The position numbers were made by a program, and so were the translations under genes. From NCBI GenBank assembly GCA_024707385.1, contig JANPZW010000013.1, positions 379,465-443,464 on the forward strand: a DNA stretch of 64,000 nucleotides, read 5' to 3'. Below are positions 1 to 64,000 of the stretch, in pieces. The number at the start of each line of letters is the position of its first letter. Within the stretch, counting starts at the first letter, position 1. The notes beneath the pieces were generated by a model. It saw only the letters and a program-made list of their open reading frames with translations, searched no databases and was not told the origin of the DNA. The DNA is from Cellvibrionaceae bacterium. Its GTDB lineage: Bacteria; Pseudomonadota; Gammaproteobacteria; Pseudomonadales; Cellvibrionaceae.

Positions 1-103
1 ACCTGCGCAAGGAATATCACGATAAATTCGGCGTAGGTAAAAAGAACTAAAAGACCGGAACAAGCGCGCCCGCCGGCGCGCCTTTTGCACCAAACTCCAC
101 TGC

Positions 104-2017
104 TTAAAGAGTCTGCAGGGTGCCTTCATCGCTGCGGATGACATTCACCGGTATCAGCTCCCCGGTGGTCGAGTCGTAATCGAACACATGCCAAAAGATC
201 CCCACACCCTCCGGCACCCGGAAGACCTGCACGTCCGCGCCATCAAGGTATAGCTCCACCACCGCACCGGAATTGGCCAAGGTGGTGCTCTGCAGATTGG
301 CGCCGGCACTGAAGTCTTGGATGTAGTATCGGTAAAGTCCGCTCTGCCATCGCTGAATCGTTACGGTTTCCGGGCCGAAGGAATCGACATCGTCCACGTC
401 GAGCGTCGCCCCACCCACAGCCTTTTGGCTGAAGTACAAATGGAATCCCGGGCCGAGCAGGTGGGAGTCAAGATCGAAAGGCTCCCGCCCCCAGGACAAC
501 ACCATCCGAGCCATGTCGCTCTCTCCGAATACCGGTGACAGGGCGACGCGCACCGCCACCACCGGCTCGTCGATAGTCACCGACACATCGCGCACCCACT
601 CCTGATACCCCTCGGCAGTTACCACCATACGATAGGTGCCAAATTCCACGGGAACATCGAAACTGTCGCTCACAACCTCGTCCACCACCAGCGTCTCGGC
701 GGCGTAAAGGCGCACCCTCGCACCCGTCATTGGCGCCGTGTTGGTGGCATCGAGAATATTTCCCGTGACCCGGCGACCGCCGGGATTGGCCGAGCCGTCG
801 ACCAACAGGGAGGTGATCTCGACTCGCTCACCGTTGGCGATAAGGCCGGTGAATCGCTCAGCCACGCCCATGTTGTACACGTTCAGGCTGTAGTCCACCG
901 CGCGCCCGGCGACATGTTCCAGATAAACCTGGTAATAACCACCCGCCGCGCCAGCCGTCCAGGCCATGTTTTCGAAGAAACTGAAGGAGTCGCCGCTCAA
1001 GGTGCCGGTTTGTACCACTGGTGCGTACCCCTGACAGGAGCTGGGCGGCTGGCCGCCGACCGTCACATTGCCGCAGGGGTCCTGCACCACCACTCGCACC
1101 ATGGCGCCCTCCTCCCAGCGCAACACCAGGCGCGGACTGCCGGCCTGCCCCGGCTGGTCCGCCGCGCTGGCCGGATCGAGCGGCGCTGCGACCGGTGCAC
1201 TGGAGAGGTTATTGCGTCTGCTCTCCCGGCCCACGATAAACCCCACAGCGCGCAACATTAACGGCTGATCGCCCAATTCGGCCTGCAGCTGCATAAACAG
1301 CAGTTTGTTGCCCATGGTGGAGATGCTGCTCGACACCAAAGGCACACTCAGAGTCTGGTGCGTCTGGCCCGGCTGGAAGGTCAATACACCACGTGTGGGA
1401 AGGTAATCTTTATCGGCCAACGCACTGCCGTCCTCGGTGGCATAAGTAAAGAGGATAGGCTCCCGCGCCGGCTCGGCAAGCCGCACGACAAAGTTGAGCT
1501 CGCTCTCACCCTCCTGCACCGCTACAGACGCCAGGGTCACCGGCGCCGATACCGGCAGAATCATCACCGCCACCTGAGCGGAGTTGACCTCTCCCGAGCG
1601 GGTAATAGCGGCCAGACGGAAAATCGCCGTGGCGGGCTCCGATACCTCCGGCAATACGACCTGCGTATGCAATTGATTGGGATTGGCGATCACGCTGGCG
1701 GGTCCCGACACCTGCCACCAACGCACTTGGGCAATGGTGTCTGCGCTGGAATAGGCTTGACCGCGCAGCGTCACCAGAAGATTGGCGTCACTGTATTGTT
1801 TGGTACCAGCGCTCACACGAACGGTATTGCTTTGCACGGCGATAATGCCATCCAGCAAATCCCAGTCGAAATACGGCAGGTCGCCGGGTGGCACAGGTTT
1901 ACCCTGGCTGGAACCTGTCGGCTCGCCTAATAAAGACTCATCAACGGTGGAGGATTGTTGCGGGGAGCAGCCACTGAGAACGGCGATCAAGCCGAGAGTA
2001 ATCGTCCAATACTTCAT
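104..2017 (-). CDS. Multidomain surface lipoprotein (PKD-like, Calx-beta, carboxypeptidase-regulatory-like, two YfaP/DUF2135-like domains)
   Basis: 637-aa ORF; lipobox LSGC; RWWQVSGP (PKD-like); YATEDGSALADKDY..GVLTFQPGQT (Calx-beta); LSW..DLDSHL..GPETVTI (YfaP-like). Confidence 0.75.
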   Translation of the reverse strand: MKYWTITLGLIAVLSGCSPQQSSTVDESLLGEPTGSSQGKPVPPGDLPYFDWDLLDGIIAVQSNTVRVSAGTKQYSDANLLVTLRGQAYSSADTIAQVRWWQVSGPASVIANPNQLHTQVVLPEVSEPATAIFRLAAITRSGEVNSAQVAVMILPVSAPVTLASVAVQEGESELNFVVRLAEPAREPILFTYATEDGSALADKDYLPTRGVLTFQPGQTHQTLSVPLVSSSISTMGNKLLFMQLQAELGDQPLMLRAVGFIVGRESRRNNLSSAPVAAPLDPASAADQPGQAGSPRLVLRWEEGAMVRVVVQDPCGNVTVGGQPPSSCQGYAPVVQTGTLSGDSFSFFENMAWTAGAAGGYYQVYLEHVAGRAVDYSLNVYNMGVAERFTGLIANGERVEITSLLVDGSANPGGRRVTGNILDATNTAPMTGARVRLYAAETLVVDEVVSDSFDVPVEFGTYRMVVTAEGYQEWVRDVSVTIDEPVVAVRVALSPVFGESDMARMVLSWGREPFDLDSHLLGPGFHLYFSQKAVGGATLDVDDVDSFGPETVTIQRWQSGLYRYYIQDFSAGANLQSTTLANSGAVVELYLDGADVQVFRVPEGVGIFWHVFDYDSTTGELIPVNVIRSDEGTLQTL

Positions 2018-2227
2018 TACATCATTCCTGTTATTCCGCCCTCACTCGTATAAGCATGTGTATTTGAGGAGGGTTATAGCCAACCAATCGGGCGGTCGGA
2101 TGTTAGCCAAACTGGCAGCTAAATCAACACGGCAGCACGGGTATTATGATTTCAGTCACAAGAAGCCCGTTTGAATTTTTCCTGGCCTCGTGCTTTATTC
2201 CCCATTCCCACGCCAGGAAAGCGAACC

Positions 2228-2638
2228 ATGACCAAACCCACCCGCACTCCGATTGTTTTGTCTCCCGGCGCCGGCCGCCGCTATTCCATGGGACCTATGG
2301 AGGCGGTCTTCAAAGCAGATGGCGAGGAAACTGGGGCGCACTACTCCATTTCCGAGTGGTGGCTGGAGCCGCATACCACTGGTCCGGGTGCCCACTCACA
2401 TGAAGCGGACGATGTGTTTTATGTAATCGAGGGGACCATGTCGTTTCTCGTTGACGAAACATGGGTGGACGCGCCGCAGGGATCTTTTGTCATGGTGCCA
2501 GGCGGGACGCGTCACGATTTTGAAAACCGCAGCGATGCGCAGGCTGGAGTGCTCAATTTATCCATTCCCGGCGCTTTTGAACCGCATATGCCGATGATCG
2601 TCGACTGGTTTCGCAAACATCCGCCGGGGCGCGCCTGA
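2228..2638 (+). CDS. Cupin domain protein
   Basis: Cupin motifs GPGAHSHEADDVFYVIEG and VPGGTRHDFEN; start taken at ATG 2228. Confidence 0.85.
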   Translation: MTKPTRTPIVLSPGAGRRYSMGPMEAVFKADGEETGAHYSISEWWLEPHTTGPGAHSHEADDVFYVIEGTMSFLVDETWVDAPQGSFVMVPGGTRHDFENRSDAQAGVLNLSIPGAFEPHMPMIVDWFRKHPPGRA

Positions 2639-2685
2639 AGCGACTCTAAAAATTAAATCCCACATAATTTCTACTCGGAAAAAAC

Positions 2686-2708
2686 AGTGAGTACTTGCAC
2701 TCACTTTT
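2686..2708 (+). terminator. Probable intrinsic terminator after the cupin gene
   Basis: Stem AGTGAGT/ACTCACT, 6-nt loop, followed by TTT. Confidence 0.5.
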
Positions 2709-2864
2709 ATCTGCGCAATTCAGGTGAATAAATTATTCAACCAGGTTAATCAATTCGCCCAATTTTTTTCCCTTCTCCAAGGTATCTGCTTTACTTAAAA
2801 ATGGGCCCGCTTTCCGCCAGCGAACGGGGTGCTGCAGCCATTTGATTATCGTATCGGGACAGCT

Positions 2865-4189
2865 ATGAAATCCTTGGAATCCAAGACCGCAGGCAACGCC
2901 AGAGCAATGATCGGCCCACTGAGCGCCGCCCTTCACGACATCGCCCAAAAAGAAAATGACTATCCCGTCGACCAATTATTGAATTCCCTGTTAAACGCCG
3001 CGCGCAATCGCCTCTCCATGGAAGTGGCTTTTATTGCCGAATTCACCGAAGACCAGCGGATGTTCCGCTATGTCAATTCCAAACCCGGTCTGCATATCGT
3101 CAAAGCGGGCGAAGGCGGTCCCTTAAATGAGAGTTATTGTCTGCGCGTGGTGCAAGGGCGCCTGCCCGAATTAATCCGTGATGCGCAACAGAATGAGGAA
3201 GCGATGACTCTGCCGGCCACTCGACTGGTGCCCGTCGGCGCTCATTTAAGCGTGCCAATCCGCCTGACCGATGGCTCTATTTACGGCACCTTTTGCGCGT
3301 TCAGCCGCAACAAAAATGAAAAACTCGATGCGCGCGATCTGGCTTTTTTGCGCGTGCTTGCGGATATTTCCACGGTTTATCTCGAACATCATCGGCAGCT
3401 GCACGCTTCGGATCAGAAGCAGCGGGCACTGCTGCAGAATATTCTCGACAAGCAACTTATTCACACCGTTTTCCAACCCATAGTGCGCTTGCGCGATGGC
3501 CGCGCCACCGGTTATGAAGCGCTGACCCGCACTCCAGTGCCCCAGATGCCGCCCGACCACCTATTTAAATTGGCTGGCGCTCACGGGATGAACGACGCCC
3601 TGTGCGAAATAGCCATCACTACCGCATTCGCCTTGAGCAAACCGTTTGCGGGGGACACATACATCAGCGTCAATGCCGGGCCGGGGGAGTTGCTCAACGG
3701 AGTGATCGAAAAATTATTCCGTCAGGAAAAAATCCGTCCCGTTATGTCCTGGAAATTACCGAACACGCCATAGTGAACGATTACAAGGAAATGATGCAGA
3801 GCCTGAATCAACTGCGCCGGCTCGGCGTGCGCATCGCGGTGGATGATGCGGGAGCGGGTTATGCGAGCTTCCGCCACATACTGTGTTTGAAGCCGGACAT
3901 CATCAAACTGGATATGAGCCTGGTGCGCGCAATTCACGAGGATAAAGACCAGCAGGATCTGGTGGCCGCACTGGTGGAATTCTCCCGCCGGCGGCGCACC
4001 TCACTGGTGGCCGAGGGAGTGGAGACGGAGGAAGAACTCAAACAATTGTTAACACTGGGTGTGGAATATGTGCAGGGATATCTACTCTCTCGTCCCTGCG
4101 ATGCCAGCGATCTGATCGGCAAACTCTTTCATCAATACGCCTGTGAAAAACCCACTGGCCGTCAGGGGCGCACTGGCGCCGCATCCTGA
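2865..4189 (+). CDS. GAF-EAL c-di-GMP phosphodiesterase; frame break at A6 run 3727-3732
   Basis: GAF part (SYCLRVVQG, YGTFCAF) in ORF 2829-3773; EAL motifs YEALTR, LEITE, DDAGAGY, IKLD, AEGVET, QGY continue in ORF 3602-4189; one extra A joins them. Confidence 0.85.
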
Positions 4190-6051
4190 TCATCCTCCGG
4201 CGCCTGATCTTCCTCCGATGGCAGTTCATCGGGAAGAAAGCCACCAGACTGATGATGCCACAAAGCGGCATAGCGACCGTTCAACGCCAATAATTGTGCG
4301 TGCGAGCCCTGTTCCACGATACGTCCCTGATCGAGCACGATCAGCCGATCCATACGCGCAATCGTGGAGAGGCGATGGGCGATGGCGATGACCGTTTTGC
4401 CTTCCATCAAGCCCAGTAACTGTTCCTGAATCGCCACCTCAACTTCACTGTCCAGCGCCGACGTGGCTTCGTCCAAAATCAGAATTGGCGCATTTTTCAA
4501 AATCACCCGCGCTATGGCGATGCGCTGGCGCTGGCCACCGGACAATTTGACGCCGCGCTCGCCCACATGAGCGGCATAACCGGTGCGGCCCTGCCAATCC
4601 ACCAGACCGGTAATAAATTCGTGCGCGTGGGCTTGCCGCGCGGCGGCCTCCACCTCCGCATCGGTGGCCTCGGGACGACCGTAGCGGATATTGTCGGCAA
4701 TCGACCGATGCAGCAGCGAGGTATCCTGGGTCACCACGCCTATGGCGCCACGCAGACTTTCCTGGGTGACTTGGCGCAGATCCTGGCCGTCGATGGTGAT
4801 GGCTCCGCCATCCACCTCGTAAAACCGCAGCAGCAGATTGATCAGCGTGGATTTCCCCGCACCGGAGCGGCCGACGATGCCCACCCGCTCTCCCGGCCGC
4901 ACCCGCAGCTCCAGACGTTCGAGCACCCGGCGTCCGCCGGCGTAGGAAAAATCCACCGCGTCAAAATGGATTTCGCCGCGGCTCACCTGCAGATTTTTTG
5001 CATCCGCCGCATCCACCAGCGTGTGCGGCACCGCGATGCTCTGCATGCCCTCCTGCACAACACCCATATTTTCGAAAATGCCGGCAATTTCGAAAGAAAC
5101 CCAGCCGGACATATTGGCGATCTGCCACGCCAGCGGCACAGCCGTGGCCACCAAAGCGGCGCTGACCGCACCCTGCGCCCAGAGCGCGATGCCGATGCCG
5201 GCGGTGCCGGCAATCAACAGTGCGTTCATCACGTTCAGGGTGAAAAGGTAAAAACTCATGATGCGCATATGCGCCGCAATAGCGGCTTGGTGATCGTCCA
5301 CGGCTTCCCGCACATGGGCGTCTTCATCCACTGCTCGGGCGAATAATTTCACCGTGAGAATATTGGTATAGCTGTCGACGATGCGCGCCATCAAAATGGA
5401 GCGCTGCTCCGAGGCGACTTTGGACAGGACCAGCAAACGCGGCACAAAGAAACGCACAAAAAATACATAACACGCGATCCAAATTGCGGTTGGCACCGCC
5501 AGGCGCCAATCGGCCCAGAACATCAATACCAGCGAACTGATGCCGTAAATGGTAATAAACAGCACCGCGCGTATGCTGGACATTACGCTTTCACGCAGGG
5601 CATTCGCCGTCTGCATCACCCGGTTGGCGATGCGGCCGGCAAAATCATTCTGAAAAAAAGGCCAGCTCTGGCGCACCACATGCCAGTGAGATTGCCAGCG
5701 CACGAGATTGGTGGTTCCCGGTAATAAAATATTGTTCCGCACCGCCACATCCATTACCTGCAACAGCGGGCGCAAAAATAAAATTCCCGCCGCGAGCAGA
5801 GCCAATATAGGCCAGCGCGCCTGCAACGCCGCCGCCGGATCAGGCGCCTGCACCAGAGCAGTGATCTGACCGAGCATCACCGGCACCGCCATATCCATCA
5901 AGGCCACAGACAAAACGGTCGCCGTCATAACGCCGTACCAAAAACGGGTCTGGCGCACGTAGTGCCAATAGAAAGCGGCGAGGCGGGGAGGTGGTGTACC
6001 AGGGCCGACACTGGCGGTACCGCGAATGCGGCTTGCGAGAAAATCCATCAT
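4162..6051 (-). CDS. ABC exporter, fused permease/ATPase (MsbA-like type IV)
   Basis: N-terminal transmembrane domain; Walker A GRSGAGKS, signature LSGGQ, Walker B ILILDE, AHRLST. Confidence 0.92.
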   Translation of the reverse strand: MMDFLASRIRGTASVGPGTPPPRLAAFYWHYVRQTRFWYGVMTATVLSVALMDMAVPVMLGQITALVQAPDPAAALQARWPILALLAAGILFLRPLLQVMDVAVRNNILLPGTTNLVRWQSHWHVVRQSWPFFQNDFAGRIANRVMQTANALRESVMSSIRAVLFITIYGISSLVLMFWADWRLAVPTAIWIACYVFFVRFFVPRLLVLSKVASEQRSILMARIVDSYTNILTVKLFARAVDEDAHVREAVDDHQAAIAAHMRIMSFYLFTLNVMNALLIAGTAGIGIALWAQGAVSAALVATAVPLAWQIANMSGWVSFEIAGIFENMGVVQEGMQSIAVPHTLVDAADAKNLQVSRGEIHFDAVDFSYAGGRRVLERLELRVRPGERVGIVGRSGAGKSTLINLLLRFYEVDGGAITIDGQDLRQVTQESLRGAIGVVTQDTSLLHRSIADNIRYGRPEATDAEVEAAARQAHAHEFITGLVDWQGRTGYAAHVGERGVKLSGGQRQRIAIARVILKNAPILILDEATSALDSEVEVAIQEQLLGLMEGKTVIAIAHRLSTIARMDRLIVLDQGRIVEQGSHAQLLALNGRYAALWHHQSGGFLPDELPSEEDQAPEDDQDAAPVRP

Positions 6052-6310
6052 GGAAATAAATGCCTGCGAAATTAAGCGACGGAGTATCCCGTTTCGATAT
6101 TGGAGCCGTCAACTAAACACGGAATAACGCGGCGCAACCGCGCAGAAAAAACCACAAATCTTTGTAAAATCTACAATAAAAATTATGGCGTAATTTACTG
6201 ATTTTTTTACGATTTCTTATTGAACTGCACGCACCCGTTCCGGTCCTAAGAAGCATCCTGGCAAAAATATATTTTTGACCGGGATCTTCAAACCTAACGA
6301 GGATTGCAAC

Positions 6311-6496
6311 ATGAACAAAGATCAAGTGAAAGGTTCAGTTAAAGATGCCGTTGGTAAAACTCAACGCAAAATCGGCGAAGCCACTGGCAGCACAGAACAT
6401 CAATTGAAAGGTGCTGGCAAACAAGTGGAAGGCAAAACCCAAAAAGCCTACGGCGATGCCAAAGAAGCCGTACGGGATGCGGATCGCCGCCGTTGA
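6311..6496 (+). CDS. CsbD/YjbJ family stress protein
   Basis: MNKDQVKGSVKDAVGKTQRKIGEATG..KG..KQVEGKTQKAYG is the typical CsbD pattern; GAGG-containing RBS upstream. Confidence 0.85.
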   Translation: MNKDQVKGSVKDAVGKTQRKIGEATGSTEHQLKGAGKQVEGKTQKAYGDAKEAVRDADRRR

Positions 6497-6511
6497 TTCA
6501 TCCCAGAAGAG

Positions 6512-6536
6512 CCGGGTCTTTATAGACCCGGTTTTT
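6512..6536 (+). terminator. Intrinsic terminator after the CsbD gene
   Basis: CCGGGTCT-TTAT-AGACCCGG followed by TTTTT. Confidence 0.8.
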
Positions 6537-6870
6537 ATCCCCTCTATTTATCAGAACGTTGCTACTTATCAGTTCGCGTAAGCCGCTGATATTGGACACT
6601 AAAAACCGTTTGCTAATTTTTTGCGCCAGGATTAATCTCGCAAACCTGCCTTGCGCAGATTCCTCAATCACAGAAGTTTCTCATTTATGAAATCTTGTCC
6701 GACAGCTTCTAAGCGTATGTCCTCCGCGAGCGCCCCGCGCCGCCGGTGCCATTCGCTGTCTGTCGTTTAAATTTAACCGGACCGCGAACTGACCGCGGTC
6801 CGATTGAAAATTCCCTTCTCTATTTTTCCGTTCCGCGCTCGGTTCTCCCTGATTCAAGGAGATCGGTGCC

Positions 6871-7134
6871 ATGCACCTTTTGAAGCGCCTCTGCGCATGG
6901 TTGCGACTATACGAGAACACAAACGACAACAAATACAGCAACGACAAAAATAGAAACAACAAAAATAGAAACAACAGAATCAGCAATCAAAATCTTCTCT
7001 CGCAAGCTGCGGTTAATAACAGCATCGCACGCGATATGGGCGTGCGCGTCAGCCGCGTCCGACTGCCGTCCGGCGAGGAAATTGTGCTGGTTGAGCGCGA
7101 ACCGCAAGCAGAGGATGTGGACGGAGCCACCTGA
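6871..7134 (+). CDS. Small hypothetical protein with Asn/Lys/Arg-rich low-complexity segment
   Basis: 87-aa ORF with AAGGAGA RBS 7 nt upstream; no recognised family. Confidence 0.5.
   Translation: MHLLKRLCAWLRLYENTNDNKYSNDKNRNNKNRNNRISNQNLLSQAAVNNSIARDMGVRVSRVRLPSGEEIVLVEREPQAEDVDGAT
6944..6976 (+). repeat. 15-nt tandem repeat ACAAAAATAGAAACA, about 2.2 copies
   Basis: Identical units at 6944-6958 and 6959-6973, in frame within ORF 6871-7134. Confidence 0.8.
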
Positions 7135-7267
7135 ACCCGTATTCGGCAAAGGCTCATCCGCGGTCTTTTATCAAGCGTAAAACCGGCCCATAATCTCGCC
7201 GCTCTGGGCCTGCTGCGCCCGCGGCCGGCTCACCCGGATTTTCAGCAACCAACCTGCAGGGGGTTTT

Positions 7268-8308
7268 ATGGAATACCGATTATTGGGCCGCTCCGGCCTC
7301 AAAGTACCCGTGCTCAGCCTGGGCACGGGTACCTTCGGTGGTACCACCGAATTTTTCAAAACCTGGGGAAACACCGGCACGGAACAGGCGAGTCGCATGG
7401 TGGATCTCTGCCTGGACGCAGGGGTGAATTTTTTTGACACTGCCAATATTTACGATGCCGGCCTGGCTGAGCAGATTCTCGGCGAAGCGCTCAAGGGCCG
7501 TCGCGACCAAGCCATTATCGCCACCAAAGCCACCTTCACCATGGGCACAGGTCCTAATGACAAAGGTTCATCCCGCTATCATTTGATCCGCGCTTGCGAA
7601 GCGAGCCTGAAGCGTCTTGGCACCGATCATATCGATCTGTATTTCATGCACGGCTTCGATGCCCTCACGCCCGTGGAGGAAACTTTGCGCGCGCTGGACG
7701 ATCTGGTGACCAGCGGCAAGATCGGCTACATAGGTGCGTCGAATTTTTCCGGCTGGCATTTGATGAAATCTCTCGCCACCTCGGAGAAATACGGCCTTGC
7801 CCGTTACGTTGTTTACCAGGCCTGCTACTCCCTCGTCGCCCGCGAATTTGAATGGGAATTGATGCCGCTCGGCCTCGATCAAGGCGTGGGCACCATGGTG
7901 TGGAGCCCGCTTGGCTGGGGGCGTCTGACGGGCAAAATCCGCCGCGGCCAGCCGCTGCCAGAAGGCCGGCTGCAACAGGGCGGCGCCCGCGGCGGTCCAC
8001 CGGTAGAGGATGAATTCCTCTTCAATGTTGTCGACGCGCTCGATCAGGTCGCGCAAGAGACCGGCAAGACCGTGGCCCAGGTCGCTCTCAACTGGCTGCT
8101 GCAGCGCCCGGGCGTGTGCAACTTGGTCATAGGTGCGCGCAACGAACAGCAGCTCAAAGACAATCTCGGTGCGGTGGACTGGAAACTCACCCCCGAGCAG
8201 GTGGCGCTGCTGGATCGAGCGAGTTTTAAAACCCCTATCTATCCTTACTGGCACCAAACCGGCTTCGACGAACGCAATCCGAAGCCGACCGCTTGGCAAA
8301 ACGCATAA
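7268..8308 (+). CDS. Aldo/keto reductase
   Basis: LGRSGLKVPVLSLGT, FFDTANIY, GTDHIDLY, GKIGYIGASNF, WSPLGWG. Confidence 0.92.
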   Translation: MEYRLLGRSGLKVPVLSLGTGTFGGTTEFFKTWGNTGTEQASRMVDLCLDAGVNFFDTANIYDAGLAEQILGEALKGRRDQAIIATKATFTMGTGPNDKGSSRYHLIRACEASLKRLGTDHIDLYFMHGFDALTPVEETLRALDDLVTSGKIGYIGASNFSGWHLMKSLATSEKYGLARYVVYQACYSLVAREFEWELMPLGLDQGVGTMVWSPLGWGRLTGKIRRGQPLPEGRLQQGGARGGPPVEDEFLFNVVDALDQVAQETGKTVAQVALNWLLQRPGVCNLVIGARNEQQLKDNLGAVDWKLTPEQVALLDRASFKTPIYPYWHQTGFDERNPKPTAWQNA

Positions 8309-8320
8309 CCGAGGTGATGT

Positions 8321-9475
8321 ATGCAGAATTTTATTTTTTCCAATCCCACCAAAATCGCCTTCGGTGAAGGGCAAATTAAAGAACTCGCCAATTTACTGCC
8401 AAAGGACGCGCGCGTCCTAGTCACCTACGGTGGCGGCTCCATCAAAAAAAATGGTGTTTATGAGCAGGTAGCAGCAGCGCTGCAGGGCAAAACCTGGTTT
8501 GAATTCGGCGGCATTGAGCCCAACCCGCAATACGAAACCCTGATGAAGGCCACCGCGCTCGCCAAAGAAAACAAAATCGATTTTCTCCTCGGCGTCGGCG
8601 GCGGCAGCGTGGTCGACGGCACCAAACTGATCGCCGCGGCTATGCATTATGAAGGCGAGCCCTGGGACATTCTGGAAAAACACGCGCCTTTCAGCAAAGC
8701 CACGCCAATCGGCTGCGTCTTGACCCTGCCGGCGACCGGCACCGAGAGCAATGGCAACGCTGTGGTCACCAAGGCGGCGACACAGGAAAAGCTCTCCTTT
8801 GGCAGCCCGCTGGTCTATCCGCAGTTCGCCATTCTCGACCCCACCACCACCTACACTCTGCCACCACGACAGATCACCAACGGCGTGGTGGACGCGTTTG
8901 TCCATATCATGGAGCAGTACATGACCTACCCGGTCAACGCCAAGGTGCAGGATCGTTTTGCGGAAGGTCTACTGCTGACACTGATCGAAGAAGGCCCGAA
9001 AGCGATGCAAAACCCGCAGGATTACGAGGTGCGGGCAAACGTGATGTGGGCTGCGACTATGGCGCTCAATGGTTTGATTGGTGTGGGCGTACCCCAGGAC
9101 TGGGCGACCCATATGATCGGCCACGAACTCACCGCCATGCACGGCCTCGACCACGCCCAGACCTTGGCAGTGGTGCTACCCGCACTTCTGCAGTACAAGC
9201 GCACGCAGAAGCGCGACAAACTCATCCAATACGGCCGCCGCGTGTGGAACCTGCAGCACAGTGACGAGGATAAAATCATCGACGACGCCATCCAGGCGAC
9301 GCGCGACTTCTTCGAAAAAATGGGCAATCCCACCACTCTGAGCGGCTACGGCGTGGCGCCCGACTCCATCCCCAAGCTGGTTTCCATGCTGGAGAAACAC
9401 AAACTGCTGGCCCTGGGCGAACACGGCGACATCAAACTGGAAGACTCCCGCCGCATCCTCGAACTAGCCGCTTAA
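8321..9475 (+). CDS. yqhD: NADPH-dependent iron-containing alcohol/aldehyde dehydrogenase (YqhD-like)
   Basis: TYGGGSIKKNG, GIEPNP, GGGSVVDGTK, DWATHMIGHELTAMHGLDHAQTL. Confidence 0.88.
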   Translation: MQNFIFSNPTKIAFGEGQIKELANLLPKDARVLVTYGGGSIKKNGVYEQVAAALQGKTWFEFGGIEPNPQYETLMKATALAKENKIDFLLGVGGGSVVDGTKLIAAAMHYEGEPWDILEKHAPFSKATPIGCVLTLPATGTESNGNAVVTKAATQEKLSFGSPLVYPQFAILDPTTTYTLPPRQITNGVVDAFVHIMEQYMTYPVNAKVQDRFAEGLLLTLIEEGPKAMQNPQDYEVRANVMWAATMALNGLIGVGVPQDWATHMIGHELTAMHGLDHAQTLAVVLPALLQYKRTQKRDKLIQYGRRVWNLQHSDEDKIIDDAIQATRDFFEKMGNPTTLSGYGVAPDSIPKLVSMLEKHKLLALGEHGDIKLEDSRRILELAA

Positions 9476-9496
9476 CCGCCGCTGGCTCAGTACAAA

Positions 9497-9594
9497 TTCC
9501 CCTCCCCCGGAGGGGTGCCCAAAGGGCGGGGTGGTTAGGCTTCGATAGCGGCCACCCCGTCCGCATACGCGGCCACCCCTCCGAGGGAGGGGAA
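9497..9594. repeat. REP-like inverted doublet (TTCCCCTCC..GGAGGGGTG..CGGGGTGG and its reverse complement)
   Basis: 9497-9534 and 9552-9594 are imperfect inverted copies, each with internal hairpins; lies between convergent genes. Confidence 0.75.
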
Positions 9595-9602
9595 TATTCA
9601 AT

Positions 9603-9690
9603 GCCCTTCGACAAGCTCAGTGGATAGCCTCAAAACCCGGTGCTGAGCGAAGTCGAAGCCCGCCCTTCGACAAGCTCAGTGAGCGGGCTT
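9603..9690. repeat. Second REP-like cluster GCCCTTCGACAAGCTCAGTG
   Basis: Exact 20-nt direct repeats at 9603-9622 and 9662-9681, with an imperfect inverted copy CTGAGCGAAGTCGAAG at 9643-9658. Confidence 0.8.
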
Positions 9691-9703
9691 CATAACCACA
9701 GGC

Positions 9704-11101
9704 TTAATCCCCTCGACTGACGCGGACCAACTGGTTTTCATCGTTGACGACCCAGAAGGCGCCGTCGGACGTCACTTCCACATCGCGTACCCGTTTTAAT
9801 TCACTCAGCAGGCGCTCCTCGCCCACCACACGATTGCCATTCAACATAATCCGCACCACACCACCGGGATTGAGCGAACCTATCAGCAGATTGTTCTGCC
9901 AGGGGAACATGTCACCCTCGTAGAAGGTGGTGCCGGACGGTCCGATAACCGGATCCCAGTAATACACCGGCTGCTCCATACCTTGTTGTGCGGTGATGCC
10001 GGCACCTATGGGCTGACCGCTGTAGTCGATGCCGTAGGTAATGACCGGCCAGCCATAGTTCTTGCCAGCTTCCGGACGGTTGATCTCATCGCCGCCGCGC
10101 GGGCCGTGCTCCACCGTCCACAGCTCACCTGTCACCGGATGCAAAGCCGCGCTTTGCACATTGCGGTGGCCGTAGGACCAGATCTCTGGCTTAGTATTGG
10201 CAACGCCGACAAAGGGGTTGCTGGAGGGCACGGTGCCGTCCGGATTGATGCGCACCACCTTGCCCAGGAGCGAATTGCGATCCTGGGACTGCTGGCGGGG
10301 TTCGGGGTTGGAGCGCTCACCCAAAGTAACGTAGAGCAGCCCGTTGCGGTCGAACACCAGACGCGAGCCGAAGTGCAGGGTCGAGTTCCACGCCGGCATC
10401 TGGCGGAAGATCACGGTGACATTCTCCAGACTTTTCTCATCCGCCGAGAGCCGGCCGCGCGCAACGCTGGTGCCGTTCTGGTTGTTGCCGCGATTCTCTG
10501 AATAGGAGAAATAAATCCAGCGGTTGCTGGCGAAATTAGGGTCTATGGCGACATCCAACAGGCCGCCCTGCCCACCGTTGTACACAGCGGGAACGCCGAT
10601 CAGTGGCGCCGAAATTTCGCCTTCACGAGTCACAATGACCAAGGTGCCCTCCTCACGCTCAGTGACTACAAACCGACCGTCAGGCAATTCTGTGAGACCC
10701 CATGGCTTTCTTAAGCCACTGGTTACCACATCTGTCCTCAAAGTGAAATTCGACCGCACCTCCGGCGCGCGGGTCTGCCCCTCAAACGCCGGCACCTGGT
10801 TGCGGGCGTTCGGCGGGCCGGTGTTCACCGGCGGCCCGGAGGGATCCGGCATACCACTTGAGCTTGAACTCGAACTGGAAGAGGAACTGCTGGTTGATGA
10901 AGAACTGCTGCTCGAACTGGAGCTGCTGGAATTAGAACTGCTGGAACTGGATGAACTCGAGCTGGAGCTTGAACTGCTGGCTCCAGTGTTGCCACTCGAA
11001 CTGTTATTGCCGCCACAGGCAACCAATGCTGTGGCAAGAAGCAAACTCATACTGGCTTTCGTCAGCCCCGTCAGGCTGACAGGTTTAGTCAAAAGGTTCA
11101 T
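9704..11101 (-). CDS. PQQ-dependent glucose/sorbosone dehydrogenase family lipoprotein with poly-Ser linker
   Basis: Lipobox ALVAC; GGQGGLLDVAIDPNF, HFGSRLVF, WSYGHRNVQ, EHGPRGGDEIN, GKNYGWP; start ATG 11101 with GGGGA RBS. Confidence 0.9.
   Translation of the reverse strand: MNLLTKPVSLTGLTKASMSLLLATALVACGGNNSSSGNTGASSSSSSSSSSSSSSSNSSSSSSSSSSSSTSSSSSSSSSSSSGMPDPSGPPVNTGPPNARNQVPAFEGQTRAPEVRSNFTLRTDVVTSGLRKPWGLTELPDGRFVVTEREEGTLVIVTREGEISAPLIGVPAVYNGGQGGLLDVAIDPNFASNRWIYFSYSENRGNNQNGTSVARGRLSADEKSLENVTVIFRQMPAWNSTLHFGSRLVFDRNGLLYVTLGERSNPEPRQQSQDRNSLLGKVVRINPDGTVPSSNPFVGVANTKPEIWSYGHRNVQSAALHPVTGELWTVEHGPRGGDEINRPEAGKNYGWPVITYGIDYSGQPIGAGITAQQGMEQPVYYWDPVIGPSGTTFYEGDMFPWQNNLLIGSLNPGGVVRIMLNGNRVVGEERLLSELKRVRDVEVTSDGAFWVVNDENQLVRVSRGD
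10856..10978 (-). repeat. Poly-serine linker, 41 codons (39 Ser, 1 Asn, 1 Thr)
   Basis: Counted codon by codon; all six Ser codons are used. Confidence 0.95.
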
Positions 11102-11393
11102 AAAACACATCCCCACTGTTATGTGATTTAGCCTTTGAAACGATTGCCGCTGCAAAATTCATTACAGATCTACACACGCCTGGAAAGCGCGAACAAATCA
11201 CATAAAGGCAGCATCGCTTCGCTGGTGCGCGCTGTATATTTCCCTGATTATTATGATAATCCGCCATATAAGCGGGTTTTCTCCCCAAAACATTCCTAAA
11301 CTAGCGCATGCGGGAAAGCGGCTGCCTTGATGGCGTTCTCACTTGGAGGGATTTTCTGGGAATGAGGGAAGAAAAAAGAAAAAAGTGCAGAAA

Positions 11394-11424
11394 TTTGCGG
11401 CCCGGTACGCAACTAGGCCGCAAA
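11394..11424 (-). terminator. Possible terminator after tex
   Basis: 9-bp stem TTTGCGGCC/GGCCGCAAA with 13-nt loop, T-rich tract downstream on the minus strand. Confidence 0.45.
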
Positions 11425-11439
11425 AGTTTAATGGTCAGA

Positions 11440-13746
11440 TTATTTCTTTTTCATCGCCTGCTCAAACAACGCCGCCATGGTTCCCTGCTTGACGTCGGCT
11501 TTGAATTCGCGATTTTGCGGTGCGCGGGATTTTTTCCCCGCCTCGTTATTGCCGCCTGCAGCGCGCGTCTGTCCCGGCTCGTCACCCAGACGCATGGACA
11601 AGGCAATACGTTTGCGTTGCACATCCACTTCCATCACTTTCACTTTTACTATGTCGCCGGCCTTCACCACACTGTGGGGGTCTTTGACGAAAGTTTCCGA
11701 CAACGCGGAAATATGCACCAAACCATCCTGATGCACTCCCACATCCACAAACGCACCGAAATTGGTGACATTGGTGACGGTGCCTTCGAGAATCATTCCA
11801 AGCACCAAATCCTTCAGAGTTTCCACGCCTTCCTTGAAAGTCGCGGTTTTAAATTCCGGGCGCGGGTCGCGGCCGGGTTTATCCAGCTCTTTAATAATAT
11901 CCGTGACGGTGGGCAGACCGAATTTTTCGTCCACATAATCCTGCGGTTTCAGGCTGCGCAAAAATCCAGTATCGCCAACCAGCGCTTTAATATCGCGGCC
12001 ATGTTTGCTGGCGATTTTTTCCACCACGGAATAGGACTCCGGGTGCACCGCTGAAGCGTCCAGCGGATTTTCAGCGCCGGCGATGCGCAAAAATCCCGCC
12101 GCCTGCTCGAACGCTTTTGCGCCCAAACGGGAAACTTCCAGCAATTGTTTGCGATTTTTCAGCGCGCCATTTTTATTGCGGAATTCCACAATATTACTGG
12201 CGATGGTTTGATTTAAACCCGCCACCCGCGCCAGCAGCGGCACCGATGCGGTATTCACTTCCACGCCGACGGCGTTCACGCAATCCTCGACCACTGCGTC
12301 CAATGTTTTGCCCAATCGCGTCTGCGACACGTCATGCTGGTATTGGCCCACGCCGATGGATTTTGGTTCGATTTTTACCAATTCCGCCAGCGGATCCTGC
12401 AAGCGGCGCGCAATGGAAATAGCGCCGCGAATGGTCACATCCAGATCGGGAAATTCTTTGGCGGCAAATTCCGACGCGGAATATACGGACGCACCGGATT
12501 CATTCACCATGACTTTCTGGATTTTCAGATCCTTATAACGCTTCAAAAAATCGCCGACGAATTTATCGGTTTCGCGACTCGCCGTTCCGTTGCCTATAGC
12601 GATCAACCCGACATTGTGTTTTCTGCACAATTGCAGCAGCACTGCTTCGGCTTCCTGAATGCGATTTTGCGGCGGCGTCGGAAATATGGCGCCGTGATCC
12701 AGCACTCGGCCGGTAGCGTCCACCACCGCCACCTTTACGCCGGTACGCAAACCCGGGTCGAGGCCGATGGTGGAGATCTGCCCGGCGGGGGCGGCCAACA
12801 ACAAATCTTTTAAATTGCGCGCAAACACGTCAATCGCGTCCGCTTCTGCGCGCTCGCGCAAATCGCCGAGCAGATCGGTTTCCAGGTGGGTCAACAATTT
12901 CACCCGCCAGGTCCAGCGCACCACTTCCGCCAGCCAGCGATCCGCCGCGCGGCCTTTGTCAGCGATTTTCCAATGCTCGCCCACCATGACTTCGCAGGGG
13001 TGCATCTGGCCGGGTTCAAGTTCGTCTTTTAATTCCAGTGCCAACGTCAAAATGCCTTCGTTGCGACCGCGGAACATGGCGAGCGCGCGGTGGGACGGAG
13101 TTTTCACCAGCAGCTCCTTGTGCTCGAAATAATCGCGGAATTTCTCCCCTTCCACTTCTTTACCCGCTACTACTTTCGCGCTCAGATAACCGTCGCCGCG
13201 CAGGAAATTACGCAGTTTTTCCAGCAGCGCGGCGTCTTCGCTGAAACGCTCCATCAAAATTTGTTTCGCGCCGTCGAGCGCATCTCTGGTGGATTCAATT
13301 TTGTGCTCGGCATTCAAATAACCGGCAGCGGCAACTTCCGGATCCTGCGTGGGATCCTGCAACAGCAGATCCGCCAACGGCTCCAGACCGGCCTCGCGGG
13401 CGATTTGCGCTTTGGTGCGACGTTTGGGTTTGTAGGGCAGGTAAAGGTCTTCGAGCAGGGTTTTGGTTTCGGCGTTGTGAATTTGTCCAGCCAGTTCCGG
13501 GGTGAGCTTGCCCTGCTCTTCGATGGATTTGAGGATGGTGCTGCGGCGGTCTTCCAATTCCCGCAGATATTGCAGCCGCTCCTCCAGATTGCGCAGCTGG
13601 GTATCGTCCAGACCGCCGGTCACTTCTTTGCGATAGCGGGAAATGAACGGCACCGTGGCGCCTTCGTCAAGCAGGCCGACGGCGGCCTGCACCTGTTGAA
13701 TATTGACCTGCAGTTCTTGCGCAATGCGGGAATGGATCGAGTTCAT
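11440..13746 (-). CDS. tex: Tex/YhgF RNA-binding transcriptional accessory protein
   Basis: [41 protein letters not shown]-terminal S1 domain ([16 protein letters not shown]). Confidence 0.95.
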
Positions 13747-13847
13747 AAGCCCAATACAGTCTGTAGCCGAAAGAGGGGCGCATTATGCGGAATCGAATCC
13801 GGGTCAACAATGTTGACATGTCACCGGCTGTCCGGCCGGGTGGTCGA

Positions 13848-14045
13848 TCAATCGCGGAGCTTGCGTAGATAGTGATTGGTAATTTTATAAATGACGATGC
13901 ACAGCACTATATCCACCAGTGCGCTGAACGGCTGGGGCAAGTGGGGGCGAAACAGATCGCCAATAACATAGGTCAGGGCAATGGCCAGGGCCAGGGAGGG
14001 AAAGGCGCTCACACGGGCAATCCTGCAATAGGTTTTAAGTTGCAA
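13848..14045 (-). CDS. Small two-helix membrane protein, unknown function
   Basis: 65 aa with two hydrophobic stretches and basic termini. Confidence 0.55.
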   Translation of the reverse strand: MQLKTYCRIARVSAFPSLALAIALTYVIGDLFRPHLPQPFSALVDIVLCIVIYKITNHYLRKLRD

Positions 14046-14421
14046 TTGGTTTTAAGTGGTGAATGACACACTGAAAACATAGACCAGTTCAGCTCAACGC
14101 GCTTCGCAACCCACTGTCAGAAGGTGACATTTTTCGTCATGAAAATGCCAACTATTCACGAAAAAGAGCAAAAAACGTGTCGGTTTTTTTTGACCTCCGC
14201 AACCAAAGTTGCACCCCCAAAATTCAGTCAAAATTCTAATCGTCTGAATTATTTGAACTTTTTCGTTCTGGCCACCTTGTTGCTTAATAGATATATATGA
14301 AAATCTGATTTCATCTAGCCTTGCGAGGCAGTTGAACCAGGTAAAACCCCACGAAATGACAGATCAGGGCGCAGCAGGAGTAGAGACGGCAGCGCTTCAA
14401 AACGGCAGAGAGGTGATCGTT

Positions 14422-14697
14422 ATGTCAAGGGACTTCAGCCAGCACAGCCTGATTACACAAGACCTGTTCGACCGCGAAAATGCCGGCCTCGGCGGGACCT
14501 GCACTTCAGACGCTGCAATTACCGAAAAGTCGGTAGAGTGTCCGCAATCCGCATTTCTCCAGCCGGAATTGCAGTTGCGCCAAAGCCGCCGCACGACGAT
14601 ATCTGAAGAGCTGTGGGAAGACGCCCGCCGCCGCCATCGCGACTCTCGCCAAAACTGGCGCAGCCTGCTGGATCGATTCGTCAAACCTCATCACTGA
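14422..14697 (+). CDS. Hypothetical protein (91 aa)
   Basis: Strong GAGGTGA RBS before ATG 14422; no recognised family. Confidence 0.5.
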   Translation: MSRDFSQHSLITQDLFDRENAGLGGTCTSDAAITEKSVECPQSAFLQPELQLRQSRRTTISEELWEDARRRHRDSRQNWRSLLDRFVKPHH

Positions 14698-14762
14698 GCG
14701 GGCGTTTTTTCGCGTCCGCGTCTCCTGTCTTTATTCCTCGTTGTTGATGCCTAGCCGCTTCG

Positions 14763-14831
14763 AAAACTGACTGACATTCAAAACCTGACTGCATTCAAAA
14801 CCTGACTGCATTCAAGAACCGACTGACATTC
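14763..14831 (+). repeat. Four tandem 17-18-nt units, core GACTG(A)CATTC, intergenic
   Basis: AAAACTGACTGACATTC, AAAACCTGACTGCATTC twice, AAGAACCGACTGACATTC. Confidence 0.85.
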
Positions 14832-14948
14832 AAGCCGATAAATTTCGCTTGGCGACCGTCAATATTTGTCGCTTAGGGACCACTTTTGACGGCTGCTGCG
14901 AGACAGGAAAGAAAAAGAGAATTCTAAAAAGGAGGATTTAAAAAAGGG

Positions 14949-14979
14949 AACCCGTCGGCGGGAATGCCGACGGGTTTTT
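14949..14979. terminator. Probably bidirectional intrinsic terminator
   Basis: AACCCGTCGGC-GGGAAT-GCCGACGGGTT with T run on + and A run upstream; lies just after the hpaR stop. Confidence 0.8.
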
Positions 14980-14984
14980 GCAGG

Positions 14985-15419
14985 TTAGACCTGCGGCTCC
15001 GCGTTCAACGAGGCCACAAACTGCAGGAGATCCGTCAACTGTTTAGCTTTACGGCTGCCGATTTTCTCGGCCAGGTCGTCATAGTGCCGGTCCAGCATTG
15101 GCTGCACTTTGTTGTGCAGACGCTTGCCGTTGGCACTGAGCTTGATGGTCAGCTCGCGCAAATCGCCTTCCGCAGTGCGACGGGACAATATGCCGTCGCT
15201 CTCCAGGCGGTTGAGGATGCGCGACAGGCTGGGCCCGAGGATGGCGCTTTTATTCGCCAATTCTTGGGCGTTCATCTCGCCATGTTCGAAGGATGCGCGG
15301 ATCACTCGCCACTGCTGCTCCGTCAGGCCAAAGCCTGCAAGCGTTTGACGCACCTGCGCAACAGAGGCTTCTTTTGCCTTTTGTAATAAGATGGGGAGTG
15401 TCTCCATGGGATGACTCAT
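14985..15419 (-). CDS. hpaR: MarR family regulator, HpaR-like
   Basis: LPILLQKAKEA..GLTEQQWRVIR..ILGPSLSRILNRLE matches the HpaR subfamily. Confidence 0.75.
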   Translation of the reverse strand: MSHPMETLPILLQKAKEASVAQVRQTLAGFGLTEQQWRVIRASFEHGEMNAQELANKSAILGPSLSRILNRLESDGILSRRTAEGDLRELTIKLSANGKRLHNKVQPMLDRHYDDLAEKIGSRKAKQLTDLLQFVASLNAEPQV

Positions 15420-15690
15420 TTACCTCGTGTGTTGATTGCTAATGAGGCTTAATCATAACCAACAGGTTGATTATCGCGCCACAATTTGTTCAAAAATGAC
15501 ACAAAAAAATCTAAGAACATAACCTGTTATGGCTTTTTGAATGCCGCTGCGCCATTTCGCATCAGGTCTTCAGAGCTTTGCATCGAATTTGCTGAACTTG
15601 TTCTGCAATAACCTTGCCCTTTCGCAATCCTCTACTCCCACCCACCACTAATCGACAGAACGCTGAACCTGTCAATCAGCTTCCAACTGG

Positions 15691-17229
15691 TTAAATAATA
15701 ATCGGCTGGAATGCCGTAAGTGCGTCCATACTCGCAGCGCTGCCGAGGCCATGGGAAAGCCCACGACTGGTGAATAATTGAGCAAAATTACCCTGTTCGC
15801 CGTGCAGCGCCATGTAATTCAGGATCACCGTCTGCACCAGTTGACTGACGTTATTGGCCGCCGGACTGGATGCGGTCTCCACATCGCCGGAGGGGCGCAT
15901 ATAGCCGATCTGCTGGTGGCGCGCCGCTCGCGTAGTGCCCGCTTCAAGCAATAGCGGCCGGAATCCTGGGTTGTACACAAGGAAGAACGAGGCTGCGGTC
16001 TGTTGGCTGTCGCCGGTCCACACCCCTTTGCCGCGACCCATCGGCGAGTCGTCGATCATGCCGTTGCTGAATACGGAGCCGTCGCTGAACACATACATCA
16101 TCAGCGGCTTGCCTTTGCGCGCGGCGTATTCCAGACAGGCACCCATGCAACGGCCAGCGCGCAGATCGCGCTCCTCACCGGTGGCGCGGTCGCCGGTGTG
16201 ATAGTCGAAGCCGCCCATGGTGATGGTGCCGGCACCGGCGTAACCCTCGATCACCAGCTTCATCACCGAGGCGGTTTTGCGGAATTCGCCGTCGTTCATT
16301 TCTGCCGTGGAGAAAATTCCCGTGTCGCCGACGATATCCGCGTCCGCCAACGGATTCAGCGACGCCGGATTGGAATAGCGCTCGGCGAGGCCGGCGCTCT
16401 CCAGATATTTGCACGGCACCGCTTGGCGGATGGCATCGCTCGTTGCCACCCGGTCCATCTTGTGTTTGGACAGGTGGTACATGGATTCCATCACCGCCAC
16501 CACCTCGTCCTGGCTTAGCAAGCCCACCAGATCACCCACATCCACCAGCCCGGTGACATCTGAAGGCCGGTCCACCTTGGTAGGTCGCGCTTCGCTATTG
16601 ATTAACATAGCCGGCGCCATGGAGTTGCCGCCGGATTCGCTGCTCTGCGAGCCGCACAGGGCCAGCAGAGAGCCGCGCGCACCCGCCATATGGATGCCGT
16701 ACATGGGGTTGTGGGGATTGTTGCCGGTGTCGTTTTCCGAGCGCGCAGCGATCACCGCGCCGTTGATATTGGCCTGAGTGGCAAGGCTGGTGCGCTCCAC
16801 AATGCCGCGCAGAAAACCGCTGTCGCTGTGAAAAACGAGGCCGAGGCGCTCATCCAGATTGTTATTGGGCAGCATGGTGGACGGCAGTCCTTGCGTGGCA
16901 TAACCGGCGGTATCGAGAAAATCCAACTGTCCGCCGCGCCCGCCGACCAGCACGTTGGAGCCGGCGATATTGGCGCCACCGGCGAGATCGAAGCAGATAA
17001 ACGGGATTTTGCCGGCGCCGTCAAAACGAATGCCGCAGGCATCGATCACATGCTGGGGAATAGAAAGGCTATTCGCCCGCCCCGGCAGGCCGAGAATCGA
17101 CGCACCGAGTACTGTGGCCATACCGGCCTGAAAGCCCTGGGAGATAAATTCACGTCGGGTGCGCGGACGGCGATGGTCCCCGTGGCGCAAAGGCTCATCC
17201 AGACGGAAAAATGATCTGCGCTTAGCCAT
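15691..17229 (-). CDS. Tat-type exported protein of unknown function, DUF1501-like
   Basis: Twin-arginine TRREFIS followed by a hydrophobic stretch; FICFDLAGGAN, GGFDYH and YVFSDG resemble DUF1501/DUF1552 motifs. Confidence 0.65.
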   Translation of the reverse strand: MAKRRSFFRLDEPLRHGDHRRPRTRREFISQGFQAGMATVLGASILGLPGRANSLSIPQHVIDACGIRFDGAGKIPFICFDLAGGANIAGSNVLVGGRGGQLDFLDTAGYATQGLPSTMLPNNNLDERLGLVFHSDSGFLRGIVERTSLATQANINGAVIAARSENDTGNNPHNPMYGIHMAGARGSLLALCGSQSSESGGNSMAPAMLINSEARPTKVDRPSDVTGLVDVGDLVGLLSQDEVVAVMESMYHLSKHKMDRVATSDAIRQAVPCKYLESAGLAERYSNPASLNPLADADIVGDTGIFSTAEMNDGEFRKTASVMKLVIEGYAGAGTITMGGFDYHTGDRATGEERDLRAGRCMGACLEYAARKGKPLMMYVFSDGSVFSNGMIDDSPMGRGKGVWTGDSQQTAASFFLVYNPGFRPLLLEAGTTRAARHQQIGYMRPSGDVETASSPAANNVSQLVQTVILNYMALHGEQGNFAQLFTSRGLSHGLGSAASMDALTAFQPIII

Positions 17230-17287
17230 GGGTCACCACCTTCACAGTCAATGGCAAAAAAATTGGGTTTTGCATATCGGCCTCCAC

Positions 17288-19824
17288 CTACTGCACCAGC
17301 ATCACGGCGCTGCCGAGGGCGGCGGCGCAGACAGCGGTGACGGTGTTTTGGGTGACGGCGGTACTGCACACATCGTTGGCGCAGGCCGCGGTCATGGTGT
17401 CGATCAGATCGTTGAGGCGCTCGCGGCTGTCCATCTCATAAGGCTGATCGGCGAGTTGATCGCCATGCGCTGGAATATGGTGCGCCAGCAGCGCTTTGAG
17501 CAGCGGATCGATCAGCGCATCGCGGCCGGTGGCGTCGAAGCGGTTATTGCTAAAGCCGGGGAAATAGGCTTGCATACGCGAATTCGAGGTCGCCAGGGTG
17601 TTGCAGTACTTCACCGCCAGTTGGGTGATGCCCATCTGATGAGCCACCAGGAAGCTGCGAATGTTTTCGCTCGGCGGCATCTGCTGTTTTACCGTCTCGT
17701 AGGTCGCCGCCACACTGGCGTCGGTTACGGGAATGCCGGTCATGGCGGAAAAGGAAGCGTTGATTTCGGCAAAGGTGCGCACGCCGACACGCGGTTGCGG
17801 CTCCAGGTCAGCCGGCTCCGGCACTGGCGGCACCGGCTCCTCCACACGCTCGTGGCTGCGGCCGCCGATGTAGTCGAAGCTGAGGAAAAACTGATCCTGC
17901 TCGGGGCCTTTTTCCGCCTCGATCACAGCGCCCAGGCGGCTGTTCAGAAGCGGCACACCTTTTTCTGGATCGTAACCAGCGGCGGGAATGGTGGTCTCCA
18001 AGTTGGCGAACACCTGGCCGATTTTCGCCTCCCGGCCATTCACCCCGATACGCAATCCGCGGATCACAATGTCCTCGGGAGGTGTCTGGGTGAAACTGAA
18101 AAAGTAGGGTTCATTGAACAGATAGCTGTAATCGTCGAACTGCTCCACCTGGAACACTATGTAGGCGTCGTCCATGCCGTCGATCAGATCCGCCACGGAA
18201 AACGCCAGCAGAATCTTCTGCCCGACCCCCACCTCGTAGTTGGTGCGCACCTGCTCGGCGGTCAGCACGCGGTTGTGGATGGCCAGCAGGCGGACGGTGC
18301 CACGCCAGGGGTAGAGGCCGTCCGCTTCATTGCCGAGGATAAGGGCGAAGGTCTGATCCCACTGATTGATATTGCCCGCCGCAACCGGGTCCGCCACGTT
18401 CACCAAAGTGCCATTGACGTATAACTTGCGCCCTTCAATAGCGTCGTAACTGGCCACCACATGCTGCAGCGTTGCCTGCAACAACTCATCCGCATCCGGG
18501 GTCGACAGCAGCGGGTCGCCGTTGGCGCCGGTGGTACTGGTGCGGTTGAAGAAATCGTAGTTGTACAGCGTCTGCGCCAGCGTGAAGTTGCGCGTATTGG
18601 CACTGCCGGAATAGCTGATGATGCGCGCCGGACCATCCTGCGTAACATTCGCCGGCACCACCCAGGCTTCCACGCTGTATTCCCCGGTCTGGGTGATATA
18701 GCGATGCAACTTGCTGCTCGGCTGTACCGCGCCCTGCAATCTGCCGTTGTTGAAACGCACACCCCAGTTGCTCACCCACTCCACATCGCCGATCAGGTTC
18801 AGCGTCAACTCCGGAGGAAAGCCATTGGAGGAATCATTGGCCTGGGTGCCCTTGCCTTCTTTGAAGGTGTAGAGCGCGATCGCATTGCTCTCGACCCGCC
18901 CGCCCTGGCTGATGGCCGTACCGTCGCCAATGGCCATGGCTTTGCTGGTGAGCAGAGTCGCGTCCAGAGGGCGCATCTGCATGGTGGCAGCGAAGGCTCC
19001 AGCGCTGCTTCCATGGTATTGCCGGCGGCGACACAGTTGTTGTTCCAGCAGTTGTGGGGCTCTTCGCTCAAGCGCACAACCAGACGGGAACGCGAGGCAT
19101 CGCGCACGTCTCCCTGCACGTTGAACAGCATTTTGGTCTGGGCGGCGGCATAGGCGGCTGCCACGTCACCGCTGGCGAAATAAGGCTGCACTGGCGCCTG
19201 GGGCGCATCGGCCCTGTGACAGTCGGAGCAGTACTGGGTCAGCAGCGGATAGACATGCTGGGCGAAGGCTGCAGTATCGATCGGAAATGTCAGGCTGGAA
19301 CTGACGTCGATGAGCTCAGGGGCGCGCAGCGCGGTTTCGGTGAGTTCGACACCCGAGTTGGTGGCCCAGGACGAGATCCAGGCCGTGATGCGCTCGGCGC
19401 AGAAGTCGAGGCTCTGCACCCAGCAGTTGTGACCGCCCAGAACTTTGGTGACCAGGCGGGAGCTAGCCGGATCATCCAGATTCACCACGCTATTGGCGGC
19501 CGTGTAGGCCAAGTTAATGTCATCGCCACGGGTGAACTGCGGCAATTGGCCGCCGGTGCCATGACAGGCGCCACAGCGGGTGGGATCGGCGAGGTTGTCC
19601 CACACATTGACCTTGAAATTCTGCACGTCCGAGGTGGAGGGACTGGGGCCGTTGTAAACCACACCCGGGCCGGGGTTGTTGGTGGGTGGTGGCGGCGGAT
19701 TGGCGGCGCCGGTTTTGCCGCTGTCGCTGCTGCAACCGATCGCAAGAGCCAGAACAAGGGAGGCGGAAATGGCGGTGAAACTTTTCTGGCAACGCCAGTA
19801 AAACGATGCGTTACTCATATTCAT
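17288..19824 (-). CDS. Di-haem c lipoprotein with LamG domain (about 845 aa); frame break near 18999
   Basis: Lipobox LAIGC; CGACH 19561-19575; CSDCH 19216-19230; LamG motifs YSVEAWVVP, QHVVASYD..KLYVNG, WRGTVRLLAIHNRVL; ORFs 18805-19824 and 17288-18982 join with one added base. Confidence 0.8.
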
Positions 19825-21074
19825 TCACCCTTGCAGTAGTCAGCTGCGGCGGCAAAAACGGTTTTCAGCCGGTAGTTGTCGGCGGCGAACTGCTGCGTCA
19901 TATCCGCCACCGCAGCGCGATCGAGCGCGTCTTCCGGCTGGCGCAGACACACGGCGCGGAAGACCTTGTCCACCTGACATTCGGCAAACGCCCGGCTGTA
20001 GGCCAGCTCCTGCCCCATGCTTTTGGCGCCGTTGCCACTGCCGGGCAGGCTCGCACTCCAGCCCAACTGGGCGTTGATGCCGGCGCGCCAATAGTTGTCC
20101 CAGCGGTCATCCGGGGTGACGTAGCCATAGGGAAAGGTGGTGCTGTTGATGTGGTATTTCTTTTTCACCCGCGTGCCGGTATCGGGGTCAATGTCGCCGG
20201 CGCGGTTGTAGACGATGCGACCGGCCTCGCCGGTCAGATCGGCCTCGGGGTTGTATTCAAAGTCGTAATAGGCGAAAGCCTGGGCCAGCGGATCCATGCC
20301 GTTGTGGCAGCCGATGCAGCCGTTGAGAAAGGCGCGGGCGTCGCCGCCGGGTGAGCGCGACACATCCTGGCGGATGCGGTCGGGAATACGGGTCACGTCG
20401 TGCACCTGCTCCAAGTCGCGACACATGTGGTTCATCAGGGTAAAACGCAGTTGCGCGCGGTTGGTGCCGGCGATAAAGAAGGCCTTGGCCGCCGCGCGGG
20501 TGGTGATCACCCCGGCGGTGGCCTCCGCTGGCAATCCGGTGACGCTGGACTGCAACTGCCGCTGCAGACGGTCTTTATAGATGTAGGGCACACCGCCGGC
20601 GCTGCCAATTTCCAGCGCTTCATAATGCGCATTGCTGGAGGTGCTGTAGGCCGGTGATACGCCGCTGGCGGTGTAGATCACATCGTCGAACAGCACTTCG
20701 CGGAAATCCCGTTCATCCCGCACCAGTCCCATGACCGTCGCTATGTAGTCGTTGAGCGGTACAAACTGGGTCTGGTCGCGATTGGTCCAGGGCGCGATCC
20801 AGTTTTTCAGGGTCACGCGGTAGAAGGCATCGTCGTCCATCGCCATCTCCGCCGCCGCTACGCCGTTGCCGCTTGAATCGATACTGGCCTGCATCGCCAA
20901 GAGGGTCGCCTCCGAAGGCGGTATGCCGGCGATGCGATCGTGAATGCGTTTGGCTTGTTCGAGCGAGCCGGCCAGGGTGCTGTGGGTCAGCAGCGCCAGC
21001 CAGCCGGCAAAAGCCAGGCGCAAGGCGGGGGCTGCACCGGCAAATAACGGGCGCAAAACAGGTTTGAGCTTCAT
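19821..21074 (-). CDS. Exported mono-haem c protein of unknown function
   Basis: Sec-type signal ending TLA; CIGCH at 20304-20318; ATGA overlap with the downstream LamG gene. Confidence 0.75.
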   Translation of the reverse strand: MKLKPVLRPLFAGAAPALRLAFAGWLALLTHSTLAGSLEQAKRIHDRIAGIPPSEATLLAMQASIDSSGNGVAAAEMAMDDDAFYRVTLKNWIAPWTNRDQTQFVPLNDYIATVMGLVRDERDFREVLFDDVIYTASGVSPAYSTSSNAHYEALEIGSAGGVPYIYKDRLQRQLQSSVTGLPAEATAGVITTRAAAKAFFIAGTNRAQLRFTLMNHMCRDLEQVHDVTRIPDRIRQDVSRSPGGDARAFLNGCIGCHNGMDPLAQAFAYYDFEYNPEADLTGEAGRIVYNRAGDIDPDTGTRVKKKYHINSTTFPYGYVTPDDRWDNYWRAGINAQLGWSASLPGSGNGAKSMGQELAYSRAFAECQVDKVFRAVCLRQPEDALDRAAVADMTQQFAADNYRLKTVFAAAADYCKGE

Positions 21075-21744
21075 GTTGCGGATCTCATCCTCGACTAAAA
21101 AGGAGCAACAGTCCCGCGCGGTGCGCGAAGGAGGGTTGCTGATACAGCATCAGTCCAGGCTGCACTCGACGCTGTGAGTGCGCACTGCTGGACGCGACTG
21201 CGTAATGCCTCGCTTGAGCAGTTTTTGTTCCAGCTTCAGTCTAGTGCAAAGTTGCCGGGTGGTTTTCACCAGAAGATTTGCGGCAGTGCAAATTACGGAA
21301 ACGGAAGGCCGGGTAAAGATGTGGGCTGGTGCGCTTTCTGCACGGGGCGGGCACCGCCTTTGGCAGATGAGTTTTGCCAGCTTCAAGGAAAGATTAGCTG
21401 CCAGGGTCTATTTTTGATGGGGGTGAATTTGTGTTTTGTGTGACCGCTATCGCAAAAAATCACTTGCTGATTCCCGCGTCGCCATGCGGCAACCTCTATA
21501 ACTATTCACAGCGGCTCCATCGCTAACTTAACCCGTGATCTAATGCCCAAACGATATAAACGTTCGCTGTTCAGCTCATCGGACGCGCGTCCAGAACGGC
21601 CGGAAACCAGTGCCGGAAGGCGTGTGACCGGATCGTAAAATGGCCGCTTAGGGTCACTATTCAGCGCAATTGGTCATAGCGTCCGCGCAACCGGTTATAG
21701 CGAGATGCGCTCAGACAACACCAATCGTGCAGCGAGGCATTTTT

Positions 21745-24536
21745 GTGGCTAGCAAATATTCCCGGCTTTTCTTCAGCCTTACCGCCCGGCCGGTCCTGGC
21801 GGCTGCGGTCGCACTCGCCATCAATGCCTGTGACATGACCGATAACAACGGGGGTGGCGGCTTCCAGGCCGGCGACCCCGTGGCGGTGGACTACCCGGTC
21901 GCCTATGTCGAGCGCACCATCCCTCTGGATGACGAAGGCGAGTTGGCCGAGCAGGATATACTCGATCCGGCGGCCTTCCATCCCGGCGCCCGCTTGGTCA
22001 TCAAGGCGCGCGCCTCGGCCTCGGCAATCGAAAGAGTCATCACCGACGACGTGTTTCCCCGCAACACCGACGGCTCACCGGCGCTCTATGACGTCAAAGA
22101 TCTGGCGGCCTCGCCGGATGGTCTCAAGCTCGTATTCGCCATGCGCGCGCCGGAAATTCCCAACGCGGACGACGAGGATCAACCCAAGTGGAACATCTGG
22201 GAATACGATCTGGAGAACGACAGCCTGCGCCAGGTGATCGGCAACAAAATCTACGGCAACGGCACACCCTACCAGCCCGACCTCTTTGCCGAGGAGGGTC
22301 ACGATGTAGCACCGCAGTACCTGCCGGATGGCCGCATCATCTTCTCCTCCAACCGCCAGGAGCGCGGCCGCGCTATTCTGCTGGACGAGAACAAGCCGCA
22401 ATACCACGGCCTGGATGACCAGCGCGAAGAGGAATCCTACTCACTGCATGTGATGGATGCGGATGGCGAAAACCGCCTGCAGATCACCTTCAACGCCAGC
22501 CAGGATCTGCAACCCACGGTGCTGGATAGCGGCGACATAGTGTTTTTGCGCCGCGACGGCATAGGCAATCACGACCGTCTCAGCCTCTACCGCGCCAAGC
22601 CGGACGGCAGCAACCTGGAGCTCTACTACGGCTACCACACCCAAAACACGGGCACCAACGAAAGCGAAGGCGTCCTCACCCGCCCTATTGAATTGGAAGA
22701 CGGCCGTCTGCTGGTCAACCTGGTGCCCCGCGAAACACTGCGCTGGGGCGGCGATGTGGTCGCCGTCGATGCAGTCAACTATATCGCCGCGAACCAACCC
22801 ACAAACGACAGCCTGCGGGATCCGGGTCAAACCAGTCTGGTGAATGTCCCTGTGGACACGGCGGGCGAACTGCCCTCCCTCGGTGGTTATTTCCACTCCG
22901 CCTACCCCCTCTACGATGGCACCGAGCGCCTGCTGGTCAGCTGGAGCCAGTGCCGCCTGATCGATCCGGCAACCGCTTTGCTCGCCCCTTGTACGGAAGC
23001 CCTGATCAGCGCTGGCGCCGAACAGGCGCCGCCGGCCTACGGCCTGTGGATTTACGACACCCGCTCCGGCACCCAACTGCCGGTCAAGCTGCCTCAGGAT
23101 GGCTTGATGTACACCGACGCGGTGGTACTGGCGCCACGCCCTGTGCCCACCGCCTGGCGACCGCAGGAAATAGATTCACAATTGGTGGATGAAGAAGTTG
23201 GCGTGGTGCATATCCGCAGTATTTATGATCGGGACGGTGAAGACATCGCCCCCGGTGGGATAACCGCCATTGCCAGCAGCTCGCCTGATACTCGCGAGGC
23301 GAGATTCCTGCGCATCGTAAAAAACGTCCCCATACCCGACGAGGATGTGCTCGATTTCGACCAAAGTGCCTTTTGGCGTCAGCCGCGGCGCCCAAGGCAT
23401 GCGCGATATTCTCGGTTATGTGCCCATCGAACCGGATGGCTCGGCGAAATTCAAAGTGCCGGCGGATATGCCGTTTATGCTGGATATCGTAGACGCCCGC
23501 GGCAAACGCGTCGGCGGACGCCATCAGAACTGGCTGCACCTGCGGCCGGGCGAAGTGCGCGAGTGCACCGGCTGCCACACCTCCGACAGTCAACGGCCAC
23601 ACGGCAGGCGCGACGCCGAGGCCGGAAGCGTCAACTCTGGCGCGGAGGGCGGCATCCCCCTTTCCCAATACACAACTGCGCGATGAAAACGGCATTCCAC
23701 AGCCCTATCCCATGTTCGGCGAATCCATGGCGGAATATCACGCGCGCATCTACGACAGCGCGCGCGTGCCATCGATGGATATCGTCGTCCGGGACGAATG
23801 GACCAATGCCGCGAATGCCACGCCAGGCTCGGATATCAATCTGCGCTATGTGGATATAGAAACTGCGCTCAATACCACGCCGAGCAACTGCGCCCCGCTC
23901 GAAACGGCACCGCCGCGCTGGACGCCGCCCACCGGTTGCACCACACCAGGCAGTTGGGAGAGTCGCTGCCGCATCACCATTCACTACATCGATCACATCC
24001 ATCCCTTGTGGGAGGCGGACCGGCGCAACTGCGACGCGCTGGGCAATGTCGTCGAGGACCGCACCTGCACCGCCTGCCACACCCAACGTGATCAGGATGG
24101 ATTGGCCGTGGTGCCCGCCGGACAACTGGAGCTGACCGGTGAAACATCCGCAGACCGCCCCGATTACATCACCTCCTACGCCGAATTGATGTTTGGCGAC
24201 AACGCCCAGGAAGTGGTGGAAAACTCGCTGACGGATATTCTGGTGGAACGCCCCACCGGCCTTTACGAATTAGATGCAGAAGGCAATCTGGTGCTGGACG
24301 AAAATGGTGAACCCATTCCGATTATTCGATTTGATCCAATCCCGGTGCAGGCCTCCATGTCCACAGCAGGCGCGCGCAACAGCAACAGGTTTTTCCAGCG
24401 TTTTGAACAAAACAATCCCAATTACACAGTTCAACACGTCGGCTTTCTTTCGCCGGCGGAATTAAAACTGATCGCAGAGTGGCTGGATATTGGCGGCCAG
24501 TATTACAATGACCCATTTGTGGCGCCGGCGGATTAA
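21745..24536 (+). CDS. TolB/PD40 beta-propeller lipoprotein with hydrazine-synthase-alpha-like middle domain and two haem c motifs (about 929 aa); frame breaks at T4 23371-23374 and C5 23656-23660
   Basis: Lipobox INAC; PD40-like repeats (ASPDGLKLVFAM, PQYLPDGRIIFSSNR, PTVLDSGDIVF); LGYVPIEPDGSAKFKVPAD..NWLHLRPGEVRECTGCH; CTACH 24066-24080; three ORF segments join by removing one base at each run. Confidence 0.8.
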
Positions 24537-24548
24537 TTTTTGACCTGC

Positions 24549-25356
24549 ATGATTCCTCTCAAAGAGTTTTTTCGGCACCTCGCGTGCCACGCCAAAGCGC
24601 CCGCCCGATTGCTCGGAGTGGTGCTTCTGCTGAGCGCGTGGCAGCCGCTGCACGCGCAGCAAACCAAATCCGATTGGCGCGAGAGCGACGGCATAGTCGT
24701 TGTCGTGGGCGCTCCCTATATCGAACTCTATGTGGAACCGGGACGAGGCTACGCACGTTTTCACGCGGTGGAAAAAAATGAGCGTCTGCGTCTGTTCAAA
24801 AGCCGCACCGACTGGTTCAAGGTGGAAACCGAGGACGGCAAAACCGGCTGGGTGCCGCGCCGCGCGCTGACCAATCTATACGATACCGAAGGCTATCCTA
24901 TGGAACTGCGCACACCCACCTGGAGCGAAAAATAAATATCCGTGGCAACTCGGTTTGCTGGCCGGTGAGATGGACGGCGCCACCATGTATTCGGTGTACG
25001 GCGGCTATCGTTTCACCGCCAATATTTCCGCTGAAATTCGCTACACCCAGGCGTTTGGCGACACCTATAACACCAAGTTGGGCAGCGCGATGCTGCTGCA
25101 TCAGCCCTTTCCCCACTGGCGCGCCTCGCCGTTTTTCACCCTGGGCGCAGGTAATATGAAAATTTTTCGCGACGGCGTCCTGGTTAAGCCAGAAGACGAA
25201 AACGATAACGTGGTCACCGTTGGCGGCGGTTTGCTGTTTTACGTCACCCACAAAGTCATCGCCCGCCTGGAATACAACCAACACACGCTGCTGACCACGC
25301 GCGACAACAATGAAGAGGTTGAGGAATGGAAAGCTGGATTCAGCGTGCTGTTTTAA
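24549..25356 (+). CDS. SH3-domain plus outer-membrane beta-barrel protein; frame break at A5 24928-24932
   Basis: Signal peptide; SH3-like DWFKVETEDGKTGWV; barrel-like C-half ending AGFSVLF; removing one A gives WSENKYPWQLG. Confidence 0.75.
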
Positions 25357-25967
25357 TCCTGTCCCTGGCGCTTTACTCCGCCAGCGGCTTGGCACAGCAA
25401 GACCGCACCGTGCTGGATGACGTGATCAGCCCGGATCTGGAGCGCCGCCAAATCGACGAGGACAAACTGGACTCGGAAAATATCGAAATCGGCTTTTACG
25501 CCGGCGTGCTCAGCGTCGAGGATTTCGGCTCCAACGATGTTTATGGCGTGCGCCTGGGGCTGGCGGTGACGGAGGATTTTTTTCTCGAAGCCAATCTGGG
25601 CAGCGCAACTCTGGGCAGAACGTCATTTGAAGACCTGAGCGGCGGTATTCTTCTGCTCAGCGACGACGATCGCGAATTGATTTACTACAACCTCGGCCTG
25701 GGCATCAATTTATTTCCGGGCGAGATTTATCTCGGGCGCTGGTCATTCAACAACAATTTGTATTTGATCGGCGGCGCGGGCAATACCGAATTCGCCGACA
25801 CGGAATATTTCACCTATTACTTCGGCGCGGGTTGGCGGCTGTTTCTCACCGACTGGCTCGCGTTGCGCATGGATTTCCGCAATCACGTCATGGAGCATGA
25901 ATTGTTTGGGGAACCCAAAAAAATACAAAACCTTGAAGGCCATATGGGAATGACCTTGTTTTTCTGA
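25326..25967 (+). CDS. Outer-membrane beta-barrel protein
   Basis: Signal peptide, alternating aromatic/hydrophobic strands, C-terminal GMTLFF. Confidence 0.8.
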   Translation: MESWIQRAVLILSLALYSASGLAQQDRTVLDDVISPDLERRQIDEDKLDSENIEIGFYAGVLSVEDFGSNDVYGVRLGLAVTEDFFLEANLGSATLGRTSFEDLSGGILLLSDDDRELIYYNLGLGINLFPGEIYLGRWSFNNNLYLIGGAGNTEFADTEYFTYYFGAGWRLFLTDWLALRMDFRNHVMEHELFGEPKKIQNLEGHMGMTLFF

Positions 25968-25989
25968 CCGTCATAGCAAAAGGTGTTTT

Positions 25990-26475
25990 ATGAAACGAAT
26001 TACCACTTTAATTTTTGCCTGCCTTTTCAGCCTATCCATGCAGGCGAAAGAATTATCCGGTCCGGCTCCCGATTTTACGCTCACCTCCATCGACGGCGAA
26101 AAAGTGAAGCTGTCCGATTTAAAAGGCCAGGTGGTGATGATTAATTTCTGGGCGTCCTGGTGCGGCCCCTGCCGCCAGGAAATGCCGCTGCTCAACGACA
26201 TCTACGCCGGCTACAAAAAAGCGGGTTTTGTTTTGCTGAGCATCAATCTGGATGAATCCACCGACGACGCCAAAGCCTTCCTGAAAAAAACGCCGGTTAA
26301 TTTCCCCGTCTTGCTGGATTCGAAGGGCAAGGTCGCTGACCTCTACAAAAATCAGGCGATGCCATCGAGCTATTTCGTCGACCGCAAAGGCAATCTGGTC
26401 CATTTGCACCAGGGCTATAAACCCGGCGAAGAAGCCGAATACAAACGAGTCATCAAAAAATTACTGGCGCAATAA
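25990..26475 (+). CDS. TlpA family thiol-disulfide oxidoreductase
   Basis: Signal peptide; INFWASWCGPCRQEMP; cis-Pro motif AMPSSYFVD. Confidence 0.92.
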   Translation: MKRITTLIFACLFSLSMQAKELSGPAPDFTLTSIDGEKVKLSDLKGQVVMINFWASWCGPCRQEMPLLNDIYAGYKKAGFVLLSINLDESTDDAKAFLKKTPVNFPVLLDSKGKVADLYKNQAMPSSYFVDRKGNLVHLHQGYKPGEEAEYKRVIKKLLAQ

Positions 26476-26493
26476 ACCCGCCGGAGTTCGCCT

Positions 26494-26715
26494 ATGCTGC
26501 GCCCAATCTGCGTTTTTCTCGCGCTGCTTGCCGGCAGCGGTTGTAGCTCGCTGCAACCCTGGGTCAAGCCCTATGAGCGGGGTCAATTGGCCGATCCGAT
26601 CATGGCGTTTGACCGCGATCCGATCGCCACTAAATATCTGATGCACGTTTACGAAGCCAGGGAGGCGGCACGCGGTGCCGAAGGCGGTGCGGGAGGCGGC
26701 TGTGGCTGCGGGTGA
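26494..26715 (+). CDS. DUF4266 family small lipoprotein
   Basis: Lipobox GSGC; VKPYERGQLADPIM; C-terminal GGGCGCG. Confidence 0.85.
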   Translation: MLRPICVFLALLAGSGCSSLQPWVKPYERGQLADPIMAFDRDPIATKYLMHVYEAREAARGAEGGAGGGCGCG

Positions 26716-26719
26716 TCTG

Positions 26720-27883
26720 ATGAAAAAATTGTCGGTTCTGGTAGCGCTCCTGGCATTTTTTAGCGCCGCCAATACCTTCGCCCTGGTGGTGCCGGAAGAC
26801 CGCGCCGATATTCTCTACCACGCCTATGACGGCGGCGGCGTGACCGTGGATGGCCCATCCGTTCTGGTACGCAAAGGCTACAAGGAAAAAGTCTCCGCCT
26901 ACGCCAATTATTATCAGGACATGGTGTCCAGCGCCTCCATCGACGTGCTCACCTCCGGCAGTAAATACAGCGAAGAGCGCACCGAATACAGTGTCGGCAT
27001 GGACTACCTCGCCGACCGCGCGCTGATTTCCCTCGGCTACACCAATTCCAGCGAAAGTGATTACGACGCGAAAACTGTCAGCTTCGGCATCAGCCAGGAC
27101 TTTTTCGGTGATATGACAACCCTCGCGCTCGGGTATAGCCGCGGCGATGATGAAGTGCGCAAAAATGAGGGGGACATATCGACTTATCAGGGCGACGCTC
27201 AAAGACAACGCTACAGTCTCGGCCTGAGCCAGATATTGACGCGCAGCTGGATCATTTCGTTGAGCGCCGAAACAGTGGTCGACGATGGCTTTCTGCGCAA
27301 CCCTTATCGGCAGATTCGTTACCTCCCGGCAGAGGGCGCCGGTGACGTTGCCTTCGCTGCCGAAGCCTATCCGGAAACCCGGAACAGCGATGCATTTGCT
27401 TTGCGCACAATTTATTACCTGCCTTATCGCGCCTCCATTCGACTGGAAGGCAGAGCCTTCAATGACAGCTGGGGAATAAAAGCGGAAAATTACGAAATCC
27501 GTTACGTGCACAGCATACGTTCGCGCATGATCCTGGAACTCAAGGCCAGAACCTATTCGCAGACGCAGGCGGATTTTTACAGTGACCTTTTTCTCTATGA
27601 AAACGCCTTCGAATTTATGGCTCGCGATAAAGAACTCAGCACCTACAGCGCCAACAGTTTCGGTCTTGGCGTCACCTATGAATTTGGCTTCAAAATACCA
27701 CTCATCAAAAAACACAGCGCCAGTTTGTATTGGGATTTTATCCAGTTCGATTATGACAATTTTCGTAACGCCCTGCTGAGCCGCTCCGAAGATGGCCAAC
27801 CGCCGGAATACCGCATTGGCGAGGAGCCCACCTACAGTTTCGATGCCAATGTGATCCGCTTGTTTTACACTGTGAATTACTGA
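26720..27883 (+). CDS. DUF3570 family predicted outer-membrane beta-barrel
   Basis: Signal peptide; HAYDGGGV, DMVSSASIDV, FLRNPYR, DSWGI, RDKELS; follows the DUF4266 gene as is usual for the family. Confidence 0.85.
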   Translation: MKKLSVLVALLAFFSAANTFALVVPEDRADILYHAYDGGGVTVDGPSVLVRKGYKEKVSAYANYYQDMVSSASIDVLTSGSKYSEERTEYSVGMDYLADRALISLGYTNSSESDYDAKTVSFGISQDFFGDMTTLALGYSRGDDEVRKNEGDISTYQGDAQRQRYSLGLSQILTRSWIISLSAETVVDDGFLRNPYRQIRYLPAEGAGDVAFAAEAYPETRNSDAFALRTIYYLPYRASIRLEGRAFNDSWGIKAENYEIRYVHSIRSRMILELKARTYSQTQADFYSDLFLYENAFEFMARDKELSTYSANSFGLGVTYEFGFKIPLIKKHSASLYWDFIQFDYDNFRNALLSRSEDGQPPEYRIGEEPTYSFDANVIRLFYTVNY

Positions 27884-28303
27884 TGCCGCCGCGGAATATT
27901 TTCACTTACGGCTCGCTCATGTTTGCCGATGTCTGGCAAAACATTGTCAAACAACCCTACGAAAGCTGCACCGCCCTGCTCGACGGATTTCGCCGCACCT
28001 GTATACACGACGATAACTATCCCGTGTTACTGCCGCGGGCGGGACAGAAAAAATCTTGCGGGAGTTGTGTATTTTTCGGTAACCAGCCAGGACATCACCA
28101 GACTCGACAAATTCGAAGGTGAGTATTACTTCCGCCGCCGGGTTTATCCGACGCTTCAGCTGGACGGACAAACCAAAGCCATCGAAGCCGACCTCTACCT
28201 ACTCAAACCCAAATACGCCCACCTCGCTTCTACGCGGCCGTGGGACCCGGAAATATTTGAAGCACGTGAACTCAGGCACTTCCTCCGGACTTGCCTGCAG
28301 TAA
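27883..28303 (+). CDS. Gamma-glutamylcyclotransferase (AIG2-like); frame break at A6 28048-28053
   Basis: IFTYGSLM and RLDKFEGEYY motifs in two frames; TGATG overlap with the DUF3570 gene. Confidence 0.8.
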
Positions 28304-28406
28304 GAAAATCTCATCCGCGTCTATTCGCTCGACAATTTTCTACCCGGCCCATTGAACCGCTTCCGTCGACACAACATCCTGACACGATTTACAGAAGATA
28401 CAGATT

Positions 28407-29201
28407 ATGACAATGACAACCAACGAGTTGCCCGTTATACATGCCTTGTGGGTGGGCAATAAATTAGGCGACATCTCCCGATGCTGCCTGAAATCTTTTT
28501 TGCTGCGCGGACACAGAGTGCATCTGCATGCCTATGAAGAAATCCAAGATGTACCGGAAGGTGTCACCCTTGTGGAGGGCAGCAAAATTATTTCTCGTGA
28601 CGAAATTGTCAAACATAGAAAGACGGCGAGTTATGCATTATTTTCCGACTTGTTCCGCTACCGATTGCTGGAGAAGGAGGAAGGCATCTATGTCGACTGT
28701 GATGTGTACTGCCTGAGCCCTCTGCAGCTGCCTGAATCCGGGTATTTATTGGGTTTGGAGGAGGATGGCAGGGTTAATGGCGCAGTTTTGGCCATGCCTA
28801 GAGAATCCGCGCTATTAGAGCGCTTGCTGGTTGCTGCGCGCGATCCATTTTTTATTCCACCTTGGTACAAGGCATCCCGGCGGAAGCGGTTGAGCCTCAA
28901 AAAATCACTGGGTTTTGGGACCAGAATCGAAAATATGCCCTGGGGAGCGCTCGGCCCCGACGCGATCACTCACTACATCAAAGAGCTGCAACTTTTCCCG
29001 GTAGTGCAGCCAATAGATGTCTTTTATCCCATCCACCACAAATGTGTTGGTCACCTGTTGGACGGCGACTTGGATATAAAAGATGTGACCACCCACAGAA
29101 CGACCGCTGTGCATTTATATAATGAAAGATTGAGAGGCTTAGACTTAAAATCTCTGAACGCTAATTGCGTACTGCAAAAATTTCTGAGAAATGAAGCCTG
29201 A
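28407..29201 (+). CDS. DXD-motif glycosyltransferase (GT32/Gb3-synthase-like)
   Basis: IHALWVG, FSDLFRYRLL, GIYVDCDV, WGALGP. Confidence 0.8.
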   Translation: MTMTTNELPVIHALWVGNKLGDISRCCLKSFLLRGHRVHLHAYEEIQDVPEGVTLVEGSKIISRDEIVKHRKTASYALFSDLFRYRLLEKEEGIYVDCDVYCLSPLQLPESGYLLGLEEDGRVNGAVLAMPRESALLERLLVAARDPFFIPPWYKASRRKRLSLKKSLGFGTRIENMPWGALGPDAITHYIKELQLFPVVQPIDVFYPIHHKCVGHLLDGDLDIKDVTTHRTTAVHLYNERLRGLDLKSLNANCVLQKFLRNEA

Positions 29202-29212
29202 AGAAACCGACA

Positions 29213-30283
29213 TTAATTTGCCGGGCAAACTTTTCGATATATATCCAAGGTTTGCTCAGCAATGTCCACCCAGCGAAAGTTTTCCAATACAAATTGTCTC
29301 GCCTTAGATCCGTATTGATCATTATCGGAGTCCGACAAGGAGATCACCCGGGCTGCCATTTCATCCTCCTCACCCCTTTTGTACAGGAAGGTATATGTGG
29401 GATGAGTGTAGTGGTGAACTGCTGGTATATCGCTTGACACTACAGGCAGTCCGCAGCTCATTCCCTCCAACAAGGCGTTGTTCGCAGTGCAATCCAGCAA
29501 TGGCAATAGCAGCACACTCGCGTGCTGATAGACACGACACAGCTCTTCATTCGATAAATCTTGATGCCAAACCACCTGTTTGTATTTAGCTAAACGGTAG
29601 AGCTCGAAGTTCTGAAGGCGATTCGTCCCAGGATAGATGATATCGAATTGGATGCTGGGCTTGATGTGGATTATTTTTTCAATCACCTCAATCAAGGTCG
29701 ATACATCACGCAGCCATTGCCCAGCAAACACGCAACGGAATTCTGTTTTCGAGCCGGATAAGGGCTGGAAAAAGTTGGTATCCACTCCGTGTCGGACACA
29801 GAATACTCTGCCGGGCAAAAATGGCTCAAAGTATTCCTGCTCCACCGGGCTCAACACAATGAGTGCATCTAACTTGTCAACCAACCGCGGCCTGGCGTTC
29901 AACCGCCACCAACTGGCGGGTTGATGGGCGGTCGCCACTATCTTGGTATTTCTCAGATAGTTCCTTACGACATCATTCTTTAGCAGACCATAGCTGTTTT
30001 CCAGATAAGCGATGTGCAACAAATCGAACGCAGGAGCTTTGCGAATAGTGCGAAGTTCCGCAGCAACATTTTGCACGGATGCATAATAAGGGGTGGCGGA
30101 CACGTATTTTTTTTTGAGATATCGACAAATTCCCCGCAGCGGGAATCTTAATTTTTCCGCCGGGTGGAAGTGAACGCTATCCAAGGTCACAGTGGAGTTC
30201 TTTTCCAGCTCATGAAAAAGCAGGTCGTACCCGCTTCGATTACCCATATGGGGAAATCTCTCCCGCAGCGCTAATACCTTCAT
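29213..30283 (-). CDS. GT4 family glycosyltransferase
   Basis: HGVDTNFF, EX7E-like NNALLEGMSCGLPVVSSD. Confidence 0.88.
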   Translation of the reverse strand: MKVLALRERFPHMGNRSGYDLLFHELEKNSTVTLDSVHFHPAEKLRFPLRGICRYLKKKYVSATPYYASVQNVAAELRTIRKAPAFDLLHIAYLENSYGLLKNDVVRNYLRNTKIVATAHQPASWWRLNARPRLVDKLDALIVLSPVEQEYFEPFLPGRVFCVRHGVDTNFFQPLSGSKTEFRCVFAGQWLRDVSTLIEVIEKIIHIKPSIQFDIIYPGTNRLQNFELYRLAKYKQVVWHQDLSNEELCRVYQHASVLLLPLLDCTANNALLEGMSCGLPVVSSDIPAVHHYTHPTYTFLYKRGEEDEMAARVISLSDSDNDQYGSKARQFVLENFRWVDIAEQTLDIYRKVCPAN

Positions 30284-30542
30284 CCATCACCTTTTAGAAA
30301 ATCTCAAGACACTCAGAATTGACCGCCGTCATCTCGGGCAAGCCATATTGAAGCGCAACAAAGCGCTTGGGCCTATCTAATCGACTGCTTTCCGGTAGCA
30401 GCCACTAACGTCACCCGCCTGCCATGGCGCAGGATTATACAGGGCGCCTCCGCCACCCCAAATACCAGTCCGCATTTGAGGGCCAATGGAAAAAAGCGAG
30501 TCTATACTGAAGGGAAAAGGCTACGTAGACAGAGATAGATAC

Positions 30543-31121
30543 ATGACAGAACCTGCGGACACGTTTTCCACCCCGGAAGAGGTTGCCCGCTACTGCGGTG
30601 TGTCTTTACAGACTGTCGTCTCGTGGCTGCAAAAAGGGCGCTTGCGCCAGACGCAGGGGCCACTAATCCGGGTCGATGATCTGGTGAATTTCATGCACCA
30701 GAACCACTTGGCCATCCCGGCGGAACTGCTTTCCGAATCCGCCAGCGCGGCGAACCAGCCAAACCTCAGAATCCTAGTGGTCGACGAAGACAAACCCACG
30801 GCCAATGCGATCGAACGGGTGTTCCGTAATATGGGGTTCGATGTGATGCAAGTGAACAACGGCTTCGACGCCGGTGTTACCTATATCCGCCGCAAACCCG
30901 AACTCATGACACTGGATTTGAATCTGGAAGGCATGAGCGGGATCGAACTCATCGAACACATCCGCGCCACCCAAACCCATAAAGCGAAGATACTGGTTAT
31001 CTCCAACTCCGTGCCGAGTCTGATGGCAAAGGCTAAAGCGGCGGGGGCCGATGCAGTAATATCAAAGCCTTTTGATAATGACAGCTTGAGGCGCGCGGTG
31101 AGGATTTTGCTCACCTCTTAA
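30543..31121 (+). CDS. Response regulator with N-terminal excisionase-like HTH and C-terminal receiver domain
   Basis: STPEEVARYCGVSLQTVVSW; ILVVDED, LDLNL, ISKPF. Confidence 0.85.
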   Translation: MTEPADTFSTPEEVARYCGVSLQTVVSWLQKGRLRQTQGPLIRVDDLVNFMHQNHLAIPAELLSESASAANQPNLRILVVDEDKPTANAIERVFRNMGFDVMQVNNGFDAGVTYIRRKPELMTLDLNLEGMSGIELIEHIRATQTHKAKILVISNSVPSLMAKAKAAGADAVISKPFDNDSLRRAVRILLTS

Positions 31122-31460
31122 AAACAGTAAGCCTGCCTCGAATAACAAAAACCCGCGTAAGCCCCCGCCAAGAGGGCAATTCAAAGGCAGCATATTTACC
31201 GGTCGAAACTCAGACCCGCTAGCGTCCTCAAAACATCAGTTAGCCCCCTAACTCGGAAGCGCTCAGCCCGCCGTATTTACACTTCCACTGGTACTGCAGA
31301 ATGAGCTGAGCCGTGTTTACGGCAAACCGGCCTTCGTTTCTTTCAAGATCGAGATGATCTGGGCCTTAGTAAATCTCGATTTTTTTGGTCTACCCCTCGC
31401 GATATCTTGTCAGATATCTAAGCATCGCGGCCCTCTTGTTGGGGGGGGGTTACGCAGCAT

Positions 31461-32721
31461 CTAAAGGAATATTACATACTTGGATATAAGAAACAAAAGG
31501 AGGCAACTGATAGGCACATTGATAGCTATGCATGCCAAATCAAGCCTAGCTGATATCGCTGGCTTAATAGCTATGACCAGAGCCAATACCGTCAAGTAAT
31601 ATCTTGGCTCTACCATAGGCAGAGGCACAAAAGTCATGACACCAAAGATGTAGACCATAAGCAGCAGGAGCTTATTTTCCGGTTTTGAGTCTTTCCAAAA
31701 GAAATAATAAGTAAATGCAGCACTAACCATGGGGATAAAAACGAGGAGTTTTAACCATGCATATGAAAGAGTGTAGTGCAGAATAATATTTCGCAAGAAA
31801 AAAAGTGGTGTCTTGCGAGTTATAAGGGTGTGAATTAGAGTAGGTCAACGAGTAAATCAACAACCCTGCGACAACAAACAACCATATTAAAGGCTGCTCT
31901 TTCAGAAGTCGAAAAACTCTTAGCGTATAGAAAATATGGTACGGCAAAAAAATCACAAAACTAGTAAGCAGAAACATGTACAAGTTGGAAAGATTAAAAC
32001 TAACCTCGTGACTACCTGCATCACCGATTGCCACATTATCCCTCAGATAGAATATACCTGACGCAATAAGGCATACACCAACGAAAGGAGCAATCTTGCC
32101 AATTGCACGCCAATTTTCCCTATTCCGGTAATCGATAACATCTTTAAAGCTTCGCCGCTCTACTGAGCCGAAAAAAACATAGGCCCCACAAAATGCCACC
32201 CAAACCAGATTGGGTTGACGCGTTGCAATCGACAAAGCACCAACAAGTGCAGCTAGCCAATATTGCTTTTTCAGAGTCAAAAGAATCGCTGCAACAGCCA
32301 ACATGGCTGCCGGAATATCTGTATATAGAAGTGAGAAGAAAGGTAAAACTATAGGGCAAGTGAGAAAAAGTAAAACTCTGTAGTCATTCTTTTCAAACTT
32401 CAACTCCTTCGCAATCAAATATAAGAATGGAAGTATTGGCAAACAAATAATGAGGTGAGAGAGTCTTGCCAAATTATAAGAGTAAGTGCCAAATACTTTG
32501 AGCACCAAGGCTATGGCCATATGATAAACAGGAGGAACAGTTATATGCCAAACCTTCGGAATTCTCCCCTGAAAGAAGCCCATTATTTCGGGATTGTGGA
32601 ATCCTTCATCTGCCATCAACCCAGGCAAATTTGCCAAAATTGTGTAAGTAAAGGTCAGAACAATCACGCACATTAGCGCCAAATTAACTGGCTCTGAACC
32701 TGAATTTTTTGATAGATCCAT
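31461..32721 (-). CDS. ALG10/DIE2-like GT-C glucosyltransferase, copy B; frame break at A7 31798-31804
   Basis: DEGFHNPE, ITVPPVYH, LYTDIPA, RQPNLVW, HPY, VEPRYY; many transmembrane segments. Confidence 0.8.
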
Positions 32722-32783
32722 TTTACAACCTTTCTCGCTTGACAAGCATTCTCTATATGGTGAGCACCTAAACCCCAAAAAGA

Positions 32784-34069
32784 TCAAATGAAAATAATGG
32801 AATTAGATATAAGAAACAGCAATAATCCACTCAAAGGGATATACATAAAAAGGCAGCCCAAATCAAGATCTGACCTCAAACTGGGTCTGCTAACTGCGAT
32901 TAGGGCCAAAGCAGTAAGGTAATACCTTGGCTCCACCATAGGCAAAGGCACAAACGAAATTAGACCAAACACATAAATCAACAGCAAAGATGTTTTATCA
33001 GATGCCTTTGAATCCTTCCAAAAGAAGTAGTATGTAAACGCAGAGATTGCCATAGGCATAAACACCAGAAACTTCAACCACGTAATCGTCACGGTGTAAT
33101 GCAATACTACATTCCGATAATAATGCGCCAATCCAATTGTATTGTAGGGATGCGAATTGGAATAAGTGAACGCATAAACAACTAGCCCCAAAAACAGCAA
33201 GACCCATACCGCATAACTATTTGAAAGACATCGAATGATCCTAGGAAAATAAACCACGTGATACGGCAGGAAAAAAAGGAAGCTAAGCAAGAGAAACATG
33301 TAAAGATTGGAAAGGTTCAGTGTTACCTGATGCATTGAGGTATCACCTACGGCAACATTTTTCCTCAAATAGAATACGAACAATGCCGTCACGATGACCA
33401 AACCGTAGGGGGCAACCCTGGGCAACAGCCTGAAAACCTCGGGACCACGCAAGCTCAGAGGATTTCTCCAGCCGTCGCGCATAAAAAAATCCGCCAAGAC
33501 GAAGGAGGCACAAAAAGCCACCCAAATTACATTGGGCTGCCTCATCGCTATTGCCACAGCACCAGCCAAACTCGCCAAGATATATCTTTTTTTAACTGTG
33601 AACAAAAAAGAAAGGCTCACCAAAAGCAGTGCCGGGATATCCGTATAAAGAATTGAGAAGAAAGGCAAGACTATCGGCATAGTTAAAAAAAGCAGTACTC
33701 GATAGTCATTATTTTTATGCTCAAAGTGCCGACTGATCATATACAGAACAGGCACTAAAAGGCTGCACACCAGCAAATGAACAAATCTGGCCAATTCAGT
33801 AGAAAAAAAAAACCAAATATCTTTAGCAGTGCGGCAATAAGAGCGTGATATGTGGGCGGAACAGTAATATGCTCTGACGGTGTGAAATGCCCATGAAAAA
33901 AAGCCCAGATCTGGGGATTATGAAAACCCTCATCCGCAACCACCGTTTTAATATGCGAAAGCACCGTATATGTAAAAGCTAAAACAACAAACGAAATTAT
34001 TACCAGATTAACCAGTTCATAATTATACTTTTTGGTATTTTCCACCACCAACCTCGAAATCTTCGACAT
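32784..34069 (-). CDS. ALG10/DIE2-like GT-C glucosyltransferase, copy A; frame break at A10 33803-33812
   Basis: DEGFHNPQ, ITVPPTYH, LYTDIPA, RQPNVIW, HPY..HY, VEPRYY. Confidence 0.8.
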
Positions 34070-34254
34070 TTAAAATTTATTCTTTAAAGCTAAAAGAGTC
34101 ATTGGCGCAATCTCACTAAAACCCCAGCTCACCATCAACCCACAGCTGGAATTAACTCACTGTCCTGTGATTTCCGACTCACACCACCTACTAGAAACCA
34201 CTTCAAAAAGCCATGCCTGACTAATTCTTGAGATGCCCCCTAGCATGACCCCCA

Positions 34255-35169
34255 TTAAGACTTGTAAAGCTGCAAGTTTTTACAAAATTGTTCATAGATG
34301 GAAGAATTGCCACCAACACTTTCACAGAACTGAAGTGTGTGACTCAGCTGGGATGGATTGCGCGGACCAATTATCAGCCCATGCAAATGTGGGTTAGTGA
34401 CGGCAAGAGCAAGCGAGAACTCAACCACACTGCTCAACTGAAGCTTAACATTCTTATTCTGGGCGATATAGTTTGAGATTCTATCGACAAGCTCTTCAGG
34501 TACGGGTATTCCTCTCAAAGTAACTGATGCCTGGGCGTTATCCTCCAACTTTTTGACCCCACCCATATTAACGCCATATGCAAAATACTTAGCGCTGGGA
34601 AATCTCTCGCTGTACACGACCCGTGACGAGCGCGTTAAAGGATTCTCTTTTACCTGGATCAACCAGCTTGACGCCAATTCAGGAGCCGCCGCCAAATAAA
34701 TTTCTGGCGATTTCACACCAGAAAAGCCGATGCCTAGCCCCCTGCTATTAATATCGGCCATAGCTCCGATCGTCTCTTTTATCGCACCAGCATCTGCTGC
34801 CCCCTGTTATCCCAATGCACCGAAATAGCCGACAAGTGGCCTTCGAATAAATCTCGAAGTCGTTGCTCATGCCGATAAATAGTTTTTGAGCTTAAATCAG
34901 AATCTGGCTTTCCGGTATTATCCAGAGAACCTATTTTGACTAAAATAGAAAGAGCGATTTGTGGATTCCGCTGACACCATTCGGCTAGCCACTTCATAGC
35001 TTTTCCGGAGTCTTCTGCAATGCCATTTATGGGATAGTTGGTGGCTACATCTATAGTTTTTCCGCCAGAAGACACAAAAGAATCCACCAACTCGAAGGCC
35101 ACCTTTTTTGTCAACTCCCCAAGCCCACAAAGCGGTCCCCAAAACTAGCGTTTTTTTTTCTTCACTCAT
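34255..35169 (-). CDS. Divergent aldo/keto reductase; frame breaks at T6 35104-35109 and C5 34800-34804
   Basis: LVLGTALWAW, IDVATNY, VHWD, GIGFSG, IIGPRNPSQL across three frames. Confidence 0.7.
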
Positions 35170-35908
35170 GAGCCGCATCCAAGACGCTATTTTTTAGCTT
35201 CGCCTTGAGAGCTCGCATAGCTTTTAGATATTCAATTGCCAGACGGCCTATTTTTACTTTTGAATCGGGATCATCCGTCCAAGTAACAGGAAGGTCCTCA
35301 ACTTTCATTTTAAGATGTTCCGCCACCACTAAGAGCTCTGTTGAAAAAAACCAACCATCATTGCATGCGCCGCGCCTCATCAGTTCCGGTAGGCAGCTTC
35401 TGCGAAGAAATTTGAACCCGCACATTCCATCCGTAAATTTGGTCCGAAACCATGTCTTTACGATCATGTTAAACGCTCGGCTCGTTACTTCACGAACAGG
35501 AGATCTACCGATCACCTTAGCCCCTCTAGCCAAGCGAGAGCCCGCGACCATATCGGCTTTTCGGGAAACAAGAATATCCAACGCCTCACCCAAATGTCGA
35601 AGATCAGTGGCCAAATCCAAATCCATGTATCCAACAATATCCGCACCCGATGCCCCCCAAGATGATTTAAGAGCCAAGCCAACGCCTCGCTTATCTAATC
35701 TTAGGTATTTTACATTGTGATACTGAGCCTCCAGCCGCCTAGCAATCTCCGGCGTTCGATCAGTCGAGCCATTATCTGCTATGACAAGATTTATATCCTC
35801 AAAGCGATTTAACTGAGCTTGGAAGTGTTCCAGCACTTTCAGAACCTGCTGCTCTAAAGTTCGCTCTTCATTAAGAACCGGAATTGTTACTTCTATTCTA
35901 TCGTTCAT
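35162..35908 (-). CDS. Polyprenyl-phosphate glycosyltransferase, dolichyl-phosphate beta-glucosyltransferase (ALG5)-like GT2
   Basis: IPVLNEE, DNGSTD, YMDLDL, GSR, DGMCGFK, WFFSTELL, LPVTW..DSKV. Confidence 0.8.
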   Translation of the reverse strand: MNDRIEVTIPVLNEERTLEQQVLKVLEHFQAQLNRFEDINLVIADNGSTDRTPEIARRLEAQYHNVKYLRLDKRGVGLALKSSWGASGADIVGYMDLDLATDLRHLGEALDILVSRKADMVAGSRLARGAKVIGRSPVREVTSRAFNMIVKTWFRTKFTDGMCGFKFLRRSCLPELMRRGACNDGWFFSTELLVVAEHLKMKVEDLPVTWTDDPDSKVKIGRLAIEYLKAMRALKAKLKNSVLDAAHE

Positions 35909-35919
35909 TGAAATTTTCC

Positions 35920-37069
35920 TTAGTTAATTATGGGTATAAAGTCTTCCCCATCTAACTTTTCATAAACATCATAAATGTTGTCGATTTTTCCACCGAGGAT
36001 GGAATAGCAGCCAAGCATTTCGGCATGAGCTTCAAAAAGAATTGGCCTACCATCGTCTCCTTCATTTTTAACGAGAATAGTCTTAACCTCAAAAAGAGAG
36101 TCGACATACTTTGCCGAAAAAAACAAAGGCATATAGCGCCCGACATCTCGAATCATCCGATCGACTCGTGTAGTCCTCGAGTACTGACTCAAAGCCGCAT
36201 AGGGGTTAATACCCTTGATATCCCCCCAGTTAGCATGCGGTGTGTAACGAACGTGAGATAGCGTATGCAAGTTGCGAGCAGGGAATGGCATAAAAGAAAA
36301 AAACGGGCCGTCCATCACGGTTACCCCAATGCCCCGAAGGGTGTCAGGCAGCTCCACTAAGGCCATTTCGGTGATTTCGTGTTTCAAGCCCGTCTTAATT
36401 TTAGGAAAGTCCCCTTCAATTTGATTTAAGCCGCTGTAAGTACAATTAAAAACATACCGAGTTTGCACGCACTCTTCGATACCCGCACCATCCGAAACTT
36501 TCACTCGATAACATTCCATATCCTTTTTGATAGCCTCAACTTTTGACTTTAGCCGAACCTCAACACCTTCTTTTTTTTAACGATTCCCAAGCCCACCGCG
36601 CGAGCAGCGATGTATCAAAAGCATACTCTTCAACCAAATACGAGGCTTCAATCAAGCGAGACTCAAAAAGACAATTATATTCTTGAGGCGCAGGAACCAG
36701 CTTAGCCCCCACCTCAAAACAAAATCGTTCAAATTGCTTGGCAGTGACTTTGGAGTTTTTCCGGGCAATAGCATATATTTTTGTAAAATCTTTTTTGACA
36801 GCATCCCGCCAATCCACCACAAAGCGAGGCATGTTGACACGACTGCGATACGCGGTGGTAAAGCTTCTGGGATAGTGGTAGCCGTTATGAACACGGGCCT
36901 GATTCGTGTAAGACGCCCTTTGCAAAATATCCTTTTCTTGCTCCACCAGCAGCACCGATTTCAGGCCTCTGACTTGCTTTAAGTATATAGCTATCGCGCA
37001 GCCATAGAACCCTCCGCCGATAACTACAGCGTCTAATCCTAACGAACGTCCGCTAGCCACGAGGTGCAC
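35920..37069 (-). CDS. FAD-dependent oxidoreductase (DAO-like fold); frame break at T8 36571-36578
   Basis: VIGGGFYG, ASYTNQARVHNGYHYPRS, GGKIDN at the C-terminus. Confidence 0.8.
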
Positions 37070-38053
37070 CTAATTTACTTGGGTCTTCGATATTCAATCT
37101 TTCTCTACGCTCTAACCTCGCACTCGTCAGCTCTTTCGCAATATGGTAGGACGGCCCAGTGGCGAACAAACTTAGCATATGCATAATATATTCACTCAAG
37201 ATTAAGAGCACGATTGAAACCAAAAAAAACATGCCGGATTGCTGCAGAGAGAGACTAGCCCAACCAGGTGTCACATTCTCCTTAAGGAAGCTAATAAATA
37301 ACACGTATATAGAATAGAGGACATTAGCCACCGACCCAAAAACGCATAACAGATTTATCAGACGCATTGGTGCGCGAGACGTTGAAATCAATAGCCGAAC
37401 CCCCTATTGAGCGCTTCACGCACGCTCTTTTTTTCCACCAACTCAACCGGAGCGCTATAGTCAAAATTAAATTTGGAAAAGCCCCCTGTTGCGGGCAATA
37501 ATCTGTATGAAAGCTCCGGGGAGGGATGACGCAGAATGAAGTTAACTACAGTACGACTCAAAAGACGACATAGAGGCACCTCTTTGGAAAGCTGAATACC
37601 ATTGAGGTATTTGTAGACCCTATCAAATCCAGCATAGGCTAGTTTATACGTTATACCCTGCGGTGGCTTGGTTAGGTTGTTCGCAAATACCACATCCACT
37701 CCTCTTACGGCGTGTTCCAGCATCTGCGGAGTTACCTCCAGATCATCCTGTAAAGGGTCGAATACACTGACAAAATCACCCAAGGCATTCTCCACTCCAA
37801 CCCAAGCAGCTGTATCACGATCCACTTCTTTTGTCAGGGAGTAAACCTGCAAATTTGGAAGGCCACCGGGAGCACAAAGCTCCTGAAGAACGAGCACGCT
37901 ATCATCGACCGAAGCATTATCGACAATAATAAGCTCATAATCTGCCACTATTTTCGAAACTTTCTCTGTCGCCTCAGATAGTATTTTCCTTAGATTTTCG
38001 GACTCATTCCTGACGATAAGCACTACTGAGAGAAACACTGGAAAATATGTCAT
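37053..38053 (-). CDS. GtrB/YfdH-like bactoprenol glycosyltransferase (GT2 plus two TM helices); frame break at C5 37400-37404
   Basis: SVVLIVRNE, IIVDNASVD; C-terminal helices with PGWAS..LLILSEYI. Confidence 0.75.
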
Positions 38054-38214
38054 TCATCACCAACCTTCTAAACCAAGGGTTCACACAATTCATTTTCAAT
38101 ATCCACACTCAACGACAAGAGCCGCTCTCCTGCTACAGAACTTACACTGCATCGCTTCGCAACACAACGCAACTCACATCTGTTCCTACTCGTTGGACAC
38201 GAAGCAGCCGCCAC

Positions 38215-38613
38215 TCATCCTCGATAGATCCAACATTTATGTAGAGTGTAGTTAACTATTAGCGTCACCAAAATGGCGACCAGCTGAGCAACTATATAGA
38301 GCTTTAAAATATGATTGACGGCTGAAAAAGTTAAAGTATTCGCAGTAATGCCTATAACACAAACCAAGGCAAATCTTGGTGCTGTCTCCGCATGCCGCTT
38401 GGTAGCCGAGGCCCCAAAGGTGAAGTAATAATTAGCGGAATAGTTATAAAAAGCAGAGATTAGGTAAGAAACTGCAGAAGCCACCACTGGGCGCAATATT
38501 TCCAGCTCTACGAAAAGCATCAAGAGAAACATCTGCAGCAAGGTCGCCGTACCACCTACAAACAGAAAACGAGTAACCCTGCTATGCCACAGACTCACGA
38601 CAAGAGAGAACAT
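38215..38613 (-). CDS. GtrA family flippase-like membrane protein
   Basis: RFLFVGGTAT, YNYSANYYFTF, NYTLHKCWIY; four hydrophobic helices. Confidence 0.88.
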   Translation of the reverse strand: MFSLVVSLWHSRVTRFLFVGGTATLLQMFLLMLFVELEILRPVVASAVSYLISAFYNYSANYYFTFGASATKRHAETAPRFALVCVIGITANTLTFSAVNHILKLYIVAQLVAILVTLIVNYTLHKCWIYRG

Positions 38614-38625
38614 AAAAAGCCTTTT

Positions 38626-40446
38626 TTATTCTAGTTTGGGTGGAGCCTGAGAGGCCACATCTTGCCCTAAAGAGTCTCGCATTACAGGCATTGAGCCCCT
38701 CCGTCCAGCCGCCATGAGCAACACCACCTGGGCAAGCAGTAAGCCCTCAAAAGGTTTTCTATATCTTCCTTCATTTACCGAAATAGGCAGCAAGCCTTGC
38801 ACAAGAATCCAAGATCCTATGATAACGGGTAGCATCCACTGCCCCCTCAATCTTCTCCTCCAACACACCAGCCATATCATTACGCCAACCGTGACTGGCG
38901 CCCAGATCCAGCGCATTACCGCGTTAGCTTGGTCTAAAATTCGAGCCATGTTGCTGTCTGGCCACGATGTGGCAAAAAACAGAAAAATCAGATTCTCTTT
39001 TGTAATCCACAGAAAGCGATCAAAATCCAACGCTACTGACTCGTAGGCTCTGTCCCAGTCTTCCTTGCCTTTATTGAAATCTACCGATACCACAACCCGC
39101 CCGGAACGCTGCGTTTTCCAATCACTAAACGGCGCAAATGGCTCAGCCCCAGTGGATGGTGACCCAAATATATGACCCCAGCTAGCCCCATCTTTTGCTG
39201 TATTCAGCAATATCTCCTTCTTTCCGGACATGCCATATATTGCTGCCAGATGCCCCATACCATGCGGAGCAAACTGATTGACCGCGTGATATGAGCGGTA
39301 AGTAAGCGGCCCCAAAATGAGCGCCAGCAATGCGGTGGAGATCAAAGCCTTTTTAACTTTTTCCGGCTGGAGAACCCAAAGCCAGGTGCAACAGATGGCT
39401 GCAAAAGGTATAGCAACTCCACGAGTGAGCCCGGCGGCAATCCAAATGACAACCATCAGGCCGAATGCGGTAGCGCTTCTCTTGCGGCGCGCTCTCCACG
39501 TAGCCCATAAAGCAGCACCAAGCAAGGGCAGAAAAAGTGTTTCCTGCATAAAATAGCTGTATATGGAAATCCAAGAAGGCAAAAGCGCAAGGGCGGCCCA
39601 CCCCAAAAGTGCCAGTGTTTTTGAAGATTGCAGCTCTCGGAAGAAACGATACCAAATCCACGGCGTGACGATGGAAAGAAAGCTCGTGTAAAAAGCCACC
39701 AATACGGGGATTTTTAAAGTGAGCTTGGCAAGAGCACTGATATACAGCTGATACATGATCGGGTCTGTCATCGTCATGAGATCGACCCGCAAAACGTCAA
39801 TTCCTGCCTCCCAATGCCGTTGCGCATCACTCCAAATATGAGCTACTGGGTTGTAGGTGAAAACAGTCCAGATTCGTATACCTACTCCTGCAGCTATCAA
39901 TACATAAAACAACCTGTGCAGGTAAGGTACCGACCTTTGACGCCATGCATTATTTGCCAGCAAGAGCAAGAAAAACGTCCAACACCCTACGGCAATCCAG
40001 GCTCGATAAGCAGACCCCATGCGAATCGATAACCCCATATCCCCGCCATAGTCTGCCACTACGATTTCGAGCTTATTGCCGCCCAACCGAAGATGCCGTG
40101 AGAAGTCCATCAGCACTCCCTGTCTGAAATCTCCCAAGGCTTCTTGCGAATAATTGGTCAGGTCAAGTATTTCATCATTGATTTTTATACTGAGAATCTC
40201 ATTATCCGGCGTAATCCTGAATATCGAGGATGAGAGCAGTCGTTTCTCCAGGTAGCCGCTATAAATATATGTCTGCGGCCCTATACCACCCCGCAAGAGC
40301 GGCAATCGAATAGCCTCTTCTCGACCACTTTCATGGCGCAGCGTGAAATCACTCAACCGGAACTGAAGTGAATAGGTGATATATGCCAGCAGCAACCCGC
40401 AGAATAAGAATAACGCCGCTTTAATTTGCGCCGACCAGCCTTTCAT
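38626..40446 (-). CDS. Polytopic GT-C-like membrane protein with N-terminal extracytoplasmic beta-sandwich domain
   Basis: N-terminal TM, about 110-aa soluble domain (RITPDNEILSIKIND), loop WSDAQRH, about 10 more TM segments, EGRY motif near the C-terminus. Confidence 0.6.
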   Translation of the reverse strand: MKGWSAQIKAALFLFCGLLLAYITYSLQFRLSDFTLRHESGREEAIRLPLLRGGIGPQTYIYSGYLEKRLLSSSIFRITPDNEILSIKINDEILDLTNYSQEALGDFRQGVLMDFSRHLRLGGNKLEIVVADYGGDMGLSIRMGSAYRAWIAVGCWTFFLLLLANNAWRQRSVPYLHRLFYVLIAAGVGIRIWTVFTYNPVAHIWSDAQRHWEAGIDVLRVDLMTMTDPIMYQLYISALAKLTLKIPVLVAFYTSFLSIVTPWIWYRFFRELQSSKTLALLGWAALALLPSWISIYSYFMQETLFLPLLGAALWATWRARRKRSATAFGLMVVIWIAAGLTRGVAIPFAAICCTWLWVLQPEKVKKALISTALLALILGPLTYRSYHAVNQFAPHGMGHLAAIYGMSGKKEILLNTAKDGASWGHIFGSPSTGAEPFAPFSDWKTQRSGRVVVSVDFNKGKEDWDRAYESVALDFDRFLWITKENLIFLFFATSWPDSNMARILDQANAVMRWIWAPVTVGVMIWLVCWRRRLRGQWMLPVIIGSWILVQGLLPISVNEGRYRKPFEGLLLAQVVLLMAAGRRGSMPVMRDSLGQDVASQAPPKLE

Positions 40447-40565
40447 CGCTTCATGCTCAACCTGACTAAATGAAATCGAAATTCAACTCTATTTATAGCA
40501 GCGGCATACTACATCATCTCTTTTCCGAGTACGTCTTAGGCACTAACCAATTCCACGAGAGATGA

Positions 40566-40619
40566 AGCAGTCCACACAACCTATATCAAAAAATTTTGAT
40601 ATAGGTTGTGTGGACTGCT
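40566..40619. repeat. Perfect 54-bp palindrome (26-bp arms, 2-nt spacer)
   Basis: AGCAGTCCACACAACCTATATCAAAA-AA-TTTTGATATAGGTTGTGTGGACTGCT, checked base by base. Confidence 0.95.
40583..40602. promoter_or_regulatory. SahR operator
   Basis: ATATCAA-N6-TTGATAT 20-mer directly upstream of sahR-metK-ahcY-metF; matches the SahR motif as I recall it. Confidence 0.75.
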
Positions 40620-40630
40620 AAACTCCGTCA

Positions 40631-41620
40631 ATGCTCAATTTCGCTCTCGACAGCTATCTCGAACCCATGGCGCAACTGCTCAAGGCCGCAGGCGACGATC
40701 TGCGCCTGGCGATTCTGCAAGTGCTGGCGCGCGATTCCTATGGGGTGCTGGAGCTGGCGCAAGCGCTGGACGTCAAGCAGTCCGGCATGAGTCATCACCT
40801 GAAAATCCTCGCTAATGCGGGCCTGGTGGTGACCCGGCGGGAAGGCAACACCATTTTCTATAGACGCGCCACCCTCGCACCCAATGATTCCATGGCCCCG
40901 CTGAAACGGGAGCTGTTCCGGCAGATAGATGCGGTGGAGACGCTTTTTCAGGAGGGCTTGAAGCAGGTCTGGCACGAGCGGGCGCAAGCCTCCCAGCGGT
41001 TTTTTCTGGAGAACGCCGATAAGTTCAAAGCGCAGCAGGACCTGATTGCCAGTTTCGAGGTTTACCAACCGCAGATCACGGAGCTACTCGATCTCAGCCC
41101 CTTGCCGGGACGACAAGCCGCGCTGGAGGTGGGCCCGGGTGCCGGTGAATTTTTGCCTACTCTGAGCGCGCGGTTCACCCGAGTGCTGGCACTGGACAAC
41201 AGCCCGCAAATGCTGGCCCAGGCTCGCCAGCTGGTCGGCGAGCAGCAGTTGCGCAACATTCAATTGTTAGAGGGCGACACCGCGCATTTGCGCGGCTTGC
41301 CGGGCGAATTCGATTGCGCCGTGCTGAATATGGTGTTGCATCACACGCCGTCACCCGCAGTCTTGTTCAGCGATATCAGCCAGAGCCTGAAAGACAATGG
41401 GGTTCTGTTGGTGACGGAGCTCTGTCTGCACGACCAGGACTGGACCCAGGATGCCTGCGGCGATGTGTGGCTGGGTTTCGCCCCGGAAGATTTGCAGGAG
41501 TGGGCAGCGGCCGGAGGCTTACAGGAAGGGCAAAGCGTGTATTTCGCGTTGCGCAACGGTTTTCAAATCCAACTGCGGCAGTTCATCAAGTCGCACAACG
41601 TTTTATCGAGCAGGAGTTAG
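40631..41620 (+). CDS. sahR: SahR: ArsR-family regulator fused to a SAM-dependent methyltransferase-like domain
   Basis: ArsR HTH (SGMSHHLKILANAGLV..REG); ALEVGPGAG, MVLHH; heads the SAM-cycle operon. Confidence 0.85.
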   Translation: MLNFALDSYLEPMAQLLKAAGDDLRLAILQVLARDSYGVLELAQALDVKQSGMSHHLKILANAGLVVTRREGNTIFYRRATLAPNDSMAPLKRELFRQIDAVETLFQEGLKQVWHERAQASQRFFLENADKFKAQQDLIASFEVYQPQITELLDLSPLPGRQAALEVGPGAGEFLPTLSARFTRVLALDNSPQMLAQARQLVGEQQLRNIQLLEGDTAHLRGLPGEFDCAVLNMVLHHTPSPAVLFSDISQSLKDNGVLLVTELCLHDQDWTQDACGDVWLGFAPEDLQEWAAAGGLQEGQSVYFALRNGFQIQLRQFIKSHNVLSSRS

Positions 41621-41623
41621 ATC

Positions 41624-42778
41624 ATGGCACTTTATTCCGTTTTCACCTCGGAATCCGTATCCGAAGGCCATCCCGACAAAATGGCAGATCAGATTTCCGA
41701 CGCCGTTTTGGACGCAATTCTGAAAGAGGATAAACGAGCTCGTGTCGCGGTGGAGACGCTGGTGAAAACCGGTATGGCGATCATCGCCGGCGAAGTTCGC
41801 ACCTCCACCTATATCGATCTGGAAGATCTGGTGCGCCAGGTGATTCTGGATATTGGCTACAACAGCAGCGACGTCGGCTTTGACGGCGCCTCCTGCGCCG
41901 TGCTCAATGCCATCGGCAAACAATCGTCGGATATTGCCATGGGCGTCGACGAAGGTGAAAACAAAGACCTGGGCGCCGGCGACCAGGGTTTGATGTTCGG
42001 TTATGCCACCAACGAAACCGATGTGCTGATGCCTGCGCCGATTTATTACGCTCACCGGCTGGTCGAACGCCAAGCCTTTCTGCGTAAAAGCGGGCAATTG
42101 CTGTGGCTGCGCCCGGACGCCAAAAGTCAGGTCACCCTGCGTTATGAAGGCGATCGCCCGGTGGCTGTGGACGCCGTGGTGCTCTCCACCCAGCACAGCC
42201 CCAACGTCAAACAGGATGTGATCCGCGAAGCGGTGATGGAAGAAATCATCCGGCATGTCTTACCGGAGGAATGGCTGCATTCCGACACCAAATTCCATAT
42301 CAACCCGACCGGCCAATTTATTATCGGTGGGCCCGTGGGCGACTGCGGCCTGACCGGGCGCAAAATTATCGTCGACAGCTACGGCGGCATGGCGCGGCAC
42401 GGCGGCGGTGCATTTTCCGGCAAAGACCCGTCGAAGGTGGACCGCTCAGCCGCTTATGCCGGGCGCTACGTGGCGAAAAATATCGTTGCTGCCGGCATTG
42501 CGGATCGCTGCGAAATCCAGGTTTCCTATGCCATCGGTGTTGCCGAACCTACATCGATTTCCGTCAATACTTTCGGCACGGGTAAATTGAGCGATGCCAA
42601 AATCGTTGAATTGATTCGCCAGCATTTTGATCTGCGTCCGCGCGGCTTGATCGAGATGCTCGACCTGCTGCGCCCGATTTACCGCGCCACCGCGTCTTAT
42701 GGTCATTTCGGTCGCGAACTGCCCAATTTCACTTGGGAAAAAACCGACAAAGCCGACGCCCTGAGCAAAGCGCTTTGA
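41624..42778 (+). CDS. metK: S-adenosylmethionine synthetase
   Basis: [28 protein letters not shown]. Confidence 0.98.
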
Positions 42779-42843
42779 TCCGCCGAACCCTTTTACGCTA
42801 AAGCGGCTTGGCGAAAAGCCGCTTTCACATTCAGGAATTTTTC

Positions 42844-44214
42844 ATGACATTTACCGACTACAAAGTTGCCTACATCAACCTCGCCGCCTGGGGCCGCAAG
42901 GAAATTCAAATTGCTGAAGGCGAAATGCCGGCCCTGATGGCGCTGAGGGAAAAATATCGCGAGGAACAGCCGCTTAAGGATGCGCGCATCATGGGCTGCA
43001 TCCACATGACCATTCAAACAGCGGTGCTGATCGAAACGCTGGTCGCCCTGGGTGCGGAAGTGCGCTGGTCATCCTGCAATATTTTTTCCACCCAGGATCA
43101 CGCCGCTGCGGCGATTGCCGCCGCCGGCATTCCGGTATTCGCCTGGAAAGGAGAAACCGAAGAAGAGTTCTGGTGGTGTATCGAGCAGACCATTCTCAAA
43201 AACGGCAAACCTTGGAATGCCAATATGATCCTGGACGACGGCGGCGATTTGACACAGTTGGTGCACGATAAATATCACGCGATGCTCGACCATATTCACG
43301 GCATTTCGGAAGAAACCACCACAGGTGTCCATCGTTTATTAAAAATGATGCAGGAAGGCACCTTGCGTGTACCTGCCATCAACGTCAATGACGCCGTCAC
43401 CAAATCGAAAAACGACAATAAATACGGCTGCCGCCACAGTCTGAACGACGCCATCAAACGCGGCACCGATCACCTGCTGTCGGGTAAAAAGGCGCTTGTC
43501 ATAGGCTATGGCGATGTCGGCAAAGGCTCGGCCGCGTCGCTGCGCCAGGAAGGCATGATCGTGAAAATTACCGAGATCGACCCCATCTGCGCCATGCAAG
43601 CGTGTATGGACGGTTATGAAGTTGTGTCGGCGTATAAAAATGGCATCAACACCGGTCGAATTGAGGACATTGAAAAAGATCTGCTGGCGAAAACCGATCT
43701 GGTCGTCACCACGACGGGCAATATCAACGTCTGCGATGCCGCCATGTTGCAATCTTTAAAGAGCGGCGCAGTGGTGTGCAACATCGGTCACTTTGATAAT
43801 GAAATCGACACCGCGTTTATGCGCAAAACCTGGGAATGGGAAGAAGTCAAACCGCAGGTCCACAAGGTGTATCGCAACAAAGCCACCAACGATCATTTGA
43901 TTCTTTTGTCGGAAGGTCGCCTCGTCAACCTGGGCAATGCCACAGGACATCCTTCGCGCATTATGGATGGCTCTTTTGCCAACCAGGTTCTCGCGCAAAT
44001 GTATCTGTACGAGCGCAAATTCGCCGACCTGCCGGACGCGGAAAAGGCGGAGAAGGTTTACGTCAAATTGCTGCCGAAAAAGCTCGACGAAGAAGTGGCC
44101 AAGGCAATGGTCGAAGGATTTGGCGGTGTGCTGACGCGTCTGCGCCCCGAGCAAGCCCAGTACATTCACGTGCATGTGGACGGCCCTTATAAGCCGGACA
44201 GCTATAAATATTAA
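42844..44214 (+). CDS. ahcY: Adenosylhomocysteinase
   Basis: [49 protein letters not shown]. Confidence 0.97.
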
Positions 44215-44228
44215 TTAGGCAATCCTCT

Positions 44229-45071
44229 ATGAACGATGAATTTCGTCTGAGCTTCGAATTTTTTCCGCCGAAAACCGACCAGGGACAGCACAACCTGCTA
44301 GACGTGGCAAAGGAATTGAGCCATTTCCAGCCGGAATTTTATTCCGTCACTTACGGCGCCGGCGGCTCTACCCGCGACAACACCAAAAACATCGTGCAGA
44401 CATTGCTGGACCTGAAGCTGCCAGTCGCGCCGCACCTGTCATTTGGCGGCGATGACGAGGCAACCATCCTGAGCCTGTTAAATGAATACAAGTCCATGGG
44501 TGTTAAACGCATTGTCGCTCTGCGTGGCGACCGCCCCTCCGGCATGGGTGGCGGCTCGCAAATGGTATACGCCAATCAATTGGTGGCTTTTATTCGTCAG
44601 CACTTCGGCGAGAAGTTTCACTTGGAAGTCGCGGCCTACCCCGAAATTCATCCGGAAGCCAACAACTATGACGACGATATTCGCTATCTGAAAGGCAAGT
44701 TCGACGCGGGAGCAAATTCCGGCATCACGCAATATTTTTTCAATCCGGACGCCTATTTTTATTTTATTGAGCAGTGCGCGCAGGCCGGCATTGATCGGCC
44801 GATCGTGCCCGGCATTATGCCGATCACCAATTACAAAAGCCTGTCGCGCTTCAGCGACAATTGCGGCGCGGAGATTCCCCGCTGGGTGCGCCAACGGCTG
44901 GCGGCCTACGGTGAGGACCAGGAGAGCATCAAAGCCTTCGGCCTCGATCTGGTGAGTGAACTGTGCGAAACCCTGCTCGACAATGGCGCGCCAGGCCTGC
45001 ATTTCTACACCATGAATCAGACAGAGCCCACCGCGGCCCTGCTGCGCAATCTCGGCCTGGATCCGCAGTGA
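44229..45071 (+). CDS. metF: 5,10-methylenetetrahydrofolate reductase
   Basis: SFEFFPPKT, SVTYGAGGS, ALRGD, ITQYFF, LHFYTMN. Confidence 0.97.
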   Translation: MNDEFRLSFEFFPPKTDQGQHNLLDVAKELSHFQPEFYSVTYGAGGSTRDNTKNIVQTLLDLKLPVAPHLSFGGDDEATILSLLNEYKSMGVKRIVALRGDRPSGMGGGSQMVYANQLVAFIRQHFGEKFHLEVAAYPEIHPEANNYDDDIRYLKGKFDAGANSGITQYFFNPDAYFYFIEQCAQAGIDRPIVPGIMPITNYKSLSRFSDNCGAEIPRWVRQRLAAYGEDQESIKAFGLDLVSELCETLLDNGAPGLHFYTMNQTEPTAALLRNLGLDPQ

Positions 45072-45072
45072 T

Positions 45073-45804
45073 ATGCGCGTCCCCCGACTCTATGTGGAAG
45101 CCCAACTACACGCAGGTTCCGGCCTGACACTGGACGAGTCTCAGAGCCACTACCTGGGCAAGGTCCTGCGCATGGAACCGGGGCGGGAGTTGCAGGTGTT
45201 CAACGGCGACGGGCGGGAGTACCGCGCGGTCATCAGTAAAATCGACAAACGCGCGGTGCAGGTCGACGTGCAAGAAGGCGTGGAGATCAGTCGCGAATCC
45301 CCTTTGCCCACCCATCTGGCCATTGGGATTTCCCGCGGCGAACGCATGGATTGGGTGCTGCAAAAAGCGACGGAACTGGGCGTCAGCCGGATTACACCGC
45401 TATTTACCGAACGCACCGAAGTGCGCCTGCAGGGGGAGCGGCTGGAGAAGAAAATGCAGCACTGGCGCCAGATCACCCTGAGTGCCTGCGAACAGTGCCA
45501 ACGCAATGTGCCACCGCAGCTTTTATCGGCGCAGGAGCTTGGGCTGTTTTTGCGCGAGAATCAGCCGGGGCTGAAGCTGGTCCTGCATCACCGCAGCGAT
45601 CAGTCCCTGCGCCAACTGGCGGCGCCAACGTCTGTGACCCTGCTGGTCGGCCCGGAGGGCGGCCTGAGCGAGCGAGAAATCGAGCTCGCCATCGGCCAAT
45701 CCGCCTATGCCCCGCTGACCCTCGGCCCCCGCGTCCTACGTACGGAGACAGCGCCCGTTGCGGCGCTGGTGGCGGTGCAAATGCTGTGGGGCGATCTGGG
45801 CTGA
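45073..45804 (+). CDS. rsmE: 16S rRNA m3U1498 methyltransferase
   Basis: HYLGKVLRM, QKATELGV, ACEQC, VGPEGG, LGPRVLRTETA. Confidence 0.96.
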   Translation: MRVPRLYVEAQLHAGSGLTLDESQSHYLGKVLRMEPGRELQVFNGDGREYRAVISKIDKRAVQVDVQEGVEISRESPLPTHLAIGISRGERMDWVLQKATELGVSRITPLFTERTEVRLQGERLEKKMQHWRQITLSACEQCQRNVPPQLLSAQELGLFLRENQPGLKLVLHHRSDQSLRQLAAPTSVTLLVGPEGGLSEREIELAIGQSAYAPLTLGPRVLRTETAPVAALVAVQMLWGDLG

Positions 45805-45883
45805 GACACCGCAGCCTCGCATCTTCCGAAAACACGACAAGCGCGTATACTGGCGCGATTGTTCCACCCGCCAGGATCTTTAA

Positions 45884-47224
45884 GTGAGCGAAGACGTCAC
45901 CCCATCCGCCGACACCTATGTCAACTGGTTCCGGCACGCCTGCCCTTACATCAATGCACACCGCGGCAAAACCTTTGTCATCATGCTGCCGGGCGACTGC
46001 ATAGAGCAGAGCAATTTCTTCAATATCATTTCGGATATTGCCCTGCTCAGCAGCCTAGGCGTGCGCTTGGTGGTCGTGCACGGCGCGCGCAACCAGATCG
46101 ATGAAATGCTCGGCGAAGACGTGGTCTCGCAATTTCACAAAGGTCTGCGCATAACGTCGCGGCAGGATATGGACGCCGTTCTACAAGCCGTGGGCAGCAC
46201 ACGCTTCAAGCTGGAGGCGCATTTTTCCAACGGCCTGCCCAGCTCACCGATGTACGGGGCGAAAATCCGCATGCGCAGCGGCAATTTCGTCACCGCAATG
46301 CCGCAGGGCATTATTGATGGCATTGATTTCCAATACACCGGCAAGGTGCGCAATGTGGATCGCCAGGGAATAGTGAGCTTGCTCGACTCCGGTGCTCTGG
46401 CCTTGGTATCACCTCTGGGATATTCCGCCACCGGCGAAATCTTCAACCTGAATTTTGCCGATGTGGCGATTCAGATCGCCCTTGCCATCAATGCCGATAA
46501 ATTAATTGCGTTCAACGACGACGGTCCGATTCGCGATGCAACAGGCAATATCTACCGTGAATTGACGCTGCTCAAATGCGAGAAATTTCTCGTCGAGCAG
46601 CCCGAAGCCAATCGCAGCAACACCTATTTTTCCCTGCGCGCCTGTTATAAGGCCTGCGACGGCGGCGTGCCGCGCGCGCACGTGATTTCGTCGCGCGAGG
46701 ACGGCGCATTGTTGAAGGAACTGTTCACGCGTGATGGCGCCGGCACCATGGTGTACCGCGACAGTTACGAAACCATTCGCCGCGCGCGCATCGACGATGT
46801 GCAGGGCCTGCTGAAACTCATCGAGCCGCTCGAATCGGATGGCATTCTTGTCAAACGCTCACGGGAATTATTGGAGCGCGAGATCCACAGTTTCACAGTG
46901 ATGGAAAAAGACGGGCTGATCATCGGCTGCGCCGCACTCTATCCGTTTTCCGAACCCGGCTCTGGCGAGCTCGCCTGTGTCGCCGTGCACAAGGATTACC
47001 GCCGCGACGGCCGCGCCGCCAAACTGCTGACCCATGTGGAACGCCAGGCGCTCAAACTCGGCATCAACCGACTCTATGTGCTCACCACACAAACGGCTCA
47101 TTGGTTTATCGAGCAGGGGTTTGTCGAAACCCTGGTGGACCTGCTACCAGTGGAGCGCAAAGCTCTGTACAACTATCAACGCAAATCCAAAGTTTTCGTT
47201 AAACACCTGCACGAAATCCGCTGA
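45884..47224 (+). CDS. argA: Amino-acid N-acetyltransferase
   Basis: WFRHACPYINAHRGKTFV, ELFTRDG.GT, C-terminal GNAT domain, YNYQRKSK. Confidence 0.96.
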   Translation: MSEDVTPSADTYVNWFRHACPYINAHRGKTFVIMLPGDCIEQSNFFNIISDIALLSSLGVRLVVVHGARNQIDEMLGEDVVSQFHKGLRITSRQDMDAVLQAVGSTRFKLEAHFSNGLPSSPMYGAKIRMRSGNFVTAMPQGIIDGIDFQYTGKVRNVDRQGIVSLLDSGALALVSPLGYSATGEIFNLNFADVAIQIALAINADKLIAFNDDGPIRDATGNIYRELTLLKCEKFLVEQPEANRSNTYFSLRACYKACDGGVPRAHVISSREDGALLKELFTRDGAGTMVYRDSYETIRRARIDDVQGLLKLIEPLESDGILVKRSRELLEREIHSFTVMEKDGLIIGCAALYPFSEPGSGELACVAVHKDYRRDGRAAKLLTHVERQALKLGINRLYVLTTQTAHWFIEQGFVETLVDLLPVERKALYNYQRKSKVFVKHLHEIR

Positions 47225-47311
47225 CCTGCCTCCAGAGAGTTCATTCGCCGTCCCGCATCACAGGGTCTAGACTTGTCTATGCCCTGTAACCGGGCTGATA
47301 ACAGGTGATTG

Positions 47312-48988
47312 ATGCAAACCTCTGAAAACGATTTACGCCAAATCGACATCGTCAAAATGTACACCTCCAAGAAATGCTTGGTGATTGATGATTTTCCGGA
47401 AATTCGCGGCTCGCTGATGCGTTCCCTGCGCAATTTCGGCGCCGAATCCGTGGATACTGCAGCGGACGGCGACGACGCGGTAAAACTTTGTAGTCAGAAT
47501 CGTTACGACATCGTCATCTGCGACTACAACCTCGGCATGGGCAAAGACGGCCAGCAGGTACTTGAGGAAGTCCGCTATCTGCGCGTGCTGCTGATGACCA
47601 GCCTGTTTGTGATGCTCACCGGCGAGTCGTCGCGGGAAATGGTGCTGGGCGCCCTCGAGTGCCAGCCCGATGATTACATCACCAAACCTTATACCGAAGC
47701 CTCTCTGCGCACCCGGCTCAACCGCGCCATTGTCCGTCACGAAGCTCTGCTGCATATCAAGAAGGCGATTTCCGACGGCAATTATCAGCGCGCCGTGGAT
47801 GCTTGCAACGAGATGATCCGCAGTCAGAGCCGCTATGCCAACGACTGTCTCAAGATGAAGGCCCAGCTGCTGTTCCTGCTGCGCCAGCTGGCGGAGGCCA
47901 AACAACTTTACGAAAGCGTGCTGGATAAAAAGCCAGTGGTATGGGCAAAACTGGGCCTGGGTAAAACCCTCTTGGCGATGGGCAAACTCGACTCGGCGGA
48001 GGATATCCTCGAAGACGTGATCCGCGAGGACAACCGCTATATCGAAGCGCACGATCTGCTGGCCGACGTGTTTATGGCAAAAAACGATATTTTGAGCGCC
48101 CAGAAGGCTATTGAGAGAGCCTCGCAGGTCTCGCCCAAGTCTGTGCACCGCCACCGCAGACTCGCCGAGCTCGCCGACATCAACGGCGACGACGAACTCG
48201 CAGCGAAGTGCCATCAAAACGCCATCAAGTGGGGTATCAACTCCTGTTACGAGTCGGCTCAGGATTACTTCAATTACGCGCGCAAAGTCTCCGATGTGGT
48301 GCGAGGAGGCAAAGATCCCAGCGAAGGCAGTATCTTGGTGAAACACGCCGTCAGCTATCTGGAAAGAGCGCGCAAGCGCTACGACAATGCACCAGAGGTT
48401 GAGGCCCAATCCCACATGGTGGAAGCGCAGCTTTTTCACAGCCAGGGCAAAATGAGTAAAGCCCAGGAATCTACCGCCAAGGCCAAAAAACTCTACAACA
48501 ACCTGAGAAGCCCCTCGGCCGATGCCAGTCTGGAGCTCGCCCGCACACTGCACACCATGAATGAAGAGGAGCAGGCCCGCGCGATCCTCACGTCCCTCGC
48601 CGCCAGCCATCCCAAAGACGAGAAACTGCTCCGCATCATTGACGGCATTACCGGCGAGCCGATTTCGGACGACGGCAAACAGGTGGCGACCAGACTCACC
48701 AGAGCCGGTATCTCGTCATATGAAGCGCGGGATTTCGATAATGCCATCGATGTTTTCAATCAGGCGATCAACGCCTACCCCCGGCATGTGGGCCTGAATC
48801 TCAACCTGATACAGGCAGTTCTGGCCGCCACAGAAGTGGTCGGATCAAATCCTAAATACGAGAAGCTTTGCCGCCGCAGCCTGCGCGCCATCGGCCAGAT
48901 CAACAGCGACCACAAACAGTTCAAACGCTACGCTTTCCTGCAAAAGCAGCTCAGCAAACACTATCCGAAGCTCCTTGCCGCGATCTGA
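47312..48988 (+). CDS. Response regulator receiver plus TPR repeats
   Basis: LVIDD, ICDYNLG, YITKPY, followed by helical TPR-like repeats. Confidence 0.85.
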   Translation: MQTSENDLRQIDIVKMYTSKKCLVIDDFPEIRGSLMRSLRNFGAESVDTAADGDDAVKLCSQNRYDIVICDYNLGMGKDGQQVLEEVRYLRVLLMTSLFVMLTGESSREMVLGALECQPDDYITKPYTEASLRTRLNRAIVRHEALLHIKKAISDGNYQRAVDACNEMIRSQSRYANDCLKMKAQLLFLLRQLAEAKQLYESVLDKKPVVWAKLGLGKTLLAMGKLDSAEDILEDVIREDNRYIEAHDLLADVFMAKNDILSAQKAIERASQVSPKSVHRHRRLAELADINGDDELAAKCHQNAIKWGINSCYESAQDYFNYARKVSDVVRGGKDPSEGSILVKHAVSYLERARKRYDNAPEVEAQSHMVEAQLFHSQGKMSKAQESTAKAKKLYNNLRSPSADASLELARTLHTMNEEEQARAILTSLAASHPKDEKLLRIIDGITGEPISDDGKQVATRLTRAGISSYEARDFDNAIDVFNQAINAYPRHVGLNLNLIQAVLAATEVVGSNPKYEKLCRRSLRAIGQINSDHKQFKRYAFLQKQLSKHYPKLLAAI

Positions 48989-49096
48989 CCCTATTGCCCC
49001 AGACCCGCACTCTTTGGGCTCCACGAGGTCTTTTTGGTATCCTTGCGCCCTTTCTTCCCTGCGCATAGGGAACATACCGTCACTCGAGGTCTTTTC

Positions 49097-50947
49097 ATGC
49101 CGCAATACCGCTCCCGCACCACCACTTCCGGCCGTAACATGGCCGGCGCCCGCGCCCTGTGGCGCGCCACAGGCATGAAGGATGAGGACTTCCAGAAACC
49201 GATCATCGCTGTGGTGAACTCCTTTACCCAATTCGTCCCAGGCCACGTCCATCTGAAGGATCTCGGCCAATTGGTTGCACGTGAAATCGAAAAAGCCGGC
49301 GGCGTCGCCAAAGAGTTCAACACCATCGCCGTGGATGACGGCATCGCCATGGGTCATGACGGCATGCTCTACAGCCTGCCCAGCCGCGACATCATCGCCG
49401 ACTCGGTCGAGTACATGGTGAACGCCCATTGTGCCGACGCCATGGTGTGCATCTCCAACTGCGACAAAATCACCCCTGGAATGCTGATGGCGGCAATGCG
49501 CCTCAATATCCCGGTTGTCTTCGTTTCCGGAGGCCCCATGGAAGCCGGCAAAACCAAGCTCGCCAACCACGGCCTGGACTTGGTGGACGCCATGGTGATC
49601 GCGGCCGACAGCTCTGTATCCGATGAGACGGTTGCGGAATACGAACGCAGTGCCTGCCCCACCTGCGGCTCCTGCTCCGGCATGTTCACCGCCAATTCCA
49701 TGAACTGTCTGACCGAAGCCCTGGGTCTAAGCCTGCCGGGCAACGGTACCGTGCTCGCCACGCATGCGGATCGCCAGCAACTGTTCGAACGCGCCGGTTC
49801 CCTGATCGTGGAGATCACCCGCCGCTACTACGAAGAAAACGATGACAGCGTGCTGCCGCGCAATATCGGCAACGAAGCCGCCTTCGCCAATGCGATGGCC
49901 CTGGACATCGCCATGGGCGGCAGCACCAACACCATTCTCCACCTGCTCGCCATCGCCCGGGAGGCCGGCACTGATTTCGATCTCAGCACCATCGACCGCC
50001 TCAGCCGGGTGGTACCGCAGCTCTGCAAAGTCGCCCCCAACACGCAGAAATATCACATCGAAGACGTCCATCGCGCCGGCGGCATTATGGGCATTTTGGG
50101 CGAATTGAGCCGTGCAGGGTTGATCAACGACCAATGCAGCACCGTCCATACCCGCACCATGAAAGAGGCGATTGAGGCCTGGGATATCACGCTCAATCCT
50201 TCACCCGAGGTGGTCAAGTTTTACCGCGCCGGCCCCGCCGGTATTCCCACTCAACAGGCCTTCAGCCAAGCCACTCGATGGCCGATGCTGGATGCCGACC
50301 GGGCCCAGGGATGTATTCGCTCGCTTGAGCACGCCTACTCCCGCGAAGGTGGTTTGGCGGTGCTCTTCGGCAATATCGCGGAGAAAGGCTGCGTGGTGAA
50401 AACCGCCGGCGTCGACGAAGGCAATCTGTTTTTCGAGGGCACCGCGCATGTGACCGAGTCCCAAGATCAGGCAGTGCAACACATCCTGGATGGCCTAGTG
50501 AAGGAAGGCGATGTGGTGATCGTCCGCTATGAAGGCCCCAAAGGTGGGCCGGGGATGCAAGAGATGCTCTACCCCACCTCTTACCTGAAATCGAAAGGCC
50601 TGGGCAAAGCTTGCGCGCTGCTAACCGACGGGCGCTTCTCCGGCGGCACTTCTGGACTGTCCATCGGCCACGTTAGCCCCGAAGCGGCCTCCGGCGGCGC
50701 CATAGGCCTGGTGCGCGACGGCGACCGGATAAGGATCGACATCCCGAATCGCAGCATCAATGTCCTGGTGAGCGAAGAAGAGCTGGCCAAACGGCGGCAG
50801 GAGCAGGACGCGCTGGGCTGGAAGCCGCAGAATCCGCGCCCGCGACAAGTCAGTGCTGCATTAAAGGCCTATGCGCTCCTGGCTACCAGCGCCGACATGG
50901 GTGCGGTCAGAGATCTGGAGAAGCTGGAAAGACTAAGCCACGAATAA
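49097..50947 (+). CDS. ilvD: Dihydroxy-acid dehydratase
   Basis: [51 protein letters not shown]. Confidence 0.98.
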
Positions 50948-50991
50948 CGGAACCACGGATCAAGGAAGATCCTGCTCAATCTGTCAGACAC

Positions 50992-51017
50992 AAAAAAGCC
51001 CTCAAAAGAGGGCTTTT
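50992..51017. terminator. Bidirectional intrinsic terminator between ilvD and the TonB operon
   Basis: AAAAGCCCTC-AAAA-GAGGGCTTTT. Confidence 0.85.
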
Positions 51018-51037
51018 ATTTAGCGCTGTCGTAATGA

Positions 51038-52471
51038 TTACTCTGTTGCGGCCTGGGCCACGCCACCCAAGTTGGCGTTTCTCAGACCTTCTTCGCGCCT
51101 CTTCTCGTTCTGTACGTACTTGATCAGATTCTGCGCATGAGTCTTATACTTTTCATCCTTAACCGCTTCCTGCAGGGCTCTGATGGATTCATCGTATTTT
51201 TTCATGCTCAGATAGGCGGAGCCGATGTACATCTGGACCTCGCCCTGACTACGTAGACCACCTTTGCTCAGCGCCTTTCTGGCAGATGAAACAGCCTCTT
51301 CATACTTCTCTGAGTCCAGATAAATGGCTGCCAGAGTTGCGTAGATTTTGCCGTTATCCATCTTCTGTGCGGCTTCTTCCATGATTGGTAGAGCTTTTTT
51401 CAGCTCCTGTGCCTGTGTCAGAGACACCGCCCATACTTCCAGGTTTTTCGCATCGCGGTTGACAACTTTTGAATCAACTCCTTTCTTCATCACCTTGCTG
51501 GCCAGATAAGGCGCTTCGGCTCCGAGGAAAAGATATGCCAGATTCTTATACTGATTCTCTTTGTCGAATACGCCAGCGGTATACAGAGCGTCCAACAAAG
51601 CCATCTGCTCCTTCTCTTTACCATTCATACCGTAAATAGAAGCCAGCTGTGAAAGAATTCGGGTATCAGTGAATTTCACCGCCAGCTCTTCGGCAACTGT
51701 TTCGGCAGATTTGTAATCCTCCTTGTCAATGTGAATAGCCATCTGCAGCTTGTACCAGCCTTCACGCGGAGTATCACCCTTGTCTTTGGCGAGTTTTATC
51801 GATTTCGCGACTTCTCTAAGCGCTTCGTCCTTTTTATTCAACAAATAATAGTTCTGCGCGCGGTAATAAAAATAATCGTCCGGCACAACGGCGGGGCACA
51901 GCGCTTCCCATTTGCTGAAATGATCCAACGCCTCCTGATAGCGTTCTTCTGAAGTCAACAACTGTGCGATCTGATAGGTCAGCTGTGCTTCCAAGGTGTC
52001 AGGAATATGGGGCGACTTGGACAAAACTTTCTTAAAGTAATCAATCGCGCCAGGGATATTGTCCATATTGTATTGGACGACTGCCGCACGCTGATAAAGC
52101 TGCGCCCATTCGTAGTCATTACAATCGTCACAACGATCCACCAGCTGCTTAAGCTTCGGCCAGGCCGCCTTGTAGTTGGACTCAGGAGCCTTGCCGGTCT
52201 TTGGGTCCGGCTCGGGACTCATAAGAGAATCCACCTCAGCAACTTTTTTGAAAAACTTCTGGTCGAGAGCTTTGAGCCGGCGTTTCTCCGGTGGCGCCTT
52301 ACAGCCCGGCAGCTTGGATGCTGCCGGAGATTGTGCCCAAGCAGCGTTATCAACGAGGCGGAGACCGGCAATTTCAACTGAAGGCAGGCTGGTCAAACCC
52401 AACCCGACAACTGCGGTGAAAATACCGGCGACTTTCAATCCAAGAGATTTGTTCATCTTGCTACCACTCAT
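51038..52471 (-). CDS. Exported TPR protein of the TonB operon (TtpD-like)
   Basis: N-terminal signal/anchor, repeated TPR helices, last gene of the operon. Confidence 0.8.
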   Translation of the reverse strand: MSGSKMNKSLGLKVAGIFTAVVGLGLTSLPSVEIAGLRLVDNAAWAQSPAASKLPGCKAPPEKRRLKALDQKFFKKVAEVDSLMSPEPDPKTGKAPESNYKAAWPKLKQLVDRCDDCNDYEWAQLYQRAAVVQYNMDNIPGAIDYFKKVLSKSPHIPDTLEAQLTYQIAQLLTSEERYQEALDHFSKWEALCPAVVPDDYFYYRAQNYYLLNKKDEALREVAKSIKLAKDKGDTPREGWYKLQMAIHIDKEDYKSAETVAEELAVKFTDTRILSQLASIYGMNGKEKEQMALLDALYTAGVFDKENQYKNLAYLFLGAEAPYLASKVMKKGVDSKVVNRDAKNLEVWAVSLTQAQELKKALPIMEEAAQKMDNGKIYATLAAIYLDSEKYEEAVSSARKALSKGGLRSQGEVQMYIGSAYLSMKKYDESIRALQEAVKDEKYKTHAQNLIKYVQNEKRREEGLRNANLGGVAQAATE

Positions 52472-53070
52472 TCTTTGGCCATCTGGAACAGGAACTTGTA
52501 CTGCACTCCAGGCACGTCCACAGGCTGACCATCTACAACACGGGGTTTGTATTTGATCTTCTCGGCAGCTTTAAGTGCCGCACGTTCAAATACAGTGTCA
52601 GGGCAATCGGCGACGAACGCATCTTTAGTGGTGCCATTGGCTGCCACCGTGAACTCCACCGTACAGTAACCCTCTTTTCCTGTCTGGGCCGCGCGGCGTG
52701 GATATTCAGGCTGTACCACCGTCAGAGGGATCATCTCCCCATCACCAAAACCAGTTGGTCCAGTGATTGTCGGTTTCGCGTCAATTTTTGGAGCCAGACT
52801 AATACCTTCATTGCTGACTTCCGGGGCATCGAACTCCGGTCGCGGCAAATCTGGTGGTGCCAGTTCAACTTCCTCCGGCTTATCCGGCTTACTGGTGTCA
52901 TATTCCGTTTCGATTTTGCGCTCTGGCATGACGATATCCGGTACGCGGAACTCGACTACCTCACCGGGTCCTTTGATATTGGTCTGAATCAGGATATGCA
53001 TGATAAGCAGCAAACCCAGAGTTACACCTAATGCCAGTCCACTCGCAGTTAAGTATCTTGCAAAGCCCAT
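52468..53070 (-). CDS. tonB: Energy transducer TonB
   Basis: N-terminal TM, Pro-rich linker, PEYPRRAAQTGKEG..VEFTV, KYKPRVVDG. Confidence 0.92.
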   Translation of the reverse strand: MGFARYLTASGLALGVTLGLLLIMHILIQTNIKGPGEVVEFRVPDIVMPERKIETEYDTSKPDKPEEVELAPPDLPRPEFDAPEVSNEGISLAPKIDAKPTITGPTGFGDGEMIPLTVVQPEYPRRAAQTGKEGYCTVEFTVAANGTTKDAFVADCPDTVFERAALKAAEKIKYKPRVVDGQPVDVPGVQYKFLFQMAKE

Positions 53071-53074
53071 ACGA

Positions 53075-53479
53075 TTACTCCTTCCGCGTTGCAATGGAGA
53101 TATCGGTGATACCAAGCTGGCGAGCAGCCTGCGCGACTTCATTCAAGACTTTGATACTTGATTTGGCATCGGCCTGAATAATCATCGGACTTTTGGGGTT
53201 ATCAGCCAACAAAAGCTCTATCTGGTCTTTCACAAAAAGCGGGTCAATTTCATTTTTATCAACCCAGATTTTGTTTTCAGAATTGATCGCAACCAGGATC
53301 TTGGCGTTCTTAACTCTCGCAGTATTTGCATCAGGGCGATCAACTTCAACTCCCGGCTCCTTAATAAAGGTGGCCGTCACAATAAAGAAGATCAACATGA
53401 TGAATACCACGTCGAGCATAGGGGTCAAGTCAATCGTTGCCCCTATATCTTCATCAGCGGATGATTTCCTGCTGCTCAT
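53075..53479 (-). CDS. exbD: ExbD
   Basis: IDLTPMLDVVFIMLIFFIVT, IIQAD. Confidence 0.95.
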   Translation of the reverse strand: MSSRKSSADEDIGATIDLTPMLDVVFIMLIFFIVTATFIKEPGVEVDRPDANTARVKNAKILVAINSENKIWVDKNEIDPLFVKDQIELLLADNPKSPMIIQADAKSSIKVLNEVAQAARQLGITDISIATRKE

Positions 53480-53535
53480 GGTTACTTCTCTTAATCGGGC
53501 TGACCCGCAGGTCAGCCTTAGTTAAAGGGACGCTA

Positions 53536-54066
53536 TTAATGGTCCATCGTGAGATGGTCTTCCAATAACTGCGCTTCACGCTCGGCTATCTGATTAACGA
53601 TAGTGCCGCCAAATACGCCGGATATCGCAGCCACCATGCCCGCCATGGTCGGTATAGTCGCCTGCTTGACACCACCTGCCATGGACTTGGCATCAGCACC
53701 GCCCGTAGTCGCCAGTACATTAAATACCTCAATCATGCCCGATACAGTGCCGAGCAGACCGAATAGCGGGCAAAGCGCCGTAATGGTGCCAATCATATCG
53801 AGATTGGCACGGATGCTATCTGAAATCCTGGACACCATTGCCGCGCGGATCTGGTGTGCGTTCCAGGACTTTCGCTCGGCCCGAGAATCCCAAGCATCTA
53901 CTGTATTTTTGACTAAACGGCGCAACGAACTGCGATAAAACCAGATACGCTCAAATATCAACGTCCATAAAATAAACGTCAACACGGCGATGGCAAGCAA
54001 TACCGGGCCGCCGGATGCAACGAAGGCCCGTACCGTTTCCAAAGCTTCCGACAATGACCAGGACAT
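53536..54066 (-). CDS. exbB: ExbB (short MotA/TolQ/ExbB)
   Basis: CPLFGLLGTVSGMIEVF, ATIPTMAG. Confidence 0.9.
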   Translation of the reverse strand: MSWSLSEALETVRAFVASGGPVLLAIAVLTFILWTLIFERIWFYRSSLRRLVKNTVDAWDSRAERKSWNAHQIRAAMVSRISDSIRANLDMIGTITALCPLFGLLGTVSGMIEVFNVLATTGGADAKSMAGGVKQATIPTMAGMVAAISGVFGGTIVNQIAEREAQLLEDHLTMDH

Positions 54067-54079
54067 GGGTTATCTCCTG

Positions 54080-55456
54080 TTATTTGCTTTCAGCTTTTTC
54101 GGCAATAATTCCAGCGCTCTGTTCTTCCAGTACATGCACGATGCGTTTGGCTTTACCGCTGAGGATGGTGTGCATGAATACGGTCGGAATCGCAACAACA
54201 AGACCCTGAACCGTCGTTACCAGTGCGGTAGAAATACCACCAGCCATCAATTTCGGGTCACCAGCACCGAAGTCTGTAATAGCTTGGAAGGTCTGAATCA
54301 TACCGGTTACCGTACCGAGCAGACCCATCAGCGGCGCAACCATTGAAATGATCTTGATCATGTTCAGGCCGCCTTCGATTGCGGGACGCTCTTTTAGGAC
54401 CGCTTCTTCAAGCTTCAATTCCAGCGATTCAACGTCGATCTCGGGATTATCTTCAGCCACTTTCAAAACACGACCCAGCGGGTTGTCGGAACTCGCACGG
54501 CTCGCTTTAAGCTGCTTGGATACCTTGTTGCCGATAACGGTCAAGGAGAAGAAACGCCAAACGATCAGGATCAGACCTACGCCACCCAGGCCGTAAATGA
54601 TGATGTAACCAACCAGACCACCTTGCTCCATACGCTCATTCAAATCTGGACGCGCAACCATGATCTGCATGATCTCTCCACCCAGTGGCAGGGTAGGGTC
54701 TACACCCACCTGGGTAAAGCCGGAGGTCGCATTTTCCAAAGCAGATGGATTAGGCAATCCAGCTGGTTGCAGGCGGGGTACAGACAAGGTATCAGAGCCC
54801 GGGCTAAAGAACAGGTATTTGCCATCGGACACTACGCCGTAGTTACCAATACGCACCACTCGCTGTTCCGCTTGCTGTCCGTCACCATAGGCAACTTTCG
54901 CGTTAAAGCTGACAATCTTGCCGGCTTCAACAGTTTCGCGCTGGATTTCATAAATAAGCCGCTCGATCTCTTCGATAGTCGGCAAACTGGTTTCGCTGTC
55001 CATTTTTTTGGAGAGCTCGGTCGCAAAATCGGAGCGGCCGGGGTATTGCAGACTCACCAGCGAGTTCTTCAGATTGGCCTGCAAATCACCAGAAGCAGTT
55101 TTCAGGTGACCGAAGAGCTCTTTCAACGAGCCCATGCGCTCATCCAACTGGGCCCGCAGAGCTTTGATCTGCAGATCCTGTTTCTCGTAAGTGGCTTCCA
55201 ACTCCGCAGAGCGGGCTTCTTCCTGAGCACGGCTTTTTTCGGCGTTGGCCAGAAGGCTTGCACGCTGAGCTTTTTCGCGGATGAATTCCGCTTCACGCTG
55301 TTGATGCTCCTTGCTCTCACTGACTTTGCTGTCTTTCATCAATTGCAACAGCTGATCAAGAGATGTGGCTTTGTCTTGTGCCTGAGCAACACCCGCGAAC
55401 AATAAAGTGCCCGCCGCCACCAGACTTAGGATTTTATTTTTAGCAAAAACTCTCAT
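54080..55456 (-). CDS. Long ExbB-like protein with periplasmic coiled coil (TtpC-like)
   Basis: Signal peptide, long coiled coil, C-terminal APLMGLLGTVTGMI..GISTALVTT. Confidence 0.88.
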   Translation of the reverse strand: MRVFAKNKILSLVAAGTLLFAGVAQAQDKATSLDQLLQLMKDSKVSESKEHQQREAEFIREKAQRASLLANAEKSRAQEEARSAELEATYEKQDLQIKALRAQLDERMGSLKELFGHLKTASGDLQANLKNSLVSLQYPGRSDFATELSKKMDSETSLPTIEEIERLIYEIQRETVEAGKIVSFNAKVAYGDGQQAEQRVVRIGNYGVVSDGKYLFFSPGSDTLSVPRLQPAGLPNPSALENATSGFTQVGVDPTLPLGGEIMQIMVARPDLNERMEQGGLVGYIIIYGLGGVGLILIVWRFFSLTVIGNKVSKQLKASRASSDNPLGRVLKVAEDNPEIDVESLELKLEEAVLKERPAIEGGLNMIKIISMVAPLMGLLGTVTGMIQTFQAITDFGAGDPKLMAGGISTALVTTVQGLVVAIPTVFMHTILSGKAKRIVHVLEEQSAGIIAEKAESK

Positions 55457-56238
55457 TTTGCAGCCTCCGGAGCAGCAATAGGCAGGAGCATAATGTCATT
55501 CTGAGCCTTTTTCTGGGCTATACGAACGGCGTTGCGAACGGGGAGTTTGTAGTCGCCGCTATCCAATGTGACCCACTGCTTGGCATTCTTGTCCCAAACG
55601 CCGGTCAATGAGGTATCCATTGTCTGGTACATGAGAGCAACGCGGCCGATGGAAAGTATGTTGACTTGCAGATCCTGTCCGTCGACGTTCAGAGTGGTTT
55701 CATAAGTATCCACTTTGCGAGAATATTCGGATTCGATGGCGTAGATTTCGAGGACCTGACGGAATTTCTCGGAGATAGTGACATCCGCGTCTTCCATCAA
55801 TGCACGCACATCGGCAATACGTGACAGTCGGTCCTCTTTGCGATAAGGGGCATCCAACTGAACAAACTGCTCAATGGCATCCAGCATTTCCAGAACCAGA
55901 GGCTGGATCTGACGCTGGATAACGGTAACCTGACTGGTGGAGTCCGTCAGCTTAGACATGATTTCACGCTGACTGGCCAACTGCTTATCCAATTGAGCGT
56001 TGTAAACCCGCAGTCCCTCTATCGTTTTATTAACCTGCTTGAATTGATTGATCAGGTCATTGGTCTCATCTTGCAATTTGTTGATGCGCACTTGGGACTT
56101 TTGCGCATCGGCAACCTTGGACTGACCTACTGCCAAAACGGCGTCAAGCGACTGGTCTGCGAACGACGAGCCCGCAAAAACCGCTCCGGCAGTTAGCACT
56201 GTGGACAGTGCCACAGCTTTAATTCGCTGCTTCTTCAT
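55453..56238 (-). CDS. DUF3450 family protein (TtpB-like)
   Basis: Signal peptide, coiled coil, ISEKFRQVLE..IESEY, GRVALMYQT; first gene of the operon. Confidence 0.85.
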   Translation of the reverse strand: MKKQRIKAVALSTVLTAGAVFAGSSFADQSLDAVLAVGQSKVADAQKSQVRINKLQDETNDLINQFKQVNKTIEGLRVYNAQLDKQLASQREIMSKLTDSTSQVTVIQRQIQPLVLEMLDAIEQFVQLDAPYRKEDRLSRIADVRALMEDADVTISEKFRQVLEIYAIESEYSRKVDTYETTLNVDGQDLQVNILSIGRVALMYQTMDTSLTGVWDKNAKQWVTLDSGDYKLPVRNAVRIAQKKAQNDIMLLPIAAPEAAK

Positions 56239-56539
56239 ATTCCCCCCCAACTCGGGTGCTTACGGTAGATAAAGACGGAAACTGAAAACACCTCGAAAGG
56301 AAATGCTTCAGAAACGTATGAGAGTGACTGGGCCAAAACTCAGAGCTCGGCATTTTAAAAGGACGGATTCGCAACATACAAATGTTTATCAACCAACCGA
56401 TTATTACCCACCCGACACCATCACTTTTGGTAACACCGGCGCTACCTTTTTCGCAAAAACGGTAACAGCTCGGTAACATCTTGTTGGTTTGACAAACAAA
56501 AGCGCAATTAAACCCAATGCGCATTATCAGATTTAGGTG

Positions 56540-57055
56540 CTAAAAAGGTCTTTCGTACCCAACAAAGGAGCATGCCAGCGGATTTTTTTCATCTGCCGGC
56601 CACTCTTCGCGGCTGATCTCGGACCATTCACCAGGGGTGATCGGCGGAAAAAATGCGTCGCCGGGAATATCCGCATGAACTTCGGTCAGATAAAGTCGTT
56701 GCGCCAAAGGTAGTGCCTGCTGATAAAGGCTTGCACCACCGATCAGCATGATTTCCTTTTTATCTACGCGCCGCGCGATTTCCGCTGCGCAGTCAATTGC
56801 CGCCTCCAGACTGTTTACAACAGTAACACCTTCGCTCAGCCAGCCAGCCCGACGGCTCACCACTATATTGCTGCGCCCAGGCAAAGGCCGCCCTATGGAA
56901 TCAAAGGTTTTACGCCCCATGATGATCGGATGCCCCATGGTAACGGCCTTGAAATGGGCGAGATCCCGCGGCAAATGCCAGGGCAATTGGTTGTTGAGAC
57001 CAATGGCGCGATTGCGAGAGAGGGCGCAAACCAGAGCAAGTTGCGGATCAGACAT
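56540..57055 (-). CDS. folA: Dihydrofolate reductase
   Basis: IGLNNQLPWHLPRDLAHFK, IMGRKTFDSIGRPLPGR, IGGASLY, GDAFFP. Confidence 0.97.
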   Translation of the reverse strand: MSDPQLALVCALSRNRAIGLNNQLPWHLPRDLAHFKAVTMGHPIIMGRKTFDSIGRPLPGRSNIVVSRRAGWLSEGVTVVNSLEAAIDCAAEIARRVDKKEIMLIGGASLYQQALPLAQRLYLTEVHADIPGDAFFPPITPGEWSEISREEWPADEKNPLACSFVGYERPF

Positions 57056-57060
57056 GCAAC

Positions 57061-57893
57061 TCAGACCGCGATTGGTGCAGCTATATGAGGATGAGACTGG
57101 TAGTCACGCAGCTCAAAGTCGTCATAGCGAAAATCAAAGATATTGCTCACCTCGGGATTCAGCCACATATGCGGCAATGGGAAAGGCTCCCGCCCGAGCT
57201 GCTCTTCCACCTGATCCAGATGATTGGTATAGAGATGGGCATCACCGAAGGTGTGGACAAAATCACCCGGCTGCAGCCCGGTCACCTGCGCAACCATCAT
57301 CGTCAGCAGCGCATAGGATGCGATATTAAAAGGCACACCGAGGAAAATATCGGCGCTGCGCTGATACAACTGACAGGAAAGCCTGCCTTCCAGAACATAA
57401 AACTGGAACAGCGTGTGGCACGGCGGCAAGGCCATTTTGCCGGCGGCCGCGTTGTCCTGGGGGAAATACTCTCGTCCGGCAACACCGCAGGGTTCCACGC
57501 TGAGACGATCAAGCGGCGCGAATGGGGTTTGCGCTTGATCTGCTCGATCACCTCGCTGATCTGATCGATTACGCCGCCGTCGGCGGTGGACCAGGAGCGC
57601 CATTGGGCGCCGTAGACCGGGCCCAACTCACCGCTCTCGGTCGCCCACTCATTCCAGATGCGCACACTGTTTTCCTGCAGATAGCGCACATTGGTATCGC
57701 CGCGCAGAAACCACAGCAACTCATGGATGATGGAGCGCATATGGCATTTTTTGGTTGTGACCAGCGGAAAACCATCGGCCAGATTGAAACGCATCTGATG
57801 GCCGAACACACTCAGCGTGCCGGTGCCGGTGCGATCCTCTTTGCGTATCCCGTGATCCCGCACATGCCGCATCAAATCGAGATATTGCTTCAC
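57061..57893 (-). CDS. thyA: Thymidylate synthase; frame break at G5 57459-57463
   Basis: [23 protein letters not shown], then MALPPCH, YQRSAD, PFNIASY in the next frame; one added base restores the gene. Confidence 0.95.
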
Positions 57894-58753
57894 GCCTTCT
57901 GCTCCTTGCGCGCAGCCTCCGGAGCACCGGTGTAAATGGTCCCGCGGCGGTATGCCCAAATGATCAGAGCCAAACCAACGGCGATCATGGGCAGGCAGAG
58001 CTGCTGGCCCCGAGTTATCCAGCCAAACCACAAATCCGCCTGGAGATGCGAATCGGGTTCGCGCACAAACTCCACAGAGAACCGGAATACGCCATATAAA
58101 AGAAGAAACAAACCAATGACCGCCCCGCGAGGCCGGGGCTTGCTGGAAAACCAGAACAGAATGATGAACATGACCAGCCCTTCGAGCACCGCCTCATACA
58201 ACTGTGAAGGGTGGCGCGGCAGGCCGGTTGGATCCTTGGGAAAAATCATCGCCCATGAAACATCGGTCGCGCGCCCATAGAGTTCGCCACCGATAAAGTT
58301 GCCCAGGCGGCCGAAGAACAATCCAAGAGGCGCAAAAGGCGCAACAAAATCCACCAGATCAAAAAAGTTTCTGTTGATCTTTCTCGCGTACAACATCATC
58401 GCAACCGCGTAGCCGATAAGACCGCCATGGAACGACATGCCGCCTTCCCAGAGCCTGAAGATCATCAGCGGGTCGTTCATCCACGCCTGGAAATTATAAA
58501 AAATAATGTAGCCGACCCGCGCACCCAGGACCACGCCCATAGCGGAATAGAACACCAGATCCTCGGTCTGGCGAGGTTCGACCACCATCGGTCTCTTGCT
58601 GGCGCGATACCAGGCCAACAGCCACCCGCCGGTAAAGCCGAAGAGATACATCAACCCATACCAGTGAATATCAAAAGGTCCAAAGGTCTTTCCGGCGACA
58701 GTGAATGCACCTATGGACAGAGCGACGAGGTCTATATTCGGGTAAGCCAGCAT
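57890..58753 (-). CDS. lgt: Prolipoprotein diacylglyceryl transferase
   Basis: [36 protein letters not shown]. Confidence 0.97.
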
Positions 58754-58829
58754 GGACAATATTCACCCCTTGAGGAAATCGAGGGCGAATCATAAGCAGA
58801 AAAGCAGCTCGGGTCTACGAGCAGGGACT

Positions 58830-61100
58830 CTATTCAGGGAGCTTCGGCTTGAGGAGCCGGGTGAGGCCGCACGCCTCAAATGTGGTCTCGATACAGCGGT
58901 TGATGGATTCGGTATCCGGCAGGGTCATCACCTCCGCCAGCAGCTTTTCCGCGCGCTCAAGGGTGATGCAGCGAATCACCGATTTGACTTTGAGCAGGTT
59001 GGTGGCGTTCATCGACAACACATCAAAGCCCATGGCGACCAGCAGCATGGCGGCGGAGGGATCGCCCGCAAGTTCGCCACAAATACCCACAGGCACACCC
59101 TGGCTGTGACTTTCGCGCACCACTGTATTCAGTGCGCGCAGCACTGCAGGATGCAGCGAGTGATAGAGATCCGCAACGCGGGCGTTATTGCGGTCGACCG
59201 CCAAAAGGTATTGGGTCAGGTCGTTGCTACCGACCGATAGAAAATCGGCGCGCGCCGCCAACTCACGCGCTTGATATACCGCCGACGGCACTTCCACCAT
59301 AACCCCAATGGGCGGCATCTGAATGTTATAACCCTCGTCCAGCAACTCGTCGAACGCCCGGTAAATCAGCATCTGCGCGACTTCCAATTCTGGAATCGAT
59401 GAAATCATCGGCAGAAGAATGCGCAGATTATCGAGGTCCTCGCTAGCTTTGAGCATGGCGCGGACCTGAGAGAGAAAAATCTCCGGGTGATCGAGGGTAA
59501 TACGGATGCCGCGCCAACCGAGAAACGGGTTGTCCTCGGAGATTGGAAAATACGGCAGGGACTTGTCGCCGCCGATATCCAGCGTGCGCATGGTCACCGG
59601 GTGCGGCGCAAACGCCTGCAGTTGCTCGCGATAGACCAGCCGCTGCTCCTCTTCCGAGGGAAAGCGGTCGCGCAGCATAAAAGGAACTTCGGTACGGTAG
59701 AGACCGACACCCTCAGCACCCCGCTCCAACGACAGCATCGCATCTGCCATCAGACCAGTGTTGACCCAGAGGGCAACGCGGTGTTTGTCGAGGGTCTCGC
59801 ACGGCAGATCCTTGAGCTGCTCCAGACCCGCAACCAGCTGCAGATCCTCTTCAACTATGTCCTGGTAATGGGCTTTCAAGCCCGGCGACGGATCGCTGTA
59901 AACCGAGCCGTGATAACCATCGACGATCAATTCACGCCCGTCGAGCTTGGTGTAAGGCAGATCCACGGCACCCATTACCGTGGGAATACCCATGGAGCGG
60001 GCGAGAATGGCGACGTGGGAGTTGCCCGACCCGCGCACGGACACCAATCCGACGAGCTTGCCATGGGGGCACCTCACCCAGCACGGATGCCGTCAGTTCC
60101 TCGCCAATCAAAATGGTGTTTTCGGGGTAGATACGCTCTTTCTGCGCGGACTCCTGCAAATACGCCAACACCCGGCTGCCCAGATCCTGCACGTCGGAGG
60201 CGCGCTCGCGCAGATAGGGGTCGTGCATGCTGGAGAAGTTCTTCACATGCTCGAGGATCACATCGCTCCAGGCATACTGCGCGGAGAAACCCTCGAGAAT
60301 CCGCTCGGTCACTTCGCCGCCAAGCGAAGCGTCATCCAACATACCGAGGTAGGCATCGAAGAGAACCTGCTCCTCCTTGTTGAGACGCAGCTTCAGTTCG
60401 TCGCCCAGGCGTTTGACGTCTTCGCGCACCGCCGAAAGGCAGCTTTGAAAGAATGCCAGCTCCGCCTCGACATCGTCGCAAGTCTGATAGGGCACGGCAT
60501 TGAGATCGGCGAGCGGTGAAATGACCACAGCGCGCCCAATGGCCACGCCGGGCGCACCCGCCACACCGGAGAATTTTGCTTCGCGCGCAGGAGTATTCGC
60601 GCCTATGACATTGAGAACGCCGGTCGCTTCGGCGTGGGCAATGACGCCGGCCAACTGCGCCGACATGGTGACCAGAAATGCCTCTTCACCCTCATCAAAC
60701 TTGCGCTGTGCGCCCTGCTGTACCACCAGGACACCCAGTACATTGCGATGATGGATGATGGGTACACCAAGGAAGGCGGCGTACCTCTCCCCTCCCCGGT
60801 TTCGGGGAAATACTGGTACTTGGGGTGAGAGTCGGCCTGATCGAGATTGATGGGCTCTTCGCGAGCCGCCACCATGCCCACGAGGCCCTCGTTGAAAGCC
60901 AGACGCACCTGACCGATAGCCTCTTCGTTTAAGCCGTCGGTTGCCATCAGGGTGTAGTAGCCCTGGGGGTCACGCAGATAGACGGAGCACACCTGGGTGT
61001 TCATCGCGCCTTTTACCCGGGCAACGATGATTCTCAGAACCGAATGCAGATCCCGCGCAGAATTGACCTCTTGCACAATGCTGCGCAAAGAGTTCAGCAT
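58830..61100 (-). CDS. ptsP: Nitrogen PTS enzyme I (GAF plus EI); frame breaks at C4 60789-60792 and G5 60065-60069
   Basis: N-terminal [36 protein letters not shown]-equivalent [14 protein letters not shown] across three frames. Confidence 0.95.
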
Positions 61101-61606
61101 GCGGCCTCCCCGGAGCTGCAGAAGTCTTCTTGGTACTGAGATTGAATGGGGGACAATTCCCGCAAAGCGCGGCGGTACACATCGCGCTTAAAGGCAACGA
61201 CATTGTTCACCGGATACCAATAACTGACCCAGCGCCAGTGGTCGAATTCGGGCGTGGAGTTGAGAGCGAGATTGATTTGTTCATCGGTGCCGAGAAAGCG
61301 CAGCAGAAACCACTTCTGTTTCTGTCCGATGCACACCGGCTGCTGCTGTCTGACATAGCGCGACGGCAAGCGATAACGCAGCCAGCCACGAGTGACGCCG
61401 AGAATTTCAACATCCTCTGGACGCAGACCGACTTCCTCTTCAAGTTCGCGATACAACGCCTGTTCGGCACTTTCGTGCTGCTTGATTCCGCCCTGGGGAA
61501 ACTGCCAGGCATCCTGACCGCCAACGCGCCGCGCCCACAACAATTCGCCTCGGGAATTGGTGAGAATAATGCCCACATTGGGACGGAACCCATCGGCGTC
61601 GATCAC
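61094..61606 (-). CDS. rppH: RNA pyrophosphohydrolase
   Basis: [35 protein letters not shown]. Confidence 0.97.
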
Positions 61607-61761
61607 GGCAGCCTCGCGCTTGTTGTTATACTAGTCGAGCTATTGTTTCACAGTTGGTCTGACTCAGCAATTTGACCATTACAGCCTCTTATTACTCATC
61701 CAGACCGGATTTTTCCCTTCGTTCTCCGAGCAACATCCGGTGATTTCACAGGAGTATTTTC

Positions 61762-62415
61762 TTGAGTTTAGCGATATTTGATCTCGACAACACTTTGATC
61801 GCCGGCGACAGCGACCACCTGTGGGGCGAGTTTCTGATCGAGCAGGGCAAGGTGGATGCGGAGCACTATCGCGAGCGCAACGACTTTTTTTATTCCGCCT
61901 ACCAGCAGGGCAACCTCGACATACATGCCTATCTGGAATTTGCTCTTACGCCGTTAAAAGGTTTTTCTCCGGCGGAATTGGCAGCCCTGCATCAAACATT
62001 TATGGACCACAAAATCCACCCGATTATGCTGCCCAAAGCGCAGGCTTTGATCGACCAGCACCGTCGCAACGGTGACACACTTTTGATCATCACCGCCACC
62101 AATCGTTTTGTCACTGCCCCGATTGCCCGACTCTTGGATATTCCGCATTTGCTCGCCTCGGAACCCGAGCTGGTGGGCGGCTGTTATACCGGCAAGGCGA
62201 CCGGGATTCCGTGTTTCCAGAGCGGCAAAGTCACCCGTCTGCAGGAGTGGCTCGCGGCAACCAATCAAAGCCTGGGCACCGCCCACTTCTATTCGGATTC
62301 CGCAAACGACATACCGCTGTTGCAGGCGGTCAGTCATCCGGTCGCCGTGGACCCCGACCCGCGCCTGCGTAGCTTTGCCCTTGCCAACCAGATTCCCATT
62401 ATCAGCCTGAGGTAA
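61762..62415 (+). CDS. HAD-IB family phosphatase
   Basis: FDLDNTL, ITAT, GKV, YSDSAND.PLL, VDPD. Confidence 0.9.
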   Translation: MSLAIFDLDNTLIAGDSDHLWGEFLIEQGKVDAEHYRERNDFFYSAYQQGNLDIHAYLEFALTPLKGFSPAELAALHQTFMDHKIHPIMLPKAQALIDQHRRNGDTLLIITATNRFVTAPIARLLDIPHLLASEPELVGGCYTGKATGIPCFQSGKVTRLQEWLAATNQSLGTAHFYSDSANDIPLLQAVSHPVAVDPDPRLRSFALANQIPIISLR

Positions 62416-62418
62416 AAC

Positions 62419-63588
62419 GTGTCCGCTCTTAGCCTCCTCCGCCTCGTTGTCGTGAGCGCAGCTCTCTGCGCAATTGCCAGTTGTGACCGGCAGACAGACA
62501 CACCGCCAAACAAAGCCACAAAACCCGAGACCGCCGCGCCCGGCCGCTCGGCATCCACTTCTGGCGAAACCGCGCGCACCGCCAATCCCGCCTGGCCGCT
62601 CGGGGGAGAACTGCTGAGCGAAGCCACCGGACGCGCAGAGGCACTGAATCAGACCGTAGCGAAACTGCTCGATTCACCCAATATCGAAAATCTGGAAAAC
62701 GCCCAAAACGCCTGGCGCGAAACCGCCGCGTCGCTCGAACAATTTCACCTGTTTTCCCGTCTGGGTGTGGTGGCACCAAAAGATTTCCAGAAGCTGGTGG
62801 ACTTTCAATTCAATTTGACGGCCTGGCCGATCCAACCCGGTTATTTGGACGCCTTCGGCGAGCATCCCTACTCTGGCATCGTGTTCGATATAGGTGTGCC
62901 CATGACAGCGGAAACTCTGCGCGAACAACACGGCATGACGGACAACGGCGACGCCACCCTCGGCGTTTATGCATTGGAATTCATTCTGTTCGGCGAGCAG
63001 AACAATCGCGGGCCACTGTTATTCCAACCCATTACCGGCCTCAGCGAGCAGGATCAGGAGACCGGTTATACCAGCGTCGAGGAGCTGCCGCGCAACCGGC
63101 GCCGGGAACTGCTGCGCTTGCAAGCAAAACTGCTGCTGGAGGATGTGCAGCATTTGCAGATGGCTTGGGTGAACAGCCAGCCCGGATACTTGCAACACCG
63201 GCTTGAGGTCCTGTCACCGGCGCAACAAGCCGATCTGCTGCGCAAGGCGGCCCTGGCTCTGGCGACCGAGCAGCTGGTCACCATCGCCAATCAAAGTCCG
63301 ACCGGCAGCAGCGATTTATGGCAGGGACAACAATTGGCAGACCGTCTCGCGGCGCAAATGGAAGGACTGGCGCGCTTCAACTCCCGCGCGCCACTGGGCA
63401 GCCAAGTGGAGGTGGAAATTGCCAAATGCCTAGCCGCCATGAATGACATCCGCCGCCTGCCGCCGCTCAATGATCAGGGGCTCGCCCCCAGGGCGGATTG
63501 GAAGGATACCTACACCAGCCTGCGCGAGCTGATCAAAGCGCTCAATCCGGCACCAGCCGACGCCGAAAATAATGCAGCCAACTTGTAA
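62419..63588 (+). CDS. Imelysin-like lipoprotein
   Basis: Lipobox IASC; AQNAWRE, WPIQPGYLD, LGVYALEFILFG. Confidence 0.7.
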   Translation: MSALSLLRLVVVSAALCAIASCDRQTDTPPNKATKPETAAPGRSASTSGETARTANPAWPLGGELLSEATGRAEALNQTVAKLLDSPNIENLENAQNAWRETAASLEQFHLFSRLGVVAPKDFQKLVDFQFNLTAWPIQPGYLDAFGEHPYSGIVFDIGVPMTAETLREQHGMTDNGDATLGVYALEFILFGEQNNRGPLLFQPITGLSEQDQETGYTSVEELPRNRRRELLRLQAKLLLEDVQHLQMAWVNSQPGYLQHRLEVLSPAQQADLLRKAALALATEQLVTIANQSPTGSSDLWQGQQLADRLAAQMEGLARFNSRAPLGSQVEVEIAKCLAAMNDIRRLPPLNDQGLAPRADWKDTYTSLRELIKALNPAPADAENNAANL

Positions 63589-63758
63589 AAAGCAAAGCCT
63601 CGTGTTTGTAAAAAGCGCAACGCTCTAGTGTAAGCAACACACGTCAAATTCCCCGCTTGGCGGCGCCATGGCGCCGTCGCCCTTGTCTCAGCGACTGAAC
63701 TTCGTCTGGCACCCTTTTTGCGCCGCCTGCGCAGTTTAACTACGCAGGATGGCCTACC

Positions 63759-64000
63759 TTGCTTAAGACGATCGCCATAATTCTGATCACCGTCACTTTG
63801 ACGTCTCTCTATTTTGTTATCTCGCGTCGCCGCCGCACGCCGAAATATCAATTGAGCCCTGACGATTTGCCGGATGTGGGCGAGTGCCTGCTGAAATTTG
63901 CCGGCATGACCAAAAGCGCCGTGCACAGTGGCAATCATATTCAGGTCTATCAAAACGGTGCGCTTTTTCCAGCGCTGATAGAGAGCATTGAAGCCGCCAA
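63759..64000 (+). CDS. Cardiolipin synthase / phospholipase D family, 5' part only (runs off the window)
   Basis: Translated by hand: TM helix then ..GNHIQVYQNGALFPALIESIEAA, the typical pre-HKD segment; AGGA RBS before TTG. Confidence 0.7.
   Translation, partial: MLKTIAIILITVTLTSLYFVISRRRRTPKYQLSPDDLPDVGECLLKFAGMTKSAVHSGNHIQVYQNGALFPALIESIEAA

Follow-up and report, generated by a model that had tools for sequence, protein, structure and literature searches.

Does a bacterium encode true relatives of ALG10, the eukaryotic enzyme that places the last glucose on the N-glycan precursor, and what might such proteins do there? The question is raised by a 64,000-nucleotide stretch of a Cellvibrionaceae genome (hereafter, the window), in which a sequence-only reading had recognized two tandem ALG10-like genes next to a putative ALG5. 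ALG10/DIE2 (GT59) is the Dol-P-Glc:Glc2Man9GlcNAc2-PP-Dol alpha-1,2-glucosyltransferase. According to CAZy, members of GT59 are inverting enzymes that use lipid-phosphate-monosaccharide donors (PMC10920833).

A tandem pair of ALG10-family proteins

The two genes lie on the reverse strand and encode predicted GT-C glycosyltransferases, ALG10-like B at 31461..32721 and ALG10-like A (P0001) at 32784..34045. Both proteins comprise 419 aa when intact, in agreement with the approximately 420 aa first proposed, and the motifs ADEGFHNP, ITVPP.YH, YTD, RQPN..W, HPY, and EPRYY were all found in this order in A and B. When the repaired, intact proteins were compared with Pfam model PF04922 (DIE2/ALG10, curated cut-off of 27 bits), full-length matches were obtained for A (108.2 bits, E 7.6e-31, HMM positions 4-388 of 391) and B (96.5 bits, E 2.7e-27, HMM positions 5-386 of 391), which supports the proposed family membership. 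The runner-up GT-C family, PMT_2, reached 23 bits, below its cut-off. Because ALG10 is ahead of PMT/ArnT-type families by about 85 bits, the objection that these proteins might score better to a bacterial GT-C family fails.

Residues D38, E39, H42, Y133, T134, D135, R168, Q169, W174, H298, Y300, E371, R373, and Y374 (ALG10-like A numbering) are invariant over 24 prokaryotic sequences, and N301 also counts among the family-invariant positions. The AF2 model of ALG10-like A (pLDDT 90.2, pTM 0.90) shows a predicted polytopic GT-C fold, and all of its top Foldseek matches are GT-C enzymes (TM-scores of 0.35-0.54), with ArnT, Pmt4, ALG12, AglB/PglB/STT3, and AftB among the structural matches; no ALG10 structure was present among the PDB entries searched. 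ALG10-like B has approximately 11 hydrophobic segments. Phylogenetically, A and B form sister clades derived from a single duplication, and both copies have been retained in several lineages.

Comparison with yeast proteins indicates that A and B are genuine but distant relatives of eukaryotic ALG10. BLASTP aligned ALG10-like A with a yeast ALG10 at 23% identity over 405 aa (E 1e-12), with all motifs aligned, and hhalign gave a probability of 99.8% (E 1.3e-28, 366 columns) for the ALG10-like profile against yeast ALG10. In addition, bacterial profile A1 matched yeast ALG10 P0054 with an E value of 9.5e-26 for a database of 5.8 billion sequences; relatives of P0054 bear the names ALG10 or GT59 in Candida, Scheffersomyces, and Wickerhamomyces. 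The yeast counterparts of the bacterial invariant residues are D69, E70, H73, Y170, T171, R211, Q212, W217, H349, E441, R443, and Y444. Of 12 yeast proteins, at least 90% share D172 and F351, and the other aligned motif residues are invariant.

Features shared with the eukaryotic family thus include the order of loop motifs (DE.FH, IT.PP, YTD, RQ.N..W, GD..H, HP(Y/F), and EPRYY), a polytopic GT-C fold without a large soluble domain and, by family inference, a lipid-phosphate-monosaccharide donor. There are also clear differences. Yeast ALG10 proteins are longer (about 440-515 aa in the yeasts listed) and score 360 bits to PF04922, compared with 96-108 bits for the window pair and 63-145 bits for bacterial family members, so that the specificity of the latter may differ widely. 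The window genes, unlike eukaryotic ALG10, have been kept as a tandem pair and are linked to genes of the GtrA/GtrB type. The pair is more distant from yeast ALG10 than the median prokaryotic member and does not appear especially close to the eukaryotic enzyme. Since Glc2Man9GlcNAc2-PP-dolichol and dolichol are not expected in this bacterium, the donor lipid and the acceptor must differ, and the terms "glucose" and "alpha-1,2-linked" would be labels borrowed from the eukaryotic enzyme.

Genes of the surrounding island

The pair belongs to an eight-gene chromosomal island located between sahR and a response-regulator gene, all genes of which are encoded on the reverse strand. No O-antigen ligase, polymerase, or ABC-transporter genes adjoin the island in the window. 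The first gene of the unit (38626..40446) encodes a 606-aa polytopic membrane protein with at least eight hydrophobic segments and a PMT_2 score below the cut-off (18 bits, E 0.0036). It had no sequence match in PDB and is conserved at 52-64% identity in relatives, where it adjoins GtrA and a GT2; it could conceivably be a third GT-C transferase. The next gene (38215..38613) encodes a small membrane protein of the GtrA family (132-aa ORF; PF04138, 81 bits), a presumed polyprenyl-phosphate-sugar flippase. The short-read contigs described below call only 108 aa for this gene, which is probably too short because the PF04138 match begins at residue 15 of the 132-aa ORF.

A GtrB/ArnC-type GT2 follows at 37053..38053 (333 aa when intact), with two predicted C-terminal TM helices at residues 236-294. 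It matched GtrB sll0501 of Synechocystis (5ekp, E 3e-12, residues 6-305) as well as ArnC structures, and its full-length NCBIfam matches were PgfS (62 bits, the best) and ArnC (47.7 bits). Downstream, the gene for an FAD-dependent oxidoreductase of the DAO family (35920..37060; 379 aa when intact; PF01266, 67.6 bits) overlaps this GT2 gene by 8 nt. In the same manner, the gene for an aldo-keto reductase (AKR; 34255..35169; 304 aa when intact; PF00248, 46.5 bits for the intact protein) overlaps a second GT2 gene by 8 nt; the FAD oxidoreductase and AKR genes are translationally coupled to the two GT2 genes. PDB matches of both redox enzymes were uninformative. The AKR gene had gone unmentioned in the sequence-only reading, even though it falls in the interval covered there.

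The second GT2 (35162..35908, 248 aa; PF00535, 74.8 bits) is intact in the window and carries an amphipathic C-terminal helix. The motifs listed for it in the sequence-only reading (DGMCGFK, WFFSTELL, and PVTWTDDPDSKV) are all present, and its GT2 domain is of the polyprenyl-phosphate sugar synthase type. A specific likeness to ALG5 found no support: yeast Alg5 has an N-terminal TM segment, and this membrane anchor is not shared by the 248-aa protein, in which no hydrophobic segment was found. The best solved relative is the Pyrococcus Dol-P-Man synthase (5mlz, E 3.1e-9, residues 4-231), and the best NCBIfam match is AglJ, followed by PgfS, Dol-P-hexose transferase, PpgS, and ArnC; none of these scores comes near its cut-off. 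The best matches are thus on the Dpm side (PfDPMS and AglJ), but with low scores of 40-46 bits. AglJ has been placed in a clade with Dpm and not with Alg5, and a TM-less human Dpm1 type, which the 248-aa protein resembles, has been described (Lombard 2016, PMC4973528). We consider this protein a Dpm1/AglJ-like candidate polyprenyl-phosphate hexose synthase.

Conservation of the gene neighborhood

The complete eight-gene set is conserved in two other genomic contexts (L037 and L039) at 62-64% identity, where the ALG10 pair has the opposite orientation to the remaining genes. As the pair and these six genes are convergently arranged there, co-transcription is not conserved; the proposal of a single operon remains plausible for the window itself, where all genes share one strand and a gap of 209 nt precedes ALG10-like A. 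Simpler versions in the order ALG10-like, DUF2298, GtrB, and GtrA were observed in a Thiodiazotropha MAG and two genomes of the Teredinibacter type, and the first three of these genes in a cut Desulfobacteraceae contig. Overall, a GtrB-like GT2 was found within 8 kb of the ALG10-like gene in 8 of 24 genome loci and was not found in the flanks of the remaining 16, some of which are on short contigs and all of which were searched with gammaproteobacterial phmmer queries.

It is the GtrB/ArnC-like type of GT2, represented in the window by the copy at 37053-38053, that recurs beside ALG10-like genes elsewhere. The 248-aa GT2 is absent from the two relatives carrying ALG10-like genes, and none of 80 metagenome loci containing its relatives (flanks up to 8 kb) holds an ALG10-like gene. 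The combination occurs only in the window's own clade, which argues against the suggested functional pairing of an ALG5 with ALG10. Instead, the 248-aa GT2 relatives are accompanied by an FAD oxidoreductase (43/51), an AKR (42/51), and a GtrB-like GT2 (36/51) in those of the 80 metagenome loci that span at least 6 kb. GT2(TM), FAD oxidoreductase, GT2(soluble), and AKR thus make up a widespread donor cassette. In the two loci examined, GtrA comes next and genes for polysaccharide ABC transporters of the Wzm/Wzt type are adjacent. Ten polytopic neighbors of such cassettes were tested, and these included one GT-C of the GtrII family and one of the YfhO family. Furthermore, the syntenic locus of a same-genus genome (G003) retains the 606-aa protein, GtrA, and a GT2, and contains an NPCBM protein and a PMT/STT3-like GT-C in place of the ALG10 pair. 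The GT-C slot is therefore variable between close relatives.

Proposed function and comparison with known systems

In Gtr O-antigen glucosylation, known from Shigella and Salmonella phages, a GtrA flippase and the Und-P-Glc synthase GtrB act with a serotype-specific GT-C of the GtrC/GtrII type. The window resembles these systems in that a GtrA-family gene, a GT2 of GtrB architecture, and genes for polytopic GT-Cs lie side by side, and in its variable transferase slot. Related donor cassettes elsewhere pair with a GtrII-family GT-C. The polyprenyl-phosphate-sugar setting originally suggested for the pair is borne out by the GtrA and GT2 genes alongside. The window differs in that its transferases belong to the ALG10 family and not to known GtrC families, and in its further components, namely as many as three putative GT-Cs, an additional GT2 that is soluble, the FAD oxidoreductase, and the AKR. 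In addition, the island is chromosomal, and no prophage genes were noticed around it. We propose, with a probability of roughly 60%, that this locus encodes a periplasmic glycosylation system of the Gtr type (GtrA/GtrB/GtrC-like) in which the ALG10-family pair would act as the sugar-transferring GT-C enzymes; on the best reading, these proteins occupy the variable "GtrC" slot.

The analysis establishes family membership, the GT-C fold, the integrity of the genes, the conservation of the gene set, and the variability of the GT-C slot; we infer which sugar is donated, how it is linked, what accepts it, and what the redox pair does. On the cytoplasmic face, the 333-aa GtrB/ArnC-like GT2 would load a nucleotide-sugar-derived sugar onto undecaprenyl phosphate, and the soluble Dpm1-like GT2 probably does the same. 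GtrA would then move the lipid-linked sugar to the periplasmic face, where ALG10-like A and B may each transfer the sugar with inversion, either to different positions on a surface glycan or in successive steps of its assembly. The 606-aa protein is perhaps a further transferase to this glycan. In the first periplasmic loop, the Asp-Glu pair that is invariant in the family would provide the catalytic base. The acceptor is most likely O-antigen or another polysaccharide.

The FAD oxidoreductase and AKR may oxidize and then re-reduce the lipid-linked sugar, which is the weakest step of the scheme. Sugars are modified on a lipid carrier in the ArnC-ArnD-ArnE/F-ArnT pathway for lipid A Ara4N and by mycobacterial DprE1/DprE2 acting with GT-C arabinosyltransferases, and the logic proposed here (GT2 loading, modification, flipping, and GT-C transfer) is similar. 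The window also encodes an oxidase and a reductase between transferase genes, and their stop and start codons overlap those of neighboring genes. The two enzymes are, however, unrelated to DprE1 (vanillyl-alcohol-oxidase type), DprE2 (a short-chain dehydrogenase), and ArnD (a deformylase). In view of this and of the uninformative PDB matches, lipid-linked redox remodeling is only an analogy, and action of the pair on a lipid-linked substrate would be pure conjecture. Another comparable system is CsbB/YfhO teichoic acid glycosylation in Firmicutes, in which a GT2 supplies C55-P-sugar for transfer by a GT-C outside the membrane. It shares the GT2 plus GT-C logic, and natural fusions include a YfhO-ALG10-like protein (P0061) as well as a GT2-ALG10 protein; it differs in using another GT-C family, and the window host is Gram-negative.

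An unlikely though not negligible alternative is that the same chemistry serves another acceptor, such as periplasmic, outer-membrane, or pilus proteins, a periplasmic glucan, or lipid A-core. The closest structural relatives of ALG10-like A include Pmt4, PglB, and AglB, which modify proteins, and ArnT, which modifies lipid A. Moreover, PgfS, the top NCBIfam match of the 333-aa GT2, is part of a streptococcal protein-glycosylation system. It would also fit that the island lies outside any polysaccharide gene cluster and that the Teredinibacter operon adjoins a GH94 phosphorylase and a sugar transporter. On the other hand, the 419-aa proteins lack the periplasmic soluble domain that binds peptide in PglB, AglB, and PMTs, the related donor cassette is found beside Wzm/Wzt genes in other loci, and the substrate of eukaryotic ALG10 is itself a lipid-linked glycan, all of which speak against this alternative.

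Integrity of the ALG10-like genes

In the window assembly (15 contigs, 90.9% completeness), ALG10-like A is interrupted at 33803-33812, where a T10 run contains two surplus T, and ALG10-like B at 31798-31804, where a T7 run contains one. The FAD oxidoreductase gene is split by an extra A near 36578 and the 333-aa GT2 gene by a missing G near 37404, and two homopolymer indels in the AKR gene, near 35109 and 34804, compensate for each other. Phase variation of surface-glycan transferase genes classically relies on homopolymer tracts, and frameshifts at such runs in both paralogues and three neighbors could be taken as a sign of decaying pseudogenes, or of phase-variable genes turned off through T-run slippage. 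This is very improbable: every gene of the island, including those for both 419-aa ALG10-like proteins, is intact in four independent short-read contigs (L006-L009), which are mutually identical and have T8 and T6 runs where the window has T10 and T7. Over the 13.4 kb island, the window differs from them by no substitutions and nine indels, all in homopolymer runs, and these affect runs of all four bases (A, T, G, and C), both inside and outside coding regions, and are not confined to the T-runs of the paralogues. Such a pattern is the signature of assembly miscalls, and the frameshifts splitting the ALG10-like genes are assembly errors. Moreover, both paralogues are conserved across lineages.

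Extent and age of the prokaryotic branch

An exhaustive HMMER search recovered 872 clusters of the prokaryotic ALG10-like branch at E<1e-30, with named carriers among Cellvibrionaceae, Halioglobus, Thiodiazotropha, Acidobacteriota, Chloroflexota, Betaproteobacteria, and Myxococcales and in one Woesearchaeota MAG. When 200 sequences were placed in a tree, the yeast proteins grouped in a single clade with a long stem, which lies outside all 188 prokaryote-type sequences. Even less credible than pseudogenization is a recent transfer from a eukaryote or contamination, as opposed to an old prokaryotic lineage: the island has a G+C content of 41-49% (55-60% in its flanks) and the genes are patchy (in 2 of 40 relatives and none of 400 genomes sampled across the class), but a sister species has just as low a G+C content at the syntenic locus, only 23% identity is shared with yeast ALG10, the nearest relatives are all prokaryote-sized and in bacterial gene contexts with GtrA/GtrB, and both the breadth of the branch and the position of the yeast clade speak against it.

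The family had been regarded as mainly eukaryotic, and ALG10 is still described as eukaryote-only in the papers searched. This is the view of those papers alone; in the sequence data, the prokaryotic branch is large, unstudied, and yet already annotated in databases. Teredinibacter homologues, for example, are named after the eukaryotic enzyme in RefSeq, a product name that is an over-annotation because bacteria are not expected to contain the acceptor used in eukaryotes.

Two intact ALG10-family proteins in a bacterial island

The sequence-only reading had claimed two tandem ALG10/DIE2-type paralogues in the window, and this was borne out by Pfam, by BLASTP against yeast, by hhalign and by the order of the motifs. 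After repair of their reading frames, ALG10-like A (32784-34045) and ALG10-like B (31461-32721), both of 419 aa and on the minus strand, scored 108.2 and 96.5 bits against the Pfam DIE2_ALG10 model (PF04922; CAZy GT59), for which the cut-off is 27, and the matches of both intact proteins span essentially the whole model. No other GT-C family scored better, the best being PMT_2 with 23 bits. Paralogue A aligns with yeast ALG10 at 23% identity over 405 residues (BLASTP, E 1e-12) with all motifs in register, and an hhalign comparison of the bacterial profile with 12 yeast ALG10 sequences gave a probability of 99.8% (E 1.3e-28, 366 columns). The invariant residues in A1, a profile of 24 prokaryotic homologues, are D38-E39-x-x-H42, Y133-T134-D135, R168-Q169...W174, H298-x-Y300-N301, and E371-x-R373-Y374. 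The word-index search with A1 through 5.8 billion sequences matched the database protein P0054 (E 9.5e-26), whose relatives in Candida, Scheffersomyces, Wickerhamomyces, and other yeasts bear the names ALG10 or GT59; named eukaryotic ALG10 was reached via the 360 bits of P0054 to the Pfam model, and not directly by the profile. Bacterial members score 63-145 bits to PF04922 versus 360 for yeast, so the window proteins belong to a divergent ALG10 subfamily and are not orthologues of yeast ALG10.

The AlphaFold2 model of the 419-aa protein (pLDDT 90, pTM 0.90) is all-helical and polytopic, and its meaningful structural matches are GT-C enzymes only, namely ArnT, Pmt4, ALG12, AglB/PglB/STT3, AftB, ALG3, and ALG6. 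The PDB copy searched holds no ALG10 structure, and A1 against PDB sequences returned neither ALG10 nor any other meaningful match. NCBIfam has no model for ALG10-like proteins and gave only a weak match to AZOBR_p60025 (24 bits).

Both genes lie in an island of eight co-directional genes on the minus strand (31461-40446), whose G+C content is 41-49% versus 55-60% outside. The other six encode a 606-aa polytopic protein (38626-40446), the presumed flippase GtrA (38215-38613), a 333-aa GtrB/ArnC-type GT2 (37053-38053), a 379-aa DAO-family FAD oxidoreductase (35920-37060), a soluble 248-aa GT2 (35162-35908), and a 304-aa aldo-keto reductase (AKR; 34255-35169). Five of these eight genes are disrupted in the window assembly, and each ALG10-like gene is interrupted at a T-run, A at T10 (33803-33812) and B at T7 (31798-31804). 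Look-up of an intact 419-aa homologue (P0001, 99% identical) led to four independent short-read contigs (L006-L009) that carry the same DNA with all genes whole. The window differs from the longest of them, L006 (13.4 kb), by 0 substitutions and 9 indels, and from the three shorter ones by 0 substitutions and 8-9 indels each. All nine L006 indels (at 28053, 30495, 31449, 31804, 33812, 34804, 35109, 36578, and 37404 of the window) change the length of a homopolymer (A, T, G, or C), and they fall both inside and outside coding sequence. Since the short-read contigs differ by homopolymer indels alone and have every gene whole, the frameshifts in the ALG10-like genes and their neighbours are assembly errors; pseudogenisation or phase variation of the ALG10-like genes, which split frames might suggest, was rejected on this evidence. 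Further split genes of the window genome (15 contigs, 90.9% complete) are probably artefacts as well.

Beyond the island genes, these indels also alter the start of the response-regulator gene (a 211-aa ORF in the window versus a 192-aa call) and a GGACT-family gene (126 aa in the window versus 139 aa). The Pfam match of GtrA begins at residue 15 of the 132-aa ORF, so the start chosen in the 108-aa call of the short-read contigs is probably too far downstream. A promoter and terminator scan returned fewer sites than shuffled sequence and is therefore uninformative on transcription units.

Duplication, gene neighbourhoods, and a variable transferase position

In a maximum-likelihood tree, the A-type and B-type copies form sister clades (94/89 and 100/100), and the A+B clade (100/100) is nested among single-copy Cellvibrionaceae sequences, a topology that points to one duplication with both copies retained. 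All eight genes of the island occur together again, at 62-64% identity, in two further genomic contexts, where the ALG10 pair is inverted relative to the other six genes; this recurrence argues for functional linkage in which co-transcription is not obligatory.

Two genomes of the same genus show how this position varies. In G003, the region from sahR to the response regulator still has the 606-aa protein at 64% identity, GtrA at 63%, and a GT2 at 25%, and an NPCBM-domain protein and a PMT/STT3-like GT-C replace the redox/GT2 genes and the ALG10 pair (L040, G003:C4:209500-221000). In G004, a different ALG10-like allele (44-47% identity) adjoins the same response regulator. The ALG10 position thus varies like the specificity-determining transferase of Gtr-type systems. 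The replacement in G003 appears as two ORFs (168 and 379 aa), perhaps a single split gene.

Elsewhere, the order ALG10-like gene, DUF2298 membrane protein, GtrB-like GT2, and GtrA was found in two Teredinibacter-type genomes and a Thiodiazotropha MAG, and the first three of these genes are visible on a cut Desulfobacteraceae contig. In Cellvibrionaceae MAGs, the ALG10-like gene has as near neighbours a relative of the 606-aa protein (52% identity), GtrA, and a GtrB-like GT2, and these loci adjoin sahR, as does the island in the window. The 606-aa protein and the Teredinibacter DUF2298 protein were considered as one partner family; they are unrelated by BLASTP and therefore cannot be pooled. 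Fusions also occur, joining an ALG10-like domain to a GT2 (P0153, 659 aa) or to YfhO (P0061, 1223 aa), and other ALG10-like proteins of 551-768 aa carry N-terminal extensions without a Pfam family. In Teredinibacter waterburyi, the ALG10-like/DUF2298/GtrB/GtrA operon directly follows genes for a GH94 phosphorylase and an MFS_2 sugar transporter (L014 3574-13022), neighbours that may hint at a glucan link or be a coincidence.

A separate donor cassette around the 248-aa GT2

The 248-aa GT2 had been taken for ALG5. The listed motifs are present and it looks like a polyprenyl-phosphate sugar synthase, but it has no membrane segment, and its sequence affinities appear to lie on the Dpm/AglJ side rather than the Alg5 side of the split described by Lombard 2016 (PMC4973528). 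Its best solved relative is the Pyrococcus Dol-P-Man synthase (E 3.1e-9, residues 4-231), and its top NCBIfam models (AglJ, PgfS, haloarchaeal Dol-P-hexose transferase, PpgS, and ArnC) were all far below their cut-offs. It is not a close paralogue of the 333-aa GT2.

Three copies of the 248-aa GT2 were aligned and used to scan metagenomes, which yielded 303 relatives; 80 loci were kept, 51 of them of at least 6 kb. Adjacent genes in these longer loci encode an FAD oxidoreductase (43/51), an AKR (42/51), and a GtrB-like GT2 (36/51). An ALG10-like gene was found beside these relatives in none of the 80 metagenome loci, which speaks against the 248-aa GT2 as the dedicated partner of an ALG10-type transferase. 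Ten polytopic neighbours compared with Pfam comprised one GtrII-family and one YfhO-family GT-C, two proteins with weak carbohydrate-binding-type domain matches only, and six without a Pfam family. Because redox and GT2 neighbours are frequent, ALG10-like genes absent, and GT-C neighbours varied, the 248-aa GT2 is part of a distinct donor cassette, which is widespread and combines with GT-Cs of many kinds. Two such loci were examined, and in both the cassette is followed by GtrA and has genes for Wzm/Wzt-type polysaccharide ABC transporters as neighbours. The four cassette genes encode a GtrB-like GT2, a DAO-type FAD oxidoreductase, a soluble Dpm1-like GT2, and an AKR (L041-L120; 34255-38053 in the window); a literature search found no paper on a GT2-FAD-AKR-GtrA cassette.

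A possible Gtr-like glycosylation system

The polyprenyl-phosphate-sugar pathway first proposed for the locus is best read as a Gtr-like system of lipid-linked glycosylation with ALG10-family GT-Cs, but its supposed ALG5 appears to be a Dpm/AglJ-side enzyme from a separate cassette. The analyses above establish the family and fold of the ALG10-like proteins, the integrity and linkage of the genes, and the variability of the transferase position, and from them we infer the donor, linkage, acceptor, and redox step. The two GT2 enzymes would charge undecaprenyl phosphate with a sugar, which the flavoenzyme and the AKR might remodel on the lipid and GtrA would flip; transfer with inversion to two different surface-glycan positions would then fall to the ALG10-family enzymes, perhaps together with the 606-aa protein. 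The putative redox step is the weakest part. Oxidising and re-reducing a lipid-linked sugar would be the logic shared with DprE1/DprE2, to which the FAD oxidoreductase and the AKR of the window are unrelated, and PDB searches with these two enzymes, as with the 606-aa protein, were uninformative. That the GtrB-like GT2/DAO-FAD/soluble GT2/AKR/GtrA unit makes a rare sugar by redox chemistry on undecaprenyl phosphate, for delivery to a surface glycan by two specialised ALG10-family GT-Cs, is a tentative reading, to which we give a probability of roughly one in five. If true, it would offer a tractable, confidently predicted 419-aa bacterial model for the structurally unsolved ALG10 family and a prokaryotic context for the origin of ALG10.

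Distribution and relation to eukaryotic ALG10

The ALG10-like family is patchy, being found in 2 of 40 relatives and in none of a class-wide sample of 400 genomes. When 185,579 species representatives were scanned with a single pattern, 24 loci came up, hosted by Cellvibrionaceae, Marinagarivorans, Teredinibacter, Halioglobus, Thiodiazotropha, Acidobacteriota, Chloroflexota, Betaproteobacteria, deltaproteobacterial MAGs, and a Woesearchaeota MAG. Exhaustive HMMER analysis of 1.84 billion cluster representatives returned 3347 matches at E<=1e-3 and 872 at E<=1e-30, and nearly all of the top 150 have the length of prokaryotic members (372-485 aa). The view that the family is mainly eukaryotic is still that of the searchable literature but does not fit these cluster counts. 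In papers on the origin of N-glycosylation, the ER-lumen ALG transferases, including ALG10, are taken to have arisen in eukaryotes and to lack homologues in prokaryotes (PMC4973528; bioRxiv 10.1101/2024.10.30.621208). No characterised bacterial GT59/ALG10 enzyme was found in the searchable literature, where ALG10 is still eukaryote-only.

In a FastTree phylogeny of 200 sequences, the 12 yeast ALG10 proteins form one long-stemmed clade outside all 188 prokaryote-type sequences, and this is among the evidence on which eukaryotic contamination was considered and rejected. The direction of descent cannot be read from this tree because its eukaryotes are Saccharomycotina only and it has no outgroup. 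The window proteins lie at 4.6-4.8 substitutions per site from yeast, beyond the prokaryotic median of 4.18; the window adds one more member and nothing special to the question of ALG10 origin.

The locus is of value as a member of a large, diverse prokaryotic branch, seen here in an interpretable setting, in which ALG10-type proteins take the place of the variable transferase in a lipid-linked sugar system resembling Gtr. It offers a specific hypothesis about the biochemistry of the entire branch, a small bacterial protein from which an initial ALG10-family structure might be obtained, and a second, more widespread donor cassette of two GT2s, a flavoenzyme, and an AKR. This value is tempered by the distance of the window copies, which are not the closest to eukaryotes, and by the fact that databases already annotate such proteins. 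Teredinibacter turnerae homologues (P0206 and its cluster mates) are named [quoted passage not shown] in RefSeq, and JGI calls other homologues "alpha-1,2-glucosyltransferase". We know of no bacteria that make the dolichol-linked Glc2Man9GlcNAc2 acceptor implied by the RefSeq name. Both names are automatic and over-stated, and the eukaryotic one in RefSeq is a propagating over-annotation.
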